NCBI RefSeq assembly: GCF_003019035.1 | Contig: NZ_CP027447.1 | DNA length: 64,000 nt | Direction: 5' to 3' (one strand) | DNA from: Escherichia coli | Lineage (GTDB): Bacteria > Pseudomonadota > Gammaproteobacteria > Enterobacterales > Enterobacteriaceae | In this document: piece after piece, positions 1 through 64,000 of the stretch | Layout of the letters: every line of letters starts with the position of its first letter | How positions within the stretch are numbered: the first letter of the stretch is position 1 | Translations under genes and position numbers: made by a program | Notes under the pieces: model-generated | Told to the model about the DNA's origin: nothing | Seen by the model: only the letters and a program-made list of their open reading frames with translations | Database searches by the model: none

Positions 1-532
1 CCCAGGTATGTTTCTGGCACATCGTTTCATGGTTATAGCCATAGAAATTGAGCGCGGCGAGGTTAGCATCAACGATTTGGCCATCTCGTGAGGGGTCAAT
101 CAACAACATTGGTGCAGAGTTAGTCAGAAAAAAGCGCGCATAAAAACCTTGTTTTTTGCGCTGATAATTTGCCGAGCGACTGGCTTTTAAACCCAGCGTT
201 GCCGGTGCTTCGATACCTTCGAAAATAATCACCGGTTCTGCTTCTGTCAGCTTTCGCAAAACAAGCCGACAGCTCAATGCTGTTTCCTCTTCATTGCGCT
301 GAACGGTGAGGATTTCGATAATATCGTGTTGGTTTTGCAGATCGGAGAGGTATTTCGGCAGTTCTTTTTGTGAGGAGACGGAATAGGGACCGGTTCGTAG
401 TTGACTAAACGTGAGGTTTTGCATCAACAGTCGCGCCGCGCTATTGGCATAAATTAACTGTTCCTCAAAGGGCGAAACGATCCAGACAGGACTGGTGAGT
501 AAGTCCAGGGTATTGAAGTTGTGCGTAATCAT
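1..532 (-). CDS. dgcM: Diguanylate cyclase DgcM (YdaM), N-terminal part; gene runs off the window start
   Basis: Reverse-strand ORF starting ATG at 530-532 translates MITHNFNTLDLLTSPVWIVSPFEEQLIYANSAA, matching recalled DgcM N-terminus; divergent from zntB as in K-12. Confidence 0.85.
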   Translation of the reverse strand, partial: MITHNFNTLDLLTSPVWIVSPFEEQLIYANSAARLLMQNLTFSQLRTGPYSVSSQKELPKYLSDLQNQHDIIEILTVQRNEEETALSCRLVLRKLTEAEPVIIFEGIEAPATLGLKASRSANYQRKKQGFYARFFLTNSAPMLLIDPSRDGQIVDANLAALNFYGYNHETMCQKHTW

Positions 533-765
533 TGAGATCCCGTTATTTTTATCAATTTTTGTTGCTATCCGATCGCAAAAAAGCCACGTCATATGATCAG
601 ATAATTCTGATAATGATAGACGCTATTTAACACTTCACACGGTTTGTATATGGAAAAGCATTTTGCTTTTTGTATTCAATTTAGACAGAATTTTATTAAT
701 CATTTCAGGGTAATGGGGTGATGAGATGTTGCGTAACAGGGCCAGAAGGCTAGACTACAAAATAA

Positions 766-1770
<1,005 letters not shown>

Positions 1771-1816
1771 CAAAAGCAATTTCTCCGGGATTCTGTATAC
1801 AAAAACGCCGTAAAGT

Positions 1817-1830
1817 TTGAGCGAAGTCAA
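1817..1830. promoter_or_regulatory. FNR box (TTGAG-N4-GTCAA) centred about 42 bp upstream of the fnrS start, class II position
   Basis: Near-palindromic match to TTGAT-N4-ATCAA consensus immediately upstream of fnrS. Confidence 0.6.
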
Positions 1831-1865
1831 TAAACTCCCTACCTATTCAGGGCAATATCTCTCTC

Positions 1866-1987
1866 GCAGGTGAATGCAACGTCAAGCGATGGGCGTTGCG
1901 CTCCATATTGTCTTACTTCCTTTTTTGAATTACTGCATAGCACAATTGATTCGTACGACGCCGACTTTGATGAGTCGGCTTTTTTTT
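1866..1987 (+). ncRNA. fnrS: FnrS small RNA (FNR-activated, Hfq-dependent)
   Basis: Sequence GCAGGUGAAUGCAACGUCAAGCGAUGGGCGUUGCGCUCC... ending in GC-rich hairpin GCCGACUUUGAUGAGUCGGC plus U-run; matches recalled FnrS and its zntB-dbpA position. Confidence 0.85.
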
Positions 1988-2044
1988 GCCTGTTATTTAT
2001 CAGCGTCTACCCTTTAAGAGTCCACCCAATGACCGGAGGGAAAT

Positions 2045-2218
2045 ATGACGACACTTATTTATTTGCAAATTCCTGTCCCTGAACCGATTCCTGGCGATCC
2101 TGTTCCAGTGCCCGATCCGATCCCTCGCCCGCAACCCATGCCTGACCCACCACCCGATGAAGAACCGATTAAATTGTCGCATCGTGAGCGTAGATCTGCG
2201 AGGATACGCGCCTGCTAA
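2045..2218 (+). CDS. Candidate small protein, 57 aa, proline-rich (MTTLIYLQIPVPEPIPGDPVPVPDPIPRPQPMPDPPPDEEPIKLSHRERRSARIRAC)
   Basis: ATG preceded by GGAGG at 5 nt spacing; below the ORF-track length cutoff; lies between the fnrS terminator and the dbpA start. Confidence 0.35.
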   Translation: MTTLIYLQIPVPEPIPGDPVPVPDPIPRPQPMPDPPPDEEPIKLSHRERRSARIRAC

Positions 2219-2247
2219 CTTTGCGTCGATGACCACGAGAATAGATT

Positions 2248-3621
2248 GTGACCGCTTTTTCTACCCTGAATGTTTTGCCTCCCGCCCAACTCACGAACCT
2301 TAATGAGTTGGGTTATTTAACCATGACGCTGGTGCAGGCCGCCGCGCTTCCGGCGATCCTTGCCGGAAAAGATGTTCGCGTGCAGGCGAAAACCGGCAGC
2401 GGCAAAACGGCGGCTTTTGGCCTCGGGCTGCTACAGAAAATTGATGCGTCGCTATTTCAGACCCAGGCTTTAGTGCTGTGTCCTACGCGTGAACTGGCGG
2501 ATCAGGTGGCAGGTGAATTGCGTCGGCTGGCGCGTTTTCTGCCAAATACCAAAATTTTGACGTTGTGCGGTGGTCAACCGTTCGGTATGCAGCGTGATTC
2601 GTTGCAACATGCGCCGCATATTATCGTGGCAACGCCGGGTCGTTTGCTGGATCACTTGCAAAAAGGCACGGTATCACTGGATGCGCTGAATACTTTGGTG
2701 ATGGATGAGGCCGACCGCATGCTGGATATGGGATTTAGCGATGCCATTGATGATGTCATCCGTTTTGCGCCTGCATCTCGACAGACGCTTTTGTTTTCGG
2801 CAACCTGGCCGGAAGCCATCACCGCAATCAGCGGACGAGTGCAACGCGATCCTTTAGCGATTGAAATTGACTCAACAGATGCTCTGCCACCTATTGAACA
2901 ACAATTTTATGAGACATCCAGCAAAGGCAAAATTCCGCTGTTGCAACGGTTATTAAGTTTGCATCAGCCATCCTCTTGCGTGGTGTTTTGCAATACCAAA
3001 AAAGATTGTCAGGCTGTCTGCGACGCGCTGAATGACATAGGGCAAAGTGCATTGTCGTTACATGGCGATCTGGAGCAACGTGACCGCGATCAGACCCTGG
3101 TACGTTTTGCTAACGGTAGCGCTCGTGTGCTGGTCGCGACGGATGTTGCTGCGCGTGGTCTTGATATTAAATCGCTTGAGCTGGTAGTGAACTTTGAACT
3201 GGCGTGGGACCCTGAAGTTCATGTACATCGCATCGGTCGTACAGCGCGTGCAGGAAATAGCGGTCTGGCGATCAGTTTCTGTGCCCCGGAAGAAGCACAG
3301 CGGGCCAATATCATTTCTGACATGTTGCAGATAAAACTTAACTGGCAAACGCCGCCAGTTAATAGTTCCATTGTGCCGCTGGAAGCAGAAATGGCAACGT
3401 TATGTATCGATGGCGGGAAAAAAGCCAAAATGCGCCCGGGTGATGTATTAGGTGCGCTGACAGGAGACATCGGGCTTGATGGCGCAGATATTGGCAAAAT
3501 CGCCGTGCATCCGGCGCATGTCTATGTCGCGGTGCGTCAGGCTGTTGCTCATAAAGCATGGAAACAGTTACAGGGCGGGAAGATTAAAGGAAAAACGTGC
3601 CGGGTGCGGTTATTAAAATAA
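2248..3621 (+). CDS. dbpA: ATP-dependent RNA helicase DbpA (DEAD-box, 23S rRNA specific), 457 aa
   Basis: ORF track; Walker A AKTGSGKT, DEAD motif VMDEAD, SAT motif. Confidence 0.95.
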   Translation: MTAFSTLNVLPPAQLTNLNELGYLTMTLVQAAALPAILAGKDVRVQAKTGSGKTAAFGLGLLQKIDASLFQTQALVLCPTRELADQVAGELRRLARFLPNTKILTLCGGQPFGMQRDSLQHAPHIIVATPGRLLDHLQKGTVSLDALNTLVMDEADRMLDMGFSDAIDDVIRFAPASRQTLLFSATWPEAITAISGRVQRDPLAIEIDSTDALPPIEQQFYETSSKGKIPLLQRLLSLHQPSSCVVFCNTKKDCQAVCDALNDIGQSALSLHGDLEQRDRDQTLVRFANGSARVLVATDVAARGLDIKSLELVVNFELAWDPEVHVHRIGRTARAGNSGLAISFCAPEEAQRANIISDMLQIKLNWQTPPVNSSIVPLEAEMATLCIDGGKKAKMRPGDVLGALTGDIGLDGADIGKIAVHPAHVYVAVRQAVAHKAWKQLQGGKIKGKTCRVRLLK

Positions 3622-3668
3622 TGAAATGTTGAATTGCCGGGTGCAAGAGTAAACATCTTATTCGGGAT

Positions 3669-3750
3669 TGCCGGATGCGACGCTGGCCGCGTCTTCTCCG
3701 GCCTCCATAAGAGTAGCCCGATAAGCTTGCGCATCGGGCGCTATCCGGGT
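3669..3750. repeat. REP/BIME-like extragenic palindromes between convergent dbpA and ttcA
   Basis: GCCGGATGCGACGCTGGCCGCGTCTTCTCCGGCC and a second palindrome CCCGATAAGC...GCGCATCGGGC. Confidence 0.6.
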
Positions 3751-4685
3751 TATTTCACTTCAACCACATTCAGTCGTAACTCATCCAACTGATTTTCATC
3801 TTCTTCAGGCTGCCAACCCGCCGGTTGTAGAGGGATCTCTTCGCGATCAAACGCCAGATCACCCCCGTTAACCACTTCAGAACCGTGGGTAATGCCTTTG
3901 AAATCGAACAGGTTGGTATCGCACAGATGCGACGGCACCACATTCTGCATCGCGCTGAACATCGTCTCGATACGCCCCGGATAACGTTTATCCCAGTCAC
4001 GCAACATGTCAGCAATCACCTGACGTTGCAGGTTAGGCTGTGAACCGCACAGGTTGCACGGAATAATCGGGAACGCTTTTGCATCGGCAAAGCGCTGAAT
4101 ATCTTTCTCGCGGCAGTAGGCCAGCGGACGAATAACGATATGTTTGCCATCATCGCTCATCAGTTTCGGAGGCATACCTTTCATCTTGCCGCCGTAGAAC
4201 ATATTTAAGAACAGCGTTTGCAGGATATCGTCACGATGGTGACCCAACGCGATCTTCGTCGCCCCCAGTTCCGTTGCGGTGCGATAAAGGATACCGCGAC
4301 GAAGACGAGAACACAGTGAGCAAGTGGTTTTGCCCTCCGGAATCTTCTCTTTCACGATACCGTAAGTGTTCTCTTCCACAATCTTGTACTCAACGCCCAG
4401 CTTTTCAAGATACTCGGGCAGAACGTGTTCCGGGAAGCCCGGTTGTTTTTGATCGAGGTTAACAGCCACCAGCGAAAAATTGATTGGCGCGCTTTGCTGC
4501 AAATTGCGCAGAATTTCCAGCATGGTATAGCTGTCTTTACCCCCGGAGAGGCAAACCATGATGCGATCGCCTTCTTCAATCATATTGAAGTCAGCAATGG
4601 CTTCGCCCACGTTACGACGCAGACGTTTTTGTAATTTGTTCAGGTTGTATTGTTCTTTCTTACTAATTTCTTGATTTTGCGACAT
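3750..4685 (-). CDS. ttcA: tRNA 2-thiocytidine(32) synthetase TtcA, 311 aa
   Basis: ORF track; PP-loop SGGKDS and CxxC pairs; N-terminus [10 protein letters not shown]. Confidence 0.93.
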
Positions 4686-4828
4686 TTAAAAGCGACTCAA
4701 TTCGTTATATGGCATCAGAAGAGTATGCGTCATGCCGGAACGCCCAGCATAAGAAATCTGATATAAAAACTGTGGCGTGTATGGTACGGATTAGAGGGGA
4801 AAATGTCAGCACATTTGCGAAATGAATC

Positions 4829-4857
4829 AAAAAGCCCGCAGCAATGTGCGGGCGTTA
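4829..4857 (-). terminator. Rho-independent terminator of uspF
   Basis: Hairpin GCCCGCA...TGCGGGC followed by a T-run on the minus strand, directly after the uspF stop. Confidence 0.6.
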
Positions 4858-4860
4858 GTG

Positions 4861-5376
<516 letters not shown>

Positions 5377-5404
5377 TTAGATCAAAGGAGGAAGAATAAG
5401 CAGA

Positions 5405-5430
5405 AAAAGCCCGCCATAACAGCGGGCAGG
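5405..5430 (-). terminator. Rho-independent terminator of ompN
   Basis: Minus-strand hairpin CCTGCCCGCTGTTATGGCGGGC followed by TTTTT. Confidence 0.6.
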
Positions 5431-5435
5431 AGGAT

Positions 5436-6554
5436 TTAGAACTGATAAACCAGACCTAAAGCGACAATATCATCGGTAGAGATGCCGTTGGCAGCGTAGA
5501 AGCTGTCATCTTCATCCAACAGGTTGATTTTATAGTCAACGTAGGTGGACATATTTTTGTTGAAATAGTAAGTCGCGCCAACATCGGCGTATTTAACCAG
5601 ATCTTTATCACCGTCGGTACCGACCAAATCCTTGCCTTTAGACATCAGGAAAGAGACTGCCGGACGCAGCCCAAAATCGAACTGATACTGCGCAGTAACT
5701 TCAAAGTTCTGGGTTTTGTTGGCAATCGTATTTGTTGAATCACCGTAAGGTGTCATGTTACGCGTTTCAGAATACATGGTCGCCAGGTAGATATTGTTAG
5801 CATCGTATTTTGCCCCGGCAGTCCAGGCGTCAGCCTTATCGCCTTTTGCGGTAGAGAATTCAGCCTGCTGGTTAGTGCGATCGGAGCTGGTATAGGCGGC
5901 ACCAAAACTCATGCCCATACCTAAGTCGTAGGTAGTGGAGATGCCAAAACCGTCGCCATTGGCGTTCTTAATGTTTCGATCACCACCGTTTGCGGTACCT
6001 TCTTGCTCATGGGTGACCTGGTTTTCATTCGCGCCCTGGTACTGTAACGCAAAATTCAGACCATCAACCAGACCGAAGAAATCAGTATTACGATAGGTTG
6101 CTACGCCATTGGCTCGACCGGTCATATAGTTATCGGCTTTGGTATAAGAGTCACCACCGAATTCCGGTAGCATATCGGTCCAGCCTTCGATGTCGTACAT
6201 TACGCCATAATTACGACCATAGTCGAATGAACCCAGGTCACCAAATTTCAGACCGGCAAAAGCAAGACGAGTCCAGGAATCACCTTTATCACCTTCAGAG
6301 CCATTAGCCTGCACGTTATATTCCCACTGGCCATACCCAACCAGTTGATCCGTGATTTGCGTTTCACCCTTAAAACCAAAACGCACGTAAGTTTGATCAC
6401 CATCACTATTGGTATTATCAGAAAAATAATGCAGGCCATCAACTTTGCCATACAGATCTAATTTGTTGCCGTCTTTATTATAAACTTCGGCTGCATGTGC
6501 AGCACCTGCGGCGAGCAGGGCAGGAATTAAAAGTGCCAGTACTTTGCTTTTCAT
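5436..6554 (-). CDS. ompN: Outer membrane porin OmpN (OmpC/OmpF family), 372 aa
   Basis: ORF track; signal peptide [22 protein letters not shown]-terminal ...LGLVYQF. Confidence 0.92.
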
Positions 6555-6781
6555 TGAATAAATCCTTTAGTTATTTTATTTGCCTTTTATCCCCATTTCG
6601 GGGAGTGAAAACATCCTAAAGGAGAAGTTCAGTTAGCCGATAAATATCATTTGTTACGCCTTAAGTAAAACCTTAATCAAATAATTCCTCTGAAATGATA
6701 ATAAGTCTGGTGAATGTATCGAAGATAATACATACAAAATAAAAATTATACTTTTAATTTGCTATACGTTATTCTTCGCGG

Positions 6782-6890
6782 GTTATATGCCTTTATTGTC
6801 ACAGATTTTATTTTCTGTTGGGCCATTGCATTGCCACTGATTTTCCAACATATAAAAAGACAAGCCCGAACAGTCGTCCGGGCTTTTTTT
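6782..6890 (+). ncRNA. micC: MicC small RNA (represses ompC)
   Basis: GUUAUAUGCCUUUAUUGUCACAGAUUUUAUUUUCUGUUGGGCCAUUGC... ending in hairpin CCCGAACAGUCGUCCGGGC plus U8; matches recalled MicC and its ompN-ydbK position. Confidence 0.85.
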
Positions 6891-6919
6891 TAGAATTGGA
6901 TAATCCTTATCCAGAGCAT

Positions 6920-9900
6920 TTAATCGGTGTTGCTTTTTTCCGCTTTTCCGGCCATTTGTGCCAGGAAGTCATAGCGTTTTTGCAAATCAGCTGCAGCATC
7001 TTTCCATAACTGTTCTGCCACTTCTGGCTGCTGCGAATTCAGACGACGGAAACGCTGCTCGTGAAGTAACGTTTCTTCCAGTGCTTCTGACGGCGGGCGT
7101 GAATCCAGCGCCAGCGGCAGTTTGCCTTCATCGGCACGACGAGGATCGAAGCGATATAGCGGCCAGAAGCCGGTAGCAGTGAGTTGGCGCATCTGGTCGT
7201 GGCTGAGAGCCAGATCGTAACCATGCTCTTCACACGGGCTATAAGCGATGATCAGCGATGGCCCCGGATACGCTTCCGCTTCCTGAATCGCTTTCACCGT
7301 CTGGTTCAGCTGTGCGCCGAGAGAAATCTGCGCCACATAAACATGACCGTACATCATCATACTGACGCCAAGATCTTTACGCGCTTTACGTTTGCCGTGC
7401 TCGCCAAACTTAGTTACTGCACCCAGCGGTGTCGCTTTCGACGCCTGGCCACCGGTGTTGGAATAGCATTGCGTATCCAGCACCAGAATGTTGACGTTTT
7501 CCGTCAAACTCAATACATGATCCAGACCACCAAAGCCGATATCGTAAGCCCAGCCGTCACCACCAATCAGCCAGATTGATTTTTCCACCAGAGCATCTGC
7601 GTCACGTAGCAGTTCATGTGCTTCGGCAACATCGTTGAGTTGCTGGCGTAAAGCTGCAACCTGTTCACGACGAATCTCTGGCGTAGCGTCTGATTTCAAC
7701 GCAGTCAGTAATTCCGCCGGGATTTTATCGGCAAATTGATCCAGCAGACGCAGCACGCGGACACGGTGTTGATCGACCGTCAGGCGGAAACCCAGGCCAA
7801 ATTCGGCGTTATCTTCAAACAGCGAGTTCGCCCATGCCGGCCCGCGACCGTTGGCATCGGTAGTATACGGTGTAGAGGGCAGGTTACCGCCATAAATTGA
7901 AGAACATCCAGTGGCGTTAGCGATCAACATCCGGTCGCCATACAGCTGAGTCAGCAATTTAATATACGGCGTCTCGCCACAACCGGAGCAAGCACCGGAA
8001 TATTCAAACAGCGGTGTAATCAGCTGTGATGTACGAATATCAATACGTTCCAGTTTGCTACGGTCGATTTCTGGCAGGTTGAGGAAGAAATCGTAATTGA
8101 TTTTCTCTTCTTCGACATGTTCCAGCCGCGACATCATATTGATGGCTTTAATCTCTGGATTCTGACGGTCTTTCGCCGGGCAAACTTCGACGCACAGGTT
8201 ACAACCGGTGCAATCTTCCGGAGCCACCTGCAAGACATATTTCTGCCCGCGCATATCACGCGATTTCACATCCAGCGAATGCAGGCTGGCAGGGGCGTTT
8301 TCCATCGCTTCAGGCGGTACCACTTTTGCGCGAATAGCTGAGTGTGGGCAAGCAGCGACGCAGTGGTTACATTGGGTACAGAGTTCCTCTTTCCAGATGG
8401 GGATCTCTTCGGCGATATTGCGTTTTTCCCAGCGCGTGGTGCCCATCGGCCAGGTGCCGTCTGGCGGCAGCGCCGAAACGGGGAGGGCATCACCAAGCCC
8501 GGCGAGCATCGCCGCGGTTACGGTTTTCACGAAATCAGGGGCGGCATCGGAAACCACTGGCGGTCGATTGGCGCTGTGCGGATTTACTGGTTGCAGCGGA
8601 ACTTCTTCTACGGATTCACGTGCCAGCGCCAGAGCCTGCCAGTTGCGTTCCACCAGATCCTGACCTTTGCTACTGTAACTTTTGGCAATCGCACCCTGCA
8701 ATTCTGCGAGGGCGCTATCGCCAGGCAGAATTTGCGTAAGATGGAAAAAAGCCATCTGCATGACGGTATTAATACGGGCCGCCAGGCCACATTCGCGGGC
8801 GATTTTCGCCGCGTTAATCACATAGAAGCGCGCTTTTTTCTGGTTTAACACGGCCTGAACTTCCTGCGGCAAGCGCGACCATACTTCATCTGCGCTGTAC
8901 GGCGTGTTGAGCAGGAAAATGCCGCCAGGTTTTAAACGTTCAGCCATCTGATATTTATCGATAAACTGCAACTGGTGGCAGCCAACAAAATCAGCCTGGG
9001 AAATCAGATAAGCGGAACGAATCGGCTGTTCGCTCACGCGAAGGTGAGAAACCGTCAGGCCGCCCGCCTTTTTGGAGTCGTAAACAAAATAGCCCTGTGC
9101 GTACCACGGCGTGGAATTACCGATAATCTTGATATTGTTTTTGGTCGCGGAAACGCTGCCATCACTACCAAGGCCATAAAACAAGGCTTCAAGTTTCGCC
9201 GAGTTTGGCAGGGTGTTTTCCGGCAACGGCAGTGACAGATTGGTCACATCATCGTAAATACCAACCGTAAAGCGCGCTTTCGGTTTAGCCGCGTTGAGCT
9301 CGGCAAATACCGCCAGTACACAGTCCGGGCCAAATTCTTTGGATGAAAGACCATAGCGCCCACCAATGACACGGGGCAGGGTTTCGCGCTCGCCATTATT
9401 AAAGGCTTCTGCCAGTGCGGTCATCACATCCAGGTACAGGGGTTCCGCTTGCGCACCTGGCTCTTTGGTGCGATCCAGCACCGCCACTGTCCGAACAGAG
9501 TCCGGCAACGCTTGCAGTAAGTGTTTGGCGGAGAAGGGGCGGTACAGGCGAACTTTCAGCACGCCGACTTTTTCGCCACGGGTTAGCAATTCATCAACCA
9601 CTTCTTCACAGGTGCCAATGGCTGAGCCCATCAGGATAATCACCCGTTCCGCTTGCGGATGCCCATAATACTCAAACGGCTGATACTGACGACCTGTCGC
9701 GGCAGCGAAATCATTCATCGCCTGTTCAACATGGTCATAGACCGCGTTGTACCAGGGGTTGGTGGCTTCGCGAGACTGGAAATAAGTGTCAGGATTGGCG
9801 GACGTACCGCGGATCACCGGATGTTCCGGGTTGAGCGCCCGGGCGCGATGAGCATCAATTTCGGCCTGCGGCATGAGATCAAGAATAGTGTCATCGGCCA

Positions 9901-10444
9901 GCGGGACAATTTTATTGATTTCGTGGGACGTGCGGAAACCATCAAAGAAATGAATAAATGGCACGCGGCTTTTCAGCGTCGCGATGTGCGAAATGAGAGC
10001 AAAGTCTTGCGCTTCCTGGACGTTTGCCGCACACAACATCGCGCAACCCGTCTGGCGCACCGCCATAACGTCGGAATGATCGCCAAAAATAGAGAGTGCA
10101 TGTGTGGCAACGGTACGTGCCGCTACATGCAGGACAAACGGTGTGAGTTCGCCTGCCAGTTTGTACAGCGTCGGGATCATCAGCAGCAAACCCTGCGATG
10201 ACGTAAACGATGTTGAAAGGGCACCCGTCTGCAAAGCGCCATGCACGGTAGCGATAGCACCCGCTTCCGACTGCATTTCAACCACGCGTGGTGTGTCTCC
10301 CCAAACGTTCTTCAAGCCGTTTCCGGCCCAGGCATCAGCCTGTTCTGCCATCGTGGAACTGGGGGTAATAGGGTAGATGGCGATAACTTCACTGGTGCGA
10401 AACGCCACCGAAGCAACCGCGCCATTACCGTCAATAGTAATCAT
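6920..10444 (-). CDS. ydbK: Pyruvate:flavodoxin/ferredoxin oxidoreductase (PFOR, NifJ-like), 1174 aa
   Basis: ORF track; two ferredoxin-type CxxCxxCxxxCP motifs and TPP-binding GDG region. Confidence 0.93.
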   Translation of the reverse strand: MITIDGNGAVASVAFRTSEVIAIYPITPSSTMAEQADAWAGNGLKNVWGDTPRVVEMQSEAGAIATVHGALQTGALSTSFTSSQGLLLMIPTLYKLAGELTPFVLHVAARTVATHALSIFGDHSDVMAVRQTGCAMLCAANVQEAQDFALISHIATLKSRVPFIHFFDGFRTSHEINKIVPLADDTILDLMPQAEIDAHRARALNPEHPVIRGTSANPDTYFQSREATNPWYNAVYDHVEQAMNDFAAATGRQYQPFEYYGHPQAERVIILMGSAIGTCEEVVDELLTRGEKVGVLKVRLYRPFSAKHLLQALPDSVRTVAVLDRTKEPGAQAEPLYLDVMTALAEAFNNGERETLPRVIGGRYGLSSKEFGPDCVLAVFAELNAAKPKARFTVGIYDDVTNLSLPLPENTLPNSAKLEALFYGLGSDGSVSATKNNIKIIGNSTPWYAQGYFVYDSKKAGGLTVSHLRVSEQPIRSAYLISQADFVGCHQLQFIDKYQMAERLKPGGIFLLNTPYSADEVWSRLPQEVQAVLNQKKARFYVINAAKIARECGLAARINTVMQMAFFHLTQILPGDSALAELQGAIAKSYSSKGQDLVERNWQALALARESVEEVPLQPVNPHSANRPPVVSDAAPDFVKTVTAAMLAGLGDALPVSALPPDGTWPMGTTRWEKRNIAEEIPIWKEELCTQCNHCVAACPHSAIRAKVVPPEAMENAPASLHSLDVKSRDMRGQKYVLQVAPEDCTGCNLCVEVCPAKDRQNPEIKAINMMSRLEHVEEEKINYDFFLNLPEIDRSKLERIDIRTSQLITPLFEYSGACSGCGETPYIKLLTQLYGDRMLIANATGCSSIYGGNLPSTPYTTDANGRGPAWANSLFEDNAEFGLGFRLTVDQHRVRVLRLLDQFADKIPAELLTALKSDATPEIRREQVAALRQQLNDVAEAHELLRDADALVEKSIWLIGGDGWAYDIGFGGLDHVLSLTENVNILVLDTQCYSNTGGQASKATPLGAVTKFGEHGKRKARKDLGVSMMMYGHVYVAQISLGAQLNQTVKAIQEAEAYPGPSLIIAYSPCEEHGYDLALSHDQMRQLTATGFWPLYRFDPRRADEGKLPLALDSRPPSEALEETLLHEQRFRRLNSQQPEVAEQLWKDAAADLQKRYDFLAQMAGKAEKSNTD

Positions 10445-10717
10445 ATGACACCCTTACATTGCGCAAATGAGGGGCGCACGAAATTGCTGCGCGCCCAGTA
10501 GTAATCCTTCAATTTTAGCAAATGGCTTTCTTCTGCATTTTCGCTTTTGTGTCCCCCACATCAGCGTAATGAATGTTTTGATCAAACAGAGGGCAAAAAA
10601 ATAGCCATAAAAAAGTAAAAATGCGGGGCAACGCGCAGGACAGCTCTCGACGCCGCCCTCTGTGCTGCCTATTATTTATGGCGGTGTCGTTTGGCTTGAA
10701 GATCAGAGGAAGAAAAG

Positions 10718-10984
10718 ATGCGAGCAGCGTTTTGGGTAGGGTGTGCCGCTTTATTGTTGTCGGCGTGTAGTAGTGAACCTGTTCAGCAGGCGACTGCGGC
10801 GCACGTAGCGCCAGGTTTAAAAGCGTCGATGTCCAGTAGTGGAGAAGCAAATTGTGCAATGATCGGCGGTTCGCTTTCTGTTGCCCGTCAACTGGATGGT
10901 ACGGCGATTGGGATGTGTGCATTACCCAACGGCAAACGCTGTAGCGAACAGTCACTTGCCGCCGGGAGCTGTGGCAGCTATTAA
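10718..10984 (+). CDS. ydbJ: Small lipoprotein YdbJ (DUF333), 88 aa
   Basis: ORF track; lipobox LLLSAC. Confidence 0.85.
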   Translation: MRAAFWVGCAALLLSACSSEPVQQATAAHVAPGLKASMSSSGEANCAMIGGSLSVARQLDGTAIGMCALPNGKRCSEQSLAAGSCGSY

Positions 10985-11403
10985 TTCATTAAATCCGCCA
11001 GCTTATAAGTTAATGTCTGTTTCGCGGTCGCCAGCGTTAACTGGTTCGCGGTCAGATCCACTTGTGCACCTTCTTTCAGCATTTCGCTAATGGTGTTATC
11101 GAGTTCATTAAGCTGCGGGTTAGCGCACATCATACGGGTCATTGCCAGCCCTTTGGCTGTCAGTTCACCATTAGACAGTTTGCCTTCACCGCTAAAGCGG
11201 TTACACATGCTGCCGGAAATCATCATTTTTTCACCAAAGCTGATTTCTGGCGGATTTTTATCGCTGGTCACGGGCTTACCGTTTACGCTTTCCAGCACAA
11301 AGCGATGATGCTGTAGCTGTTCTGGCGTAACAGCAATTTTGTCATTACTTACACATCCCGCCATCAGCAGGCTTAGCGCAACAAACGCGGCTACTTTCTT
11401 CAT
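10981..11403 (-). CDS. hslJ: Heat-shock lipoprotein HslJ, 140 aa
   Basis: ORF track frame; start at MKKVAAFVALSLLMAGC (lipobox). Confidence 0.9.
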   Translation of the reverse strand: MKKVAAFVALSLLMAGCVSNDKIAVTPEQLQHHRFVLESVNGKPVTSDKNPPEISFGEKMMISGSMCNRFSGEGKLSNGELTAKGLAMTRMMCANPQLNELDNTISEMLKEGAQVDLTANQLTLATAKQTLTYKLADLMN

Positions 11404-11513
11404 TGTGGTTCTCAATTACAGTTTCTGACTCACGACTATTTTAAGAATAGAGAATGAAAGGTCATTGGGGATTATCTGAATCAGCTCCCCTGGATTGCAG
11501 GGGAGCGGCAAGA

Positions 11514-22485: not shown

Positions 22486-23346
22486 ATGAGCAGCAACACA
22501 TTTACTCTCGGTACAAAATCCGTTAACCGTCTTGGTTATGGCGCGATGCAACTGGCAGGTCCTGGGGTTTTTGGCCCCCCAAGAGATCGCCACGTCGCTA
22601 TAACTGTGCTGCGCGAGGCGCTGGCATTGGGCGTCAATCACATTGATACCAGCGACTTTTATGGTCCGCACGTCACCAATCAGATTATCCGCGAAGCGCT
22701 TTATCCTTACTCTGACGACCTGACCATTGTTACTAAAATTGGGGCGCGGCGTGGAGAGGACGCCTCCTGGTTGCCCGCATTTTCTCCGGCAGAGTTGCAA
22801 AAAGCGGTGCACGATAATCTACGTAATCTCGGGCTGGACGTACTGGATGTGGTTAACCTGCGCGTTATGATGGGGGATGGTCATGGCCCAGCGGAAGGAT
22901 CGATTGAAGCCAGCCTGACCGTGCTGGCAGAGATGCAAGAACAAGGCCTGGTAAAACATATTGGTCTGAGCAACGTTACACCGACGCAGGTTGCAGAGGC
23001 GCGTAAGATTACCGAAATCGTCTGTGTGCAGAACGAATACAACATTGCTCATCGTGCTGATGACGCAATGATTGATGCTTTGGCTCGTGACGGCATTGCC
23101 TACGTGCCGTTCTTTCCGCTCGGGGGCTTTACGCCGCTGCAATCTTCAACGCTTTCCGATGTTGCTGCGAGCCTGGGTGCAACACCAATGCAGGTAGCGC
23201 TGGCGTGGCTGTTACAACGTTCACCGAATATTTTGTTGATTCCTGGAACATCTTCTGTTGCGCATTTACGGGAGAATATGGCCGCAGAAAAATTGCATCT
23301 TTCTGAGGAAGTGTTGTCTACGTTGGATGGTATTTCGCGAGAATAA
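22486..23346 (+). CDS. ydbC: Aldo-keto reductase family oxidoreductase YdbC, 286 aa
   Basis: ORF track; AKR-like N-terminal pattern LGYGAMQLAG... Confidence 0.88.
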   Translation: MSSNTFTLGTKSVNRLGYGAMQLAGPGVFGPPRDRHVAITVLREALALGVNHIDTSDFYGPHVTNQIIREALYPYSDDLTIVTKIGARRGEDASWLPAFSPAELQKAVHDNLRNLGLDVLDVVNLRVMMGDGHGPAEGSIEASLTVLAEMQEQGLVKHIGLSNVTPTQVAEARKITEIVCVQNEYNIAHRADDAMIDALARDGIAYVPFFPLGGFTPLQSSTLSDVAASLGATPMQVALAWLLQRSPNILLIPGTSSVAHLRENMAAEKLHLSEEVLSTLDGISRE

Positions 23347-23356
23347 CGAATATACA

Positions 23357-23391
23357 AAAGGGAAAGATGCATTTCCCTTTTGTTTCTTTTT
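23357..23391 (+). terminator. Rho-independent terminator after ydbC
   Basis: Hairpin AAGGGAAA-GATGCA-TTTCCCTT followed by a T-rich run. Confidence 0.65.
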
Positions 23392-23409
23392 TAATGGCAT
23401 GGAGTGCAT

Positions 23410-25716
23410 ATGTTTAAGCCCAGGATTTGCAGCTGGATAGGTTTACTTCCCCTGTTTATGCTGAGTCTTCCAGTACAGGCGGACCTTCGATGTGTTGCAA
23501 ATGCAGTTGATATTGAACCATTTTTTTCTGCGGCTACCGCTGAAGATAAACAACAAGTTGAACAAGCTATCAACAGTAGCGTGAATCTTGTCCCCTTCGG
23601 TTTATCTGCATCGGACTGGAAAGTGCATCGTGGCGATTTAGTGGTAGACGGTAATATAGAGAGTAATCAAAAATTGATTGTTCTTGGCAATTTGACAGTC
23701 AAAGGTAATATTTCCACTTTCTCTCTTTCTAATCCATGGGTTATTCTCGGTAACGTGACGGCAACGAATATAGTTACGGATTCACCACTGTTAATTACCG
23801 GTTCGATAAATGCAAGTGGACTGGTATTTATCGACTCATATTACGATAATCCGTCTACGATTAAGGGGAGTATTAATGCGCGTGGGATATTTATCAATGA
23901 CATAATTGCACCTGTTGTTGCGTCTTCGACAAATAGTGAATTCATGGTCCGTGCGAGTGACAAAAATGACACTGAAAATGTCAAAAAAGCGCTGATGATA
24001 ATAAATCCTGATGCATATTATTGGGATCTAATAAATGATGAAGATGCTCTGAAAGAAATTTTTAAGCGAAGCAATATTCGCATGGCAGGGAATGTCTGTA
24101 ATCTGATGAAAAAAGAAGCGCTGTTTCGCCCTAAGCCTTCTCCTGAGTTAGTGCAGGAATTGCAAATGCTGGATGAAGGCAACGTTGCTGCATTTGAAGG
24201 ACGAGATATTGCGACATTTGATCTTGCCATAATGCGAACTCTCCCAAGGCTTAAAGGAATTTCAGCTAACCTACGCAAACAACTTATTAATAGCAATGAT
24301 GGACAAACGATTGAAAGTATGGCGAGATATATGCCTGACAATGAGATTCTGGAGTTGACCGATCAGCAATTGGGTTACCAGCCTGTTGTTCTGGGGTTGC
24401 TCGACCGTGAACCGCTCTCTGTCGAAATAATGACGCGAATGAGTCATCTACCTGATGGTGTCGGTCCGTTGAATCTTGCGCTACGTGAAAATCTCCCTCT
24501 GGATATCGTCATGACTCTGGCGAAAAGAGATTGGGATATGATCATTCAGGAGCTTTATAAAGATGCGTGGTTATTGCCCGAATCCATTATTGATGGCTAT
24601 ATCCGCAGTAATGATCCCACAATTCGTCAGGTCGGTGCTGGAGGACAACTCACCTACAATCAGGCAATGCAGTTGGCGAACGATTCATCAAACGATGTTG
24701 TCACAAGCTTAGCGTCAAAGCTGGCAGAGATGAAACACCATGGTCAATTGTTGCGGATGACGCCACAAGAGAGTGACAAAATAGCAGTATATTTATACCA
24801 AAAATTCGAGAATGACGATGATCTAATAGGTGCGTTATTTTTAGCGTTGCCAGATAACTTACAGTTTAATTTTGTTAAAAGGATGGAGAAAAAATCCCCT
24901 GCCTACTTTTGCTGTCGGGATATGCAGGTAATTCACTCTGACGCTGCTTTACAACGGTTATTGACACGTTTCAACGATCCTGAGGGGTGGAGTAATCTGG
25001 CGAAAAATCAGTATCTGAGTACGGCGATGAAACAAAAAATTTGGCATCGCGCTTTATTGCATCGAAAAAATAATCCGAAAGCAGATTCTGCAGCATATGA
25101 AACCAGCGCTGATATGATTTTGTCGGAGCTTATCAGCTACGGTGAAGTTGATGACCAGATGCTATTAAATGCCGCCTCTCTGATACGTTCGGAAGGCTGG
25201 GACTTTTTAGAGAGTGCATTAGTTAGTTGGGATAATTTACCCGCTGTTGTCCTCAAGGAATTACAGCAAAATATGCCACGCAATGATATTTGGGCGAAGT
25301 TTTTTCTGAGGCAGGAAAACAGCTCTCGTGCGCAGGTTAACGAAGCGTTACGTGTTTATTATGCACTAGACCCCGATGCGTTAGCACAACTGGATGTACT
25401 GGCAAAACAACCGGATCGTATATGGTGGAGTACACTGGCGAAAAGCAATCTCACATTTTTCAAGTTCGGCGCACTTAACAACCGCCACACACCGCCTGCA
25501 GTACTGGCGGCAGAAATTGATCCCGAGTGGTGGATTGTGGCGATGAATAATCCCCGTTTTCCAGTTGATGTATTAAAGGCGAGGCTGAAACGTGATCCTT
25601 TGCTGGCGTTAGAGCTTGTTAACCCTGAACTGGATTTAGTCCGCCAGCTGGCGCTTAACGGTAAGACGCGCGCAATACGGGAACAAGCGATGAGAAAACT
25701 TGATGAGTTGTATTGA
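23410..25716 (+). CDS. ydbD: Uncharacterised secreted protein YdbD, 768 aa
   Basis: ORF track frame; ATG at 23410 with GGAG 5 nt upstream; signal peptide; length matches YdbD. Confidence 0.8.
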   Translation: MFKPRICSWIGLLPLFMLSLPVQADLRCVANAVDIEPFFSAATAEDKQQVEQAINSSVNLVPFGLSASDWKVHRGDLVVDGNIESNQKLIVLGNLTVKGNISTFSLSNPWVILGNVTATNIVTDSPLLITGSINASGLVFIDSYYDNPSTIKGSINARGIFINDIIAPVVASSTNSEFMVRASDKNDTENVKKALMIINPDAYYWDLINDEDALKEIFKRSNIRMAGNVCNLMKKEALFRPKPSPELVQELQMLDEGNVAAFEGRDIATFDLAIMRTLPRLKGISANLRKQLINSNDGQTIESMARYMPDNEILELTDQQLGYQPVVLGLLDREPLSVEIMTRMSHLPDGVGPLNLALRENLPLDIVMTLAKRDWDMIIQELYKDAWLLPESIIDGYIRSNDPTIRQVGAGGQLTYNQAMQLANDSSNDVVTSLASKLAEMKHHGQLLRMTPQESDKIAVYLYQKFENDDDLIGALFLALPDNLQFNFVKRMEKKSPAYFCCRDMQVIHSDAALQRLLTRFNDPEGWSNLAKNQYLSTAMKQKIWHRALLHRKNNPKADSAAYETSADMILSELISYGEVDDQMLLNAASLIRSEGWDFLESALVSWDNLPAVVLKELQQNMPRNDIWAKFFLRQENSSRAQVNEALRVYYALDPDALAQLDVLAKQPDRIWWSTLAKSNLTFFKFGALNNRHTPPAVLAAEIDPEWWIVAMNNPRFPVDVLKARLKRDPLLALELVNPELDLVRQLALNGKTRAIREQAMRKLDELY

Positions 25717-25886
25717 ATAACAGCGTAATAATTTTTAACCACTTGATTTATTGGGGATAATCATTCCTGACGGTGAGTCCCCAATACCTTGATATATTCT
25801 GAATTTTTAATGAAGCGGCGTGTTGCGATATCTCCGTCAGGGGAATTGATGCACCATAGCGCAAACCGAATTATCAAGGATTGATA

Positions 25887-26492
25887 ATGACGCTATACCA
25901 GATAAAACCGCTCTTTCAGTCGCTGTTAAGGCCGACGATGTTTTGGCTTAATAAGCACCATGTTACAGCGAATCACATCACTCTTGCTGCACTGGCGCTT
26001 TCTCTTCTTACCGGATTGCTGTTGATGTTGGTGGCACAACCCATCCTCTTTTTGCTATTGCCTATCGTGCTTTTTATCCGTATGGCGCTCAATGCGCTGG
26101 ATGGCATGATGGCGCGTGAGTGCAATCAGCAAACACGTCTTGGGGCGATTTTGAATGAAACTGGCGATGTTATTTCCGATATTGCGCTTTATTTACCGTT
26201 TTTATTTTTACCGGAAAGTAACGCATCACTCGTAATACTCATGTTATTTTGCACCATATTAACTGAGTTTTGCGGTTTACTCGCGCAGACGATTAACGGT
26301 ATTCGCAGTTATGCCGGTCCATTCGGCAAAAGCGATCGTGCGTTAATATTTGGGTTGTGGGGGCTGGCTGTTGCCATTTATCCACAGTGGATGCAATGGA
26401 ATAATCTTTTATGGAGCATTGCTTCAATTTTGCTTCTCTGGACTGCGATTAATCGTTGTCGAAGTGTGCTCCTGATGAGTGCTGAAAGATAA
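25887..26492 (+). CDS. ynbA: CDP-alcohol phosphatidyltransferase-family membrane protein YnbA, 201 aa
   Basis: ORF track frame, ATG start; motif DGMMAR-x8-G-...-D-x3-D resembling the CDP-alcohol phosphotransferase signature. Confidence 0.85.
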   Translation: MTLYQIKPLFQSLLRPTMFWLNKHHVTANHITLAALALSLLTGLLLMLVAQPILFLLLPIVLFIRMALNALDGMMARECNQQTRLGAILNETGDVISDIALYLPFLFLPESNASLVILMLFCTILTEFCGLLAQTINGIRSYAGPFGKSDRALIFGLWGLAVAIYPQWMQWNNLLWSIASILLLWTAINRCRSVLLMSAER

Positions 26493-27388
26493 TGCTGGAA
26501 AAATCTCTGGCAACACTTTTCGCGTTGTTAATTTTAGCAACGCTGATAAACCGTTTTCTGATATGGCGGTTACCGGAGGGAAAAGGGGGTGAGGTTACAT
26601 TACGTATTCGTACCTGGTGGGGCATCGTCATTTGTTTTTCACTGGTGATTTCAGGTCCACGCTGGATGACGTTGACGTTTTTTGCGCTGATAAGTTTTCT
26701 GGCATTGAAAGAATATTGTACGCTTATATCCGTACATTTTCCGCGTTGGTTATATTGGGGTATTCCTCTTAACTATTTGCTTATTGGTTTTAATTGCTTT
26801 GAGCTGTTTCTGTTATTTATACCTTTGGCTGGGTTTCTGATATTAGCCACATGGCGAGTTTTAGTGGGTGACCCCTCCGGTTTTCTGCATACCGTGAGCG
26901 CCATTTTTTGTGGCTGGATAATGACCGTTTTCGCCTTGAGTCATGCCGCCTGGTTATTAATGTTGCCAACCACAAATATCCAGGGCGGGGCGTTACTGGT
27001 GTTATTTCTTTTGGCATTAACCGAGTCAAACGATATTGCACAGTATTTATGGGGAAAATCCTGCGGCAGAAGAAAAGTGGTCCCTAAAGTCAGCCCGGGA
27101 AAAACATTGGAAGGTCTGATGGGCGGCGTAATCACCACCATGATTGCGTCACTGATTATTGGACCGTTGCTGACACCGCTAGATACATTACAGGCATTAT
27201 TAGCGGGTTTGTTAATTGGTATTAGTGGTTTTTGCGGCGATGTAGTGATGTCAGCCATCAAACGAGATATTGGTGTTAAAGATAGTGGAAAACTATTACC
27301 AGGACATGGCGGACTCCTTGACAGGATTGACTCATTAATTTTCACCGCTCCGGTATTTTTTTATTTTATTCGCTACTGCTGTTACTGA
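26492..27388 (+). CDS. ynbB: Phosphatidate cytidylyltransferase (CdsA)-like membrane protein YnbB, 298 aa
   Basis: ORF track; TAATG overlap with ynbA; CdsA C-terminal signature SAIKRDIGVKDSGKLLPGHGGLLDRIDS. Confidence 0.88.
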   Translation: MLEKSLATLFALLILATLINRFLIWRLPEGKGGEVTLRIRTWWGIVICFSLVISGPRWMTLTFFALISFLALKEYCTLISVHFPRWLYWGIPLNYLLIGFNCFELFLLFIPLAGFLILATWRVLVGDPSGFLHTVSAIFCGWIMTVFALSHAAWLLMLPTTNIQGGALLVLFLLALTESNDIAQYLWGKSCGRRKVVPKVSPGKTLEGLMGGVITTMIASLIIGPLLTPLDTLQALLAGLLIGISGFCGDVVMSAIKRDIGVKDSGKLLPGHGGLLDRIDSLIFTAPVFFYFIRYCCY

Positions 27389-27403
27389 AGGAAAACAGAG
27401 AAA

Positions 27404-30467
<3,064 letters not shown>

Positions 30468-30476
30468 GCGGATTGA

Positions 30477-30506
30477 GATGTGGACTGAATATCTACAGTC
30501 CACATC
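30477..30506. terminator. Bidirectional terminator hairpin between convergent ynbD and azoR
   Basis: Perfect 11-bp inverted repeat GATGTGGACTG / CAGTCCACATC with an 8-nt loop. Confidence 0.6.
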
Positions 30507-30520
30507 AAAATAGTGTCCGG

Positions 30521-31135
<615 letters not shown>

Positions 31136-31326
31136 TTATAGATGTTTGAATGGGCGATGCCCCGTTGCTTGCTGACACTTTATTCACAATCCTGCCACAG
31201 AGATAGCGCAATAAATCGAAGCCTATGTTCGAATTTATTGAACAACGCATAGAAAGCCGCGATGTGGTACTCTATATCTATCATTTAAAAGAAAATTAAT
31301 CAGGCAGCCTACTGCCCACTAACGTT

Positions 31327-34300
31327 ATGACAGAACAACAAAAATTGACCTTTACGGCCTTGCAGCAGCGGCTGGATTCGCTGATGCTGCGCGACAGACA
31401 GCGTTTTTCTCGCCGTCTGCACGGTGTTAAGAAGGTTAAAAATCCTGATGCACAACAGGCCATTTTCCAGGAGATGGCGAAAGAGATTGACCAGGCGGCA
31501 GGGAAAGTACTGCTGCGTGAAGCGGCACGACCGGAAATCACTTATCCCGACAATTTGCCGGTTAGTCAGAAAAAGCAGGACATTCTCGACGCGATTCGTG
31601 ATCACCAGGTGGTGATCGTCGCCGGGGAAACCGGTTCCGGTAAAACGACTCAGCTACCGAAAATCTGTATGGAGCTGGGGCGCGGTATTAAAGGGCTGAT
31701 CGGTCATACCCAACCGCGTCGCCTGGCGGCACGAACGGTGGCTAACCGTATTGCGGAAGAGCTGAAAACGGAGCCGGGCGGTTGCATCGGTTACAAAGTG
31801 CGTTTCAGCGATCACGTAAGTGATAACACGATGGTCAAGCTGATGACCGACGGTATCCTGCTGGCAGAGATCCAGCAAGACCGCCTGCTGATGCAGTACG
31901 ACACCATCATTATTGACGAAGCGCACGAACGCAGCCTGAATATCGATTTTCTGCTCGGCTATTTGAAAGAGTTGCTGCCGCGGCGTCCTGACCTAAAAAT
32001 CATTATTACTTCCGCGACTATCGACCCGGAACGCTTTTCGCGCCACTTTAATAATGCGCCGATTATCGAAGTCTCCGGTCGGACCTATCCGGTGGAAGTG
32101 CGCTATCGCCCGATCGTTGAAGAAGCTGATGACACCGAGCGCGATCAGTTGCAGGCGATTTTTGACGCCGTAGACGAACTGAGCCAGGAAAGCCCTGGCG
32201 ACATTCTGATCTTTATGAGCGGTGAGCGGGAAATTCGCGATACCGCCGATGCGCTGAACAAGCTAAATCTGCGGCATACCGAAATCTTGCCGCTTTATGC
32301 GCGGCTTTCGAACAGCGAACAGAACCGCGTGTTCCAGTCGCACAGTGGACGGCGCATTGTGCTGGCGACCAACGTCGCGGAAACCTCGCTGACCGTACCG
32401 GGTATTAAATACGTTATCGACCCCGGTACAGCGCGTATCAGCCGCTACAGCTATCGCACCAAAGTGCAGCGTTTGCCGATTGAACCCATTTCGCAGGCGT
32501 CTGCCAATCAGCGTAAAGGCCGCTGTGGTCGTGTGTCCGAAGGGATCTGTATTCGTCTCTATTCCGAAGACGATTTCCTTTCGCGCCCGGAATTTACCGA
32601 TCCGGAGATTCTGCGTACCAACCTGGCCTCGGTTATTTTGCAGATGACTGCGCTGGGGCTGGGCGATATCGCTGCGTTCCCGTTTGTTGAAGCACCGGAT
32701 AAACGCAATATCCAGGATGGCGTGCGTCTGCTCGAAGAACTGGGCGCGATCACCACGGATGAACAGGCCAGCGCCTATAAACTGACGCCGCTCGGTCGCC
32801 AGCTCTCGCAGTTGCCTGTCGACCCACGTCTGGCGCGTATGGTGCTGGAAGCGCAAAAACATGGCTGCGTGCGTGAGGCGATGATTATCACGTCCGCGCT
32901 CTCCATTCAGGATCCGCGCGAGCGTCCGATGGATAAACAGCAGGCATCGGACGAAAAACATCGTCGCTTCCACGACAAAGAATCCGACTTCCTCGCGTTT
33001 GTAAATCTGTGGAATTATCTTGGCGAGCAGCAAAAGGCGCTTTCTTCCAACGCCTTCCGTCGCCTGTGTCGTACCGATTATCTCAACTATCTGCGCGTGC
33101 GCGAATGGCAGGATATCTACACCCAGTTGCGCCAGGTGGTGAAAGAACTTGGCATTCCGGTTAACAGCGAACCGGCGGAGTATCGTGAAATTCACATTGC
33201 GTTGCTGACGGGTTTACTTTCCCATATCGGCATGAAAGATGCCGATAAACAAGAATATACCGGCGCACGTAACGCGCGTTTCTCCATTTTCCCCGGTTCC
33301 GGCTTATTTAAAAAGCCGCCGAAATGGGTAATGGTGGCGGAACTGGTAGAAACCAGCCGCCTGTGGGGGCGCATTGCTGCGCGTATCGACCCGGAATGGG
33401 TAGAACCCGTTGCTCAGCATTTGATTAAACGCACCTACAGCGAACCGCACTGGGAACGGGCGCAGGGCGCGGTGATGGCAACGGAAAAAGTCACTGTTTA
33501 TGGTTTGCCGATTGTTGCTGCGCGCAAGGTCAACTACAGCCAGATCGATCCGGCGTTATGTCGTGAACTCTTTATTCGCCACGCTCTGGTGGAAGGTGAC
33601 TGGCAGACGCGTCACGCATTCTTCCGTGAAAACCTGAAACTGCGGGCCGAAGTGGAAGAGCTGGAACACAAATCACGTCGCCGCGATATTCTGGTTGATG
33701 ACGAAACGTTGTTTGAGTTCTACGACCAGCGCATCAGCCACGATGTAATCTCCGCTCGTCACTTCGACAGCTGGTGGAAAAAAGTCAGCCGCGAAACGCC
33801 TGATTTGCTCAACTTTGAAAAGAGCATGTTGATCAAAGAAGGGGCGGAAAAAATCAGCAAGCTGGATTATCCGAACTTCTGGCATCAGAGCAATCTCAAG
33901 CTGCGTTTGAGCTATCAGTTTGAGCCCGGCGCGGATGCTGACGGTGTGACTGTGCATATCCCGCTGCCGCTGCTTAATCAGGTAGAAGAGAGCGGGTTTG
34001 AATGGCAAATCCCCGGCCTGCGCCGCGAACTGGTGATTGCTCTGATTAAATCGTTGCCGAAACCGGTACGCCGTAATTTTGTACCTGCGCCAAACTATGC
34101 CGAAGCGTTTTTAGGCCGCGTCAAACCGCTGGAGTTACCGTTGCTCGACAGTCTTGAGCGCGAGTTACGGCGGATGACCGGTGTTACCGTTGACCGCGAA
34201 GACTGGCACTGGGATCAGGTGCCCGATCACCTGAAAATCACCTTCCGCGTGGTGGATGACAAAAACAAGAAGCTAAAAGAAGGGCGCTCTCTACAAGATC

Positions 34301-35229
34301 TGAAAGATGCGCTGAAAGGCAAAGTGCAGGAAACGCTGTCTGCGGTGGCGGATGACGGTATCGAGCAGAGCGGCTTACATATCTGGAGTTTTGGTCAGCT
34401 GCCGGAAAGCTACGAACAGAAGCGTGGTAACTACAAAGTGAAGGCGTGGCCGGCGCTGGTGGATGAACGCGACAGCGTGGCGATCAAACTGTTTGATAAT
34501 CCGCTGGAACAAAAGCAGGCAATGTGGAACGGTCTTCGCCGTCTACTGCTGCTGAATATTCCATCGCCGATCAAGTATTTGCATGAAAAGTTACCGAACA
34601 AAGCCAAGCTGGGGCTGTACTTTAACCCGTATGGCAAAGTGCTGGAGCTGATCGACGACTGTATCTCCTGCGGGGTGGATCAACTGATCGACGCCAATGG
34701 TGGCCCGGTCTGGACGGAAGAAGGCTTTGCTGCGCTGCATGAGAAAGTGCGTGCCGAACTGAACGACACGGTGGTGGATATTGCGAAGCAGGTCGAGCAA
34801 ATTCTTACGGCAGTGTTCAATATCAACAAACGTCTGAAAGGGCGGGTGGATATGACCATGGCGCTGGGGCTTTCTGACATTAAAGCGCAGATGGGCGGGC
34901 TGGTGTATCGCGGTTTTGTGACTGGTAACGGCTTCAAACGGTTGGGCGACACGCTGCGTTATTTGCAGGCGATTGAAAAACGACTGGAAAAACTGGCGGT
35001 TGATCCGCATCGTGACCGTGCTCAGATGCTGAAAGTCGAAAACGTCCAGCAGGCGTGGCAGCAATGGATCAACAAACTGCCGCCTGCACGTCGTGAGGAT
35101 GAAGACGTGAAAGAGATCCGCTGGATGATAGAAGAGCTGCGCGTCAGCTACTTCGCTCAACAACTTGGTACGCCTTATCCGATTTCGGATAAGCGTATTT
35201 TGCAGGCGATGGAGCAGATTAGCGGTTAA
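31327..35229 (+). CDS. hrpA: ATP-dependent RNA helicase HrpA (DEAH-box), 1300 aa
   Basis: ORF track; Walker A GETGSGKT, DEAH motif IIIDEAHER. Confidence 0.95.
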   Translation: MTEQQKLTFTALQQRLDSLMLRDRQRFSRRLHGVKKVKNPDAQQAIFQEMAKEIDQAAGKVLLREAARPEITYPDNLPVSQKKQDILDAIRDHQVVIVAGETGSGKTTQLPKICMELGRGIKGLIGHTQPRRLAARTVANRIAEELKTEPGGCIGYKVRFSDHVSDNTMVKLMTDGILLAEIQQDRLLMQYDTIIIDEAHERSLNIDFLLGYLKELLPRRPDLKIIITSATIDPERFSRHFNNAPIIEVSGRTYPVEVRYRPIVEEADDTERDQLQAIFDAVDELSQESPGDILIFMSGEREIRDTADALNKLNLRHTEILPLYARLSNSEQNRVFQSHSGRRIVLATNVAETSLTVPGIKYVIDPGTARISRYSYRTKVQRLPIEPISQASANQRKGRCGRVSEGICIRLYSEDDFLSRPEFTDPEILRTNLASVILQMTALGLGDIAAFPFVEAPDKRNIQDGVRLLEELGAITTDEQASAYKLTPLGRQLSQLPVDPRLARMVLEAQKHGCVREAMIITSALSIQDPRERPMDKQQASDEKHRRFHDKESDFLAFVNLWNYLGEQQKALSSNAFRRLCRTDYLNYLRVREWQDIYTQLRQVVKELGIPVNSEPAEYREIHIALLTGLLSHIGMKDADKQEYTGARNARFSIFPGSGLFKKPPKWVMVAELVETSRLWGRIAARIDPEWVEPVAQHLIKRTYSEPHWERAQGAVMATEKVTVYGLPIVAARKVNYSQIDPALCRELFIRHALVEGDWQTRHAFFRENLKLRAEVEELEHKSRRRDILVDDETLFEFYDQRISHDVISARHFDSWWKKVSRETPDLLNFEKSMLIKEGAEKISKLDYPNFWHQSNLKLRLSYQFEPGADADGVTVHIPLPLLNQVEESGFEWQIPGLRRELVIALIKSLPKPVRRNFVPAPNYAEAFLGRVKPLELPLLDSLERELRRMTGVTVDREDWHWDQVPDHLKITFRVVDDKNKKLKEGRSLQDLKDALKGKVQETLSAVADDGIEQSGLHIWSFGQLPESYEQKRGNYKVKAWPALVDERDSVAIKLFDNPLEQKQAMWNGLRRLLLLNIPSPIKYLHEKLPNKAKLGLYFNPYGKVLELIDDCISCGVDQLIDANGGPVWTEEGFAALHEKVRAELNDTVVDIAKQVEQILTAVFNINKRLKGRVDMTMALGLSDIKAQMGGLVYRGFVTGNGFKRLGDTLRYLQAIEKRLEKLAVDPHRDRAQMLKVENVQQAWQQWINKLPPARREDEDVKEIRWMIEELRVSYFAQQLGTPYPISDKRILQAMEQISG

Positions 35230-35256
35230 CCCTGCTATTTGCCTGATAAATCTAAA

Positions 35257-35290
35257 ACCCGGTAAGCATTTAGCGCCGGGTTTTTTATTA
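35257..35290 (+). terminator. Rho-independent terminator after hrpA
   Basis: AAACCCGGTAAGCATTTAGCGCCGGG followed by TTTTTTATT. Confidence 0.65.
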
Positions 35291-35500
35291 ATTCTAAAAC
35301 GGTAAGCGAAAAAATTCAGGAATTCAGAAAAATACAATTCTCTGCTGCAAGATGAATAATGTTTATCTACAGCATTTCCTTAAAAGATATGTCAGGCTTG
35401 CGGAGTGGCGGTTAAGGGAATACGACTTCCTCCTTTCAGAGTGCTCCGCTTCTCACTATTATCTCACGCAGTATTCTTAAGGGAACGATAAGGAGGAACC

Positions 35501-36301
35501 ATGAACATTACCCCGTTTCCGACGCTTTCGCCGGCAACCATAGATGCCATAAATGTTATCGGACAGTGGCTGGCGCAGGATGATTTCTCCGGTGAGGTGC
35601 CGTATCAGGCCGATTGCGTGATCCTTGCAGGCAATGCGGTTATGCCGACTATCGACGCGGCATGTAAGATTGCTCGCGATCAGCAAATTCCTTTACTGAT
35701 TAGTGGTGGTATCGGTCACTCGACAACTTTTTTGTATAACGCCATCGCACAGCATCCGCACTACAACACTATCCGCGCCACCGGCAGAGCAGAAGCTACC
35801 ATTCTGGCGGATATCGCTCATCAGTTCTGGCACATTCCGCATGAAAAAATCTGGATTGAAGACCAGTCAACAAACTGCGGTGAAAACGCACGCTTTAGCA
35901 TCGCGCTATTGAATCAGGCCGTAGAACGAGTTCACACAGCTATCGTTGTACAGGACCCCACCATGCAGCGGCGCACGATGGCGACGTTCCGCCGTATGAC
36001 CGGGGACAATCCCGATGCACCACGCTGGTTGAGTTATCCCGGATTCGTTCCTCAGTTAGGAAATAACGCAGACAGTGTAATCTTTGTTAATCCGTTGCAA
36101 GGATTATGGCCGGTTGAGCGTTATCTATCGCTACTCACTGGCGAGCTGCCGCGTTTACGCGATGATAGCGATGGCTACGGCCCCCGCGGGCGAGATTTTA
36201 TCGTTCACGTTGATTTTCCGGCAGAAGTCATTCAGGCATGGCAAACGCTGAAACACGATGCGGTGCTCATCGAGGCGATGGAAAGTCGCTCGTTACGTTA
36301 A
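35501..36301 (+). CDS. ydcF: DUF218-family protein YdcF, 266 aa
   Basis: ORF track; AGGAGG RBS 5 nt upstream of ATG. Confidence 0.88.
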
Positions 36302-36497
36302 AAATTGCCCGTTTGTGAACCACTTGTTTGCAAACGGGCATAACTCCTGCCTTTTATTTCTGCCTCTTATTCCTTTTACACTTGTTTTTATGAAGCCCTT
36401 CACAGAATTGTCCTTTCATGATGCCGTCTCTCTGATGATTGATGTTAATTAACAATGTATTTACCAAAAACAAACATATAAATCACAGGAGTCGCTC

Positions 36498-37937
36498 ATG
36501 TCAGTACCCGTTCAACATCCTATGTATATTGATGGACAGTTTGTTACCTGGCGTGGAGACGCATGGATTGATGTGGTAAACCCTGCTACAGAGGCTGTCA
36601 TTTCCCGCATTCCCGATGGTCAGGCCGAGGATGCCCGTAAGGCAATCGATGCAGCAGAACGTGCACAACCAGAATGGGAAGCGTTGCCTGCTATTGAACG
36701 CGCCAGTTGGTTGCGCAAAATCTCCGCCGGGATCCGCAAACGCGCCAGCGAAATCAGTGCGCTGATTGTTGAAGAAGGGGGCAAGATCCAGCAGCTGGCT
36801 GAAGTCGAAGTGGCTTTTACTGCGGACTATATCGATTACATGGCGGAGTGGGCACGGCGTTATGAAGGCGAGATTATTCAAAGCGATCGTCCAGGAGAAA
36901 ATATTCTTCTGTTTAAACGTGCGCTTGGCGTGACTACCGGCATTCTGCCGTGGAACTTCCCGTTCTTCCTCATTGCCCGCAAAATGGCCCCCGCTCTTTT
37001 GACCGGTAATACCATCGTCATTAAACCCAGTGAATTTACGCCAAACAATGCGATTGCATTCGCCAAAATTGTCGATGAAATAGGCCTTCCGCGCGGCGTG
37101 TTTAACCTTGTTCTGGGGCGTGGTGAAACCGTTGGGCAAGAACTGGCGGGTAACCCAAAGGTCGCAATGGTCAGTATGACAGGCAGCGTCTCTGCAGGTG
37201 AAAAGATTATGGCGACTGCGGCGAAAAACATCACCAAAGTGTGCCTGGAATTGGGGGGTAAAGCACCGGCTATCGTAATGGACGATGCCGATCTTGAACT
37301 GGCAGTCAAAGCCATCGTTGATTCACGCGTTATTAATAGTGGGCAAGTGTGTAACTGTGCAGAACGTGTTTATGTACAGAAAGGCATTTATGATCAGTTT
37401 GTCAATCGGCTGGGTGAAGCGTTGCAGGCGGTTCAATTTGGTAACCCCGCTGAACGCAACGACATTGCGATGGGGCCGTTGATTAACGCCGCGGCGCTGG
37501 AAAGGGTCGAGCAAAAAGTGGCGCGCGCAGTAGAAGAAGGGGCGAGAGTGGCGTTGGGTGGCAAAGCGGTAGAGGGGAAAGGATATTATTATCCGCCGAC
37601 ATTGCTGCTGGATGTTCGCCAGGAAATGTCGATTATGCATGAGGAAACCTTTGGCCCGGTTCTGCCGGTGGTCGCATTTGATACGCTGGAAGAGGCTATC
37701 TCAATGGCGAATGATAGTGATTACGGCCTGACCTCATCAATCTATACCCAAAATCTGAACGTCGCGATGAAAGCCATTAACGGGCTGAAGTTTGGTGAAA
37801 CTTACATCAACCGTGAAAACTTCGAAGCTATGCAAGGCTTCCACGCCGGATGGCGTAAATCTGGTATTGGCGGCGCAGATGGTAAACATGGCCTGCATGA
37901 ATATCTGCAGACCCAGGTGGTTTATTTACAGTCTTAA
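36498..37937 (+). CDS. aldA: Lactaldehyde dehydrogenase (NAD-dependent aldehyde dehydrogenase), 479 aa
   Basis: ORF track; ALDH catalytic Cys (GQVCNCAER) and Glu (LELGGKAP) motifs. Confidence 0.95.
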   Translation: MSVPVQHPMYIDGQFVTWRGDAWIDVVNPATEAVISRIPDGQAEDARKAIDAAERAQPEWEALPAIERASWLRKISAGIRKRASEISALIVEEGGKIQQLAEVEVAFTADYIDYMAEWARRYEGEIIQSDRPGENILLFKRALGVTTGILPWNFPFFLIARKMAPALLTGNTIVIKPSEFTPNNAIAFAKIVDEIGLPRGVFNLVLGRGETVGQELAGNPKVAMVSMTGSVSAGEKIMATAAKNITKVCLELGGKAPAIVMDDADLELAVKAIVDSRVINSGQVCNCAERVYVQKGIYDQFVNRLGEALQAVQFGNPAERNDIAMGPLINAAALERVEQKVARAVEEGARVALGGKAVEGKGYYYPPTLLLDVRQEMSIMHEETFGPVLPVVAFDTLEEAISMANDSDYGLTSSIYTQNLNVAMKAINGLKFGETYINRENFEAMQGFHAGWRKSGIGGADGKHGLHEYLQTQVVYLQS

Positions 37938-37947
37938 TGAGTGGAAG

Positions 37948-37970
37948 AGGCGGAGGTTTTTCCTCCGCCT
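37948..37970. terminator. Bidirectional terminator between convergent aldA and gapC
   Basis: Hairpin AGGCGGAGG-TTTTT-CCTCCGCCT. Confidence 0.65.
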
Positions 37971-37977
37971 GTGTGCG

Positions 37978-38979
37978 TCAGAGTTTAGCGAATTTTTCGA
38001 GGGTGCGAATGAGCTGTGTGACGAAGCCATATTCGTTATCGTACCAGGCGACCGTTTTCACCAGTTGTAAATCGCCCACGGCGGTAATTTCCGTTTGCGT
38101 GGCATCAAACACCGAACCGAAATGGCTGCCAATGATATCGGAAGAGACTATTTCTTCATCGGTATAACCAAATGACTCGTTATTGGTGGTTGCTTGTTTA
38201 AGTGCGTTATTCACCTCTTCGGCAGTCACTTTTTTTCCGAGAATGGACACCAGCTCAGTGACCGAACCTGTTTTCACCGGCACGCGTTGCGCATGACCTT
38301 TCAGTTTGCCGCTCAGTTCCGGGATCACCAGACCAATGGCTTTTGCCGCACCTGTAGTGTGGGGAATGATATTTTCTGCCGCTGCACGTGAAGCGCGTAG
38401 ATCTTTACCTCGCGGACCATCCACCAGTGACTGAGTGCCGGTATAGGCATGAATGGTCGTCATCGTGCCGACTTCTATTCCGAAACTGTCGTGCAAGGCT
38501 TTGGCCATCGGTGCAAGACAGTTAGTGGTGCATGACGCCACGGAAACAATGGTGTCGTTGCCATCCAGTGTGTCGTCATTGACGTTATAAACGATGGTTT
38601 TCATTTCACCGGCAGGGGCGGAAATCAACACCTTCTTCGCACCAGCATCAAGGTGCGCCTGCGATTTCTCGGCGGAGGTATAAAAGCCAGTACATTCGAC
38701 AATGATTTCTGCGCCTTTCGCTTTCCATGGAATATTTTTAGCCTCTTTTTCGGCGTAAACCGCGATACTTTTTCCATCAACGATAAGTGAATCTTCCGTA
38801 AAATCAACGCTCCAGGGGAACGGTCCGTAGTTTGAATCATGTTTCAACAGGTAGGCGAGAATTTTTGGGGAAGTGAGATCATTAATAGCAACAATGTCTA
38901 TGTTGCTTTTGACTTCAAGTAATCGACGCAACACCAGTCGACCGATACGACCAAAACCGTTAATACCAACTTTACTCAT
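37978..38979 (-). CDS. gapC: Glyceraldehyde-3-phosphate dehydrogenase paralogue, intact 333-aa reading frame
   Basis: ORF track; NAD-binding NGFGRIGR and catalytic-site SCTTNCLAP present; RBS AGGAGA upstream. Confidence 0.9.
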
Positions 38980-39167
38980 GGTCTTCTCCTGTCAGGAACG
39001 TTCGGATGAAAATTGATCCTTTCCAGGCTTAGACCAGGATGGCGGGATGGGCAATCTACATTCTTGCCGTGAAACGTAACGTACTGAAAACGGGTGAACA
39101 ATATTTAATGAAATTTTAAGAAAAGCTCGTTATGTTAACGGAAAATTATGTTAAAGCAGGAAATGTT

Positions 39168-39698
39168 ATGGAAAGTAAATATTCAAGGTTACAAATCGGC
39201 ATTCACTGGCTGGTCTTTTTGCTGGTTATCGCAGCGTATTGCGCAATGGAGTTTCGTGGTTTTTTCCCACGTGGCGATAGGCCGCTTATCAACATGATTC
39301 ATGTTTCCTGTGGCATCTCAATTCTCGTGCTGATGGTTGTTCGTCTTTTGTTAAGGCTTAAATACCCAACTCCGCCGATTGTACCTAAACCAAAACCGAT
39401 GATGACGGGACTGGCGCATTTGGGACATTTGGTGATCTATCTCCTGTTTATTGCGCTGCCAGTGATTGGTTTGGTGATGATGTATAACCGGGGCAACCCG
39501 TGGTCTGCGTTTGGTATGACAATGCCTTATGCAGCAGAGGCCAATTTCGAACGGGTTGATAGCTTAAAGTGGTGGCATGAGACGCTGGCGAATCTGGGAT
39601 ATTTTGTCATCGGGTTGCACGCTGCGGCTGCACTGGCACACCACTATTTCTGGAAGGACAACACACTTCTACGCATGATGCCGCGTAAACGTTCCTGA
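39168..39698 (+). CDS. cybB: Cytochrome b561, 176 aa
   Basis: ORF track frame; start at MESKYSRLQIGIHWLVFLLV; four-TM haem protein pattern. Confidence 0.9.
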   Translation: MESKYSRLQIGIHWLVFLLVIAAYCAMEFRGFFPRGDRPLINMIHVSCGISILVLMVVRLLLRLKYPTPPIVPKPKPMMTGLAHLGHLVIYLLFIALPVIGLVMMYNRGNPWSAFGMTMPYAAEANFERVDSLKWWHETLANLGYFVIGLHAAAALAHHYFWKDNTLLRMMPRKRS

Positions 39699-39708
39699 AG
39701 GATCTTTA

Positions 39709-39772
39709 AAGAAAACGCCTGTACTAAAACCGACCCGCGGTACAGGCGAAGAGTACGGGCCTACATCGGAAG
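39709..39772 (-). ncRNA. rydC: RydC small RNA (about 64 nt)
   Basis: Minus strand reads CUUCCGAUGUAGGCCCGUACUCUUCGCCUGUACCGCGGGUCGGUUUUAGUACAGGCGUUUUCUU; matches recalled RydC and its position just downstream of cybB. Confidence 0.65.
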
Positions 39773-39942
39773 CGCCTATTATATTTATTTGTATGACAAA
39801 TAAAACCATAATCCTTGTCCATATGTCCATCTGGCTTATCTTTAATCAATTCACACGATCTTTGATCTCATCAACAGTATCAAAATAAACCAGCGTATAA
39901 CGTTCAAATCGAACATAAGATTCGATAAACCATGGAGGTTAT

Positions 39943-40116
39943 ATGAAAAAACTGGCACTTATCTTGGTTATAGGAGCGCTTGTTTCCTTTTATGCCGATG
40001 CCGGGCGCAAACCCTGTTCTGGTTCGAAAGGGGGGATCTCACACTGTACGGCAGGCGGCAAATTTGTCTGTAATGATGGTTCTATTAGTGCATCGAAAAA
40101 AACATGCACTAACTGA
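39943..40116 (+). CDS. ydcA: Small secreted Cys-rich protein YdcA, 57 aa
   Basis: ATG with GGAGG upstream; MKKLALILVIGALVSFYADAGRKPCSGSKGGISHCTAGGKFVCNDGSISASKKTCTN; below ORF-track cutoff. Confidence 0.8.
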   Translation: MKKLALILVIGALVSFYADAGRKPCSGSKGGISHCTAGGKFVCNDGSISASKKTCTN

Positions 40117-40187
40117 AGTGTAAAAGGGGTGCCATGAGAAAATGAATCTGCTAGTCAGATGCGCGGGGAAAATCCCCGCGCTTGCCC

Positions 40188-40395
<208 letters not shown>

Positions 40396-40669
40396 TCGTT
40401 GGCCTCGGTTGATAGAAATATCGGTCGGGGCCTTCGTCTTTCTGATTCCCGGTTAGCCTGAAAACAGAAAGTCTCAGGCACCCGTGAGCATCCTATGTGG
40501 TTTCCTTAGGGACGAAAATAATCACCTGACGAAATTGCGTGCTGTTTTCCAGAATTTTTCGTCATTCGGGTTAGCCGGTTTAGCCATTCGTTACTCTCTT
40601 CATTCCAATAGCATTAATTTTCTCTGCAATAATTGTTGTAAAAATGTGACGCAAAGAGGTTTTTGGTCA

Positions 40670-40696
40670 TAAGTAATTACCGTCAAGTGCCGATGA
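40670..40696 (+). promoter_or_regulatory. Sigma28 (FliA)-type promoter for trg
   Basis: TAAGTAAT-N11-GCCGATGA, close to consensus TAAAGTTT-N11-GCCGATAA, about 40 bp upstream of the trg start. Confidence 0.6.
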
Positions 40697-40735
40697 CTTT
40701 CTATCAGGAGTAAACCTGGACGAGAGACAACGGTA

Positions 40736-42376
40736 ATGAATACAACTCCCTCACAGCGATTAGGTTTTTTGCATCACATCAGGCTGGTTCCGTTATTTGC
40801 CTGCATTCTTGGCGGTATCTTAGTTCTATTCGCATTAAGTTCTGCTCTGGCTGGCTATTTCCTCTGGCAGGCCGATCGCGATCAGCGTGATGTTACTGCG
40901 GAGATTGAGATTCGGACCGGGTTAGCGAACAGTTCAGATTTTTTGCGTTCAGCCCGGATCAATATGATTCAGGCCGGGGCAGCGAGTCGTATTGCGGAAA
41001 TGGAAGCAATGAAGCGAAATATTGCGCAAGCCGAATCGGAGATTAAACAGTCGCAGCAAGGTTATCGTGCTTATCAGAATCGGTCGGTGAAAACACCTGC
41101 TGATGAAGCCCTCGACACTGAATTAAATCAACGCTTCCAGGCTTATATCACGGGTATGCAACCGATGTTGAAATATGCCAAAAATGGCATGTTTGAAGCG
41201 ATTATCAATCATGAAAGTGAGCAGATCCGACCGCTGGATAATGCTTATACCGATATTTTGAACAAAGCCGTTAAGATACGTAGCACCAGAGCCAACCAAC
41301 TGGCGGAACTGGCCCATCAGCGCACCCGCTTGGGTGGGATGTTCATGATTGGCGCGTTTGTGCTTGCCCTGGTCATGACGCTGATAACATTTATAGTGCT
41401 ACGTCGGATCGTCATTCGTCCACTGCAACATGCCGCACAACGGATTGAAAAAATCGCCAGTGGCGATCTGACGATGAATGATGAACCGGCGGGTCGTAAT
41501 GAAATCGGTCGCTTAAGTCGTCATTTACAGCAAATGCAGCATTCACTGGGGATGACTGTAGGGACCGTTCGACAGGGCGCGGAAGAGATTTATCGTGGCA
41601 CCAGCGAAATTTCCGCTGGCAATGCGGACCTTTCATCTCGCACTGAAGAACAAGCGGCGGCAATTGAACAAACTGCCGCCAGCATGGAGCAACTCACTGC
41701 GACGGTGAAACAGAATGCGGATAACGCGCATCATGCCAGCAAACTGGCGCAAGAGGCTTCTATTAAAGCCTGCAATGGCGGGCAGACGGTTTCCGGTGTA
41801 GTAAAAACGATGGGCGCTATCTCCACGAGTTCGAAGAAAATTTCTGAGATCACCGCCGTCATCAACAGTATTGCTTTCCAGACGAATATTCTGGCACTGA
41901 ATGCTGCCGTTGAAGCCGCGCGAGCGGGTGAGCAAGGGCGTGGATTTGCCGTTGTCGCCAGCGAAGTACGGACACTCGCAAGCCGCAGCGCTCAGGCGGC
42001 GAAAGAGATTGAAGGCTTGATCAGTGAATCAGTCAGGTTAATTGACCTGGGATCGGATGAGGTGGCCACGGCCGGGAAAACCATGAGCACTATTGTTGAT
42101 GCCGTCGCGAGTGTCACACATATCATGCAGGAAATTGCCGCCGCCTCGGATGAACAAAGCAGAGGCATAACGCAGGTTAGCCAGGCGATTTCAGAAATGG
42201 ATAAGGTGACGCAACAGAATGCTTCTCTGGTAGAAGAGGCCTCAGCGGCGGCGGTGTCCCTTGAAGAACAGGCTGCACGATTAACTGAGGCGGTGGACGT
42301 ATTCCGTCTGAACAAACATTCTGTGTCGGCAGAACCTCGCGGAGCGGGTGAACCAGTTAGTTTCGCTACGGTGTGA
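40736..42376 (+). CDS. trg: Methyl-accepting chemotaxis protein III (ribose/galactose transducer), 546 aa
   Basis: ORF track; [26 protein letters not shown]...; HAMP and MCP signalling domains. Confidence 0.95.
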
Positions 42377-42414
42377 AAATGTTCAAGGAAGGGATCGACA
42401 GATCCCTTCACCTT

Positions 42415-43338
42415 TCAGAACGGCATTGATTTTCGAATAGCGTTAATCATCAACTGGCAACCAGAAGAGAACGTCGCATCTACGCGGGTCAGTATTCCAA
42501 TCGGTTCGCCTGCACCATGCCCCGGAACAGGCAGGGCCACCAGCGTGGCATGACGCAGGTCGTCTTTTACAGCGCCAGAAGGGACAAACCACACGTAGTC
42601 GTATTCAACCGTAAGTTGACGAGATAGCGAAGCAGACAGTGTTTCGATACAGCCCGAAGGAATTTTACAGCCTTGGCTCTGCACTAATGCATCTGAATGC
42701 TGGCGTGGCGCAGTGCCTTCTGGTGATACAACGACCGGCCATTCCAGCACCCGGCTTAGCGTTACGTTCTCCTGAAGTAGCGGATGATTAGGGCGGACAA
42801 CCAGCTTCAGCGATTCAAGAAACAGCAGTTCGTAATTAAGCCCGGTCATCAGTTCAGGATCTGACATCCGACCAATGCCGATATCTATTTCCCCGGTTTT
42901 TAAACCCGCAAGAATCATAGGGTTACTCATTGTCGCAACTTGCAAGGTCGTCTCTTTTTGTTGCTGATGAAACTGACCTATAACCGAAGGTAATATCCCC
43001 AGTGCCGCAGTCGGTAGTGCACCAACCCTGACGACATCATTATTAAGACCTTCTTTACGATGAAGCGACTGTCCAGCAGTGTTGATGGCGTCAAGAACTC
43101 TGACTGCATGCGTTAAAAATTGTTCGCCGGGTAAGGTAAGTTGCGCCCCCTGACGACCACGCTCAAACAAGCGTGCGCCCGTCAGCTGCTCCAGTTCATT
43201 CAATGTCTTAGAGAGCGCAGGTTGACTCAAATTAAGGGTTTCAGCCGCGCGCCCCAAAGTTCCTTGTTGTGCGACAGCTACGAATGTATGAAGGTGGCGC
43301 AAACGGATGCGCTGACTAAACAGACTATTTTTTTCCAT
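42415..43338 (-). CDS. ydcI: LysR-family transcriptional regulator YdcI, 307 aa
   Basis: ORF track frame; start at MEKNSLFSQRIRLRHLHTFVAVAQQG (LysR HTH). Confidence 0.88.
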   Translation of the reverse strand: MEKNSLFSQRIRLRHLHTFVAVAQQGTLGRAAETLNLSQPALSKTLNELEQLTGARLFERGRQGAQLTLPGEQFLTHAVRVLDAINTAGQSLHRKEGLNNDVVRVGALPTAALGILPSVIGQFHQQQKETTLQVATMSNPMILAGLKTGEIDIGIGRMSDPELMTGLNYELLFLESLKLVVRPNHPLLQENVTLSRVLEWPVVVSPEGTAPRQHSDALVQSQGCKIPSGCIETLSASLSRQLTVEYDYVWFVPSGAVKDDLRHATLVALPVPGHGAGEPIGILTRVDATFSSGCQLMINAIRKSMPF

Positions 43339-43554
43339 AAGCGATGTTAAAAACGAAGCGGTGTCGCTGACAAGTGAAGTTGTTTGATTATGATAACTTG
43401 ATTGCAAAATATTATTAACAATTAAAGCAATTATGTTACAGCAAAATGGATAATATTGATGTTTTCGCGGCGAGATCACAGTTTGTAAATTCTTCCCGCC
43501 GGAGTGAATGCGGTTACCTACACTCCAGATTACTGACCACTGGAGGCAGACACT

Positions 43555-44898
43555 ATGGCGAACAGCATCACGGCGGATGAGATTCGGGAACAGTTTTCGC
43601 AGGCAATGTCAGCCATGTACCAGCAAGAAGTTCCGCAGTACGGCACGCTGCTGGAACTGGTAGCTGATGTGAATCTGGCTGTGCTGGAAAACAATCCTCA
43701 ACTGCACGAAAAAATGGTAAATGCAGACGAGCTGGCGCGACTGAATGTTGAACGTCATGGGGCGATTCGTGTTGGGACTGCACAAGAGCTTGCTACTCTT
43801 CGGCGGATGTTTGCCATTATGGGGATGTACCCGGTGAGCTATTACGATCTCTCGCAGGCGGGAGTGCCGGTACATTCCACAGCATTTCGGCCCATTGATG
43901 ATGCTTCTCTGGCGCGTAATCCCTTCCGCGTTTTTACTTCATTACTCCGCCTTGAGCTTATCGAGAACGAAATTTTGCGCCAGAAAGCGGCGGAGATTCT
44001 GCGTCAGCGCGATATCTTCACCCCACGTTGTCGACAATTGTTAGAGGAATATGAGCAGCGGGGCGGTTTTAACGAAACACAGGCACAGGAGTTTGTGCAG
44101 GAAGCCCTGGAAACGTTTCGCTGGCACCAGTCAGCAACGGTGGATGAAGTAACCTATCGCGCCTTGCATAACGAACATCGGCTGATTGCTGATGTGGTCT
44201 GTTTTCCTGGATGCCATATCAACCACCTGACGCCACGCACGCTGGATATCGACCGGGTGCAGTCGATGATGCCTGAATGCGGAATTGAACCCAAAATTCT
44301 GATCGAAGGGCCGCCGCGCCGCGAGGTACCGATTTTACTACGCCAGACCAGCTTTAAAGCACTGGAAGAGACGGTGTTGTTTGCAGGGCAGAAACAGGGC
44401 ACGCATACCGCGCGCTTTGGTGAAATAGAGCAGCGTGGCGTGGCATTAACGCCGAAAGGACGACAACTGTATGATGATCTACTGCGGAACGCTGGAACCG
44501 GGCAGGATAATCTCACTCACCAAATGCATTTACAGGAAACCTTCCGCACTTTTCCTGACAGTGAGTTTTTAATGCGTCAGCAAGGGTTGGCATGGTTCCG
44601 GTACCGTCTGACGCCTTCAGGTGAGGCGCATCGTCAGGCGATTCATCCCGGAGACGATCCACAGCCCTTAATTGAACGTGGTTGGGTAGTGGCGCAACCC
44701 ATTACCTATGAAGATTTCTTGCCTGTTAGCGCGGCGGGGATCTTCCAGTCAAATCTGGGTAATGAAACGCAGGCACGCAGTCACGGTAATGCCAGTCGCG
44801 AAGCATTTGAGCAGGCGTTGGGCTGCCCGGTTTTGGATGAGTTCCAGCTTTATCAGGAAGCGGAAGAACGCAGTAAACGTCGCTGTGGTTTGCTTTAA
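43555..44898 (+). CDS. ydcJ: DUF1338-family protein YdcJ, 447 aa
   Basis: ORF track; TGGAGG RBS upstream. Confidence 0.88.
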   Translation: MANSITADEIREQFSQAMSAMYQQEVPQYGTLLELVADVNLAVLENNPQLHEKMVNADELARLNVERHGAIRVGTAQELATLRRMFAIMGMYPVSYYDLSQAGVPVHSTAFRPIDDASLARNPFRVFTSLLRLELIENEILRQKAAEILRQRDIFTPRCRQLLEEYEQRGGFNETQAQEFVQEALETFRWHQSATVDEVTYRALHNEHRLIADVVCFPGCHINHLTPRTLDIDRVQSMMPECGIEPKILIEGPPRREVPILLRQTSFKALEETVLFAGQKQGTHTARFGEIEQRGVALTPKGRQLYDDLLRNAGTGQDNLTHQMHLQETFRTFPDSEFLMRQQGLAWFRYRLTPSGEAHRQAIHPGDDPQPLIERGWVVAQPITYEDFLPVSAAGIFQSNLGNETQARSHGNASREAFEQALGCPVLDEFQLYQEAEERSKRRCGLL

Positions 44899-45122
44899 AT
44901 TCTGACCATCCGCCTTTGCAAAAATTTGCCTGATTTTACAAACGAATCAGGCTCATCCCATCGACATAAAAAAATTGCCGATTTATGCATATTCTCTCAG
45001 TTCAACAATTGGATTATTAATAAATATTGTCTAGAGTGAGCGGTCATAAATAAGCACTTTCTTGCCGCTGAAAACGACCAGCGCGGGACCATTCACAACA
45101 CCAGAAGGACTCACTTTCAGGT

Positions 45123-46778
45123 ATGGATCGTAGACGATTTATTAAAGGTTCAATGGCTATGGCCGCCGTGTGCGGTACCAGCGGCATTGCTTCTCTTTTT
45201 TCTCAGGCGGCATTCGCGGCAGATTCTGATATTGCCGACGGGCAAACCCAGCGTTTTGACTTCTCCATTCTACAGTCAATGGCGCACGACTTAGCGCAAA
45301 CAGCGTGGCGTGGTGCGCCGCGTCCGTTACCTGACACGCTGGCGACAATGACGCCGCAGGCTTATAACAGTATTCAATACGACGCCGAAAAATCGCTCTG
45401 GCATAACGTTGAGAACCGTCAACTGGACGCTCAGTTTTTCCATATGGGAATGGGATTCCGTCGCCGCGTTCGTATGTTTTCTGTTGATCCCGCAACACAT
45501 CTGGCGCGTGAAATTCACTTTCGCCCGGAGTTGTTCAAATACAACGATGCGGGTGTGGATACCAAACAATTAGAAGGGCAAAGCGATCTCGGTTTTGCCG
45601 GTTTTCGCGTGTTTAAAGCCCCCGAACTGGCGCGCCGTGATGTCGTATCATTCCTCGGTGCGAGTTATTTCCGCGCCGTTGACGACACATATCAATACGG
45701 TCTATCGGCTCGCGGCCTGGCGATCGACACTTACACCGACAGTAAAGAAGAGTTCCCCGACTTTACCGCCTTCTGGTTTGATACGGTAAAACCGGGGGCA
45801 ACCACCTTTACCGTTTATGCGTTGCTCGATAGCGCCAGCATTACTGGTGCCTATAAGTTCACTATCCATTGCGAGAAAAGTCAGGTGATTATGGATGTGG
45901 AAAATCACCTGTATGCGCGCAAAGACATTAAACAGCTGGGCATTGCGCCGATGACCAGTATGTTCAGCTGCGGTACTAATGAACGTCGGATGTGCGACAC
46001 CATTCATCCGCAAATCCATGACTCTGATCGTTTGTCCATGTGGCGGGGCAACGGCGAGTGGATTTGTCGTCCGCTGAACAATCCGCAAAAATTGCAGTTC
46101 AATGCTTACACCGACAACAACCCGAAAGGGTTTGGTTTATTGCAACTGGATCGTGATTTCTCCCATTATCAGGACATTATGGGCTGGTATAACAAACGCC
46201 CAAGTCTGTGGGTGGAACCGCGTAACAAGTGGGGTAAGGGCACCATCGGCCTGATGGAAATCCCAACAACGGGCGAAACGCTGGATAACATTGTCTGCTT
46301 CTGGCAGCCAGAAAAAGCTGTAAAAGCGGGTGATGAGTTTGCATTCCAGTATCGTCTGTACTGGAGTGCGCAACCGCCTGTTCATTGCCCATTAGCGCGC
46401 GTTATGGCGACGCGTACCGGCATGGGTGGTTTCCCGGAAGGTTGGGCTCCTGGTGAACACTATCCCGAAAAATGGGCGCGTCGTTTTGCCGTCGATTTCG
46501 TTGGTGGTGATCTGAAAGCTGCCGCGCCAAAAGGCATTGAGCCGGTGATTACGCTTTCCAGTGGGGAAGCGAAGCAAATCGAAATTCTCTATATTGAACC
46601 CATTGATGGTTATCGTATTCAGTTTGACTGGTATCCGACTTCGGACTCCACTGATCCGGTCGATATGCGGATGTATCTGCGTTGTCAGGGCGACGCTATC
46701 AGTGAAACATGGCTGTATCAGTATTTCCCGCCAGCGCCGGATAAACGTCAGTATGTTGACGACCGCGTGATGAGTTAA
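45123..46778 (+). CDS. opgD: Glucans biosynthesis protein D (periplasmic, Tat-exported), 551 aa
   Basis: ORF track; twin-arginine signal [18 protein letters not shown]...AFA. Confidence 0.93.
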
Positions 46779-46917
46779 TCGTTTTTTCTTCGGCACCTTC
46801 TTCGGGAGGTGCCGTCTGGTTAAACACGATCCCGCTCGCATTTTTCCCTAAGTTAAATGAGTAATCTGATGGTGTGTATTTCAGATACACCTTGTCAGCC
46901 ACTAACAGGGAGTGCGT

Positions 46918-47142
46918 ATGTTTCCAGAATATCGAGATTTAATATCCCGTCTGAAAAACGAAAATCCTCGCTTTATGTCCTTGTTCGATAAACACAATAA
47001 ACTTGATCATGAAATTGCCAGAAAGGAAGGTTCCGACGGTCGAGGGTACAATGCGGAAGTGGTCCGCATGAAAAAACAAAAGCTACAGTTAAAAGATGAG
47101 ATGCTCAAAATCCTGCAGCAGGAGAGCGTCAAAGAGGTGTAA
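46918..47142 (+). CDS. ydcH: DUF465-family small protein YdcH, 74 aa
   Basis: ORF track frame; ATG start MFPEYRDLISRLKNENPRF... Confidence 0.85.
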   Translation: MFPEYRDLISRLKNENPRFMSLFDKHNKLDHEIARKEGSDGRGYNAEVVRMKKQKLQLKDEMLKILQQESVKEV

Positions 47143-47150
47143 ACTTTCCT

Positions 47151-47176
47151 AAGCCGCCAGCCAGGCGGCTTTTTTA
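47151..47176 (+). terminator. Rho-independent terminator after ydcH
   Basis: AAGCCGCC-AGCCAG-GCGGCTT followed by TTTTT. Confidence 0.7.
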
Positions 47177-47204
47177 ACAACTGCATGGATTGACTGGAGA
47201 TAAG

Positions 47205-47744
47205 ATGACCGAAACGATAAAAGTAAGTGAATCACTTGAATTACATGCTGTTGCAGAAAGTCATGTCACACCTCTTTATCAGTTAATCTGTAAAAATAGA
47301 ACCTGGTTACAGCAGTCGCTAAACTGGCCGCAGTTTGTTCAAAGTGAAGAGGACACGCGAAAAACGGTGCAGGGCAATGTAATGTTGCATCAACGCGGCT
47401 ATGCCAAAATGTTCATGATTTTCAAAGAAGATGAACTTATCGGCGTTATCTCGTTTAATCGTATTGAACCACTGAATAAAACCGCTGAAATCGGCTACTG
47501 GCTGGACGAATCTCATCAGGGGCAGGGGATCATTTCTCAGGCGCTGCAGGCATTGATTCATCATTACGCTCAGTCTGGTGAACTTAGACGCTTCGTGATC
47601 AAATGTCGGGTGGACAATGCGCAAAGCAACCAGGTCGCTTTGCGCAATGGTTTTATCCTTGAAGGTTGCCTGAAACAGGCTGAGTTCCTGAATGATGCCT
47701 ATGATGATGTGAACTTATACGCGCGTATTATCGATTCACAATAA
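47205..47744 (+). CDS. rimL: Ribosomal protein L7/L12 N-acetyltransferase (GNAT), 179 aa
   Basis: ORF track frame; start at [20 protein letters not shown] motif QGQGIIS. Confidence 0.9.
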
Positions 47745-48716
47745 CCCTGCCAACGGCGTTCGAGTAATGCGCTCCTCGCCGTTAATGACTTTTGGACCAC
47801 GGACATGAACCGTGTCGCCATCAAAGGCTTCAACGACGGCGTGGTCGGTTAACTCCACATGGTTTTCAATTATCACCGCACCTGTAATACGGCTCTCACC
47901 TTGTATGACAACGTGCTCGTCGAGCAGAATCGGTCCGCCACGTACCACGGCATTTCCGCCAATCAAGACATGATGTTTTAACACACAATTACCTTCCACA
48001 ATGGCATATTCCGCCACCTGCGAACTGTAATGAATCGTCGGAATGGCATCTTCTTCTATGCCAGCTTTCACCTGCGCGTGACCGTAGACTTTAGCACAAT
48101 CGCATAGCCAGACGTTGTTCTCTTCATTACCCTCAATACTGGCAAAATCAAAAACTTCGGCGCGATGTTCAATAAAAGCATACCGGACGACGGCATCGCC
48201 ATAAATTTGTGCCTGGTGGACAATCCGCGAGGCGCTAACCCTCGCGCGATCATAAATTTGTAGCAGGAGTTGATGGTCGGGCGTTAAGCCTTGTGCGGCG
48301 ACGATCATAGAATGTTGATCAATTAAGGCGTGACCAAATATTCTACATTGACCGCAAACTAATGAGCCACGAATGGTGACACTGTCACTTATATATGCAC
48401 CCTGGCTGATTTCACTATTATCGATCCAGACATTATCCGTTGCGTAAACCTCTCCCCACAGCACGCTGGTGCCGGTGATACGCGTATTCCCGGAAATCAC
48501 CGTTCCGCCGAACGCAATAGCATTCTGGTCGTAAATCCAGCAATTTCCTTCCTGTGCTAACACCGTTTCGCGATCGATCCAGCCGCCAGCGGTTCCTGCT
48601 ATCACATCGTTAAAATCGCTAATGGCGATAATCTGCCGTAATAACACATTTTTTTTAGTGCCATCATCCTGATAACTAAAGGCTCGCTGTTCTTCACTTA
48701 GACGATATTTGCGCAT
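47736..48716 (-). CDS. ydcK: Hexapeptide-repeat (left-handed beta-helix) protein YdcK, 326 aa
   Basis: ORF track; 3' end overlaps the convergent rimL by 9 bp. Confidence 0.88.
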
Positions 48717-48839
48717 AGCGTTTTCCCACAGGTGACTTACTATAACCGTAGCAAATTCTGCGGCTCTGGCTATGCTCGAGAAAATTCCATAAAATGCATT
48801 TCAAATATACTTTATAAATTAAACAAAATGAGTAAGAAG

Positions 48840-49832
48840 ATGCAGAGCGATAAAGTGCTCAATTTGCCGGCAGGCTACTTTGGTATTGTGTTGGGGACGA
48901 TAGGGATGGGATTTGCCTGGCGCTATGCCAGCCAGGTTTGGCAGGTCAGCCACTGGTTGGGGGATGGGCTGGTGATTCTGGCGATGATCATCTGGGGACT
49001 ATTGACTGGCGCATTTATTACCCGACTCATACGCTTTCCGCATAGCGTGCTGGCAGAAGTGCGCCATCCAGTGCTGAGCAGTTTTGTGAGTTTGTTTCCG
49101 GCAACGACGATGCTGGTGGCGATTGGTTTTGTTCCGTGGTTTCGCCCACTGGCGGTGTGCCTGTTCAGTTTTGGTGTCGTGGTTCAGTTGGCTTATGCCG
49201 CCTGGCAAACTGCGGGATTATGGCGCGGATCTCACCCTGAAGAAGCTACCACGCCTGGACTGTATCTGCCGACAGTTGCCAACAACTTTATCAGCGCAAT
49301 GGCCTGTGGTGCGTTGGGCTACACCGACGCCGGTCTGGTGTTTTTAGGCGCAGGCGTTTTCTCATGGCTAAGCCTGGAACCGGTGATCTTGCAGCGTCTG
49401 CGCAGTTCGGGAGAATTACCCACGGCACTGAGGACATCACTCGGCATTCAGCTCGCTCCTGCGCTGGTGGCCTGTAGTGCCTGGCTGAGCGTCAACGGCG
49501 GCGAGGGTGACACGCTGGCGAAAATGCTTTTCGGTTATGGACTGCTGCAACTGCTGTTTATGCTACGTCTGATGCCATGGTATCTCTCCCAGCCATTTAA
49601 TGCTTCATTCTGGAGTTTCTCGTTCGGCGTATCTGCACTGGCAACCACCGGTTTGCATCTGGGGAGTGGCAGCGATAATGGATTTTTCCATACGCTGGCG
49701 GTGCCGCTGTTTATCTTTACCAATTTTATTATTGCAATACTGCTCATCCGTACTTTTGCGCTTCTGATGCAGGGAAAATTGTTAGTCAGAACCGAGCGCG
49801 CCGTTTTAATGAAAGCAGAGGACAAAGAATGA
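48840..49832 (+). CDS. tehA: Tellurite resistance protein TehA (TDT family transporter), 330 aa
   Basis: ORF track frame; start at [19 protein letters not shown]. Confidence 0.9.
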
Positions 49833-50422
49833 TCATTCGTGACGAAAACTATTTTACTGATAAATATGAATTAACCCGCACACACTCTGAAGTGCTGGAA
49901 GCGGTGAAAGTGGTTAAACCGGGTAAAACGCTGGATCTGGGCTGTGGCAATGGTCGTAACAGTCTTTACCTGGCAGCCAATGGTTATGATGTTGACGCAT
50001 GGGATAAAAATGCCATGAGTATCGCCAACGTCGAGCGCATTAAGTCCATTGAAAATCTGGATAATTTACACACCCGGGTCGTTGATCTGAATAACCTCAC
50101 ATTTGATGGACAGTACGATTTTATTCTTTCGACTGTGGTGCTGATGTTCCTTGAGGCTAAAACCATCCCAGGGCTGATTGCCAATATGCAACGTTGCACT
50201 AAACCTGGCGGTTACAACCTGATTGTGGCGGCGATGGATACCGCTGATTATCCATGTACCGTCGGCTTCCCGTTTGCCTTCAAAGAGGGAGAATTACGTC
50301 GATATTACGAAGGCTGGGAGAGGGTGAAATACAATGAGGACGTCGGCGAGCTGCACCGCACCGACGCCAACGGTAATCGTATTAAACTGCGTTTCGCCAC
50401 GATGCTGGCACGTAAAAAATGA
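49829..50422 (+). CDS. tehB: Tellurite methyltransferase TehB, 197 aa
   Basis: ORF track; ATGA overlap with tehA; SAM-binding [10 protein letters not shown]. Confidence 0.93.
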
Positions 50423-50724
50423 TCCGGTAAGAACAAAGCGCGTGAAAATTCCCCACGCTGAGATGGTTTACTGTTCTTCTTTTCGGTAAGCATATTTTTA
50501 ATCAAAAGGATGTGAAATTAATCACAGTAGTCGAAGTTTTTCATCAGATTAACGCACTGATATTTAACTACTGATGATTGACTTAGCCCCTTTTTCGGCA
50601 TTGACTATGTCGTCTGTAAAGGGGCTGAAAAATTTATTTTCACCAACACTTTTTTTGCCACAACACGAAGCGGCGCTTTTTGCTATAACTTAAAAAGTAA
50701 TATAATCATCTCAGGAAACTATTC

Positions 50725-51393
50725 ATGCGTACCACATCATTTGCGAAAGTTGCAGCTTTATGCGGCTTGTTGGCTCTGTCTGGTTGTGCCTCTAAAATCA
50801 CCCAGCCAGATAAATATTCTGGTTTTTTAAACAATTACTCTGATTTAAAAGAAACAACCTCAGCAACAGGTAAACCTGTTTTACGTTGGGTAGACCCGAG
50901 TTTTGATCAAAGCAAATATGACAGCATCGTCTGGAACCCAATCACTTATTATCCGGTACCAAAACCTTCTACCCAGGTAGGGCAGAAAGTTCTGGATAAA
51001 ATTTTGAACTATACCAACACCGAAATGAAAGAAGCGATAGCGCAGCGTAAACCACTGGTTACCACCGCTGGGCCGCGTAGTCTGATTTTCCGTGGGGCCA
51101 TTACCGGTGTAGATACCAGCAAAGAAGGGCTGCAATTCTATGAAGTGGTTCCTGTTGCATTAGTGGTTGCGGGGACGCAAATGGCTACAGGCCACCGTAC
51201 CATGGATACTCGCCTCTATTTTGAAGGTGAGCTGATTGATGCAGCGACTAATAAACCGGTTATCAAAGTCGTTCGTCAGGGCGAAGGTAAAGACCTGAAT
51301 AACGAAAGTACGCCAATGGCTTTCGAAAATATTAAACAAGTTATTGATGACATGGCGACCGATGCCACCATGTTTGACGTTAACAAAAAGTAG
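50725..51393 (+). CDS. ydcL: Lipoprotein YdcL (DUF3313), 222 aa
   Basis: ORF track; lipobox LALSGC; TAG stop. Confidence 0.88.
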   Translation: MRTTSFAKVAALCGLLALSGCASKITQPDKYSGFLNNYSDLKETTSATGKPVLRWVDPSFDQSKYDSIVWNPITYYPVPKPSTQVGQKVLDKILNYTNTEMKEAIAQRKPLVTTAGPRSLIFRGAITGVDTSKEGLQFYEVVPVALVVAGTQMATGHRTMDTRLYFEGELIDAATNKPVIKVVRQGEGKDLNNESTPMAFENIKQVIDDMATDATMFDVNKK

Positions 51394-51400
51394 TTCCAGA

Positions 51401-51427
51401 CGCGCCATCGTTAGATGGCGCTTTTTA
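51401..51427 (+). terminator. Rho-independent terminator after ydcL
   Basis: GCGCCATC-GTTA-GATGGCGC followed by TTTTT. Confidence 0.7.
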
Positions 51428-51689
51428 TCCGGTGCGCCGTAAAACCCCGTCCTTCAGGGCGGGGATATAAGGCGCGGTTTTGCACCTGACCAGGTGTTTG
51501 CTGTTGTTCAATGTATTGGCGGATGACGGATATTGGCGCACCTCCGCAGCTACTGGCAAAATAGCCAGGACTCCACAAAACGCCTTTGTAGTAATACCTG
51601 ACTGCAATATCTGGTCGATCTCGTCGCAGTAACCTACCCGATACGCCTTTGAGGCTGTTTACCAGACTGGATATCGCCAGTTTGGGAGG

Positions 51690-51917
51690 TTAGTTAATTA
51701 ACAAATGGACGTGATCTGGTTCGCCATCCATTTCAACCAGTTCAGCTTCAAAATCAGCACATACATTTGAAAAGTAAGTGCGTAGTTTTTCTGTCGCGTC
51801 ATGGTCAAAAATCTGGCGTCGGTATCTGGTGACAAAGACCAGATGAACATGCATCAGGAAAACACAATGCCTTCCACGCCGGATATCGGTTTCTTTTTTC
51901 ACAGACCAAAGTATCAT
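51690..51917 (-). pseudogene. insP: IS200-type HUH transposase TnpA, truncated to 75 aa
   Basis: MILWSVKKETDIRRGRHCVFLMHVHLVFVTRYRRQ... has the HxH (HVH) motif but stops at about half normal length, before where the catalytic Tyr normally lies. Confidence 0.7.
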
Positions 51918-51924
51918 TTGACCT

Positions 51925-53133
51925 GTGAAACGATTACAGGCATTTAAATTCCAGTTAAGACCAGGTGGTCAACAGGAGTGTGAAATGAGGCGCTTCGCAG
52001 GCGCATGTCGTTTCGTTTTCAATCGTGCTCTGGCACGTCAGAATGAGAATCATGAGGCCGGTAATAAATACATCCCTTACGGGAAAATGGCTTCCTGGCT
52101 GGTTGAGTGGAAAAATGCCACTGAAACGCAATGGCTTAAAGATTCTCCCTCACAGCCATTGCAACAGTCACTGAAAGACCTTGAGCGGGCTTACAAAAAC
52201 TTCTTCCGGAAGCGGGCTGCTTTTCCCCGATTCAAAAAGCGGGGACAGAATGATGCATTCCGCTACCCGCAGGGCGTTAAGCTCGATCAGGAAAACAGCC
52301 GTATTTTTCTGCCGAAACTGGGCTGGATGCGCTACCGGAATAGCCGTCAGGTCACGGGTGTTGTGAAAAATGTCACTGTCAGCCAGTCCTGCGGTAAGTG
52401 GTACATCAGTATTCAGACAGAAAGTGAAGTATCCACTCCGGCTCACCCTTCAGCATCAATGGTCGGGCTGGATGCTGGCGTGGCTAAACTCGCCACGCTG
52501 TCAGATGGCACAGTCTTTGAGCCTGTAAACAGTTTTCAGAAAAACCAGAAGACGCTGGCGAGACTTCAGCGACAGTTAAGCCGCAAGGTCAAATTCAGCA
52601 ACAACTGGCAGAAGCAGAAACGCAAAATACAGCGACTGCATTCCTGTATCGCAAATATCCGCAGGGACTACCTTCACAAAGTCACAACGGCCGTCAGCAA
52701 AAACCACGCAATGATAGTCATTGAGGATTTGAAGGTCAGCAACATGTCAAAGTCAGCAGCGGGTACGGTCAGCCAGCCGGGGCGCAATGTCCGGGCAAAA
52801 TCAGGTTTAAACCGTTCGATACTGGATCAGGGCTGGTATGAAATGCGCCGCCAGCTTGAGTACAAGCAGCTCTGGCGTGGCGGTCAGGTGCTTGCTGTTC
52901 CGCCAGCGTATACAAGCCAGCGTTGCGCGTACTGTGGTCATACAGCGAAAGAGAACCGCCTGTCACAAAGTAAATTCAGATGCCAGGTATGTGGATATAC
53001 AGCGAACGCCGATGTAAATGGCGCTCGTAACATTTTAGCGGCGGGGCACGCCGTTCTTGCCTGTGGAGAGATGGTGCAGTCAGGCCGCCCGTTGAAGCAG
53101 GAACCCACCGAAATGATTCAGGCGACAGCCTGA
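51925..53133 (+). CDS. insQ: TnpB (OrfB) of IS200/IS605 family, 402-aa frame from GTG
   Basis: ORF track [35 protein letters not shown]...; C-terminal zinc-finger CxxC...CxxC (CAYCGH...[18 protein letters not shown]). Confidence 0.88.
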
Positions 53134-53172
53134 ACGTAGCAGGGATCCACGTCCTTCAGGGCGTGGAGGATG

Positions 53173-54348
53173 TCAATATCGGTTTCTGTCAGCGATTAAA
53201 TTCAACACCACGTAACAAACGCCTCCGGCAATTAATCCCCAAAACGCAGAACCAATCCCGGCCAGCGTCAATCCACTTGCCGTTACCAGAAATGCCACCA
53301 CCGCCGCGTCGCGCTCACGCTCATTATGCAGCGCCTGATACAAACTGCCGCCAATGGTACTCAACAGCGCCAGACCTGCCAGCATCTGGATCCAACTTAC
53401 GGGCAGGGCAGCCATCATCCCGGTAATGGCACTACCAAACAGACCTGCGAGCAAATAGAAAATGCCTGCAACGGCAGCGGCCAGCCAACGTTGATCTTTA
53501 TCCGGATGCGCTTCCGGGCTTTGGCAAATAGCCGCGGTGATTGCCGCAATACCGACGGAATAAACGCCGAAAGGGGAAAAAACCAGTGCCAGCAATCCAG
53601 TAAATACAATTAATGGCGAAACAGGAGCCGAATATCCGGCGGCTTTCATTGCTGCGATACCCGGTGCGTTTTGCGATGCCATCGTCACCAGAAAAAGGGG
53701 GAGTGCAACGCTCAGGCTGTGAGCAAACGAAAAATCAGGGCTAATATAAGTGGGGAGAACGGGTTTAAAGACAACATCAGTTGTGACAACGTCACCTTGC
53801 GCGATAACGATCACGACCCCAATAATCATCGCGGCAATTACCGCATAGCGCGGCGCAACGGCCCTGGTTGCCAGCCATACCAGCAACATACTGCCACACA
53901 ACGTAAATTGACCATCCAGGCTCGCAAACGCCTGTAAACCAAAGCGTAATAAAATCCCGGCAAGCATTGCCGCCGCAAGCGAGTGCGGAATAATGCGCAT
54001 CAGACGAGCAAAGAGTCCCGTTATGCCGCAGAGGACTATTAACGCGTTGGTGACAATAAAAACGCCGATGGTTTCGTTAAGTGTTAGTCCCTGCAATCCG
54101 GTGACCAACAAAGCCGCGCCAGGCGTTGACCATGCGGTGAGAACAGGTACGCGATACCATAATGTCAGAGCCAGCGTACTGACGCCCATTACCAGCCCCA
54201 GCGCCGTCATCCAGCCAGAGATTTGTGCAGTGGTGGCTCCGGCGACAATCGCTGCTTGCCAGATTATTGCCGCTGAACTGGCGTAGCCAATTAATACCGC
54301 CAGAAACCCCGCCAGTAGCGTGGGTGGAGGAATAGAAAACAGACGCAT
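53173..54348 (-). CDS. ydcO: BenE-family transporter YdcO, 391 aa
   Basis: ORF track frame; start at MRLFSIPPPTLLAG with GAGGTG RBS; polytopic membrane protein. Confidence 0.85.
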   Translation of the reverse strand: MRLFSIPPPTLLAGFLAVLIGYASSAAIIWQAAIVAGATTAQISGWMTALGLVMGVSTLALTLWYRVPVLTAWSTPGAALLVTGLQGLTLNETIGVFIVTNALIVLCGITGLFARLMRIIPHSLAAAMLAGILLRFGLQAFASLDGQFTLCGSMLLVWLATRAVAPRYAVIAAMIIGVVIVIAQGDVVTTDVVFKPVLPTYISPDFSFAHSLSVALPLFLVTMASQNAPGIAAMKAAGYSAPVSPLIVFTGLLALVFSPFGVYSVGIAAITAAICQSPEAHPDKDQRWLAAAVAGIFYLLAGLFGSAITGMMAALPVSWIQMLAGLALLSTIGGSLYQALHNERERDAAVVAFLVTASGLTLAGIGSAFWGLIAGGVCYVVLNLIADRNRY

Positions 54349-54439
54349 AGTCACCTCGTGCGTTATAGCGTACAGGCACCGTAGCATTTGTCCGTTATAA
54401 CGCACAAGTGATAAACTTCCGTTTTGCCGGAGGAGTCGC

Positions 54440-54976
54440 ATGGAAAATCTCGCTTGCTTTTTATCCACCACACTTAAACAACTACGTCAGCAGCGCGGCT
54501 GGAGTCTTTCGCGACTGGCAGAAGCGACGGGCGTTTCTAAAGCGATGTTAGGGCAGATTGAGCGTAATGAATCCAGCCCGACGGTCGCGACATTATGGAA
54601 AATAGCCACCGGGTTGAACGTGCCATTTTCGACATTTATTTCTCCGCCGCAGTCCGCAACGCCTTCAGTTTATGATCCACAACAACAGGCGATGGTGATC
54701 ACTTCGCTGTTTCCTTATGATCCACAACTCTGCTTTGAACACTTCTCGATTCAGATGGCACCCGGTGCAATAAGCGAATCGACGCCCCATGAGAAGGGGG
54801 TAATCGAACATGTTGTCGTCATTGATGGACAACTTGATTTGTGCGTTGATGGTGAATGGCAGAGCCTTAATTGTGGGGAAGGCGCTCGATTTGCTGCAGA
54901 CGTCACGCATGTCTATCGTAATGGTGGGGAGCAAACCGTACATTTTCATTCCCTCATCCATTACCCGCGCAGTTAA
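54440..54976 (+). CDS. ydcN: XRE-family HTH plus cupin-domain regulator YdcN, 178 aa
   Basis: ORF track; GGAGG RBS; HTH region LSRLAEATGVSKAMLGQIERNESSPT. Confidence 0.88.
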   Translation: MENLACFLSTTLKQLRQQRGWSLSRLAEATGVSKAMLGQIERNESSPTVATLWKIATGLNVPFSTFISPPQSATPSVYDPQQQAMVITSLFPYDPQLCFEHFSIQMAPGAISESTPHEKGVIEHVVVIDGQLDLCVDGEWQSLNCGEGARFAADVTHVYRNGGEQTVHFHSLIHYPRS

Positions 54977-55048
54977 GCGGGAAAACTATTTCGTAACGTC
55001 GCGCTTGTGGCTAAAATAGCCGCCATTTTTCAGCTACTGGATAAGAAA

Positions 55049-57010
55049 GTGACCGTATCTTCTCATCGTCTTGAACTGTTAAGTCCGGCACGCGATGCCG
55101 CCATTGCCCGCGAAGCTATTTTGCACGGTGCCGATGCTGTTTATATCGGCGGCCCTGGTTTTGGTGCCCGTCATAATGCCAGTAATAGCCTGAAAGATAT
55201 TGCCGAGCTGGTGCCGTTTGCCCATCGTTATGGTGCAAAAATTTTCGTCACGCTTAACACCATTTTGCATGATGATGAGCTGGAACCTGCGCAACGGCTG
55301 ATTACCGACCTCTACCAGACCGGCGTCGATGCGCTGATTGTTCAGGATATGGGGATTCTGGAACTTGATATTCCGCCGATTGAACTGCACGCCAGTACGC
55401 AGTGCGACATTCGCACGGTAGAAAAAGCGAAGTTCCTCTCTGATGTTGGCTTCACGCAGATTGTGCTGGCGCGAGAGCTGAATCTTGAGCAGATCCGCGC
55501 GATTCACCAGGCCACGGACGCGACCATTGAATTCTTTATTCATGGCGCACTGTGCGTGGCCTATTCGGGTCAGTGCTACATTTCTCATGCGCAAACAGGG
55601 CGTAGCGCCAACCGTGGCGATTGCTCGCAGGCGTGCCGTTTGCCATACACATTGAAAGACGATCAGGGGCGGGTGGTTTCCTATGAAAAACATCTGCTGT
55701 CGATGAAAGATAACGATCAGACTGCCAACCTCGGCGCGCTGATTGATGCTGGCGTACGCTCCTTCAAGATTGAAGGGCGTTACAAAGATATGAGCTACGT
55801 GAAGAATATCACCGCCCATTATCGCCAGATGCTGGATGCCATTATTGAAGAACGTGGCGATCTGACGCGTGCTTCATCAGGTCGTACTGAACATTTCTTT
55901 GTTCCATCGACGGAAAAGACTTTCCACCGTGGTAGCACAGATTATTTTGTGAATGCCCGTAAAGGCGATATTGGCGCGTTCGATTCGCCGAAATTTATCG
56001 GCCTGCCGGTGGGCGAAGTATTGAAAGTAGCGAAAGATCATATTGATGTTGCCGTTACCGAGCCACTGGCAAATGGCGATGGCCTGAACGTGATGATTAA
56101 ACGTGAAGTCGTCGGTTTTCGTGCCAATACGGTCGAGAAAACCGGAGAAAATCAGTACCGCGTCTGGCCCAATGAAATGCCAGCAGATTTGCACAAAATT
56201 CGCCCGCATCACCCACTAAACCGTAATCTTGATCATAACTGGCAGCAGGCACTGACAAAAACCTCCAGCGAACGTCGGGTGGCGGTAGACATTGAACTGG
56301 GCGGCTGGCAGGAACAACTGATTCTGACCCTCACCAGTGAAGAGGGTGTCAGCATCACGCATACGCTGGACGGGCAGTTCGACGAAGCCAATAACGCCGA
56401 AAAAGCAATGAACAATCTAAAGGATGGTCTGGCAAAACTGGGGCAAACCATCTATTACGCCCGCGATGTGCAAATTAATTTGCCGGGTGCGCTGTTTGTA
56501 CCAAACAGTCTGTTAAACCAGTTCCGCCGTGAAGCCGCCGACATGCTGGATGCTGCACGTCTTGCCGGTTACCAGCGGGGCAGCCGTAAACCGGTTGCTG
56601 ATCCTGCGCCGGTTTATCCGCAAACGCATCTGAGTTTCCTCGCGAACGTATACAACCAGAAAGCGCGTGAATTTTATCATCGCTATGGTGTGCAACTGAT
56701 TGACGCGGCGTATGAGGCACATGAAGAGAAGGGCGAAGTCCCGGTGATGATCACCAAGCATTGTCTGCGCTTTGCCTTCAATCTGTGCCCGAAACAGGCG
56801 AAAGGCAATATCAAAAGCTGGAAGGCGACGCCAATGCAACTGGTTAACGGCGATGAAGTATTAACGCTAAAGTTTGATTGCCGCCCATGCGAGATGCACG
56901 TCATTGGCAAAATCAAAAATCACATACTGAAAATGCCGTTACCGGGAAGCGTAGTGGCATCCGTAAGTCCGGATGATCTGCTGAAAACATTGCCGAAGCG
57001 AAAAGGGTAA
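55049..57010 (+). CDS. ydcP: Peptidase U32-family protein YdcP (RlhA, 23S rRNA hydroxylation), 653 aa from GTG at 55049
   Basis: ORF track frame 55007-57010; internal GTG chosen to match expected 653 aa; start uncertain. Confidence 0.8.
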   Translation: MTVSSHRLELLSPARDAAIAREAILHGADAVYIGGPGFGARHNASNSLKDIAELVPFAHRYGAKIFVTLNTILHDDELEPAQRLITDLYQTGVDALIVQDMGILELDIPPIELHASTQCDIRTVEKAKFLSDVGFTQIVLARELNLEQIRAIHQATDATIEFFIHGALCVAYSGQCYISHAQTGRSANRGDCSQACRLPYTLKDDQGRVVSYEKHLLSMKDNDQTANLGALIDAGVRSFKIEGRYKDMSYVKNITAHYRQMLDAIIEERGDLTRASSGRTEHFFVPSTEKTFHRGSTDYFVNARKGDIGAFDSPKFIGLPVGEVLKVAKDHIDVAVTEPLANGDGLNVMIKREVVGFRANTVEKTGENQYRVWPNEMPADLHKIRPHHPLNRNLDHNWQQALTKTSSERRVAVDIELGGWQEQLILTLTSEEGVSITHTLDGQFDEANNAEKAMNNLKDGLAKLGQTIYYARDVQINLPGALFVPNSLLNQFRREAADMLDAARLAGYQRGSRKPVADPAPVYPQTHLSFLANVYNQKAREFYHRYGVQLIDAAYEAHEEKGEVPVMITKHCLRFAFNLCPKQAKGNIKSWKATPMQLVNGDEVLTLKFDCRPCEMHVIGKIKNHILKMPLPGSVVASVSPDDLLKTLPKRKG

Positions 57011-57101
57011 AACGCCAGTTTTCGGGTTACTCACCACTCATCAAATCTGCATGATATTGCCTGGCGGGTAAGGCGTCATGCCGCATCCGGCAACAAATGA
57101 C

Positions 57102-57332
57102 TCAACGCTGTCCCGCTTCTGGTTTGCGCGATTTTTGCCAGTAAAAATGCTCGCGCAAACCTTCCGCCGACTCTTCCGCCACAGCACGCAATTCATCGCT
57201 GTCCGCTTCATGACGCAGCTGATGATCCACATTCTTTACCCACATAAATTCATGTCCTTTGTGCCCTGCCATGAGTTGTCCTGAGAACAGTGCACACGTT
57301 AATAAGACAACCGATAACGCCTTCGAAAACAT
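57102..57332 (-). CDS. yncJ: DUF2554-family small secreted protein YncJ, 76 aa
   Basis: ORF track; signal peptide MFSKALSVVLLTCALFSGQLMA. Confidence 0.85.
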   Translation of the reverse strand: MFSKALSVVLLTCALFSGQLMAGHKGHEFMWVKNVDHQLRHEADSDELRAVAEESAEGLREHFYWQKSRKPEAGQR

Positions 57333-57652
57333 CCCGCCACCTTTTTCTAACCTTTTGCCGCTATGATGCCAATCGTTTCTTGAGGTTATTATTCAGTTTT
57401 GCAAATTAGCGCAAAGAAATTCTGGAATCTTCCTTCCTGATTTTGCATTGCATTCTGCCGTTGCGGCGATTTAGTGCTATTTTCGAGCAAATTACACACG
57501 GAGGTAAAAAAATCGACGCCGTCCAGCTCGCGGCTAAGGCGCTTGGCAAAGAGTTATCACTGGTGATGGTTTAATTACAGTTAACGAAAAGTTGTCATTT
57601 TTAACAACTGATATAGACTGCCGAATCATCTGCACATAATTACGATTCGATA

Positions 57653-59059
57653 ATGAAAAAATACCAGCAGCTTGCAGAACAATTACGCGAGCAGATTGCG
57701 TCGGGTATCTGGCAACCCGGCGATCGTTTGCCTTCGTTGCGTGACCAGGTGGCGCTTTCTGGCATGAGCTTTATGACCGTGAGCCATGCCTATCAGTTGC
57801 TCGAAAGTCAGGGATATATTATCGCGCGACCGCAGTCGGGTTATTACGTTGCGCCACAGGCAATAAAAATGCCGAAAGCGCCAGTCATTCCAGTCACTCG
57901 AGATGAAGCAGTCGATATCAACACCTATATTTTTGATATGTTGCAGGCCAGTCGCGATCCGTCGGTAGTTCCGTTTGCCTCGGCCTTTCCCGACCCGCGA
58001 CTTTTCCCCCTCCAACAACTAAACCGCTCGCTGGCGCAGGTAAGCAAAACCGCCACAGCGATGAGCGTGATTGAAAACTTACCGCCAGGAAACGCAGAAC
58101 TGCGTCAGGCTATTGCTCGTCGCTATGCCTTACAGGGCATCACTATTTCTCCAGATGAAATTGTCATTACCGCCGGGGCGTTAGAGGCATTAAACCTCAG
58201 TTTGCAAGTGGTAACTGAACCGGGCGATTGGGTGATAGTAGAGAATCCTTGTTTCTACGGCGCTTTGCAGGCGCTGGAGCGGTTACGGCTGAAGGCGTTA
58301 TCGGTGGCGACGGACGTTAAAGAAGGGATCGATCTTCAGGCGCTGGAACTGGCGTTGCAGGAGTATCCGGTGAAAGCGTGCTGGCTGATGACTAATAGCC
58401 AGAATCCACTCGGATTTACCTTAACACCGCAAAAAAAAGCACAACTGGTGGCGTTGCTCAATCAGTACAACGTAACGTTGATTGAAGATGACGTTTACAG
58501 CGAACTTTATTTTGGACGGGAAAAACCGCTGCCTGCGAAAGCGTGGGATCACCACGATGGTGTTTTGCATTGCTCTTCGTTTTCGAAATGTCTGGTGCCT
58601 GGTTTTCGTATTGGTTGGGTCGCCGCCGGAAAACATGCACGTAAAATTCAACGCTTGCAGTTGATGAGTACGCTTTCCACCAGCTCACCGATGCAGCTTG
58701 CGCTGGTGGATTACCTTTCTACTCGCCGATACGATGCTCATCTTCGTCGTCTGCGTCGCCAGCTTGCGGAACGTAAACAACGCGCCTGGCAGGCTTTGCT
58801 GCGTTATCTGCCTGCGGAAGTCAAAATTCATCACAATGACAGCGGTTATTTTCTCTGGCTGGAGCTCCCCGAGCCGTTAGATGCAGGAGAATTAAGCCTG
58901 GTGGCACTGACGCATCATATCAGTATTGCGCCGGGTAAAATGTTTTCTACCGGTGAAAACTGGTCACGTTTTTTTCGTTTTAATACCGCGTGGCAGTGGG
59001 GAGAACGTGAAGAACAGGCGGTAAAACAATTAGGCAAACTTATTCAAGAACGGCTGTAA
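57653..59059 (+). CDS. ydcR: GntR/MocR-family regulator fused to aminotransferase-like domain, 468 aa
   Basis: ORF track; N-terminal GntR HTH, C-terminal PLP-fold domain. Confidence 0.9.
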   Translation: MKKYQQLAEQLREQIASGIWQPGDRLPSLRDQVALSGMSFMTVSHAYQLLESQGYIIARPQSGYYVAPQAIKMPKAPVIPVTRDEAVDINTYIFDMLQASRDPSVVPFASAFPDPRLFPLQQLNRSLAQVSKTATAMSVIENLPPGNAELRQAIARRYALQGITISPDEIVITAGALEALNLSLQVVTEPGDWVIVENPCFYGALQALERLRLKALSVATDVKEGIDLQALELALQEYPVKACWLMTNSQNPLGFTLTPQKKAQLVALLNQYNVTLIEDDVYSELYFGREKPLPAKAWDHHDGVLHCSSFSKCLVPGFRIGWVAAGKHARKIQRLQLMSTLSTSSPMQLALVDYLSTRRYDAHLRRLRRQLAERKQRAWQALLRYLPAEVKIHHNDSGYFLWLELPEPLDAGELSLVALTHHISIAPGKMFSTGENWSRFFRFNTAWQWGEREEQAVKQLGKLIQERL

Positions 59060-59303
59060 TAGCGTTTAATTTAATTCCTCTCAGGATGGGTAATATGAAT
59101 TTCGAATAGCAGTCATATTTCCTAACTCCTTGTCTATACTCCAGAAGATAACCTTACAGAGGGCATAATGCGCGGTAGCTCACAACCTGATTAAATTTTC
59201 TCAGGGGCGAAGGTGTGCCTGCTAGCCGCCGTCTATGGTTAAACAAGGAGATATTTTTACGGCACGGCGGCTGAACAATTAATTACGACAGGAGTAAGAC
59301 CTT

Positions 59304-64000: not shown

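What the first reader, a model, noticed from the sequence alone, without database searches (positions are those of the whole stretch)
1866..1987. Three conserved sRNAs sit in gaps where the ORF track suggests proteins or nothing
fnrS (with its FNR box) exactly underlies the spurious 70-aa ORF at 1870-2082; micC lies between ompN and ydbK; rydC lies on the minus strand between cybB and ydcA (39709-39772). Each has the expected terminator hairpin and U-run. They are known elements, but their presence confirms that the regulatory layer of this region is intact despite the island differences. These calls are by recalled sequence, not a search.
Basis: partly seen in the sequence, partly recalled or inferred. 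Interest (0 to 1): 0.2.

Follow-up and report, generated by a model that had tools for sequence, protein, structure and literature searches.

The report
Three known E. coli small RNAs
The window carries intact copies of three well-studied Escherichia coli regulatory small RNAs (FnrS, MicC and RydC) at their usual chromosomal positions, so the finding is correct but ordinary.

Summary
Confirmed, and already known. Rfam covariance models hit at or above their gathering scores at the stated places: FnrS 1866-1983 (+, 134.8 bits), MicC 6779-6899 (+, 125.3 bits) and RydC 39709-39772 (-, 83.1 bits).

The window is E. coli, 99.99% identical to strain SCU-301. Gene order matches K-12: zntB-fnrS-ynaL-dbpA, ompN-micC-ydbK and cybB-rydC-ydcA.

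- **fnrS** is 122/122 identical to K-12.
- **micC** differs from K-12 only by one fewer T in its tail.
- **rydC** has three substitutions. Two turn A-U pairs of pseudoknot stem 1 into G.U pairs.

The 70-aa ORF at 1870-2082 exists but is not a gene. Across 118 Enterobacterales fnrS loci it has a median of 34 codons, shows no codon periodicity, and 38 of 99 homologues carry frameshifting indels. In the same loci an FNR-type box sits at a fixed -49..-36 and the RNA stems covary.

Target sites taken from the near-identical SCU-301 genome remain complementary: MicC with ompC, RydC with cfa and, less distinctly, FnrS with sodB.

Small corrections to the finding:
- The ORF runs 95 nt past the sRNA.
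- RydC's terminator is stem 2 of its pseudoknot.
- The FNR box alone is not statistically unusual.

Interest is low.

The parts
1817..1830 (+). FNR binding site TTGAGCGAAGTCAA of the fnrS promoter, centred at -42.5
   Evidence: Found and identical to K-12. An xTGAx-N4-xTCAA box sits at the same -49..-36 position in all but 3 of 118 Enterobacterales loci, where it lies 1 nt off. Myers et al. 2013 list the fnrS FNR site at -42.5 with a ChIP-seq peak (PMC3688515).
1853..1858 (+). Probable -10 element CAATAT of the fnrS promoter (inferred)
   Evidence: Read from the sequence. GCAATATC is the commonest octamer at -14..-7 in the homologous loci. The sigma-70 consensus scan did not call it, as expected for an activator-dependent class II promoter.
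1866..1987 (+). fnrS gene, 122 nt, FNR-activated Hfq-type small RNA
   Evidence: Rfam RF01796 scores 134.8 bits. It is 122/122 identical to K-12 b4699 and is present at 99% identity or more in 5389 of 5426 complete E. coli genomes. The consensus fold has compensatory changes in 8 of 25 pairs across 100 unique homologues.
1960..1987 (+). FnrS intrinsic terminator: 8-bp stem, 4-nt loop and U8 tail
   Evidence: Found by the terminator scan and in the fold. The stem covaries, for example GC 45 / AU 44 / GU 9 at one pair.
1870..2082 (+). Mechanical 70-aa GTG ORF over fnrS; not a gene
   Evidence: Listed and not annotated in RefSeq. Across 118 loci the same frame has a median of 34 codons and a minimum of 12, and only 16 reach 70 codons. 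Column entropy by codon position is 0.34/0.27/0.32, and 38 of 99 homologues have indels that are not multiples of 3. Transcription ends at the terminator at 1987.
6782..6891 (+). micC gene, 110 nt here, small RNA repressor of ompC
   Evidence: Rfam RF00121 scores 125.3 bits over 6779-6899. It is identical to K-12 b4427 except for T8 instead of T9 in the tail. It lies between the ompN-locus porin (5436-6554, -) and nifJ/ydbK (6920-10444, -).
6782..6803 (+). MicC 5' target-pairing region (nt 1-22)
   Evidence: Duplex prediction with the ompC leader of SCU-301: nt 1-21 pair with -46..-15 at -26.5 kcal/mol, and 0 of 500 shuffled targets do as well.
6862..6891 (+). MicC terminator hairpin and U8 tail, apparently bidirectional with nifJ/ydbK
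   Evidence: Seen in the fold. The scan reports the hairpin as a minus-strand terminator about 35 nt after the nifJ stop codon.
39708..39772 (-). rydC gene, 65 nt, Hfq-binding pseudoknot small RNA (activator of cfa)
   Evidence: Rfam RF00505 scores 83.1 bits over 39709-39772. It aligns to K-12 b4597 with three substitutions, A13G, U20C and A35G. It is convergent with cybB (stop at 39698), and ydcA lies at 39943-40116.
39762..39772 (-). RydC 5' seed (nt 1-11), unchanged from K-12
   Evidence: Unchanged in the alignment. RydC nt 3-13 pair with the SCU-301 cfa leader at -109..-99 as 11 contiguous pairs, -16.8 kcal/mol, and 3 of 500 shuffles do as well.
39732..39761 (-). RydC pseudoknot stem 1 (nt 12-18 with 35-41), carrying G13.U40 and U18.G35 in this allele
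   Evidence: Evaluated: -10.2 kcal/mol against -10.5 for K-12. The positions of helix 1 and of the conserved U23/U24 and U46/U47 steps follow PMC4337610.
39708..39748 (-). RydC pseudoknot stem 2 (nt 25-33 with 49-57), which doubles as the terminator stem, plus the UUUUCUUU tail
   Evidence: Nine Watson-Crick pairs at -13.8 kcal/mol, identical to K-12.
39778..39783 (-). rydC -10 box TATAAT
   Evidence: Read from the sequence. A perfect -10 box with no clear -35 is reported in PMC11340327.

Best explanation
These are the orthologues of three characterised E. coli trans-acting, Hfq-dependent small RNAs, sitting at their ancestral loci in a strain nearly identical to E. coli SCU-301.

- **FnrS.** It is transcribed from a class II FNR-dependent promoter when oxygen is scarce. 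Through its single-stranded U/C-rich stretch (around nt 41-63) and its 5' end, it pairs with the translation-initiation regions of mRNAs for aerobic or oxidative functions such as sodB. It also pairs with yieP.
- **MicC.** It is transcribed divergently from ompN. Its first ~22 nt pair with the ompC leader and block OmpC synthesis.
- **RydC.** It is a 65-nt pseudoknot whose free 5' seed pairs far upstream in the long cfa mRNA and raises cyclopropane fatty acid synthase. Its transcription is repressed by YieP, so FnrS indirectly activates RydC.

**Shown here:** sequence and structure membership, synteny, promoter and terminator elements, non-coding status, and complementarity to target sites in the near-identical SCU-301 genome.

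**Taken from the literature or inferred:** expression conditions, Hfq dependence and regulatory outcome.
For: **Family membership.** All three Rfam models score well above their gathering scores over their full length.

**Match to K-12.** Each aligns base for base with the curated K-12 ncRNA gene in the same neighbourhood.

**Near-universal in E. coli complete genomes.**
- fnrS: 5392 of 5426.
- rydC: 5406 of 5426.
- micC: 4910 of 5426.

**FnrS across Enterobacterales.**
- The FnrS 5' motif was found in 120 genomes of the order, next to zntB in 117.
- An FNR-type box sits at -49..-36 in all but 3 of the 118 usable loci, where it lies 1 nt off, and the RNA length is held at 116-125 nt.
- 8 of 25 consensus pairs show compensatory changes.
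- There is no coding signal.

**FNR site.** It lies at -42.5, matching the position and ChIP peak in PMC3688515.

**Mutationally defined FnrS pairing bases** (G4/G5, C47-U49, U57-U59, U61; PMC8595263 and PMC11340327) are all unchanged.

**RydC.** It keeps both pseudoknot stems, the U23/U24 and U46/U47 steps and the seed.

**Targets in the near-identical SCU-301 genome.**
- MicC with ompC: -26.5 kcal/mol, 0 of 500 shuffles as good.
- RydC with cfa at -109..-99: -16.8 kcal/mol, 3 of 500.
- FnrS with sodB at -19..+3: -12.3 kcal/mol, 30 of 500.
Against: - No expression data are available. Transcription, Hfq binding and regulation were not observed for this strain.
- The RefSeq (PGAP) annotation of the nearest genome lists none of the three. 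This reflects the pipeline, not absence.
- Single-sequence folding z-scores are modest: -1.7, -2.2 and -1.3.
- The FNR motif alone is not rarer than chance.
- The FnrS-sodB duplex is only moderately better than shuffles.
- The RydC copy carries two G.U pairs in stem 1, and their effect on stability is untested.
Confidence: 0.97

Rival explanations
1. The 70-aa ORF at 1870-2082, or the 47-aa ATG ORF at 1874-2017, encodes a real small protein. The locus would then be a protein gene or a dual-function RNA.
For: The ORF is open in this window and in K-12, because the sequence is identical up to 2034. tblastn finds translated similarity in 115 loci.
Against: - The translated similarity only mirrors nucleotide conservation of the sRNA. 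In distant genera it stops after about 40 residues, at the terminator.
- Frame length is not conserved: median 34 codons, minimum 12.
- Substitutions show no third-position excess, and 38 of 99 homologues have frameshifting indels.
- The start codon lies at +5 of the transcript, with no leader or Shine-Dalgarno sequence.
- A strong terminator ends the transcript at codon 39.
- The ORF is not annotated in K-12 or in the SCU-301 RefSeq record.
Confidence: 0.02
2. The sequences are present, but one or more are functionally decayed in this lineage. An example would be RydC destabilised by its two G.U pairs, making them relics rather than working regulators.
For: - RydC differs from K-12 at 3 of 65 positions, two of them in helix 1. 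Helix 1 integrity is needed for stability in vivo (PMC4337610).
- The exact allele occurs in only 55 of 5406 genomes.
- micC has a substitution about 7 nt upstream of its start.
Against: - Both RydC stem changes keep pairing as G.U, and the computed stem energy is almost unchanged: -10.2 against -10.5 kcal/mol.
- The seed, the UU steps, stem 2, the tail and the TATAAT box are intact.
- The allele is shared by 55 genomes rather than being a private lesion.
- fnrS and micC are identical to working K-12 genes across the mature RNA.
- The target sites remain complementary.
Confidence: 0.04

Closest known systems
FnrS (Rfam RF01796; E. coli K-12 fnrS b4699; Durand & Storz 2010, Boysen et al. 2010)
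   Same: - 122/122 nt identical to K-12.
- Same zntB-fnrS-ynaL-dbpA context.
- Same FNR box at -42.5.
- Same terminator and same mutationally defined pairing bases.
   Different: Nothing differs in the RNA. There are a few substitutions in the upstream spacer, including position -1 (T to C), and one downstream of the terminator.
MicC (Rfam RF00121; K-12 micC b4427)
   Same: - Identical 5' pairing region and body.
- Same divergent arrangement with ompN and convergent arrangement with ydbK.
- Strong complementarity to the ompC leader of the near-identical SCU-301 genome.
   Different: - The U tail is one residue shorter (8 against 9).
- There is one substitution about 7 nt upstream of the start.
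- The neighbouring OmpN protein is only 82% identical to K-12 OmpN.
RydC (Rfam RF00505; K-12 rydC b4597; pseudoknot solved with Hfq, PMC4337610)
   Same: - 65 nt, with the same 5' seed.
- Two-stem pseudoknot, U23/U24 and U46/U47 steps, and U-rich tail.
- TATAAT -10 box and cybB/ydcA context.
- Seed pairs with cfa at -109..-99.
   Different: This is a minority allele with A13G, U20C and A35G. Two A-U pairs of stem 1 become G.U, and the G13 end of the cfa duplex becomes G.U. The allele is exact in only 55 of 5406 complete E. coli genomes.

Membership tests
FnrS (RF01796) | Covariance-model score at or above the curated gathering score over the full model | tested here: met
   134.8 bits against 60, model positions 1-119 of 119, E = 4e-24.
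FnrS (RF01796) | FNR binding site at a class II position upstream of the start | tested here: met
   TTGAGCGAAGTCAA at 1817-1830, centred at -42.5. The box is conserved at -49..-36 in all but 3 of 118 loci. The same position is reported in PMC3688515.
FnrS (RF01796) | Location downstream of zntB (ydaN) | tested here: met
   zntB lies at 787-1770. zntB is adjacent to fnrS in 117 of 120 Enterobacterales loci.
FnrS (RF01796) | 5' stem-loop, single-stranded pairing stretch and Rho-independent terminator with a U tail | tested here: met
   Seen in the fold and the scan and in the consensus structure with compensatory changes. The pairing bases are identical to K-12.
FnrS (RF01796) | Anaerobic, FNR-dependent expression and Hfq dependence | not testable with these tools
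   This needs a Northern blot or RNA-seq with and without oxygen, in fnr and hfq mutants.
MicC (RF00121) | Covariance-model score at or above the gathering score | tested here: met
   125.3 bits against 90, model positions 1-123 of 123.
MicC (RF00121) | Location between ompN and ydbK, divergent from ompN | tested here: met
   The porin at 5436-6554 (-) is 82% identical to K-12 OmpN and 66% to the SCU-301 OmpC. nifJ/ydbK lies at 6920-10444 (-).
MicC (RF00121) | The 5' ~22 nt are complementary to the ompC mRNA leader | tested here: met
   MicC nt 1-21 pair with SCU-301 ompC at -46..-15, -26.5 kcal/mol, 0 of 500 shuffles as good.
MicC (RF00121) | Hfq-dependent repression of OmpC | not testable with these tools
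   This needs reporter or porin-profile experiments.
RydC (RF00505) | Covariance-model score at or above the gathering score | tested here: met
   83.1 bits against 48, model positions 1-64 of 64.
RydC (RF00505) | H-type pseudoknot (helix 1 nt 12-18/35-41, helix 2 nt 25-33/49-57) with a free 5' seed | tested here: met
   All 16 pairs form. Two are G.U in this allele. Stem energies are -10.2 and -13.8 kcal/mol. The layout follows PMC4337610.
RydC (RF00505) | Conserved U-U steps (U23/U24 and U46/U47) and a 3' U-rich tail for Hfq contacts | tested here: met
   All are present in the window sequence. Their role is described in PMC4337610.
RydC (RF00505) | Seed complementarity to the long cfa 5' UTR | tested here: met
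   RydC nt 3-13 pair with SCU-301 cfa at -109..-99, -16.8 kcal/mol, 3 of 500 shuffles as good.
RydC (RF00505) | Location between cybB and ydcA, on the opposite strand | tested here: met
RydC (RF00505) | YieP-repressed transcription and Hfq-dependent stability | not testable with these tools
   Known for K-12 and Salmonella (PMC11340327). Testing it here needs experiments on this allele.

The most novel reading that the evidence does not exclude
The window's minority rydC allele might behave differently from the K-12 allele. It has G13/C20/G35, which puts two G.U pairs in pseudoknot helix 1 and a G.U at the end of the cfa duplex. Its promoter also carries a perfect FadR/GntR-type inverted repeat, TTTGT-CAT-ACAAA, between the -35 and -10 positions, which is imperfect in K-12. 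The allele could therefore differ in RNA half-life or in repression by YieP. That would give natural variation in control of cyclopropane fatty acid synthesis among E. coli lineages.
Probability: 0.08. Interest if true: 0.25.

Novelty: already known. Interest (0 to 1): 0.06.

Why it matters
It matters little beyond annotation hygiene. None of the three small RNAs is annotated in the RefSeq record of the nearest genome, and almost none of the about 5,400 complete E. coli genomes that carry them has a feature under the match. An ORF-based reading of such records therefore shows either a false 70-aa protein or an empty gap where a regulator sits.

The check also shows two things about this lineage, which lacks the Rac prophage and the paa cluster:
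- The small RNAs themselves are kept.
- Their target sites in ompC and cfa, and less distinctly in sodB, remain complementary.

Two of the three RNAs (FnrS and RydC) also belong to one published circuit through YieP.

Tried and rejected
1. **Protein-coding reading of the 1870-2082 ORF: rejected.** The frame length is not conserved, there is no codon periodicity, and many homologues have frameshifting indels. The tblastn hits only reflect RNA-level conservation.

2. **FNR box as stand-alone evidence: rejected.** Motifs with two mismatches are common in the window, 61 against about 38 expected. Position and cross-genus conservation were used instead.

3. **Sigma-70 consensus scan for the three promoters: uninformative.** It found nothing for any of the three. 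I do not assign a micC promoter.

4. **Simple terminator scan: incomplete.** It missed MicC on the plus strand because of an A.C mismatch, and it missed RydC because of the 15-nt loop of the pseudoknot. Both were settled by folding and by explicit evaluation of the stems.

5. **The inverted repeat TTTGTCATACAAA in the rydC promoter as the YieP operator: not supported.** The K-12 copy is imperfect, although YieP represses rydC there. No equivalent motif lies upstream of K-12 yieP or yohJ. A shared 8-mer with yohJ is within chance expectation.

6. **RydC pairing with the yejA leader: not better than shuffles**.

7. **Window equals SCU-301: not exactly.** There are 3 SNPs and one 1-nt deletion over 64 kb.

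Full report
**Observation**

A whole-window Rfam 15 scan at curated gathering thresholds returned four hits.
- frnS/FnrS at 1866-1983 (+), 134.8 bits (gathering score 60).
- MicC at 6779-6899 (+), 125.3 bits (gathering score 90).
- RydC at 39709-39772 (-), 83.1 bits (gathering score 48).

Each covers its full model, with E-values from 1e-14 to 4e-24. The fourth hit, sok at 40332-40483 (-), is not part of the finding.

The 70-aa GTG ORF at 1870-2082 is real as a mechanical ORF. It covers fnrS from base 5 to the end and then runs 95 nt further, into the start of ynaL (2045-2218).

micC is overlapped by ORFs of 44 and 63 aa. rydC is overlapped only by ORFs of 41 and 53 aa.

**Source and context**

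The first 8 kb are 100% identical to E. coli SCU-301 (NZ_CP051751.1). The next-best genomes are 98.7% identical. Over the whole window there are three SNPs and one 1-nt deletion relative to that record.

Gene order matches K-12:
- dgcM, ynaN, zntB, [fnrS], ynaL, dbpA, ttcA.
- uspF, ompN-type porin, [micC], ydbK/nifJ.
- gapC, cybB, [rydC], ydcA, yncP, hokB/mokB/sokB, trg.

Flanking proteins are 95-100% identical to K-12, except the porin.

The Rac prophage is missing, so ttcA and uspF are adjacent. The feaRB-tynA-paa cluster is also missing.

The PGAP annotation of SCU-301 lists none of the three small RNAs. In the E. coli searches every listed row showed 'none' as the annotated feature under the match.

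**Sequence identity with the curated genes**

- fnrS is 122/122 identical to K-12 b4699. The few differences lie in the upstream spacer and beyond the terminator.
- micC is identical to b4427 except for eight T instead of nine in the tail. I place it at 6782-6891, because the Rfam model starts three bases before the K-12 5' end.
- rydC differs from b4597 at three positions: A13G, U20C and A35G.

Population frequencies among 5426 complete E. coli genomes:
- fnrS is in 5392, of which 5389 are at 99% identity or more.
- rydC is in 5406, but the exact window allele is in only 55.
- micC is in 4910.

**Is fnrS an RNA gene or the 70-aa ORF?**

A pattern built from the conserved FnrS 5' stem-loop found 120 loci in one-genome-per-species contigs. 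They span Enterobacterales: Escherichia, Salmonella, Citrobacter, Klebsiella, Enterobacter, Pantoea, Erwinia, Serratia, Yersinia, Pectobacterium, Dickeya, Edwardsiella, Hafnia, Photorhabdus and Arsenophonus. zntB lies next to the motif in 117 of them.

In the 118 usable loci:
- An FNR-type box (xTGAx-N4-xTCAA) sits at -49..-36 in all but three, where it lies 1 nt off.
- In 116 of them the distance from +1 to the end of the terminator T-run is 116-125 nt.
- The reading frame that starts at +5 has a median of 34 codons and a minimum of 12. It reaches 70 codons in only 16 loci.

In an alignment of 100 unique sequences:
- Column variability shows no three-base periodicity: 0.34, 0.27 and 0.32 at codon positions 1-3.
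- 38 of 99 homologues have net indels that are not multiples of three before the terminator.
- RNAalifold recovers the 5' stem-loop, a small central hairpin and the terminator. It finds 25 pairs, 8 with compensatory double changes. One terminator pair reads GC 45 / AU 44 / GU 9.

The locus is therefore an RNA gene, and the ORF is spurious.

**Promoter and terminator elements**

*FnrS.* The box TTGAGCGAAGTCAA at 1817-1830 is centred at -42.5. Myers et al. list the same position for fnrS, together with an FNR ChIP-seq peak (PMC3688515). On its own the motif is not rarer than chance in this window. The terminator is an 8-bp stem followed by U8.

*MicC.* The terminator is a 10-pair stem with one A.C mismatch, followed by U8. 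The scan reads the same hairpin as a minus-strand terminator about 35 nt after the nifJ stop codon, so it is probably bidirectional.

*RydC.* The RNA has a perfect TATAAT box (39778-39783, -) and no clear -35, as published (PMC11340327). Its terminator stem is helix 2 of the pseudoknot, followed by UUUUCUUU.

**RydC structure in this allele**

I used the layout of the RydC-Hfq crystal-structure paper (PMC4337610). In that layout G37 and G39 lie in helix 1, and U23/U24 and U46/U47 are the conserved steps.
- Helix 1 is nt 12-18 with 35-41. Helix 2 is nt 25-33 with 49-57.
- In the window A13G gives G13.U40 and A35G gives U18.G35. U20C lies in loop 1.
- All 16 pairs form. Helix energies are -10.2 and -13.8 kcal/mol, against -10.5 and -13.8 for K-12.
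- Two other E. coli alleles I read also carry only transition changes that keep pairing: A13G alone, and C27U.

**Mechanism, and whether the partners are still there**

From the literature:
- FnrS is FNR-activated and represses many mRNAs (PMC3688515, PMC8595263). It also represses yieP translation.
- YieP represses rydC, so FnrS indirectly activates RydC and cfa (PMC11340327).
- RydC presents a 5' seed from a pseudoknot bound to Hfq and activates cfa (PMC4337610).
- MicC represses ompC and is co-regulated with the divergent ompN (PMC5745476).

I fetched the target genes from the SCU-301 genome and predicted duplexes:
- MicC nt 1-21 with ompC -46..-15: -26.5 kcal/mol, 0 of 500 shuffles as good.
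- RydC nt 3-13 with cfa -109..-99: 11 contiguous pairs, -16.8 kcal/mol, 3 of 500.
- FnrS nt 41-63 with sodB -19..+3: -12.3 kcal/mol, 30 of 500.
- FnrS with K-12 yieP -19..+3: -17.0 kcal/mol, 28 of 500.

The FnrS bases defined by mutation (G4/G5, C47-U49, U57-U59, U61) are unchanged. Expression and Hfq dependence remain inferred.

**Comparison with the known, and verdict**

Every testable defining feature of the three Rfam families was met. Only the experimental features could not be tested. These are ordinary orthologues of FnrS, MicC and RydC. The finding is correct, with small corrections: the extent of the ORF, the nature of the RydC terminator, the weak stand-alone value of the FNR box, and the micC coordinates.

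Novelty is 'already known' and interest is low.

The only mildly unusual item is the minority RydC allele, together with a perfect inverted repeat in its promoter (TTTGTCATACAAA, 39788-39800, -). I tested the idea that this repeat is the YieP operator and found no support.

Noticed in passing
window 40188-40483: A complete hokB/mokB/sokB type I toxin-antitoxin locus lies next to ydcA. hokB is at 40188-40337 (-), with a protein 49/49 identical to K-12. mokB is at 40228-40395 (-). sokB is at 40385-40441 (+), 57/57 identical to K-12. The Rfam 'sok' hit (40332-40483, 109 bits) is on the minus strand, which is the hok mRNA strand and is antisense to the K-12-annotated SokB.
   Followed up: partly
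window 19029-19036, inside 16316-22278 (+): The window has a run of six G where SCU-301 has seven. This splits the ydbA-type autotransporter (one 5964-nt gene in SCU-301) into ORFs at 16316-19162 and 19102-22278. It could be a homopolymer sequencing error, a frameshift pseudogene or phase variation. Together with three SNPs (28421, 44038, 59113), it shows that the window is not exactly the SCU-301 record.
   Followed up: partly
window 5436-6554 (-): The porin at the ompN locus is only 82% identical to K-12 OmpN, with 11 gaps, although the adjacent intergenic DNA is about 99.5% identical. It is 66% identical to the SCU-301 OmpC, yet PGAP names it 'ompC'. This is a divergent OmpN allele with a misleading annotation name.
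   Followed up: partly
window 39788-39800 (-): A perfect inverted repeat, TTTGT-CAT-ACAAA, lies between the -35 and -10 positions of the rydC promoter. It matches the FadR/GntR-type consensus TNGTNNNACNA. K-12 has TTTAT in the left arm, while three other E. coli alleles I read have the G. No matching motif lies upstream of K-12 yieP or yohJ, so a link to the YieP repressor is unsupported.
   Followed up: partly
window 39708-39772 (-): The RydC allele here (G13, C20, G35) is exact in only 55 of 5406 complete E. coli genomes. Most genomes differ from it at 1-3 positions. All the stem differences I read among alleles are transitions that keep pairing as G.U.
   Followed up: partly
micC, window 6782-6891 (population observation): Megablast finds micC in 4910 of 5426 complete E. 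coli genomes, so about 9.5% lack it or carry a disrupted copy. One hit covers only 47% of the gene. fnrS and rydC are missing from fewer than 1% of genomes.
   Followed up: no
window 4685-4861: ttcA and uspF are adjacent, so the 23-kb Rac prophage that K-12 carries at this site is absent. Likewise ydbL is followed directly by the autotransporter, so the feaRB-tynA-paa cluster is absent.
   Followed up: partly
window 37978-38979 (-) and 29175-30467 (+): gapC is annotated as an intact glyceraldehyde-3-phosphate dehydrogenase gene in SCU-301, whereas it is a pseudogene in K-12. ynbD carries an internal stop in SCU-301.
   Followed up: no
window about 51411-53133 and about 57497-57574: Two remnants are annotated in the SCU-301 record. 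An IS200/IS605 element lies between ydcO and ydcL, with a tnpA pseudogene carrying an internal stop and an intact insQ/tnpB RNA-guided nuclease gene. A 78-nt remnant of a hicB antitoxin gene lies next to yncJ.
   Followed up: no
window 2045-2218 (+): ynaL encodes a 57-aa proline-rich small protein. It starts 58 nt after the fnrS terminator and is 57/57 identical to K-12. Among the 120 fnrS loci, tblastn finds it in only 15 (such as Escherichia, Citrobacter and Salmonella), although the flanks held for each locus vary in length. Whether it is ever expressed by read-through from the FNR-dependent promoter is unknown.
   Followed up: partly
window 6862-6885: The micC terminator hairpin also reads as an intrinsic terminator on the minus strand, about 35 nt after the nifJ/ydbK stop codon. 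One hairpin probably ends both convergent transcripts.
   Followed up: no

Follow-up and report, generated by a model that had tools for sequence, protein, structure and literature searches.

Between the small RNA gene fnrS and the RNA helicase gene dbpA of Escherichia coli lies a short, proline-rich open reading frame (ORF), which raises the question of whether it is a translated leader that controls dbpA or a gene for a small protein with a function of its own. The window, a 64,000-nt stretch of E. coli DNA, carries fnrS with its intrinsic terminator at 1866–1987 (Rfam RF01796 at 1866–1983, 134.8 bits; terminator scan, hairpin at 1960–1979 plus T-run) and dbpA, encoding the 457-residue ATP-dependent RNA helicase DbpA, at 2248–3621 with a GTG start codon. 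All window features described here lie on the + strand, and FnrS is the sole Rfam family matched at the locus.

The ORF between these genes opens with an ATG at 2045 and runs for 57 codons to a TAA at 2216–2218. It is preceded by a GGAGG Shine–Dalgarno (SD) sequence at 2035–2039, separated from the ATG by the 5-nt spacer GAAAT, and its product, MTTLIYLQIPVPEPIPGDPVPVPDPIPRPQPMPDPPPDEEPIKLSHRERRSARIRAC, contains XP repeats and a PDPPPDEEP segment. An earlier note on this DNA had described the frame, its SD, its product and its position in these terms, but two of its numbers need correction: the product contains 16 prolines among 57 residues (28%) rather than 20, and 29 nt, rather than 26 bp, separate the end of the stop codon from the dbpA GTG.

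Identity and upstream context of the ORF

The ORF at 2045–2218 is the known E. coli small-protein gene ynaL and not a new gene. RefSeq feature tables name it ynaL, 'proline-rich small protein YnaL' (WP_001296046.1), and RefSeq annotation contains the locus in 5,390 of 5,426 complete E. coli genomes; the earlier description of the frame as unlisted holds for the first-stage ORF track, with its 60-residue cutoff, and not for RefSeq. The Pfam model PF23677 ('Protein YnaL-like') matches the product over its full length (residues 1–57; E = 2.1e-40) at 136.9 bits, well above the cutoff of 27. The encoded protein is 100% identical to that of strain K-12 and matches both the sequence table in PMC6001520 and entry 92 of the tetracycline ribosome profiling (TetRP) data. 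Start codon and position between fnrS and dbpA are also shared with K-12, so that the two are the same gene; they differ in the SD, which reads AGAGGG in K-12 and GGAGGG in the window strain.

Translation of ynaL in K-12 has been shown by published start-site profiling and epitope tagging. TetRP places an initiation peak exactly at the ATG (entry IVP7, signal 22.5; Nakahigashi et al. 2016, supplement to PMC4909307), and the gene was also selected for a Venus fusion in that study. YnaL carrying a chromosomal SPA tag was detected by immunoblot (VanOrsdel et al. 2018, PMC6001520). The small-protein reading that the earlier note had offered as one of two is borne out by these data together with the selection on the peptide described below. 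ynaL is a genuine, translated and conserved small-protein gene of the Enterobacteriaceae and Erwiniaceae, and the literature that we searched assigns YnaL no function.

In all taxa examined, fnrS is the constant upstream neighbor of ynaL. Both an exact fnrS 5′ motif and the terminator T-run were found upstream of the ynaL-like ORF in three of five Erwinia, Mixta and Phytobacter loci, and one of the two was found in the remaining two. We infer a candidate ynaL promoter at 1986–2013 from the sequence, consisting of a −35-like TTGCCT (1986–1991) that overlaps the T-run of the fnrS terminator, a 16-nt spacer and a −10-like TACCCT (2008–2013) within the conserved element CTAYNCTTWAAG. Sequence comparison finds the −10-like element kept as CTACCCT, CTACGCT or CTATGCT across Enterobacteriaceae and Erwiniaceae. 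A strict consensus promoter scan did not pick up the candidate, and its spacing is disrupted in two Citrobacter loci. Most loci have a purine-rich, SD-like sequence before ynaL (AAGGAGG and similar in Erwiniaceae), weakened to AAAGGG in three Escherichia loci, E. whittamii among them.

Selection on the YnaL peptide

We compared about 40 loci from about 15 genera, across which the ynaL frame and peptide are conserved far beyond chance. The dN/dS ratio over the proline core plus the tail is 0.04–0.23, indicating purifying selection at the level of the peptide. In the proline-rich core (codons 16–38, 2090–2158, PGDPVPVPDPIPRPQPMPDPPPD; PPP at 2147–2155), synonymous codon diversity is 0.50, compared with 0.47 in the body of dbpA: the amino acids are held and the third positions of the CCN codons drift. 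Enterobacteriaceae and Erwiniaceae homologs share the core, which is under purifying selection on its amino acid sequence. YnaL is most conserved over its last 40 or so residues, whereas the first 15 or so are free to vary. Natural length variants within E. coli are mostly in-frame indels of the XP repeats; across genera, indels are in-frame only, bar rare singletons, and the frame is retained.

AlphaFold renders YnaL as an extended chain with no secondary structure and no fold (pTM 0.22), and a folded domain was rejected on this basis. With its alternating X-Pro acidic repeats and predicted extended rod, YnaL resembles the proline-rich spacer of TonB. The TonB models PF16031 (TonB_N) and NCBIfam NF008084 return E = 0.00029 and 0.68, with scores far under the family cut-offs (20.8 versus 315 bits and 11 versus 33), and YnaL has neither the transmembrane nor the C-terminal domain of TonB. 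Homology to TonB was therefore rejected, and the resemblance is compositional only.

The 3′ end of ynaL and the dbpA leader

The comparison of frame conservation with synonymous drift, which the earlier note had proposed as a check, has a split outcome: the core drifts at synonymous sites as coding sequence would, whereas the 3′ blocks of the gene are conserved at the nucleotide level. Block 1 (codons 39–46, 2159–2182, GAAGAACCGATTAAATTGTCGCAT) is almost invariant, synonymous sites included, and block 2 (codons 50–57 plus the first base of the stop codon, 2192–2216, AGATCTGCGAGGATACGCGCCTGCT) is invariant in all dbpA-adjacent loci. Together, the two blocks have a synonymous diversity of 0.03 (p = 6e-7 and 9e-9). 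Block 2 contains the rare codons AGA, AGG and ATA, and three of the rarest codons are retained within the last 8 codons of ynaL (P about 4e-5). In two Kosakonia cowanii-type loci (L038 and L039), a TGA at codon 47 terminates ynaL and the downstream 25-mer AGATCTGAGAGGATACGCGCCTGCT is intact but untranslated; by this comparison, block 2 is therefore a nucleotide-level RNA or DNA element of the dbpA leader. Among the loci compared, blocks 1 and 2 are present only where dbpA lies immediately downstream, and block 1 is missing from the Erwiniaceae and Phytobacter homologs that are not fused to dbpA.

Two further conserved stretches accompany the dbpA start. The 29-nt spacer at 2219–2247 includes a conserved ACCRCGAGA (2232–2240), which supplies the weak SD-like GAGA of dbpA, and block 4 (2246–2270, TTGTGACCGCTTTTTCTACCCTGAA) covers the translation start region, with an invariant GTG and depressed synonymous variation in dbpA codons 2–9 (diversity 0.18). 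Block 4 is also kept in Erwinia, where ynaL does not adjoin dbpA.

Several explanations of this invariance were tried and rejected. A dispersed binding motif is unlikely, because the window holds no second copy of block 1 or block 2 and each E. coli genome has only one copy of block 2. Dual coding fails in both alternative frames: in the +1 frame, four genera have no start, the ends vary and Citrobacter R56 has an in-frame stop, and the +2 frame is closed. Mimicry of the 23S rRNA target of DbpA (hairpin 92 region) or antisense pairing to 23S rRNA gave local alignment scores below the shuffled means, and pairing with the neighboring sRNA FnrS was weaker than for 96% of shuffles. For a long-range helix joining block 1 to the dbpA start, 98.4% of alignment cells are compatible (38–60% in slid controls), yet the helix has 0 compensatory pairs. 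Its duplex energy, −10.6 kcal/mol, is ordinary, since 18% of shuffles and 29% of genomic 28-mers reach it too, and the start codon is no more accessible once block 1 is masked. No stable local RNA structure is supported (minimum free energy (MFE) z-scores of −0.04 and +1.58), and the RNAalifold consensus of −9.05 kcal/mol, with a covariation term of −0.36, supports no alternative structure.

The invariant 3′ third might instead be a DNA-level internal promoter or operator from which dbpA is expressed independently, its overlap with ynaL being incidental, a possibility that we hold to be unlikely. Blocks 1 and 2 are conserved whether translated or not, they are single-copy and locus-specific, and their restriction to loci with dbpA immediately downstream would suit such an element. 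Against it, neither the scan nor manual inspection found a sigma-70-like hexamer pair with proper spacing inside the blocks, and no sigma-70 promoter was found by scan anywhere in ynaL. Manual pattern checks for sigma-54, sigma-E and extended −10 promoters inside ynaL fail in other genera, the sigma-54 and sigma-E spacing, judged by eye, failing in Enterobacter-type sequences. In Erwinia, moreover, dbpA has its own upstream region and carries blocks 3–4 but not blocks 1–2. A dbpA transcription start could still lie inside ynaL; neither ynaL nor dbpA is among the entries of the Adams 2021 supplements on transcript ends.

Blocks 1 and 2 may also constitute an undescribed cis-regulatory element of dbpA beneath the YnaL tail, in which the speed of ribosome transit over the prolines and rare codons would set dbpA initiation. 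We give this idea a low probability. If it is true, the arrangement would let the performance of ribosomes feed back on one of their assembly factors, DbpA being a helicase that acts on, or remodels, the peptidyl-transferase-centre region of 23S rRNA.

Ordinary translational coupling between ynaL and dbpA is plausible in E. coli, judging from the arrangement of the two genes, because the stop of an ORF with a strong SD and an ATG is followed after 29 nt by a GTG start whose SD is weak. Both marks of a coupled pair, a stop within about 30 nt of the next start and a weak downstream initiation region, are seen here: the gap is 27–29 nt in most loci, 23 nt in one and 14 nt in Klebsiella and Raoultella, so that fused loci span 14–29 nt, and every locus examined has a GTG start for dbpA with a GAGA-type SD-like sequence only. 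The terminator scan of the window found none between ynaL and dbpA. Close coupling is not universal, because the stop in K. cowanii-type loci lies 62–63 nt from the dbpA start.

Stalling leader or independent peptide gene

The second reading in the earlier note, a proline-rich leader that couples dbpA expression to ribosome stalling, makes ynaL a cis-acting sensor of proline or EF-P. A shortage of EF-P or Pro-tRNA would delay or stall ribosomes at PDPPPD and so change dbpA expression, either by exposing the dbpA start or, after Elgamal et al. 2016, by uncoupling transcription from translation, whereupon Rho would load on the C-rich proline tract and reduce transcription of dbpA. Of this claim, the E. 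coli geometry stands, and it makes ordinary translational coupling plausible. The window and about 90% of homologs have an Asp-flanked PPP, and Erwiniaceae homologs have a second motif, DPPPH/Y-x-stop, a few nucleotides before a hairpin, in an attenuator-like geometry; some role of slow proline translation is therefore conceivable. The proline tract has much C and little G (C/G up to 2.55), but proline codons, being CCN, bring C-richness with them automatically.

Loss of EF-P gives Rho-dependent polarity at polyproline sites adjoining rut sites (Elgamal, Artsimovitch and Ibba 2016, PMC5021804), and the sites studied there resemble ynaL in placing polyproline in a C-rich stretch before more coding sequence. 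That phenomenon is general rather than a dedicated regulator, and it would predict less dbpA without EF-P. Proline leader ORFs are known from mgtP (PMC3641672), and mgtP and mgtL, which precede Salmonella mgtCBR and mgtA, have been linked to EF-P (PMC5299641, PMC6460261). Like ynaL, they are short translated ORFs upstream of a gene, with three consecutive proline codons and an SD of their own. However, mgtP has 17 codons, mutually exclusive stem-loops, a peptide that tolerates scrambling and no action in trans (Lee and Groisman 2012, PMC3641672), whereas ynaL, at 57 codons, encodes a strongly conserved peptide, shows no sign of alternative structures, is without PPP in some species and has no downstream gene in Mixta and Phytobacter.

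A proline-sensing attenuator would conserve its consecutive proline codons, form mutually exclusive stem-loops over the ORF, encode a dispensable peptide and always lie in the 5′ leader of the regulated gene. In four loci (E. albertii, C. youngae and Citrobacter Cu233 and wls619), PSP replaces PPP and no PP occurs anywhere in the peptide. The structure tests described above support no alternative or sequestering structure, the duplex of block 1 with the dbpA initiation region is no stronger than that of 18–29% of controls, and no terminator separates the two genes. The peptide is constrained, with a core shared with Erwiniaceae, and about 25 of its residues are precisely conserved, which is needless for a codon-counting sensor because mgtP tolerates scrambling (PMC3641672). 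Finally, in Mixta calida, M. mediterraneensis and Phytobacter the order is zntB, fnrS and a ynaL-like ORF, followed by convergent ttcA, with no same-strand gene downstream. More broadly, the Erwiniaceae and Phytobacter genes end in a hairpin and do not have dbpA directly downstream; in Erwinia, the hairpin and ttcA lie between the ynaL homolog and dbpA. ynaL is not among the entries of the Δefp/ΔefpL pause tables (PMC11611912). We therefore consider a dedicated EF-P-sensing leader of dbpA improbable for the most part, and the comparison across genera favors a gene for a peptide in its own right over a leader that stalls at prolines.

Stalling could also arise from the nascent chain itself. The C-terminal part of YnaL (...PIKLSHRERRSARIRAC-stop) would then contact the exit tunnel or the peptidyl-transferase centre, stall the ribosome near the stop codon and control the dbpA start, possibly in response to a ligand or a ribosome-targeting drug. 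SecM, TnaC and SpeFL are small ORFs directly upstream of the gene that they regulate, with conservation concentrated C-terminally, and ynaL is like them in both respects. The free N terminus and conserved last roughly 40 residues, the rare codons kept among the last 8 and the 29-nt distance from stop to dbpA start all agree with this picture, and the R-I-R of YnaL presumably resembles the +X+ macrolide arrest motif. Feedback would be biologically sensible, because the dbpA helicase acts at the peptidyl-transferase centre. We nevertheless regard an arrest peptide as very unlikely. Arrest-essential residues would be conserved as peptide, whereas codons 50–57 are invariant as nucleotides, even in L038 and L039, which do not translate them, so that the C-terminal conservation, unlike that of SecM, TnaC and SpeFL, outlives the loss of translation. 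The ORF of Klebsiella and Raoultella is longer by 4–7 codons and the position of the stop is therefore not fixed, the Erwiniaceae tail is different, and the E. coli locus shows no obvious rut site, terminator or structure that a stall could control. That the ORF is a chance frame within a conserved noncoding RNA or DNA region and not a gene, as the nucleotide-level conservation of its 3′ third might suggest, is already refuted by the published evidence of translation (PMC4909307, PMC6001520), the third-position drift with amino acids kept in codons 16–38, the retention of the frame across all genera, where frame-breaking indels are rare singletons, and the lack of conservation of the alternative frames.

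ynaL is a conserved small-protein gene whose peptide probably acts in trans, whose 3′ end is probably overprinted on the dbpA leader and whose relation to dbpA is most likely one of ordinary coupling. Immediately downstream of the fnrS terminator, the gene makes up a small unit by itself, with a conserved −10-like element, a strong SD and the ORF. The object of conservation would be the YnaL peptide itself, presumably an extended rod of polyproline-II type whose most likely role is that of a trans-acting ligand for binding or a spacer. In core Enterobacteriaceae, including the window strain, ynaL appears to have lost its terminator, such that its 3′ end now enters the dbpA leader and its last roughly 19 codons probably overprint a nucleotide-level element, blocks 1 and 2, of dbpA expression control. 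ynaL and dbpA are most likely co-transcribed in E. coli. Ribosomes finishing ynaL would terminate 29 nt 5′ of the weak-SD GTG of dbpA, and ynaL translation would most likely aid dbpA through ordinary translational coupling or anti-polarity, without dedicated proline or EF-P sensing.

As a gene discovery, the locus is of no value, ynaL having been annotated, named, profiled and tagged since 2016–2018, but two leads of modest value remain because YnaL is still without a function: a presumably self-acting peptide linked to fnrS and an invariant element of the dbpA leader. The comparison steers work from a polyproline leader of dbpA toward a peptide with a function of its own and a constant link to fnrS. 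Regulation of dbpA appears unstudied in the literature that we searched, and the 25-nt element in its leader, invariant across genera whether translated or not, is a candidate regulator of a ribosome-assembly helicase.

The ynaL gene and its neighbourhood

The proline-rich ORF between fnrS and dbpA, which an earlier note had regarded as unlisted, is almost certainly ynaL. A 521-nt query that includes the ORF finds the locus in 5,390 of the 5,426 complete E. coli genomes, and the annotations among the matches listed read ynaL, 'proline-rich small protein YnaL' or 'protein YnaL'. The protein is WP_001296046.1 in a K-12 derivative, and Pfam PF23677 ('Protein YnaL-like') matches the product, MTTLIYLQIPVPEPIPGDPVPVPDPIPRPQPMPDPPPDEEPIKLSHRERRSARIRAC, over its full length (136.9 bits; cutoff 27). 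VanOrsdel et al. 2018 (PMC6001520) place this exact sequence in the fnrS–dbpA interval, as one of the 36 small proteins whose chromosomal SPA-tagged versions they detected, and suggest that ynaL may share an operon with dbpA. In Nakahigashi et al. 2016 (PMC4909307) the identical 57-aa ORF appears as entry 92, 'IVP7', and tetracycline profiling gives an initiation signal at the same ATG; the ORF was picked for chromosomal Venus fusion, and its individual outcome is absent from the text. The initiation profiling and tag fusion proposed in the earlier note have therefore already been done, with a positive profiling signal and a positive SPA tag. In the literature searched, we found no paper on YnaL function and none testing EF-P dependence or coupling to dbpA.

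The proposed layout is borne out by the sequence: a GGAGG Shine–Dalgarno (SD) sequence at 2035–2039, the spacer GAAAT, an ATG at 2045, 57 sense codons and a TAA at 2216–2218. Two counts needed correction, as the product contains 16 prolines (28%) rather than 20, and the stop lies 29 nt, not 26 bp, from the dbpA GTG. Upstream are zntB (787–1770) and fnrS (1866–1983; Rfam RF01796, 134.8 bits), with the fnrS terminator at 1960–1987; downstream is dbpA (2248–3621), followed by ttcA on the opposite strand.

Several features of the surroundings are recorded separately. A 15-codon ORF (726–773; RefSeq 'protein YnaN'), whose end is 13 nt ahead of the zntB GTG, is another tiny upstream ORF and a possible zntB leader. 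Codon 28 of dbpA (2329–2331) is Leu (CTG) in the window and Pro (CCN) in K-12 and every other genus examined, which there forms part of MTPVQ, the DEAD-box Q-motif region. Of 5,300 E. coli genomes, only two, SCU-301 and E7-1N7, match the surrounding 61-nt segment exactly; Leu28 is a rare allele with a possible effect on the helicase. Six of the ~5,390 matches to the ynaL locus are on plasmid-labelled records, probably mis-assigned replicons or large chromosomal segments borne by plasmids.

Constraint on peptide and nucleotides

YnaL homologues occur in Escherichia, Citrobacter, Salmonella, Enterobacter, Klebsiella, Raoultella, Kosakonia, Leclercia, Lelliottia, Silvania, Pseudocitrobacter, Superficieibacter, Intestinirhabdus and others. 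Across a first comparison set of 34 loci, the order zntB-fnrS-ynaL-dbpA-ttcA is kept, the ynaL frame is intact and dbpA always starts with GTG. The SD is GGAGG-type in most of these loci, weakened to AAAGGG in three Escherichia loci and AGAGG-type in K-12 and Pseudocitrobacter. The N-terminal ~15 residues vary freely, and the remainder is near-invariant as protein.

The earlier note had proposed weighing frame conservation against synonymous drift, and the outcome differs along the gene. In the proline core (codons 16–38, 2090–2158), synonymous codon diversity is 0.50, close to the 0.47 of dbpA codons 10–100, and all four CCN codons are in use while the amino acids stay fixed; pairwise dN/dS over codons 16–57 is 0.04–0.23. 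By these comparative measures the core is under classic peptide-level selection, which, with the published translation, upholds the proposal of a genuine small protein. In codons 39–46 and 50–57, by contrast, the nucleotides themselves are fixed: diversity falls to 0.03 (P = 6e-7 versus the core and 9e-9 versus the dbpA body, Mann–Whitney), compared with 0.18 in dbpA codons 2–9. Every position is invariant in block 1 (2159–2182; GAA GAA CCG ATT AAA TTG TCG CAT) and in block 2 (2192–2216, including the first stop base; AGA TCT GCG AGG ATA CGC GCC TGC), and the three codons separating them differ among loci at the nucleotide and the amino-acid level alike. The rare codons AGA, AGG and ATA in the tail occur at 1.8, 2.1 and 4.8 per thousand in the window's long ORFs, and the probability of three such codons in eight is ~4e-5.

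Several explanations for the invariance were set aside. Stable RNA structure over blocks 1 and 2 is not supported. A block 1–dbpA start helix from a single-sequence fold, compatible in 98.4% of alignment cells versus 38–60% for slid controls, has zero compensatory changes and ordinary energy; masking block 1 leaves dbpA start-codon accessibility unchanged. The blocks neither resemble nor complement 23S rRNA near hairpin 92, the DbpA target; they show no pairing with FnrS, no conserved second reading frame and no sigma-70 consensus promoter. Neither block recurs in the window, and each E. coli genome has a single copy of block 2.

Within E. coli, the XP-repeat region (2090–2150) shows in-frame length polymorphism, with 42-, 46- and 68-aa alleles (locus L009; variants P0001, P0088 and P0112) derived from deletion or duplication of ~11–15-codon units; the C-terminal part is kept in all. 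Rare frameshift alleles occur at C-runs.

Variant forms and the ancestral unit

Across 1.84 billion proteins, an exhaustive profile search returned no more than 37 representative clusters; the family is narrow, with two variant forms. The first, 49 aa long and ending in EEPIK(L/M)SR, is frequent among Kosakonia cowanii and its relatives. Two diverged loci with this form, L038 and L039, have TGA in place of codon 47, directly followed by TAA in L038. The non-coding sequence 3′ of the TGA retains AGATCTGAGAGGATACGCGCCTGCT exactly, and its flanking bases differ between the two loci. Because this sequence is intact where it is untranslated, block 2 is constrained as nucleotides and not as peptide, and the E. 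coli YnaL tail, RSARIRAC, is best interpreted as an overprint on a dbpA-leader element.

The second form (46–51 aa), from Erwinia, Mixta and Phytobacter, retains the proline core SDPVPTDPVPIPDPIPxPQPxPDPPPD and ends in DPPPH/Y-x-stop, followed by a hairpin. A strong hairpin starts within ~5–7 nt of the stop in most of these five loci; none comparably compact is evident in Erwinia psidii. All five have signs of fnrS directly upstream (5′ motif, terminator T-run or both), a conserved CTAYNCTTWAAG element and a strong SD. Mixta calida, M. mediterraneensis and Phytobacter have a convergent ttcA next and no gene downstream on the same strand; in Erwinia the order is hairpin, ttcA, dbpA, and dbpA keeps its own start region, blocks 3–4 (GAGAGTAATTTGTGAGCGCTTTTTCAACCCTGA), with nothing like blocks 1 and 2. 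The fnrS linkage, these contexts and the Erwinia dbpA together therefore indicate that the ancestral unit consists of fnrS and, after it, a small autonomous gene for a proline peptide; juxtaposition to dbpA and blocks 1 and 2 are features of core Enterobacteriaceae. Scandinavium carries a shorter form whose C-terminus is different. With ttcA and dbpA downstream on the same strand, the Erwinia geometry is attenuator-like, and a PPP-paused ribosome could mask the 5′ arm of the terminator.

Possible roles of YnaL and its 3′ end

The variant forms show that ynaL can exist without any cis-regulated gene, and that the 3′ third of E. coli ynaL overlaps a nucleotide-level element tied to dbpA. We slightly favour a trans-acting role for the peptide. 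AlphaFold predicts an extended, fold-less chain (pTM 0.22; local confidence high in the proline tract alone), which fits a polyproline-II rod that may bind a partner or act as a spacer.

Translational coupling of ynaL to dbpA is a little less than an even prospect. The interval from the fnrS terminator to the SD of ynaL holds the CTAYNCTTWAAG element (CTACCCTTTAAG at 2007–2018), conserved in Enterobacteriaceae and Erwiniaceae. A candidate weak sigma-70 promoter (TTGCCT, 1986–1991; 16-nt spacer; TACCCT, 2008–2013) has its −35 overlapping the fnrS terminator T-run, and in two Citrobacter loci a 9-nt deletion disrupts its spacing. In E. coli this promoter probably drives co-transcription of ynaL and dbpA, and dbpA, with a GTG start and weak SD 29 nt past a well-initiated ORF, would probably gain from ordinary coupling.

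The ynaL–dbpA spacers of four Citrobacter, Silvania and Leclercia loci (L006, L012, L019 and L034) contain TGTGAG/CTTTTTTA, whose resemblance to the dbpA start TGTGACCGCTTTTTC suggests that part of the start region was duplicated. In four Silvania, Pseudocitrobacter and Leclercia loci with a 28-nt spacer (L019, L026, L029 and L034), the ynaL 3′ end is open in its +1 frame, in phase with dbpA; a Leclercia ATG at D38–E39, not conserved elsewhere, could in principle extend DbpA N-terminally by ~30 residues.

The earlier note's leader, in which EF-P-dependent stalling would control dbpA, is unlikely and went mostly unsupported. The DPPPD context is retained in ~90% of homologues, and Erwiniaceae forms carry another PPP, two codons short of the stop and adjoining the hairpin; EF-P loss causes Rho-dependent polarity where polyproline and rut sites are combined (PMC5021804), and the Salmonella mgtP leader is a proline-codon precedent (PMC3641672). 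However, PPP is naturally PSP, leaving no consecutive prolines, in E. albertii and three Citrobacter loci, some homologues have nothing downstream to regulate, alternative RNA structures are undetectable and, unlike mgtP, the YnaL peptide itself is conserved over ~25 residues. A C-terminal arrest-peptide version of this leader is less probable still, by about half.

The proline-rich ORF itself was already known; in the literature searched we found neither the peptide-versus-nucleotide split within ynaL nor the invariance of block 2 when untranslated. These observations are a modest lead rather than a discovery: they single out a concrete candidate for a cis-element ahead of dbpA and redirect the question of what YnaL does.

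Follow-up and report, generated by a model that had tools for sequence, protein, structure and literature searches.

An unoccupied Rac attachment site in ttcA of Escherichia coli and an adjacent integrase-like block that may act as the ttcA promoter

The Rac prophage occupies the interval between ttcA and ttcC' (Liu et al. 2015, Sci Rep 5:16074, PMC4632033). Because its attL and attR are imperfect matches, the excision of Rac alters four N-terminal residues of TtcA, and 14 Rac-free strains of E. coli and Shigella had exactly the post-excision TtcA' N-terminus, which was termed the ancient copy (PMC4632033). This Rac-free TtcA' state was repeated in a review (PMC6379469) and by Negri et al. 2023 (PMC11014345). 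The published descriptions of the change disagree, with four residues given in PMC4632033 and only Q6E and T8S in PMC11014345; the sequences compared here give four TtcA differences, if the crossover occurs inside the 26-bp core of the attachment site. In e14 and phage 21, both in icd, and in DLP12 at argU, the phage also substitutes a gene end, the host gene remains functional, and attL and attR differ slightly, as in Rac (PMC6379469). However, these three elements replace 3' ends, whereas Rac replaces a 5' end, and a promoter must therefore come with it. In this respect, a comparable system is HK022 at torS, which, like Rac, is a lambdoid prophage situated just upstream of a host gene, parting the gene from its own promoter (Carey et al. 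2019, eLife 8:e49081, PMC6814406). In this precedent, the transcription of torS starts at an outward-facing phage promoter close to attL, beside int; the promoter was mapped experimentally, is located downstream of int, and changes the regulation of the host gene (PMC6814406). Unlike the HK022 promoter, the candidate ttcA promoter described here would lie inside the int coding sequence and would be homologous to the promoter of the empty site. Int pseudogene fragments stay at the attachment sites of genomic islands, for example, beside tRNA genes. Similarly, a 3' piece of int was retained beside the att site after prophage decay in E. albertii, Kluyvera, Brenneria, and the E2348/69 type of E. 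coli. However, unlike the fragments in islands, the piece kept at ttcA has been reduced to a particular block of 50 nt, and the conservation of this block between families points to functional selection and not to gradual decay.

The window (the whole 64-kb stretch of DNA analyzed here) was collinear throughout with the chromosome of E. coli SCU-301, with 99.99% identity. In the SCU-301 annotation, the two genes of interest are labeled ttcA and uspF and lie side by side, within the gene order dgcM, zntB, ynaL, dbpA, ttcA, uspF, porin, and nifJ/ydbK (Table 1). The TtcA protein of the window matched PF01171 (PP-loop family) in a Pfam search (E=1.2e-13). The gap between ttcA and uspF (4686-4860) was exactly 175 bp, and was thus as long as the approximately 175 bp reported in a first-pass annotation, which had also described the gap as free of prophage genes and the Rac functions as missing from the locus. 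All three statements held. A tblastn search of the 64-kb window with K-12 IntR detected no integrase and only one weak 30-aa match, located inside the gap (E=0.088), and a blastn comparison of the window with the whole 23-kb Rac prophage returned nothing beyond the short att homology; these searches, together with the SCU-301 annotation, agreed on the lack of prophage genes in the gap, and recET, ralR/ralA, kilR, and the other Rac genes were absent here. The first-pass annotation had also called the locus native and without an integrase. The allele is indeed uninterrupted and contains no integrase gene, but there is a 51-nt integrase-like segment within the gap. A 51-aa ORF at 4730-4885 on the minus strand, which traverses the uspF terminator and enters the 3' end of uspF, was rejected as a gene and was instead interpreted as an in-frame shadow of this integrase-like block. 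An Rfam search of positions 1-12000 detected no family in the gap, and the only families nearby were the small RNAs FnrS (1866-1983, plus strand, 134.8 bits, between zntB and ynaL) and MicC (6779-6899, plus strand, 125.3 bits, between the porin gene and ydbK/nifJ).

Table 1. Features of the ttcA-uspF region, in positions of the window unless a locus sequence is named
Feature	Position	Strand	Remarks
ttcA, tRNA 2-thiocytidine(32) synthetase	3750-4685	minus	311-aa ORF, uninterrupted allele, ATG at 4685
Rac att core (attB), 26 bp, AAGAAAGAACAATACAACCTGAACAA	4636-4661	minus	ttcA codons 9-17
Extended imperfect homology to the Rac ends	4636-4678	minus	43 bp, 93% identity, blastn of Rac against the window
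ttcA codons 1-8, Rac-free type (ATG TCG CAA AAT CAA GAA ATT AGT)	4662-4685	minus	Identical to the K-12 ttcC pseudogene at attR
E2348/69-type remnant	L004 17801-20000 = window 4636 to ~4790		Between ttcA and uspF, in place of Rac
51-nt int-like block	4766-4816	minus	Homologous to Rac-type intR codons 345-361 (KRAGIRRRNPYHTRHTF, box II)
Putative ttcA transcription start	near 4774	minus	Placed from the position of the predicted -10
Predicted -10 of ttcA, TACCAT	4781-4786	minus	Inside the conserved 14-mer AATCCGTACCATAC (4779-4792)
Predicted -35 of ttcA, CTGACA	4804-4809	minus	Sigma-70-like site, 17-nt spacer
uspF intrinsic terminator	4834-4853	minus	GC-rich hairpin, 7-bp stem with 6 GC pairs, then TTTTTGATTC (T-run); terminator scan
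uspF, universal stress protein F	4861-5295	minus	PF00582 (Usp), E=3.7e-31; start and stop codons verified

Several other features were observed elsewhere in the window. An intact autotransporter gene of 5,964 nt (16316-22279, plus strand; SCU-301 tag HHJ43_RS12635) was located between pdxI and ydbL and contained internal direct repeats at ~16650-16954, with self-hits of 87-93% identity; its position corresponds to that of ydbA, a pseudogene interrupted by insertion sequences in K-12. Between ydcR and yncJ (57497-57574, plus strand), all that was left of a HicB-family antitoxin gene was a fragment of 78 nt; K-12 has the hicAB toxin-antitoxin pair at this place, and the hicAB module appears to have been deleted in this strain. 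An IS200/IS605-family element was found between ydcO and ydcL (51411-53133), in which tnpA was a pseudogene with an internal stop and the adjoining insQ/TnpB-type gene, for an RNA-guided endonuclease, was intact. The ynbD gene (29176-30468, plus strand) is a pseudogene with an internal stop according to the SCU-301 annotation.

The annotation of K-12 (NC_000913.3) gives Rac the coordinates 1411899-1434958 and has ttcA-intR on one side of it and the ttcC pseudogene-uspF on the other, in the order ttcA, intR, xisR ... ynaE, ynaM, ttcC (a 51-nt pseudogene), uspF. A three-way alignment and a comparison of 100-nt segments revealed that the window consists of the left part of K-12 attR (the uspF side, through the eight ttcA codons listed in Table 1) followed by the right part of attL (the rest of ttcA). 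The alignment with attL and attR placed a 26-bp core at the junction, which was identical in K-12 attL, K-12 attR, and the window, and an exact string search located AAGAAAGAACAATACAACCTGAACAA once in the window and twice in K-12, where the copies coincide with the annotated ends of Rac. As the window joins attR-left to attL-right across this shared core, the locus is very probably the unoccupied chromosomal attB of Rac-type lambdoid prophages. Judged by these alignments, the predicted target of IntR is the core within ttcA codons 9-17. In K-12, the insertion of Rac at the core has replaced ttcA codons 1-8 and everything upstream of them with phage DNA, and the arrangement in the window is identical to the product of Rac excision, which indirectly supports a role of the site as a substrate for IntR-mediated integration. 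Whereas K-12 TtcA starts with MQENQQITKK, the window TtcA differs at four of the first eight residues (positions 2, 3, 6, and 8), and the mismatches between attL and attR fall where these four changes arise. The first-pass annotation had claimed that the TtcA N-terminus is unlike the MQENQQ... of K-12 and that Rac sits at the 5' end of K-12 ttcA, supplying a new N-terminus; the annotation of K-12 and the alignment bear it out on both points. Its proposal of an unoccupied attB was right in that the window is the expected attR-left/attL-right join, but the segment it had flagged, 4686-4860, is not the att site, which lies within ttcA.

Two observations were made at the Rac ends of K-12. Direct repeats of the form TTTGCCCC-N5/6-TTTGCCCC are present on the phage side of both ends (L001, our K-12 locus sequence, ~4955-4990 and ~27890-27930), one pair between the intR stop codon and ttcA and the other just within attR, and similar GCCCC pairs follow the stop codon of the related integrases at loci L009, L171, L172, L173, and L175; these paired GCCCC-type repeats are probably the arm-type Int-binding sites of attP. 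At attR, the resident promoter block (L001 28091-28141) and the 17-codon ttcC stub (27959-28009) persist and point into the right end of Rac, toward ynaM and ynaE. Rac genes of K-12 may thus have come under the control of the displaced ttcA promoter.

To place the allele within the species, 5,426 complete E. coli genomes were surveyed with megablast, of which 5,410 had a match. The ttcA-uspF region was uninterrupted in 2,488 of the 5,410 (~46%), and intR sequence abutted ttcA in 2,910 (~54%); in the Rac-bearing genomes, the alignment broke at query position 337, i.e., at window position 4636. The second class of break, at query position 490 (~4789 in the window), had been considered as a second integration site, and this candidate was rejected. 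In 1,044 of the 2,910 genomes with abutting intR sequence, ST131 strains included, the sequence beside ttcA is not a prophage but a remnant of ~2.3 kb, of the type found in E2348/69, which comprises a 231-bp 3' fragment of int, a DUF1627 fragment, and a frameshifted gene annotated as a 'metal ABC transporter permease'. The deletion endpoint of this remnant on the uspF side lies near 4781-4790, which explains the second class of break. Its TtcA keeps the K-12-type N-terminus, and the remnant cannot excise because attR and ttcC have been deleted. The E2348/69-type remnant probably accounts for the CFT073 'exception' of Liu et al., who noted potB in CFT073 as another site of an IntR-type integrase.

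The unoccupied Rac attB in ttcA is therefore an ordinary and already published state. The locus, the core, and the N-terminal change are those described for the Rac attB/TtcA' allele in PMC4632033 and PMC11014345, and the attB itself is no different; the Rac-free finding as first written adds nothing to this knowledge, but informs annotators which Rac genes are missing here (recET, ralRA, kilR, the racR module, and others). The region upstream of ttcA is not described in PMC4632033 or PMC11014345 as containing an integrase-like block or a promoter, and the sole part that may be new is the integrase-like promoter block. The uninterrupted site could also have been restored by the precise IntR/XisR-mediated excision of a Rac prophage carried by a recent ancestor, rather than never having been occupied by modern Rac. 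Rac is excision-proficient, its excision gives exactly this sequence together with the TtcA' N-terminus, and intR sequence is at the site in more than half of the E. coli genomes. However, the excision product and the never-occupied sequence are the same, so the sequence favors neither reading, and the occurrence of the allele in nearly half of the genomes, with the same N-terminal type in Citrobacter, fits long vertical persistence; we consider a recent excision rather unlikely.

Within the gap, a scan of positions 4560-4960 on the ttcA strand detected only one sigma-70-like site, which matched at 9 of 12 positions (0.6 sites expected in shuffles) and would leave a leader of ~95 nt. Both predicted hexamers are enclosed by the 51-nt integrase-like block (Table 1). 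In a local alignment, the block was identical to intR codons 345-361 at 39 of 51 positions, including an exact 16-mer, and this part of intR, the box II region, encodes the site of the catalytic Arg and His. The alignment score was 27, as against 11.8 +/- 1.3 in 1,000 dinucleotide shuffles of the gap, none of which reached 27 (z about 11). The in-frame translation of the block, KCADIFPSNPYHTRHSF, keeps the catalytic R-H codons, and the block runs in the same direction with respect to ttcA as the int gene of a lysogen does, at 107 nt from the ATG here versus 231 nt there. No Pfam hit was obtained at E<=10 for the 56-aa conceptual translation of the gap, a fragment too short for this search. The segment is probably a relic of an integrase gene, and the site therefore resembles an old scar more than it does untouched DNA. 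As the 87 nt on the 3' side of the block, in the 5' UTRs of E. coli and Citrobacter, had no significant similarity to the 3' end of int, the interpretation of the E. coli site as a scar is carried by the 51-nt block alone. The consensus match and conservation of the hexamers suggest that the block is probably also the ttcA promoter. The supplements of the Cappable-seq (PMC4782308), Shigella M90T (PMC7132871), ROSE (PMC10301672), and Salmonella ChIP-exo (PMC10794520) studies and the Rend-seq annotation (PMC11092163) contained no usable entry for the ttcA or intR starts. A promoter scan of the 3' end of K-12 intR returned no site above the threshold, with a weak -35 (CTGGTA, 3/6).

The block was then compared across species in a sample of 80 ttcA loci, one per species, of which ~30 were from the Enterobacterales. 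A full IntR-type integrase lay directly upstream of ttcA in three of the ~30 Enterobacterales, and only a C-terminal integrase fragment was present in six others (E. albertii, Kluyvera, Brenneria, two labeled Enterobacter sp., and one unclassified Enterobacteriaceae isolate), indicating that ttcA is a long-used integration site at which decayed occupants are common. Codons 345-361 were retained in all six of the decayed fragments adjoining ttcA and in the E2348/69-type remnant. At integrase-free sites, the block was found 55-145 nt upstream of the ATG in Citrobacter, Pseudocitrobacter, E. asburiae, Superficieibacter, Pectobacterium, Mangrovibacter, Rahnella, Budvicia, and seven Vibrionaceae. 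The motif TCCGTAYCATAC, with <=2 mismatches, occurred in 26 of the 80 loci, against a background of 0.009 per 300 nt. In the multiple alignment, the block formed a sharp island, with flanks that do not align between genera. The arrangement CTGRCA/CTAGCA-17 nt-TAYCAT was conserved in the Enterobacterales and Vibrionaceae, where the flanks are unalignable, and the conservation that extends to Vibrio covers the two hexamers, their 17-nt spacing, and the bases right around the -10; in Vibrio, the promoter blocks alone match. The distribution within the Enterobacterales was patchy, and the block was absent from Yersinia, Serratia, and the Morganellaceae. When read in frame, the host blocks gave NPYHTRHSF in E. 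coli, NPYHTRHSC in Salinivibrio, and NPYHTRHNH in Pectobacterium. The TtcA N-terminus of Citrobacter was of the same type as that in the window (MSQNQDISKK).

The corresponding part of the integrase gene was unusually conserved at the DNA level. K-12 IntR and the Enterobacter cloacae integrase share 70% protein identity, and the third positions of their conserved residues were identical in 42% of cases overall but in 16 of 17 within codons 344-361, the maximum for the gene. When five ttcA-adjacent integrases that were 62-71% identical (K-12, E. cloacae, Dickeya, Klebsiella, and Obesumbacterium) were compared, 183 columns had an invariant degenerate residue, and the codon itself was invariant in 17 of them. 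Eight of these 17 codons fell within codons 345-361 (hypergeometric p=2e-6), including four consecutive ones, AAT CCG TAC CAT. A natural control was provided by an integrase of Yersinia pseudotuberculosis that does not lie beside ttcA: it keeps NPYHTRHTY, but with the codons AAT CCA TAC CAC ACT and no -35-like hexamer, and so differs from the ttcA-adjacent integrases at exactly the frozen synonymous sites. Sister integrases at other loci have xxYQ[ST]RHT, with unrelated codon choices and no promoter-like DNA; these were from VT2-Sakai, an Stx1 phage, RCIP0034, CobraSix, YYZ-2008, Serratia (next to an AI-2E transporter gene), and Pantoea (next to a short-chain dehydrogenase gene). One ttcA-adjacent integrase, at locus L173, is a counter-example, with NPYQT, TACCAG, and CAGGTA at the -35, so that the key T of the -10 is missing; at this locus, a TATAAT is present between two GCCCC repeats, 3' of the integrase stop codon. 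A scan of IMG/VR with IntR returned just 99-100% identical copies and was hence useless for the analysis of divergence. In Y. pseudotuberculosis contig CABIAJ010000243.1 (locus L175, 1501-2736), the IntR-clade integrase is followed downstream by an amino-acid permease gene on the opposite strand, and its location away from ttcA suggests a switch of target site within the IntR clade.

These observations can be accommodated in the following scheme. Integration at 4636-4661 shifts ttcA codons 1-8 and the upstream DNA away by the length of the prophage (23 kb in K-12), and the phage provides the replacement codons found in K-12 ttcA. The phage would also provide a ttcA promoter, embedded in int codons ~346-357 and lying 231 nt upstream of the ATG in lysogens, and this int-borne promoter would keep ttcA expressed once the resident promoter had been moved away. 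The decay of a prophage would then leave this piece of int behind, and the Rac-free allele of E. coli would be the attL scar of an earlier occupant, in which case the MSQNQEIS codons of the Rac-free TtcA may themselves have been supplied by a phage. A promoter inside int would explain both the freeze at synonymous sites and the survival of the block in decayed prophages. In its full form, this reading states that the IntR-type int carries the ttcA promoter in its catalytic codons (A-G-I ... N-P-Y-H-T), that the ttcA promoter of prophage-free Enterobacterales and Vibrionaceae is a domesticated int fragment, that every empty ttcA attB is a scar, that the variable first eight TtcA residues are phage-supplied, and that the active site and the promoter are under dual selection. 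We propose it tentatively, on comparative grounds, and regard it as possible but somewhat short of probable as a whole.

The descent could also have run in the opposite direction, with the 51-nt block as the ancestral native promoter of ttcA, which Rac-type integrases came to mimic, and with the E. coli site truly virgin. This would fit the Vibrionaceae, in which the block lies upstream of ttcA and no IntR-type integrase was seen at the site, and the fact that the ttcA integrases differ from the sister clades by a change from KAYQS to NPYHT that brings about the match and supplies the essential T of the -10. However, the wider integrase family already has P-Y-Q-[ST]-R-H, encoded by CCN TAY CAR, which is almost the host block and would be an unexplained coincidence under mimicry. 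The host copies also run on in frame through the catalytic Arg-His codons of box II, which indicates that the integrase did not borrow the sequence from a host promoter. Furthermore, in Pectobacterium, Pseudocitrobacter, Superficieibacter, and BIGb0383, the match to int extends to the spacer and the upstream GTAAAACG, which have no promoter role, and the block is patchy within the Enterobacterales. A native promoter copied by integrases thus seems unlikely, and the origin of the host promoter as an integrase relic is favored over the mimicry of a native promoter by the integrase, as far as sequence comparison can tell.

The conserved DNA within int might be another kind of cis element, such as a distal protein-binding site of the attP arm, and its copies at empty sites neutral debris. 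The synonymous conservation demonstrates a constraint at the DNA level but not its kind, and the K-12 copy is a poor consensus promoter. Neutral debris, however, would not hold a sharp island of 45-50 nt between families whose flanks are unalignable; what is conserved out to Vibrio is precisely the two hexamers and their 17-nt spacing; and the block is ~255 nt from the core. We regard this explanation as improbable. A chance similarity between the gap and intR, to which the single tblastn match in the 64-kb window, at a poor E value, and the lack of a Pfam hit for the 56-aa translation could be taken to point, was rejected and has a negligible probability, given that no shuffle reached the observed score, that the match includes an exact 16-mer, that the block has the position and orientation of int in lysogens, and that it recurs in 26 of 80 species, far above the background.

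The importance of an integrase-embedded promoter, if it is real, would be modest. It would mean that a phage pays for integration at the 5' end of a gene by carrying the host promoter within the codons of its own integrase, and that, in two bacterial orders, a host promoter has been made out of integrase debris. The published view of the Rac-free allele as simply an 'ancient copy' would then need to be qualified.

Follow-up and report, generated by a model that had tools for sequence, protein, structure and literature searches.

An intact gapC gene in Escherichia coli as the likely source of a second, conditionally expressed GAPDH

The gapC locus of Escherichia coli raises the question of whether a strain with an uninterrupted reading frame at this position could have, alongside GapA, a second functional glyceraldehyde-3-phosphate dehydrogenase (GAPDH). 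We addressed it in a window of 64,000 nucleotides of an E. coli genome (contig NZ_CP027447.1 of assembly GCF_003019035.1), to which the coordinates below refer. Our results suggest that the open reading frame (ORF) between aldA and cybB is an intact gapC, encoding a second type I, NAD+-dependent phosphorylating GAPDH that would serve as a conditionally expressed isozyme, and that the K-12 pseudogene is the derived state; we put the probability of this reading at about 0.93.

The gapC reading frame and its product

The gene and its immediate surroundings are as follows.

37978..38979, minus strand: gapC coding sequence (product GapC; EcGAPDH1 in the structural literature), 333 codons plus stop, from the ORF list, Pfam and TIGR01534
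38985..38990, minus strand: Shine-Dalgarno sequence AGGAGA, from direct reading of the sequence, with a 5-6 nt spacer to the ATG
36498..37937, plus strand: aldA, convergent with gapC
39168..39698, plus strand: cybB, divergent from gapC

The ORF listing of the window gave a product of 333 amino acids with an ATG start and zero internal stops. This agrees with an earlier, sequence-only reading of the same DNA, which had proposed an uninterrupted 333-codon gene at 37978-38979, strand unstated; the gene lies on the minus strand. The good ribosome-binding site claimed along with it was found in the sequence and its reverse complement as AGGAGA, 5 to 6 nt ahead of the ATG. On the gapC-sense strand, the sequence around the ribosome-binding site and start reads ...CCTGACAGGAGAAGACCATG, and the AGGAGA is conserved across all lineages compared. 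The order aldA-gapC-cybB is the same in K-12, and the nucleotide identity to the full-length K-12 gapC is 97.2%, which places the gene at the E. coli gapC locus as the orthologue of b4493. Its DNA is identical to an intact gap coding sequence annotated in NZ_CP033635.1 (RefSeq, WP_000048646.1), strain ECCNB12-2 has an identical sequence throughout the locus, and the exact protein occurs on at least 1000 public contigs; the intactness of the ORF is therefore far beyond chance.

GapC matched the Pfam domains Gp_dh_N (PF00044; 122.7 bits, E = 8.6e-36) and Gp_dh_C (PF02800; 195.2 bits, E = 6.5e-58) at full length. Residues 3-325 matched TIGR01534, the NCBIfam equivalog for GAPDH-I, at 446.7 bits against a cut-off of 367.2, and this type I model was the sole one in NCBIfam whose cut-off GapC passed. 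The catalytic residues are encoded at two positions.

38530..38532, minus strand: codon 150, catalytic Cys in SCTTNCLAP (residues 149-157), from the residue check
38449..38451, minus strand: codon 177, catalytic His in TTIHAYT, from the residue check

The NAD-binding GxGxxG and catalytic-cysteine SCTTNCLAP motifs, said in the sequence-only reading to be retained, do lie at residues 7-13 (NGFGRIG) and 149-157 of the translation. The Rossmann motif runs G8-F-G10-R-I-G13 and is accompanied by an NAD-selecting acidic residue, D34, which fits specificity for NAD over NADP. C150 and H177 supply the catalytic pair of a type I GAPDH, and the Ps and Pi phosphate sites are represented by T180, T182, R232, S149, T151, T209, and G210. 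The NAD contacts R11, I12, D34, and S120 match those listed for EcGAPDH1 (PMC8615399); indeed, all residues named as catalytic or ligand binding in that study were found in the window GapC.

A sequence search of the PDB returned the series 7C5F/7C5G/7C5H/7C7K, identical to GapC at 332 of 333 residues (99.7%) and differing only by I29V; the next best entries after those from E. coli scored 481.9 bits or less. In sequence, the crystallized EcGAPDH1 is the gapC product encoded in E. coli B, O111, and WAT. Judged by sequence, the EcGAPDH1 structures are thus those of the gapC product and not of GapA, a link that is easily missed since the gene is not named in the paper (the name gapC has 0 occurrences in PMC8615399). 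Wild-type EcGAPDH1 showed NAD-dependent activity with a KM of 0.73 mM for D-glyceraldehyde-3-phosphate (D-G3P), in kinetics run at 50 C and pH 10, far from physiological conditions, and all activity figures belong to the Val29 variant and not to the Ile29 allele of the window (PMC8615399). The C150A, C150S, and H177A mutants were inactive or nearly so: C150A was inactive, and H177A was about 8000-fold less active. Crystals trapped the thioacyl intermediate and 1,3-bisphosphoglycerate (1,3-BPG), and G3P was turned over with NAD+ and phosphate (PMC8615399).

GapC would accordingly be expected to oxidize glyceraldehyde-3-phosphate to 1,3-bisphosphoglycerate by the standard mechanism, in which Cys150 would form a thiohemiacetal and then a thioacyl intermediate, with His177 as the base; hydride would pass to NAD+, and phosphate would then attack the thioester. 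The Cys150/His177 thioacyl mechanism was shown for the near-identical protein and is extended here to the window allele.

Selection on the gene was estimated by the Nei-Gojobori method. The dN/dS ratio was 0.01-0.04 between the window gapC and each of 13 other intact alleles and 0.046 over all pairs of intact alleles, with dS at 0.08-0.16; intact gapC alleles are under strong purifying selection. The near-identical active and structurally solved enzyme, the conserved active-site residues, and this selection together indicate that the window gapC is a real gene and very probably functional. The suggestion that this strain might have a second functional GAPDH is thereby well supported as regards capacity, given that the I29V variant is active and the catalytic residues are kept. 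The strain presumably transcribes and translates the gene.

The K-12 pseudogene and the frequency of broken alleles

In K-12 MG1655, gapC (b4493) is annotated as a 1001-bp pseudogene, and the copy in DH1 is flagged by PGAP as "frameshifted; internal stop"; older papers name the two pieces gapC_1 and gapC_2 (e.g., PMC4447067 and PMC2759082). The sequence-only reading had described the K-12 copy as a split pseudogene and had proposed an alignment to locate the damage. Its description is borne out by both annotations and by the pairwise alignment, in which the window and K-12 genes differ over 1002 bp by 28 substitutions and 1 indel, so that K-12 is not identical across the full frame. Two of these differences are lesions: codon 39 is a stop in K-12, and an A run is shorter by 1 bp.

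38863..38865, minus strand: codon 39, AAA (Lys) here and a TAA stop in K-12, with the substitution at 38865, from the alignment
38236..38242, minus strand: A7 run in codons 246-248 (GGA AAA AAA), A6 in K-12 with a resulting frameshift, from the alignment

K-12 gapC also differs by R18G and I29V, and the other 25 of the 28 substitutions are synonymous. Only 79 of 5417 gapC-locus records were at least 99% identical to the window allele by megablast. The identity of about 97% to most E. coli had prompted us to consider horizontal replacement of gapC; this was rejected, since the flanking 8 kb is as divergent from K-12 (97.3% identity) as the gene itself (97.2%), and there is no sign of foreign replacement.

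To see how common the lesions are, complete E. coli genomes were searched with allele-specific megablast, using short queries in which every 28-mer seed was forced to span the lesion; on 18 control sequences of known genotype, the queries had perfect specificity. Megablast with the locus itself gave matches in 5417 of 5426 genomes. The K-12 TAA39 allele was found in 1155 of the 5426 (21%), and AAA39 on common haplotypes in 3717. The A6 frameshift was found in 1049 of 5426, a count that covers the K-12 A6 allele only, as the BLAST low-complexity filter would probably mask A7. The two codon-39 queries together covered 4872 of 5417 genomes, and about 545 were matched by neither; by the controls, these fit the O157:H7/DETEC-C31 haplotype, in which codon 39 is AAA and no 28-mer is common to it and either query. 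Five of 5436 matching places for the gapC region were on records classed as plasmid, not chromosome.

Thirteen loci outside the K-12 clade were then sampled down the identity ranking (GPEC1031, 1579, S1, E. coli B, O111:H-, CFSAN027346, Ecol_448, WAT, E2348/69, ATCC 25922, A33, O157:H7, and DETEC-C31). All 13, including those from B, O111, B2, and O157:H7 backgrounds, had an intact 1002-bp gap coding sequence, and all 13 of these alleles kept the A7 run. About four fifths of complete E. coli genomes are therefore without the K-12 stop allele, and every sampled one of them is intact; intact gapC is the majority and usual state in E. coli.

The K-12-type pseudogene also occurs outside laboratory strains: KFu023, isolated from river water, and LZYWN_4, isolated from swine, have pseudogenes identical to that of K-12 over all 1001 bases. 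The lesions of K-12 amount to a natural lineage polymorphism, with TAA39 in about 21% of genomes, and do not stem from laboratory passage, an origin implied by at least one later citation of work from 1998. The K-12 pseudogene would have been derived within one natural lineage by a nonsense mutation plus a homopolymer frameshift. The difference between the TAA39 and A6 counts (1155 and 1049) means that about 100 genomes may have the stop without the frameshift; if real, they would suggest that the nonsense mutation preceded the frameshift. Alternatively, single-nucleotide polymorphisms close by may have kept the 30-mer query from seeding in those genomes.

Apart from the K-12 lesions, the only damage to gapC seen was in one raw-milk isolate, SCPM-O-B-7615 (NZ_CP144926.1; positions 2653-4830 of sampled locus L017), where gap has lost its 3' part and aldA its 3' end through an IS1-associated deletion. 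An independent lesion of the locus is present in O111:H- 110512 (positions 1296-1433 of locus L008), in which aldA is frameshifted and gapC is intact. In E. coli B-DidR (NZ_CP115968.1; positions 163-860 of locus L007), IS1A lies between cybB and gapC, about 170 bp ahead of the gapC start codon. Interruption of the gene itself by IS1 in E. coli B was considered and rejected, because the element is in the upstream intergenic region and the coding sequence is intact; the insertion could disrupt or replace the native gapC promoter in B/BL21-type strains.

Loss of gapC may mark an ecological split, in which a host-restricted sublineage no longer has a sigma-S-dependent, cold or fresh-water GAPDH isozyme needed outside the host. 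The finding of the identical double-lesion pseudogene in river-water and swine isolates and in about one fifth of genomes, together with strong purifying selection in the other lineages, led us to this idea, which we consider unlikely on balance and which concerns the pseudogene-bearing clade, not the window allele. If true, it would correct the laboratory-domestication view and make gapC status a simple marker of environmental persistence.

Several other features of the window were noted. The gene ttcA (3754-4689, minus strand) is directly followed by uspF (4865-5299, minus strand) at 3754-5299; these two genes are separated in K-12 by the 23-kb cryptic prophage Rac, integrated at ttcA, so that the window strain has an empty Rac attachment site. 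At 15544-22279, ydbL is directly followed by an intact 5955-bp autotransporter coding sequence (16325-22279, plus strand, WP_001170210.1); the window lacks feaR-feaB-tynA and the paa phenylacetate cluster, the genes that come after ydbL in K-12. The autotransporter may correspond to the ydbA locus, a pseudogene disrupted by insertion sequences in K-12, in which case it would be a second gene that is broken in K-12 and intact here. The reverse of the gapC situation is seen for ydbD (DUF2773 bactofilin; 23411-25716), which the 100%-identical RefSeq record annotates as a pseudogene with a frameshift. The porin at 5440-6558 (minus strand) is named ompC by PGAP but lies at the position of K-12 ompN, beside the MicC small RNA (Rfam, 6779-6899, plus strand); ompC is probably the wrong name for what would be a porin of the OmpN type. 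Three further RNAs exceeded the Rfam gathering threshold.

1866-1983, plus strand: FnrS small RNA
39709-39772, minus strand: RydC small RNA, just downstream of cybB
40332-40483, minus strand: sok antitoxin RNA of the hokB/sokB locus

Expression of gapC and alternative readings

Two noncoding stretches flanking gapC bear on its expression.

38980..39167, no strand assigned: gapC-cybB intergenic region, 188 bp, divergent; presumed to hold the gapC promoter(s), a position that is inferred
37947..37969, no strand assigned: GC-rich hairpin GGCGGAGG-loop-CCTCCGCC, located in the 40 bp that separate the stop codons of aldA and gapC, two convergent genes

The 188-bp intergenic region is highly conserved between lineages in a six-lineage alignment. 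A consensus scan upstream of gapC gave no convincing sigma-70 promoter; its one weak match, TTTCCA-18-CATAAT (minus strand, 39174..39145), was no better than those in shuffled sequence. In published data, a ChIP-seq peak of the sigma-S holoenzyme (E-sigmaS) falls at the K-12 gapC_1/cybB intergenic region (PMC4447067), and gapC transcripts drop when rpoS is inactivated (PMC2759082). A CsrA-dependent gapC transcript was detected in enteropathogenic E. coli (EPEC) (PMC6333774); the EPEC strain E2348/69 carries an intact gapC allele. PMC2949598, citing Espinosa-Urgel and Kolter (1998), reports that environmental isolates carry an intact gapC and that the gene is expressed preferentially in fresh water. 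From these data, gapC would be transcribed from the gapC-cybB intergenic region in a sigma-S-dependent manner, with a preference for fresh water. As to the physiological role, we infer that GapC would be a conditionally expressed isozyme and not the main glycolytic enzyme.

At the other end of the gene, the hairpin between aldA and gapC folded on the gapC-sense strand at -18.2 kcal/mol (z = -4.6), and 0 of 200 shuffled sequences were as stable. The terminator scan did not call it, because no T run follows the hairpin. It is probably a shared bidirectional terminator, ending both transcripts.

An intact frame might nevertheless be a silent relic, unexpressed or useless and drifting towards the state of the K-12 pseudogene. 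Such a view could draw on the lack of a clear sigma-70 promoter upstream of gapC, on the point mutations that have cost 21% of complete genomes the gene, and on the IS1 events, namely, the truncation in one strain and the insertion in the upstream region of E. coli B. A dN/dS of about 0.05 over a dS of about 0.09-0.16 is, however, incompatible with neutral drift, and the 13 of 13 intact loci outside the K-12 clade, the conserved 188 bp and ribosome-binding site, the published transcripts (PMC6333774 and PMC2759082), and the binding of sigma-S polymerase (PMC4447067) all argue against it, so that we regard a silent relic as very improbable. Against our own reading stands the lack of a working gapC in about one in five complete E. 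coli genomes, which makes the gene dispensable in at least some niches.

More improbable still is an enzyme with the GAPDH fold but another primary role, whether as an Epd-like erythrose-4-phosphate dehydrogenase (E4PD), in ArsJ-coupled arsenate detoxification, or as an NADP-dependent or nonphosphorylating enzyme. A second copy invites specialization when GapA already serves glycolysis, and GapC does have NCBIfam matches to the models concerned; these are nonetheless far below threshold, at 276.5 against 530.55 bits (TIGR01532) and 279.8 against 539 bits (NF010058) for Epd/GapB and at 307.3 against 450 bits for the ArsJ-associated GAPDH (NF033735), while only the GAPDH-I equivalog exceeded its cut-off. 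No arsJ adjoins gapC, whose neighbors are aldA and cybB. D34 is an NAD-specificity residue, and the near-identical enzyme uses G3P, NAD+, and phosphate, with the thioacyl intermediate and 1,3-BPG trapped in its crystals (PMC8615399), the reverse of a strong preference for erythrose-4-phosphate or NADP+. The least credible explanation is that gapC only looks intact because of an error in sequencing or assembly, for instance a wrong base count in a homopolymer. One K-12 lesion is indeed a single-base change in a homopolymer, a classic site of sequencing error, but the nonsense codon, an independent substitution, is also absent from the window, the identical sequence occurs in a finished genome and the exact protein on at least 1000 contigs, and A7 is present in all 13 other intact alleles. 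The reading that we prefer remains an intact gapC encoding a conditionally expressed second GAPDH.

Known relatives and significance

An intact gapC is already known: it is annotated in RefSeq, named in UniProt, structurally solved, and kinetically characterized. The gene was described in 1996 by Hidalgo et al., as cited in PMC10614358, and a 1998 report, relayed by PMC2949598, had it intact in natural isolates and damaged in laboratory strains; gapC has also been used as a species marker for E. coli in quantitative PCR (PMC10614358). The finding of gapC in the window is thus correct but ordinary and has little import beyond annotation hygiene. What it does illustrate is that metabolic models based on K-12, and the Keio "gapC" knockout, are unrepresentative of most E. 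coli, which are able to encode two GAPDH isozymes.

GapA is constitutive, highly expressed, and essential for glycolysis. GapA (b1779) has the same fold, reaction, SCTTNCLAP active-site motif, and binding motif (11 residues, letters not shown) as GapC; the two proteins are only 47.7% identical (156/327) and are encoded at different loci. Epd (GapB), the gammaproteobacterial erythrose-4-phosphate dehydrogenase, has the GAPDH-family fold and a catalytic Cys in common with GapC, but the Epd models, with cut-offs of 530-539, give the window protein 276-280 bits, and it is not a member. The other comparisons are with gapC itself. K-12 gapC (b4493) occupies the orthologous aldA-cybB locus and carries TAA39, the 1-bp deletion in the A run, and R18G, while the window allele has neither lesion. 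GapC of O157:H7 (UniProt P58072, cited in PMC10614358) is an intact 333-residue orthologue in which just two residues depart from the window protein, I29V and N132K, with 96.3% nucleotide identity. Closest of all is EcGAPDH1 (Zhang et al., Biomolecules 2021, PMC8615399), which has the same Cys150, His177, and phosphate- and NAD-binding residues as the window GapC and differs from it by a single conservative substitution, Val29 for Ile29.

Follow-up and report, generated by a model that had tools for sequence, protein, structure and literature searches.

An IS609 copy occupies the ydcL/ydcO intergenic site

By sequence comparison, positions 51429-53176 of the analyzed window, a 64,000-nucleotide stretch of Escherichia coli contig NZ_CP027447.1 (assembly GCF_003019035.1), are a copy of IS609, an element of the IS200/IS605 family, at the same ydcL/ydcO site where it is annotated in K-12 (Table 1). 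Over its 1748 bp, the copy is 99.1% identical to the IS609 of K-12 MG1655 (NC_000913.3, mobile_genetic_element 1503161..1504908; yncK pseudogene and insQ b1432), with 16 substitutions and no indels, and the two have the same site, ends, and gene order. RefSeq loci that are 100% identical to it are annotated with tnpA (pseudogene, internal stop) and insQ between ydcL and ydcO, and a 100% match to the region is present in at least 15 genomes, each with one to four IS609-related places. The K-12 and RefSeq annotation already names IS609 and its genes and identifies InsQ as RNA-guided, and in the literature on insQ, ydcM, yncK, and ydcO we found no study of the ydcL/ydcO IS609 locus beyond annotation. 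A preliminary description of this DNA had correctly assigned the element to the IS200/IS605 family, in line with these annotations, but had not recognized the named IS609/insQ locus.

The element includes two subterminal hairpins on the same strand, a gene for a Y1 transposase (tnpA), and a divergent tnpB (insQ). As is typical of the family, imperfect palindromes are found near both ends, and there are no terminal inverted repeats. The tnpA ATG at 51917(-) and the tnpB GTG at 51925(+) are separated by a 7-bp gap, as had been read from the sequence alone. The ends at 51429 and 53176 were derived from the K-12 annotation, an empty-site allele, and more than 20 independent copies, and replace the limits of 51440-53170 first proposed. 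For copies inserted at other sites, similarity stops exactly at the equivalent positions.

Table 1 Features of the IS609 locus (positions in the window)
Feature	Position	Strand	Basis or remarks
ydcL terminator hairpin	51402..51421	+	Terminator-like site; IS609 lies at the end of its T-run
Target tetranucleotide TTAT	51425..51428	+	Abuts the left end on its 5' side; cleavage site for TnpA and expected TnpB TAM
IS609 element	51429..53176	+ (top strand = +)	1748 bp; colinear with K-12 'insertion sequence:IS609'
Left end	51429..51485	+	Hairpin 51445-51464; outer stem 51434-38 pairs with 51471-75
tnpA pseudogene (yncK in K-12)	51486..51917	-	Translation; comparison with intact copies; RefSeq 'internal stop'
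tnpB (insQ)	51925..53133	+	402 aa, GTG start; RuvC triad and zinc finger
Predicted ωRNA scaffold	53030..53176 (5' limit approximate)	+	Covarying structure; last 104 nt of tnpB plus right end
Right-end hairpin	53147..53166	+	TTCA loop; compensatory stem changes across relatives
ydcO (BenE-family transporter)	53173..54348	-	Annotated CDS; 3' end inside IS609
Predicted guide segment TATCGGTTTCTGTCAG	53177..53192	+	Flanking DNA; position by TnpB/ωRNA paradigm

Terminal hairpins and target site

The palindromes CCCCGTCCTTCAGGGCGGGG (51445-51464) and CCACGTCCTTCAGGGCGTGG (53147-53166), both on the + strand, are the sole two matches in 64 kb, with none expected based on 100 shuffles, and were also recovered by self-BLAST. 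Both fold with a TTCA loop and have stems that covary in relatives, in agreement with their initial interpretation as near-identical subterminal hairpins. This interpretation would have failed if alignment to full-length copies had placed the hairpins away from the element termini; instead, full-length copies such as the one from O157:H7, in which tnpA is intact, have equivalent subterminal hairpins. The left hairpin consists of an 8-bp stem with one G·T pair, preceded at its 5' foot by AAAA (51441-51444), and the DNA fold of this end reaches -13.8 kcal/mol (z = -3.4). At position 51449 within this hairpin, the window copy has the G of intact copies where K-12 has an A. The hairpins are 16 nt (left) and 10 nt (right) from the element ends, and the terminal GGAGGATGTCAA beyond the right hairpin (TCAA = 53173-53176) is common to 23 of 24 distinct right junctions, each followed by an unrelated flank, with the remaining one ending in C.

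Comparison with the empty-site allele, which had been suggested as a way to define the exact ends and target motif, proved informative for both. This allele reads GCGCTTTTTAT up to the junction, ending in TTTAT, and TATCGG after it, i.e., IS609 inserted seamlessly 3' of TTAT with no target duplication. A T at 51424 extends the target to TTTAT in the window, and the four insertion sites that we inspected in E. coli chromosomes all have TTTAT. Across independent copies, the tetranucleotide directly 5' of the element is either TTAT (8 copies) or TTAC (2-3 copies); AAAA 5' of the left hairpin accompanies TTAT, while AAAG accompanies TTAC (copies L004 and L014). This fits the rule established for IS608, by which a different target goes together with a different tetranucleotide at the 5' foot of the left hairpin. 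IS608 from Helicobacter pylori (TnpA structures 2a6m/2vhg), the mechanistic model of the family, further resembles IS609 in its Y1 HUH transposase (E = 2e-19 to 2a6m), same-strand subterminal hairpins, TCAA at the right end, and insertion 3' of a TTAC-like tetranucleotide without duplication. Unlike IS608, whose tnpA and tnpB point one way, IS609 has divergent genes, TTAT as its main target, and a cleavage site 16 nt from the left hairpin.

IS609 inserted where the ydcL terminator ends, and only 2 nt separate this point from the original stop codon of ydcO. The current TGA stop of ydcO (53173-75) is supplied by the right end of IS609, as is position 53176, the third base of the last Tyr codon. 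The ydcO CDS is 1176 nt long in filled genomes vs 1173 nt in an empty-site genome. Rather than ending 7 bp away from ydcO, as previously described, the element overlaps it, with the last 4 nt of IS609 located within the ydcO CDS.

The transposase gene is not deleted but carries a nonsense codon

On the minus strand, the tnpA reading frame 51917..51690 encodes 75 aa and terminates at a TAA. This stop corresponds to a TAT→TAA nonsense mutation in codon 76 (51690-51692), which specifies Tyr in intact copies and lies between the HUH motif (H69-V-H71, 51705-51713) and the codon for the catalytic Tyr135 (51513-51515), which is still in frame. Another 67 in-frame codons follow the TAA, including the catalytic-Tyr region IRQYIEQQ, and the native stop has been changed to CAG (51486-51488), which extends the frame to 51411. 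Once the stop is repaired, the protein reaches 146 bits with the NF033573 profile (cut-off 55), and both its HUH motif and its catalytic-Tyr region align to Y1 transposases of solved structure. The K-12 copy has also lost the tnpA stop codon, but its frame is stopped at codon 96 and codon 76 is TAT. The copy from O157:H7, located in a TetR-family gene (tnpA WP_000604943.1, 'IS609 family transposase'), is 98% identical with like termini and a TTTAT target, but its tnpA is intact (143 aa) and ends at its own TAG, so that this copy is presumably autonomous.

As read from the DNA, these lesions demonstrate that the window copy is unable to make its transposase: the stop at codon 76, the lost native stop, and the RefSeq 'internal stop' flag all indicate that tnpA is not intact, so that the element is not autonomous. 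The transposase had been described as truncated and devoid of the catalytic-Tyr region, and the element as probably immobile. While the dead 75-aa frame with its HVH motif stands, a truncation by deletion can be rejected, as nothing but one nonsense codon breaks the frame, and the catalytic-Tyr region is encoded in frame after the TAA. The element is non-autonomous and not strictly immobile: its two ends are the same as in IS609 copies found elsewhere, so that a TnpA provided in trans could move it.

TnpB and its predicted guide RNA

In contrast to tnpA, the tnpB frame encodes a full-length protein, in agreement with the preliminary description of an intact 402-aa TnpB with a C-terminal zinc finger (C334/C337/C353/C356). 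It scores 380.6 bits on the NF040570 guided_TnpB profile (cut-off 100) and is named 'RNA-guided endonuclease InsQ/TnpB family protein' in RefSeq; plasmid copies start with ATG at the position equivalent to the GTG used here. An alignment to ISDra2 TnpB (PDB 8bf8/8exa/8h1j), in line with an earlier suggestion to check the RuvC-like residues, showed the same domain order and extends over residues 3-372 (8bf8, E = 2.7e-55), albeit with many mismatches and a 15-aa insertion after the catalytic Glu. The catalytic residues D191/E278/D361 of ISDra2 align with D183 (52471-73), E267 (52723-25), and D363 (53011-13) of InsQ, so that the D-E-D triad is conserved without mutation. The ISDra2 TAM is TTGAT, and the one expected for IS609, TTAT, differs from it. 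A table in PMC12781874, in which the TAM is marked by color, lists a target beginning with TTAT for its IS609 TnpB guide, and that study purified an IS609 TnpB 85% identical to the one in the window and assayed it against such a target.

A guide RNA had been expected to derive from the tnpB 3' end and the right end and to read into ydcO, and covariation is consistent with this expectation. The ωRNA of ISDra2 has the same two sources. Across 20 relatives, the consensus structure of the ~147 nt leading to the right end includes 53 pairs, 21 of which display compensatory changes; 95.4% of cells are paired vs 36-45% when partners are slid, and none of 500 shuffles reach the observed values. The single-sequence fold of this segment has a z of -3.2. 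In a covariance-model search, as also proposed beforehand, no Rfam match within the element reached gathering level. The three sub-threshold matches on 53006-53186 are to HgcC (RF00062, 22.2 vs 50 bits), sot0042 (RF02656, 17 vs 88 bits), and RAGATH-18 (RF03064, 25.4 vs 44.9 bits), all of them families that have been linked to the 3' ends of tnpB genes or to guide RNAs of TnpB (PMC4615843; PMC11061315). For E. coli K12, PMC4615843 also mentions RNA-seq transcripts overlapping tnpB 3' ends.

The predicted guide, TATCGGTTTCTGTCAG, matches the final 16 coding nucleotides of ydcO in antisense orientation. In the empty-site allele, this 16-mer is found immediately after TTAT. When scanned over genome contigs (298 Gb), this guide yielded mostly chance matches, as expected for a 16-mer, and only two informative records, both from divergent Escherichia with an empty site.

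Population variation at the ydcL/ydcO site

Across complete E. coli genomes (5416 total), ~3280 carry IS609 at this site and 2136 display a contiguous IS609-free site, the latter being mostly empty with a few interrupted by IS1. We sampled 15 locus alleles, in all of which tnpA is flagged as a pseudogene. Five disabling events were observed, four of them common to several strains. Two alleles (Ec-U9-1 and AR_0085) have no internal tnpA lesion and have only lost the stop codon, which suggests that the ancestral tnpA at this locus may have worked for some time. In contrast, tnpB is intact in 13 of the 15 alleles, and its two frameshifts (ATCC 43886 and L9) are each found in a single strain. The predicted ωRNA scaffold is the least polymorphic part of the element (π = 0.006 in the 15 alleles), although a 6-nt deletion in the EC21 allele removes half of one of its stems.

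One explanation for this pattern would be that IS609 is an inert, decaying relic, whose TnpB and ωRNA have ceased to be expressed or to function and whose tnpB is open simply for lack of time to degrade. Consistent with this, the ratio of synonymous to nonsynonymous polymorphic codons in tnpB is 18:29, only moderately below neutral, and the contrast with tnpA (6:15) is not significant with 15 alleles; pairwise dN/dS for tnpB ranges from 0.14 to 0.63, based on few substitutions in window-projected sequences. The frameshifted insQ alleles and the EC21 stem deletion point in the same direction, as does a σ70 scan of the + strand of the region, which found no promoter-like site able to drive tnpB or the ωRNA. 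Likewise, no new IS609 insertion was recorded in K-12 mutation-accumulation lines (PMC5009759). However, the 432-bp tnpA has accumulated five disabling events, of which four are shared, whereas the 1209-bp tnpB has two and no shared one, a difference with P ~0.016 in a simple binomial calculated by hand that ignores phylogeny and possible assembly errors. This is only suggestive of selection on tnpB. The intact catalytic triad and zinc finger, the low variation of the ωRNA scaffold, and the reported K12 transcript overlapping the tnpB 3' end also argue against an inert element, and we consider this explanation unlikely.

Retention of IS609 as a proposed role of TnpB

Taken together, these observations are probably best explained by an IS609 copy with a dead tnpA, in which TnpB and the predicted ωRNA would act as a retention system. 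TnpB would bind an ωRNA composed of 53030-53176 and ~16 nt of flank (TATCGGTTTCTGTCAG). If the element were cut out by a TnpA that a different IS609 copy encodes, the site would be resealed as TTAT followed by TATCGGTTTCTGTCAG, i.e., a sequence that the TnpB-ωRNA complex could cut, and repair from the sister chromosome would then restore IS609. Homing or retention of this type is a known role of TnpB, and would explain how tnpB and the ωRNA region are intact while tnpA decays at this locus. That tnpB and the ωRNA have outlived their own transposase under selection, whether as a self-retention module or through a ydcO-linked host function, seems quite doubtful. If the self-retention module were real, cutting of empty sites would shape the filled/empty polymorphism across E. 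coli.

Alternatively, TnpB and/or the ωRNA may have been co-opted and now serve the host at a vertically inherited site. Possible forms of such a module include a modulation of ydcO by the guide, which is perfectly complementary to the 3' end of the ydcO mRNA, or by convergent transcription, and a TnpB acting as a guided DNA binder similar to TldRs. The locus is inherited in ~3280 of 5416 genomes, with a dead tnpA and a preserved tnpB, which would be compatible with a host function, as would the antisense position of the guide relative to ydcO and the ydcO stop codon derived from IS609. However, any insertion, wherever it occurs, automatically leads to an equivalent anatomy and guide position, so that the overlap with ydcO needs no special explanation, and 2136 genomes do without an insertion here.

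TldRs are without RuvC catalytic residues. A preprint describes them as descendants of TnpB that are nuclease-dead and act as RNA-guided repressors (bioRxiv 10.1101/2023.11.30.569447). The insQ of IS609 is similar in that a tnpB-family gene persists at one fixed place in the chromosome with no functional transposase of its own, but it differs by its intact RuvC triad (D183/E267/D363) and by the preserved, still transposon-like ends of the element. With no loss of catalytic residues, the TldR-like form can be rejected, and host co-option as a whole appears highly improbable.

As both IS609 with its genes and the RNA-guided character of InsQ were already annotated, these findings add little to what is known of the element. 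The analysis nevertheless provides a precise map of this copy, which covers its ends, the TTAT target, the ωRNA scaffold and guide as predicted, and the tnpA lesions, along with the finding that the 3' end of ydcO lies inside IS609. In addition, the contrast between filled and IS609-free genomes (~3280 vs 2136), with tnpA dead and tnpB mostly intact in the sampled alleles, represents a natural E. coli test set, in which one could evaluate under wild conditions whether TnpB exists to prevent the loss of its transposon.

Identity, ends and target of the element

At least 15 complete E. coli chromosomes match 51380-53230 at 100% identity, and their annotation there reads ydcL, then tnpA as a pseudogene with 'internal stop', insQ as 'RNA-guided endonuclease InsQ/TnpB family protein', and finally ydcO. 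The corresponding place in K-12 MG1655 (1503161..1504908) is annotated 'insertion sequence:IS609'; its genes are the yncK pseudogene and insQ (b1432), the latter labelled 'putative RNA-guided DNA endonuclease InsQ'. K-12 IS609 maps onto 51429-53176 of the window with 16 substitutions and no indels. The window element is a copy of this named and already annotated insertion sequence. Overall, the reading in the preliminary description was borne out, with corrections needed for the type of tnpA lesion, the right end relative to ydcO, and immobility.

Features located in the window and the basis on which each was called
Feature	Position	Strand	Basis
Left palindrome, CCCCGTCCTTCAGGGCGGGG	51445-51464	+	pattern match, self-BLAST
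Right palindrome, CCACGTCCTTCAGGGCGTGG	53147-53166	+	pattern match, self-BLAST
tnpA, 75-codon frame	from ATG 51917	-	translation
tnpB, 402 codons	GTG 51925 to TGA 53131-53133	+	translation
FnrS	1866-1983	+	Rfam, gathering level
MicC	6779-6899	+	Rfam, gathering level
RydC	39709-39772	-	Rfam, gathering level
sok antitoxin RNA (hok/sok-type locus)	40332-40483	-	Rfam, gathering level

The two near-identical palindromes have the sequence first described for them, are the only matches to their pattern in the 64-kb window (0 expected by chance), and both fold as single-stranded DNA hairpins with a TTCA loop. We searched for empty sites with the two flanks joined in silico, counting a genome as a match when a single place spanned 80% or more of the query. 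Joined flanks matched 2136 complete genomes in this way, mostly as one uninterrupted piece, and the place counts of the same search imply a filled ydcL-ydcO site in ~3280 genomes. In a few of the IS609-free matches listed (H33-H37), ydcL is broken by an IS1A element instead. The empty allele of PapM-32-1 reads GATGGCGCTTTTTAT joined directly to TATCGGTTTCTGTC, exactly the predicted seamless junction, and similarity of plasmid, viral-contig and three other chromosomal copies to the window stops at the same two positions, so that the proposed comparison with empty-site alleles, together with copies elsewhere, fixes both ends and target.

TTAT (at 8 different sites) or TTAC (at 2-3) precedes the left end without exception, with TTTAT at all four E. 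coli chromosomal insertion sites examined. The right end terminates in GGAGGATGTCAA in 23 of 24 distinct junctions and in C in the remaining one. Just 5' of the left hairpin (51441-51444 in the window), copies at TTAT targets have AAAA and those at TTAC targets (loci L004 and L014) have AAAG. In IS608, a pairing rule links the bases adjacent to the left hairpin to the cleavage site, and the IS609 covariation fits this rule. Two divergent Escherichia species representatives have an empty site, with GCGCTTCGGAT (L099) or GCGCTTCTTAT (L121) followed directly by TATCGG, and the absence of IS609 here is therefore ancestral to E. coli.

The right end had been placed 7 bp from ydcO, whereas it overlaps that gene: the annotated ydcO CDS ends at 53173, within IS609, the flank giving ...AAC CGA TA and the element T TGA (53173-53176). 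Since ydcO measures 1176 nt in the filled allele (...RNRY*, stop TGA) versus 1173 nt in the empty one (...RNR*, ...AAC CGA TAA), the insertion lengthened the product by one Tyr and brought in a new stop codon.

tnpA lesions and mobility

TnpA, previously called truncated, does stop after 75 aa with the HUH motif (H69-V-H71) kept and the catalytic tyrosine missing, but the gene itself is nonsense-mutated: beyond a single TAA (51690-51692) the reading continues in the same frame through ...SPGYFASSCGGAPISVIRQYIEQQQTPG. Codon 76 is TAT (Tyr) in K-12 and intact copies versus TAA in the window. Repairing the stop gives a TnpA that reaches 146 bits against NF033573 (cut-off 55) and can be aligned over its full length to solved Y1 transposases, with IRQYIEQQ over IKKYIEEQ. 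A second lesion converts the native TAG stop to CAG (51486-88), from which the frame would extend across the left hairpin to 51411.

With these lesions, the window copy cannot make TnpA. Rather than probably immobile, as first proposed, it is non-autonomous and not necessarily immobile: because its ends match copies elsewhere and IS609 copies with intact tnpA exist (e.g., in O157:H7 and on plasmids), mobilisation in trans is possible. Among new insertions in K-12 mutation-accumulation lines, IS609 accounted for 0 of 758 (PMC5009759).

The Y76* TAA of the window copy recurs in an IS609 copy inside yajI (DUF3251; L076, strain 22AR0747), which 341 complete genomes carry, and several yajI::IS609 genomes (strain 746, SCU-109, CE2050) have an empty ydcL-ydcO site. 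The shared codon may go back to a TnpA-dead copy that moved, to gene conversion or to an old common ancestor. In the IS609 copy beside yfeD in O78 strain 3 (L075), the tnpA stop takes the place of the catalytic tyrosine codon itself (IRQ*IEQQ), and a 1-nt insertion shifts the tnpB frame.

TnpB and its predicted guide RNA

The 402-aa TnpB frame is intact as described, including the zinc finger (CxxC pairs 334/337 and 353/356), and its start lies 7 bp from the divergent tnpA start, as also noted before; plasmid copies carry ATG at the position of the window GTG, which supports this start. TnpB reaches 380.6 bits against NF040570 guided_TnpB (cut-off 100), and residues 3-372 align with ISDra2 TnpB (8bf8; E = 2.7e-55), D183/E267/D363 falling under ISDra2 D191/E278/D361, so that the RuvC catalytic residues are conserved in the alignment check that had been suggested. 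PMC12781874 describes the purification and assay of an 'IS609 TnpB', 85% identical to the window protein, using a guide directed at a target that starts with TTAT.

A guide RNA (ωRNA) reading from the tnpB 3' end and right end into the flank had been proposed. No match within the element attains an Rfam gathering threshold, and Rfam 15 has no model that recovers the enterobacterial IS609-type ωRNA at that level. With the threshold relaxed, the suggested covariance-model search gave sub-threshold matches only, the sole ones on the + strand of 53006-53186 being HgcC (E = 0.04), sot0042 and RAGATH-18, all tnpB-linked families. According to PMC4615843, sotRNA transcripts overlap the 3' ends of tnpB genes, HgcC has the same right-end-like UUCA tetraloop as sotRNAs, and tnpB 3'-overlapping transcripts also occur in E. 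coli K12 RNA-seq; IS607 TnpBs are guided by RAGATH-18-derived RNAs (PMC11061315).

An alignment of 20 non-identical relatives over their last 220 nt yielded a consensus structure of 53 pairs, of which 21 show compensatory changes; paired cells made up 95.4%, versus 36-45% with partners slid, and 0 of 500 shuffles reached the observed values on any measure. It contains a closing helix, in which ACAUUU (about 53030) pairs with GGAUGU just before the element end, together with the right-end hairpin and three internal stems, one of which crosses the tnpB stop codon. This covarying structure agrees with the proposed RNA and predicts a scaffold of ~147 nt (53030-53176), the next ~16 nt, TATCGGTTTCTGTCAG, being the predicted guide by the TnpB paradigm. 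TTAT plus TATCGGTTTCTGTCAG occurs only at the empty site. In EC21 (L069), tnpB has lost its TGA, along with half a covarying ωRNA stem, to a 6-nt deletion equivalent to window 53129-53134, and a TAG 5 nt downstream leaves TnpB at 402 aa. The predicted guide is also a perfect complement of the last 16 coding nucleotides of ydcO mRNA, a relation that by itself is no evidence of function because any insertion site yields it; a role co-opted by the host strikes us as very improbable.

Population diversity and retention of tnpB

We compared 15 alleles at ydcL-ydcO, namely the window copy and those of 14 further E. coli genomes (L002, L069-L073, L197-L204). All 15 share the CAG stop-loss and have tnpA flagged as a pseudogene; beyond the stop-loss, tnpA shows nonsense codons E62*, Y76* and L96* (each in several strains) and two nested deletions, with 2 of the 15 free of further lesions. 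tnpB is open in 13 alleles, the two frameshifts, each single-strain, being perhaps recent events or assembly errors. Lesions per base pair differ between tnpA and tnpB at P ~0.016 (simple binomial, hand calculation), synonymous to nonsynonymous polymorphic codons number 18:29 in tnpB and 6:15 in tnpA, and nucleotide diversity reaches its minimum in the ωRNA scaffold (0.006 vs 0.0135-0.0167 elsewhere). Ongoing selection on tnpB and ωRNA is suggested by these figures, though not proven; an inert relic is in our estimate unlikely.

Under the model that Karvelis in 2021 and Meers in 2023 reportedly established for IS200/IS605 TnpB, TnpA acting in trans would excise the element and reseal the donor site, InsQ with its ωRNA would cut that resealed site at TTAT plus guide, and sister-chromosome recombinational repair would reinstate the element. 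Taken together with the identification as IS609, which is itself certain, we consider this TnpB/ωRNA explanation probable, and such a cycle of excision, cutting and repair would explain why tnpB is retained without tnpA.

What the first reader, a model, noticed from the sequence alone, without database searches (positions are those of the whole stretch)
57333..57652. Only 320 bp between yncJ and ydcR: no hicAB toxin-antitoxin pair
In K-12 as I recall it, hicA and hicB lie between yncJ and ydcR. Here the interval is too short to hold them and contains no HicA-like frame. It does contain GGAGG followed by an ATG-less 21-codon frame (...IDAVQLAAKALGKELSLVMV), which may be a remnant or a leader. 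This is consistent with hicAB being a small acquired islet.
Basis: partly seen in the sequence, partly recalled or inferred. Interest (0 to 1): 0.3.

Follow-up and report, generated by a model that had tools for sequence, protein, structure and literature searches.

The report
Deletion scar of hicAB toxin-antitoxin locus
This E. coli strain has lost the HicA toxin gene and most of the HicB antitoxin gene through a 618-base deletion that left the last 20 codons of hicB behind, which is ordinary decay of a toxin-antitoxin locus and is already marked as a pseudogene in the public annotation.

Summary
yncJ (57102-57332, minus strand) and ydcR (57653-59059) are 320 bp apart and no hicA or hicB lies between them. 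In K-12 and about 78% of complete E. coli genomes, hicA-hicB occupy this spot.

The interval is not an unoccupied site. It is a full hicAB locus minus 618 bp. The junction is at 57508/57509 (GGAGGTAA[A]AAAATCGAC, 1-nt microhomology).

The window is 100% identical to strain SCU-301, where RefSeq already annotates this remnant as a HicB pseudogene. The same junction occurs in 64 of 5,426 complete genomes. A different 445-bp deletion with the same left end occurs in 1,093, and about 887 carry a 22-bp frameshift in hicA.

Related species show hicAB next to ydcR in all four Escherichia representatives and in the Citrobacter freundii complex, but not in Klebsiella or Enterobacter. The "acquired islet" idea therefore holds only on a deep timescale and does not explain this strain.

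Two details remain unexplained. The identical junction sits on three flanking haplotypes. Two different deletions share a left end inside the presumed HicB operator palindrome.

Interest is low.

The parts
57102..57332 (-). yncJ (DUF2554/YncJ family, 76 aa), intact left neighbour
   Evidence: ORF. Annotated as yncJ, WP_000491567.1, in SCU-301 and relatives.
57333..57508 (+). Retained yncJ-hicA spacer, the region upstream of hicAB. It includes GGAGG (57500-57504) and the left arm (GTAAA, 57504-57508) of the palindrome GTAAAC-N6-GTTTAC, presumed to be the HicB operator hicO. By inference it also holds the upstream P1 promoter.
   Evidence: Collinear with full alleles and identical to FDAARGOS_497 and LR-28. 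The palindrome is conserved upstream of hicA in Citrobacter. The P1-upstream/P2-operator layout comes from PMC11594946 and PMC7167474. P1 was not mapped here.
57508..57509 (.). Deletion junction. 618 bp are missing relative to full alleles: the right half of the operator with P2, all of hicA, and hicB codons 1-118. There is 1 nt (A) of microhomology.
   Evidence: Alignment A1. The BLAST HSPs abut and overlap at 57508. The same junction is found in 64 of 5,426 genomes.
57509..57574 (+). hicB 3' remnant: the last 20 codons (57512-57571) plus the stop codon. It has no start codon and no complete domain.
   Evidence: 66/66 nt identical to the hicB 3' end, and the translation equals HicB residues 119-138. 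No Pfam hit. RefSeq annotates it as a pseudogene, 'HicB family antitoxin, missing N-terminus', at positions corresponding to window 57497-57574.
57575..57652 (+). Unaltered hicB-ydcR spacer with sigma-70-like sites (57592-57619, 57601-57629). It is homologous to the ydcR-proximal promoter region of Citrobacter genomes that lack hicAB.
   Evidence: These are consensus matches only; function was not shown.
57653..59059 (+). ydcR (MocR-type PLP-dependent regulator), intact right neighbour
   Evidence: ORF. Annotated as ydcR, WP_000760633.1.

Best explanation
The 320-bp yncJ-ydcR interval is the scar of a 618-bp deletion in a formerly complete hicAB type II toxin-antitoxin locus.

What was lost: the right half of the presumed HicB operator with the autoregulated P2 promoter, the whole hicA toxin gene, and hicB codons 1-118.

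What remains: the upstream spacer up to GGAGGTAA(A) is now fused to the last 20 codons of hicB. The ydcR promoter region and both neighbouring genes are untouched. The remnant has no start codon and no complete domain, so the locus is dead. No HicA or HicB is made from it.

Inferred, not shown:
- The deletion arose once in the lineage that carries it, possibly from the common 445-bp-deleted allele by a second 173-bp loss.
- Flanking sequence in this strain was later overwritten by recombination from ST648-type hicAB-positive donors, with conversion tracts stopping at the indel.
- Transcription from the surviving upstream promoter may now read across the scar into ydcR.

The confidence given (0.93) is for the deletion-scar reading itself; the single-origin-plus-recombination history is held at about 0.65-0.7.
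For: Deletion scar:
- The alignment with full alleles shows one clean 618-bp gap and identical flanks.
- The remnant matches hicB at 66/66 nt and equals the HicB C-terminus.
- PGAP independently annotates the remnant as a HicB pseudogene in the identical genome SCU-301.

Census of 5,426 complete genomes:
- The hicA/5'-hicB segment is present in 4,256.
- The 445-bp deletion is in 1,093.
- This junction is in 64.
- The sum is 5,413 and the locus is single-copy (4,257 places in 4,256 records).

Ancestral presence: hicAB lies next to ydcR in all four Escherichia species representatives and in several Citrobacter.

Single origin:
- Apart from SCU-301 itself, the 29 best 20-kb matches to the window all carry the short allele.
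- No short allele was seen among the sampled genomes of other lineages, although 4,256 genomes still carry the segment and could in principle lose it.

Link to the 445-bp allele:
- The common short haplotype shares left-flank SNPs 57064C, 57410A and 57490C with 445-bp-deleted alleles.
- No full allele among about 4,250 carries both 57410A and 57490C; SCU-109, the one of the eight near-matches checked, has 57490C only.

Recombination: the region is a mosaic.
Against: Origin of this strain's copy:
- The window's flanks are identical to hicAB-positive genomes. LR-28 shows 0 SNPs over 56116-59161, and ST648-type genomes are 99.9% identical.
- The same flanks differ by about 2% from the other 62 short alleles.
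- The haplotype switches lie within 18 and 29 bp of the junction.
- That pattern is also what an independent, identical deletion would give.

Other limits:
- Nothing was measured on expression. P1 was not mapped in the sequence.
- The rest of the SCU-301 genome could not be searched for other HicAB paralogues.
Confidence: 0.93

Rival explanations
1. Independent recurrence. The 618-bp deletion arose anew in a hicAB-positive ST648-type haplotype, because the operator palindrome or the sequence around it is a deletion hot spot. This strain's scar would then be a separate event from the 62 other short alleles.
For: The flanks are identical to full alleles, with LR-28 at 0 SNPs over 3 kb. One junction sits on three flank haplotypes, with switches 18 and 29 bp from it. 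The 445-bp and 618-bp deletions can share the same left bond, at the end of the left arm of GTAAAC-N6-GTTTAC.
Against: There is only 1 nt of microhomology and no flanking repeat that would make the event deterministic. All 64 carriers sit in one lineage, although 4,256 genomes of many lineages keep the segment. Citrobacter partial deletions use different left ends. The region is demonstrably mosaic.
Confidence: 0.25
2. Unoccupied ancestral site. This lineage never had hicAB, and the interval is the pre-insertion state of an acquired islet.
For: hicAB is absent upstream of ydcR in Klebsiella, Enterobacter and some Citrobacter. In Citrobacter it is flanked by a 15-nt direct repeat, so it was inserted at some point.
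Against: The interval contains 66 nt of hicB coding sequence in the correct position and orientation, identical to full alleles. Empty Citrobacter sites have no such tail. All four Escherichia species representatives carry hicAB.
Confidence: 0.01
3. The GGAGG plus 20-codon frame is a functional leader peptide or small protein, perhaps started at AUC or at the upstream TTG of the 43-codon ORF 57443-57574.
For: A strong Shine-Dalgarno-like GGAGG lies 7 nt upstream of an in-frame ATC. A TTG-initiated 43-aa ORF exists.
Against: There is no canonical start codon at the right spacing. The frame exists only as the tail of hicB. It has no Pfam match and covers only the last 16 of the roughly 47 residues of the helix-turn-helix domain. 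The fusion occurs in 1.2% of genomes.
Confidence: 0.03
4. Assembly artefact: hicAB was collapsed out of the assembly.
For: None specific.
Against: The same junction is found in 64 independently assembled complete genomes. The deleted segment contains no repeat that could collapse.
Confidence: 0.01

Closest known systems
E. coli K-12 hicAB (HicA mRNA interferase toxin and HicB antitoxin; promoters P1 with CRP-S/Sxy and P2 with the hicO operator)
   Same: Same chromosomal position between yncJ and ydcR. Same upstream spacer, same hicB 3' end and same hicB-ydcR spacer.
   Different: The window lacks hicA, HicB residues 1-118, the right half of the operator palindrome and P2. Nothing functional remains.
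The 445-bp-deleted hicAB allele of B2/ST131-type E. coli, annotated as a hicB pseudogene or 'HTH domain-containing protein'
   Same: Same left breakpoint (after GGAGGTAAA), loss of hicA, and retention of the hicB 3' end. The common short haplotype shares its flank SNPs.
   Different: That allele keeps 78 codons, including a complete HTH_3 domain, and is found in 1,093 genomes. The window keeps only 20 codons, and its allele is found in 64.
[quoted passage not shown]
   Same: A conserved location with deletion or frameshift variants that remove the toxin. The same locus has at least four routes of loss: a 22-bp frameshift, the 445-bp and 618-bp deletions, and an rlhA-to-ydcR deletion.
   Different: The review names ccdO157 as its worked example of decay. 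I found no paper describing the hicAB breakpoints themselves, though only two literature searches touched on this.

Membership tests
HicAB type II toxin-antitoxin system (functional member) | hicA toxin gene (Pfam PF07927) | tested here: not met
   tblastn with HicA finds nothing in the interval or elsewhere in the 64-kb window. HicA from a full allele does hit PF07927.
HicAB type II toxin-antitoxin system (functional member) | HicB N-terminal toxin-neutralising domain (PF15919, residues 3-67) | tested here: not met
   Codons 1-118 are deleted. The remnant ORF has no Pfam hit.
HicAB type II toxin-antitoxin system (functional member) | HicB C-terminal helix-turn-helix DNA-binding domain (PF01381, residues 88-134) | tested here: not met
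   Only residues 119-138 remain, and they give no hit.
HicAB type II toxin-antitoxin system (functional member) | Autoregulated promoter with the palindromic operator | tested here: not met
   Only the left arm (GTAAA) of GTAAAC-N6-GTTTAC survives. That this palindrome is hicO is inferred from its conservation and from the literature description.
hicB pseudogene / deletion remnant of the yncJ-ydcR hicAB locus | Sequence homologous to part of hicB, at the orthologous position and in the same orientation | tested here: met
   66/66 nt identity and collinear flanks. PGAP calls it a pseudogene.
hicB pseudogene / deletion remnant of the yncJ-ydcR hicAB locus | Close relatives carry the intact gene pair with otherwise identical flanks | tested here: met
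   LR-28 has 0 SNPs over 56116-59161 and FDAARGOS_497 has 1 SNP over 55453-58057; both carry hicAB.
Unoccupied insertion site of a genomic islet | No islet-derived sequence, and a single copy of the target sequence | tested here: not met
   The hicB tail is present. True empty sites in Citrobacter amalonaticus/sedlakii-type genomes look different.

The most novel reading that the evidence does not exclude
The left arm of the HicB operator palindrome is a preferred breakpoint. On this reading it repeatedly produces nucleotide-identical or left-end-identical deletions of the toxin gene in unrelated haplotypes, making toxin-antitoxin loss semi-deterministic. It would account for one junction on three flank haplotypes and for the shared left end of the 445-bp and 618-bp deletions.
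Probability: 0.1. Interest if true: 0.4.

Novelty: already known. Interest (0 to 1): 0.12.

Why it matters
It matters little for biology at large. The result records that strain SCU-301 and 63 other complete genomes lack HicAB at the canonical locus. It also shows that hicA is absent or broken in about 38% of complete E. coli genomes, by at least four independent routes, in line with the published view that chromosomal toxin-antitoxin loci decay.

For annotation, the point is practical: a short intergenic gap is not evidence of an empty islet site unless remnants have been excluded.

The only open curiosity is why haplotype switches hug the deletion junction and why two deletions share a left end in the operator.

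Tried and rejected
- Junction count by megablast. A 70-bp megablast search found only 3 genomes. This is an undercount, because the A-run is masked and no 28-mer seed survives the flank SNPs. blastn with 11-mers gave 64.
- Flanking direct repeats in E. coli that would mark islet ends or mediate excision. The best local alignment of the hicA-upstream region against the hicB-ydcR spacer scores no better than shuffles (263 of 500 reach it). Only Citrobacter shows a significant 15-nt repeat.
- Long inverted repeats near the breakpoints (I1 and I25). Their geometry does not predict the observed junctions.
- Rejected by eye: IS200/IS605-type TTAC cleavage, and a XerCD dif-like site at the palindrome. 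The sequence matches are poor or the orientation is wrong.
- An upstream 54-codon ORF behind GGAGG in full alleles. Its Shine-Dalgarno sequence, and in some genomes its ATG, are not conserved in Citrobacter, so it is probably spurious.
- Locating the CRP-S site of P1 in the retained spacer by eye gave no convincing match. The primary paper (Turnbull and Gerdes 2017) is not held.
- Rfam scan of 56900-57900 gave only a chance snoRNA hit, E = 0.2.
- A common left breakpoint in Citrobacter partial deletions was not found. L018-type alleles use a CATGCGA repeat instead.

Full report
**Observation.**
The ORF list and sequence place yncJ at 57102-57332 on the minus strand and ydcR at 57653-59059 on the plus strand. 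They are separated by exactly 320 bp. GGAGG sits at 57500-57504. The frame 57512-57574 reads IDAVQLAAKALGKELSLVMV* and has no ATG. tblastn with HicA and HicB against the whole 64-kb window returns only this tail (E = 6e-9) and nothing for HicA.

**What the interval is.**
I searched the region against 5,426 complete E. coli genomes. Nearly all match, but most do so in two pieces separated by extra DNA. I then aligned the window with two full alleles (FDAARGOS_497 and a K-12 type), an intermediate allele (Ecol_244) and another short allele (STLEFF_29). The window shows a single 618-bp gap.
- The left edge is after GGAGGTAA(A) and the right edge is inside hicB before AAAATCGAC. One A is ambiguous, so there is 1 nt of microhomology.
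- Window 57509-57574 is 66/66 nt identical to the 3' end of hicB. Its translation equals HicB residues 119-138.
- Pfam places the HicB antitoxin domain at residues 3-67 and the helix-turn-helix at 88-134. The remnant matches neither.
- Rfam finds nothing credible.
- The window is 100.0% identical over 20 kb to strain SCU-301. RefSeq annotates that genome's remnant as [quoted passage not shown].

The feature is therefore a known, annotated pseudogene remnant.

**What was deleted.**
According to the literature, hicAB has two promoters.
- An upstream promoter, P1, carries a CRP-S motif and is stimulated by Sxy.
- A downstream promoter, P2, is repressed by HicB at an inverted-repeat operator, and its transcript starts at the hicA ribosome-binding site.

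Just upstream of hicA lies the palindrome GTAAAC-N6-GTTTAC. It is conserved upstream of hicA in Citrobacter, so I take it to be that operator; this is an inference. The deletion starts at the end of its left arm. It removes the rest of the operator, P2, hicA and hicB codons 1-118. The 78-bp hicB-ydcR spacer, with its sigma-70-like sites, is untouched. No terminator-like site lies between the scar and ydcR, so read-through from P1 is possible but untested.

**Census of 5,426 complete genomes.**

| State of the locus | Genomes |
|---|---|
| hicA plus 5'-hicB segment present | 4,256 |
| of these, 22-bp deletion in hicA (frameshift; flanked by a TGCG repeat) | about 887 |
| 445-bp deletion, "mid" allele (hicA and hicB codons 1-60 lost) | 1,093 |
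| 618-bp deletion, this junction | 64 |

These classes sum to 5,413. The locus is single-copy (4,257 places in 4,256 records), and rare larger deletions also exist. The toxin gene is thus absent or broken in roughly 38% of genomes. This fits published accounts of toxin-antitoxin decay in E. coli.

**The islet idea.**
I anchored on ydcR in one genome per species.
- hicA-hicB lie directly upstream of ydcR in all four Escherichia representatives, one of them with a frameshifted hicA.
- The pair is also there in several species of the Citrobacter freundii complex. Other members of that complex carry partial hicB remnants from independent deletions.
- Citrobacter amalonaticus/sedlakii-type genomes, Klebsiella, Enterobacter and others have no hicAB there.
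- In Citrobacter the cassette is flanked by the direct repeat TTAACCATAACAGTT (0 of 500 shuffles). This repeat is single-copy in empty sites.
- In E. coli no significant flanking repeat remains.

hicAB is therefore an old insertion into the ydcR promoter region, and its presence is ancestral for Escherichia. The window's state is a secondary loss.

**Origin of this strain's allele.**
- Apart from SCU-301 itself, the 29 best 20-kb matches to the window all carry the short allele, so the carriers form one lineage.
- Sixty-two of the 64 share one flank haplotype, here called S. Near the junction, S resembles mid alleles of B2 strains.
- No full allele among about 4,250 carries both S left-flank SNPs 57410A and 57490C. 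SCU-109, the one of the eight single-mismatch genomes that I checked, has 57490C only. This suggests the short allele came from a mid allele by a further 173-bp loss.
- The window differs from S. From about 55.4 to 58.1 kb it carries an ST648-type haplotype, here called W.
- W is identical to hicAB-positive genomes. LR-28 has 0 SNPs over 56116-59161, and FDAARGOS_497 has 1 SNP over 55453-58057.
- GF131, a sister strain, is W on the left of the junction and S on the right. The switches lie within 18 bp (57490) and 29 bp (57538) of the junction.

I favour one origin followed by recombination tracts that end at the indel (about 0.65 to 0.7). The reasons are the single lineage, the lack of any repeat that would make the deletion deterministic, and the evident mosaicism. 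An independent identical deletion remains possible (about 0.25).

The mid and short deletions can share the very same left bond at the operator's left arm. The chance of that is about 1-2% if left ends were uniform over the roughly 220-bp spacer. I could not explain it. Citrobacter deletions do not share a left end.

**Verdict.**
The feature is an ordinary, already annotated deletion scar of a well-known toxin-antitoxin locus.

Noticed in passing
L002:1979-2215 (Ecol_244) and L008:2831-3067; not in the window: The 445-bp-deleted allele is present in 1,093 of 5,426 genomes, including ST131, NC101 and Nissle-type strains. It keeps a 66-aa frame with a complete HTH_3 domain (E = 2e-8), and some records annotate it as a 'helix-turn-helix domain-containing protein'. 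It could be an orphan HicB DNA-binding domain.
   Followed up: partly
L011:2022-2176 (2014C-4135); not in the window: About 887 genomes carry a 22-bp deletion inside hicA, flanked by a TGCG direct repeat. It frameshifts the toxin gene while hicB stays intact. RefSeq annotates it as an 'mRNA interferase' pseudogene.
   Followed up: partly
window 51429-53176: An IS200/IS605-family element lies between ydcL and ydcO. Its tnpA has an internal stop and its insQ/tnpB is intact. It is absent from FDAARGOS_497 but shared with STLEFF_29, GF131, strain 20 and LR-28.
   Followed up: no
window about 55450-58060: This is a recombination patch. The window is nearly identical to ST648-type genomes here (1 SNP against FDAARGOS_497) but about 2% different from its otherwise closest relatives. 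Further mosaic blocks lie to the right, at 59.8-60.2 kb and from 61.1 kb onward.
   Followed up: partly
L010:1480-4398 (FDAARGOS_943): A larger deletion joins a truncated rlhA directly to a 5'-shortened ydcR. It removes yncJ and hicAB altogether.
   Followed up: no
L016-L033 (Citrobacter), upstream of ydcR: Citrobacter has about 2.9 kb between yncJ and ydcR. By eye, the gene nearest ydcR begins MFGLDAFHLARIQF, which resembles a cytochrome bd-type oxidase subunit I. Several species show independent hicAB decay states: L018, L017 and L031 keep only a hicB tail, L025 and L027 have lost hicA, and L019 and L022 have internal deletions.
   Followed up: partly
L013:3285-3457 (Escherichia sp. E1V33): hicA matches in two overlapping frames (residues 1-44 and 39-58). 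This indicates yet another independent frameshift of the toxin gene, next to an intact hicB.
   Followed up: no
L001:1982-2146 (full alleles); its start region is deleted in the window: In full alleles GGAGG is followed 9 nt later by an ATG that opens a 54-codon frame overlapping hicA out of frame. The Shine-Dalgarno sequence, and in some genomes the ATG, are not conserved in Citrobacter, so the frame is probably not a gene.
   Followed up: partly
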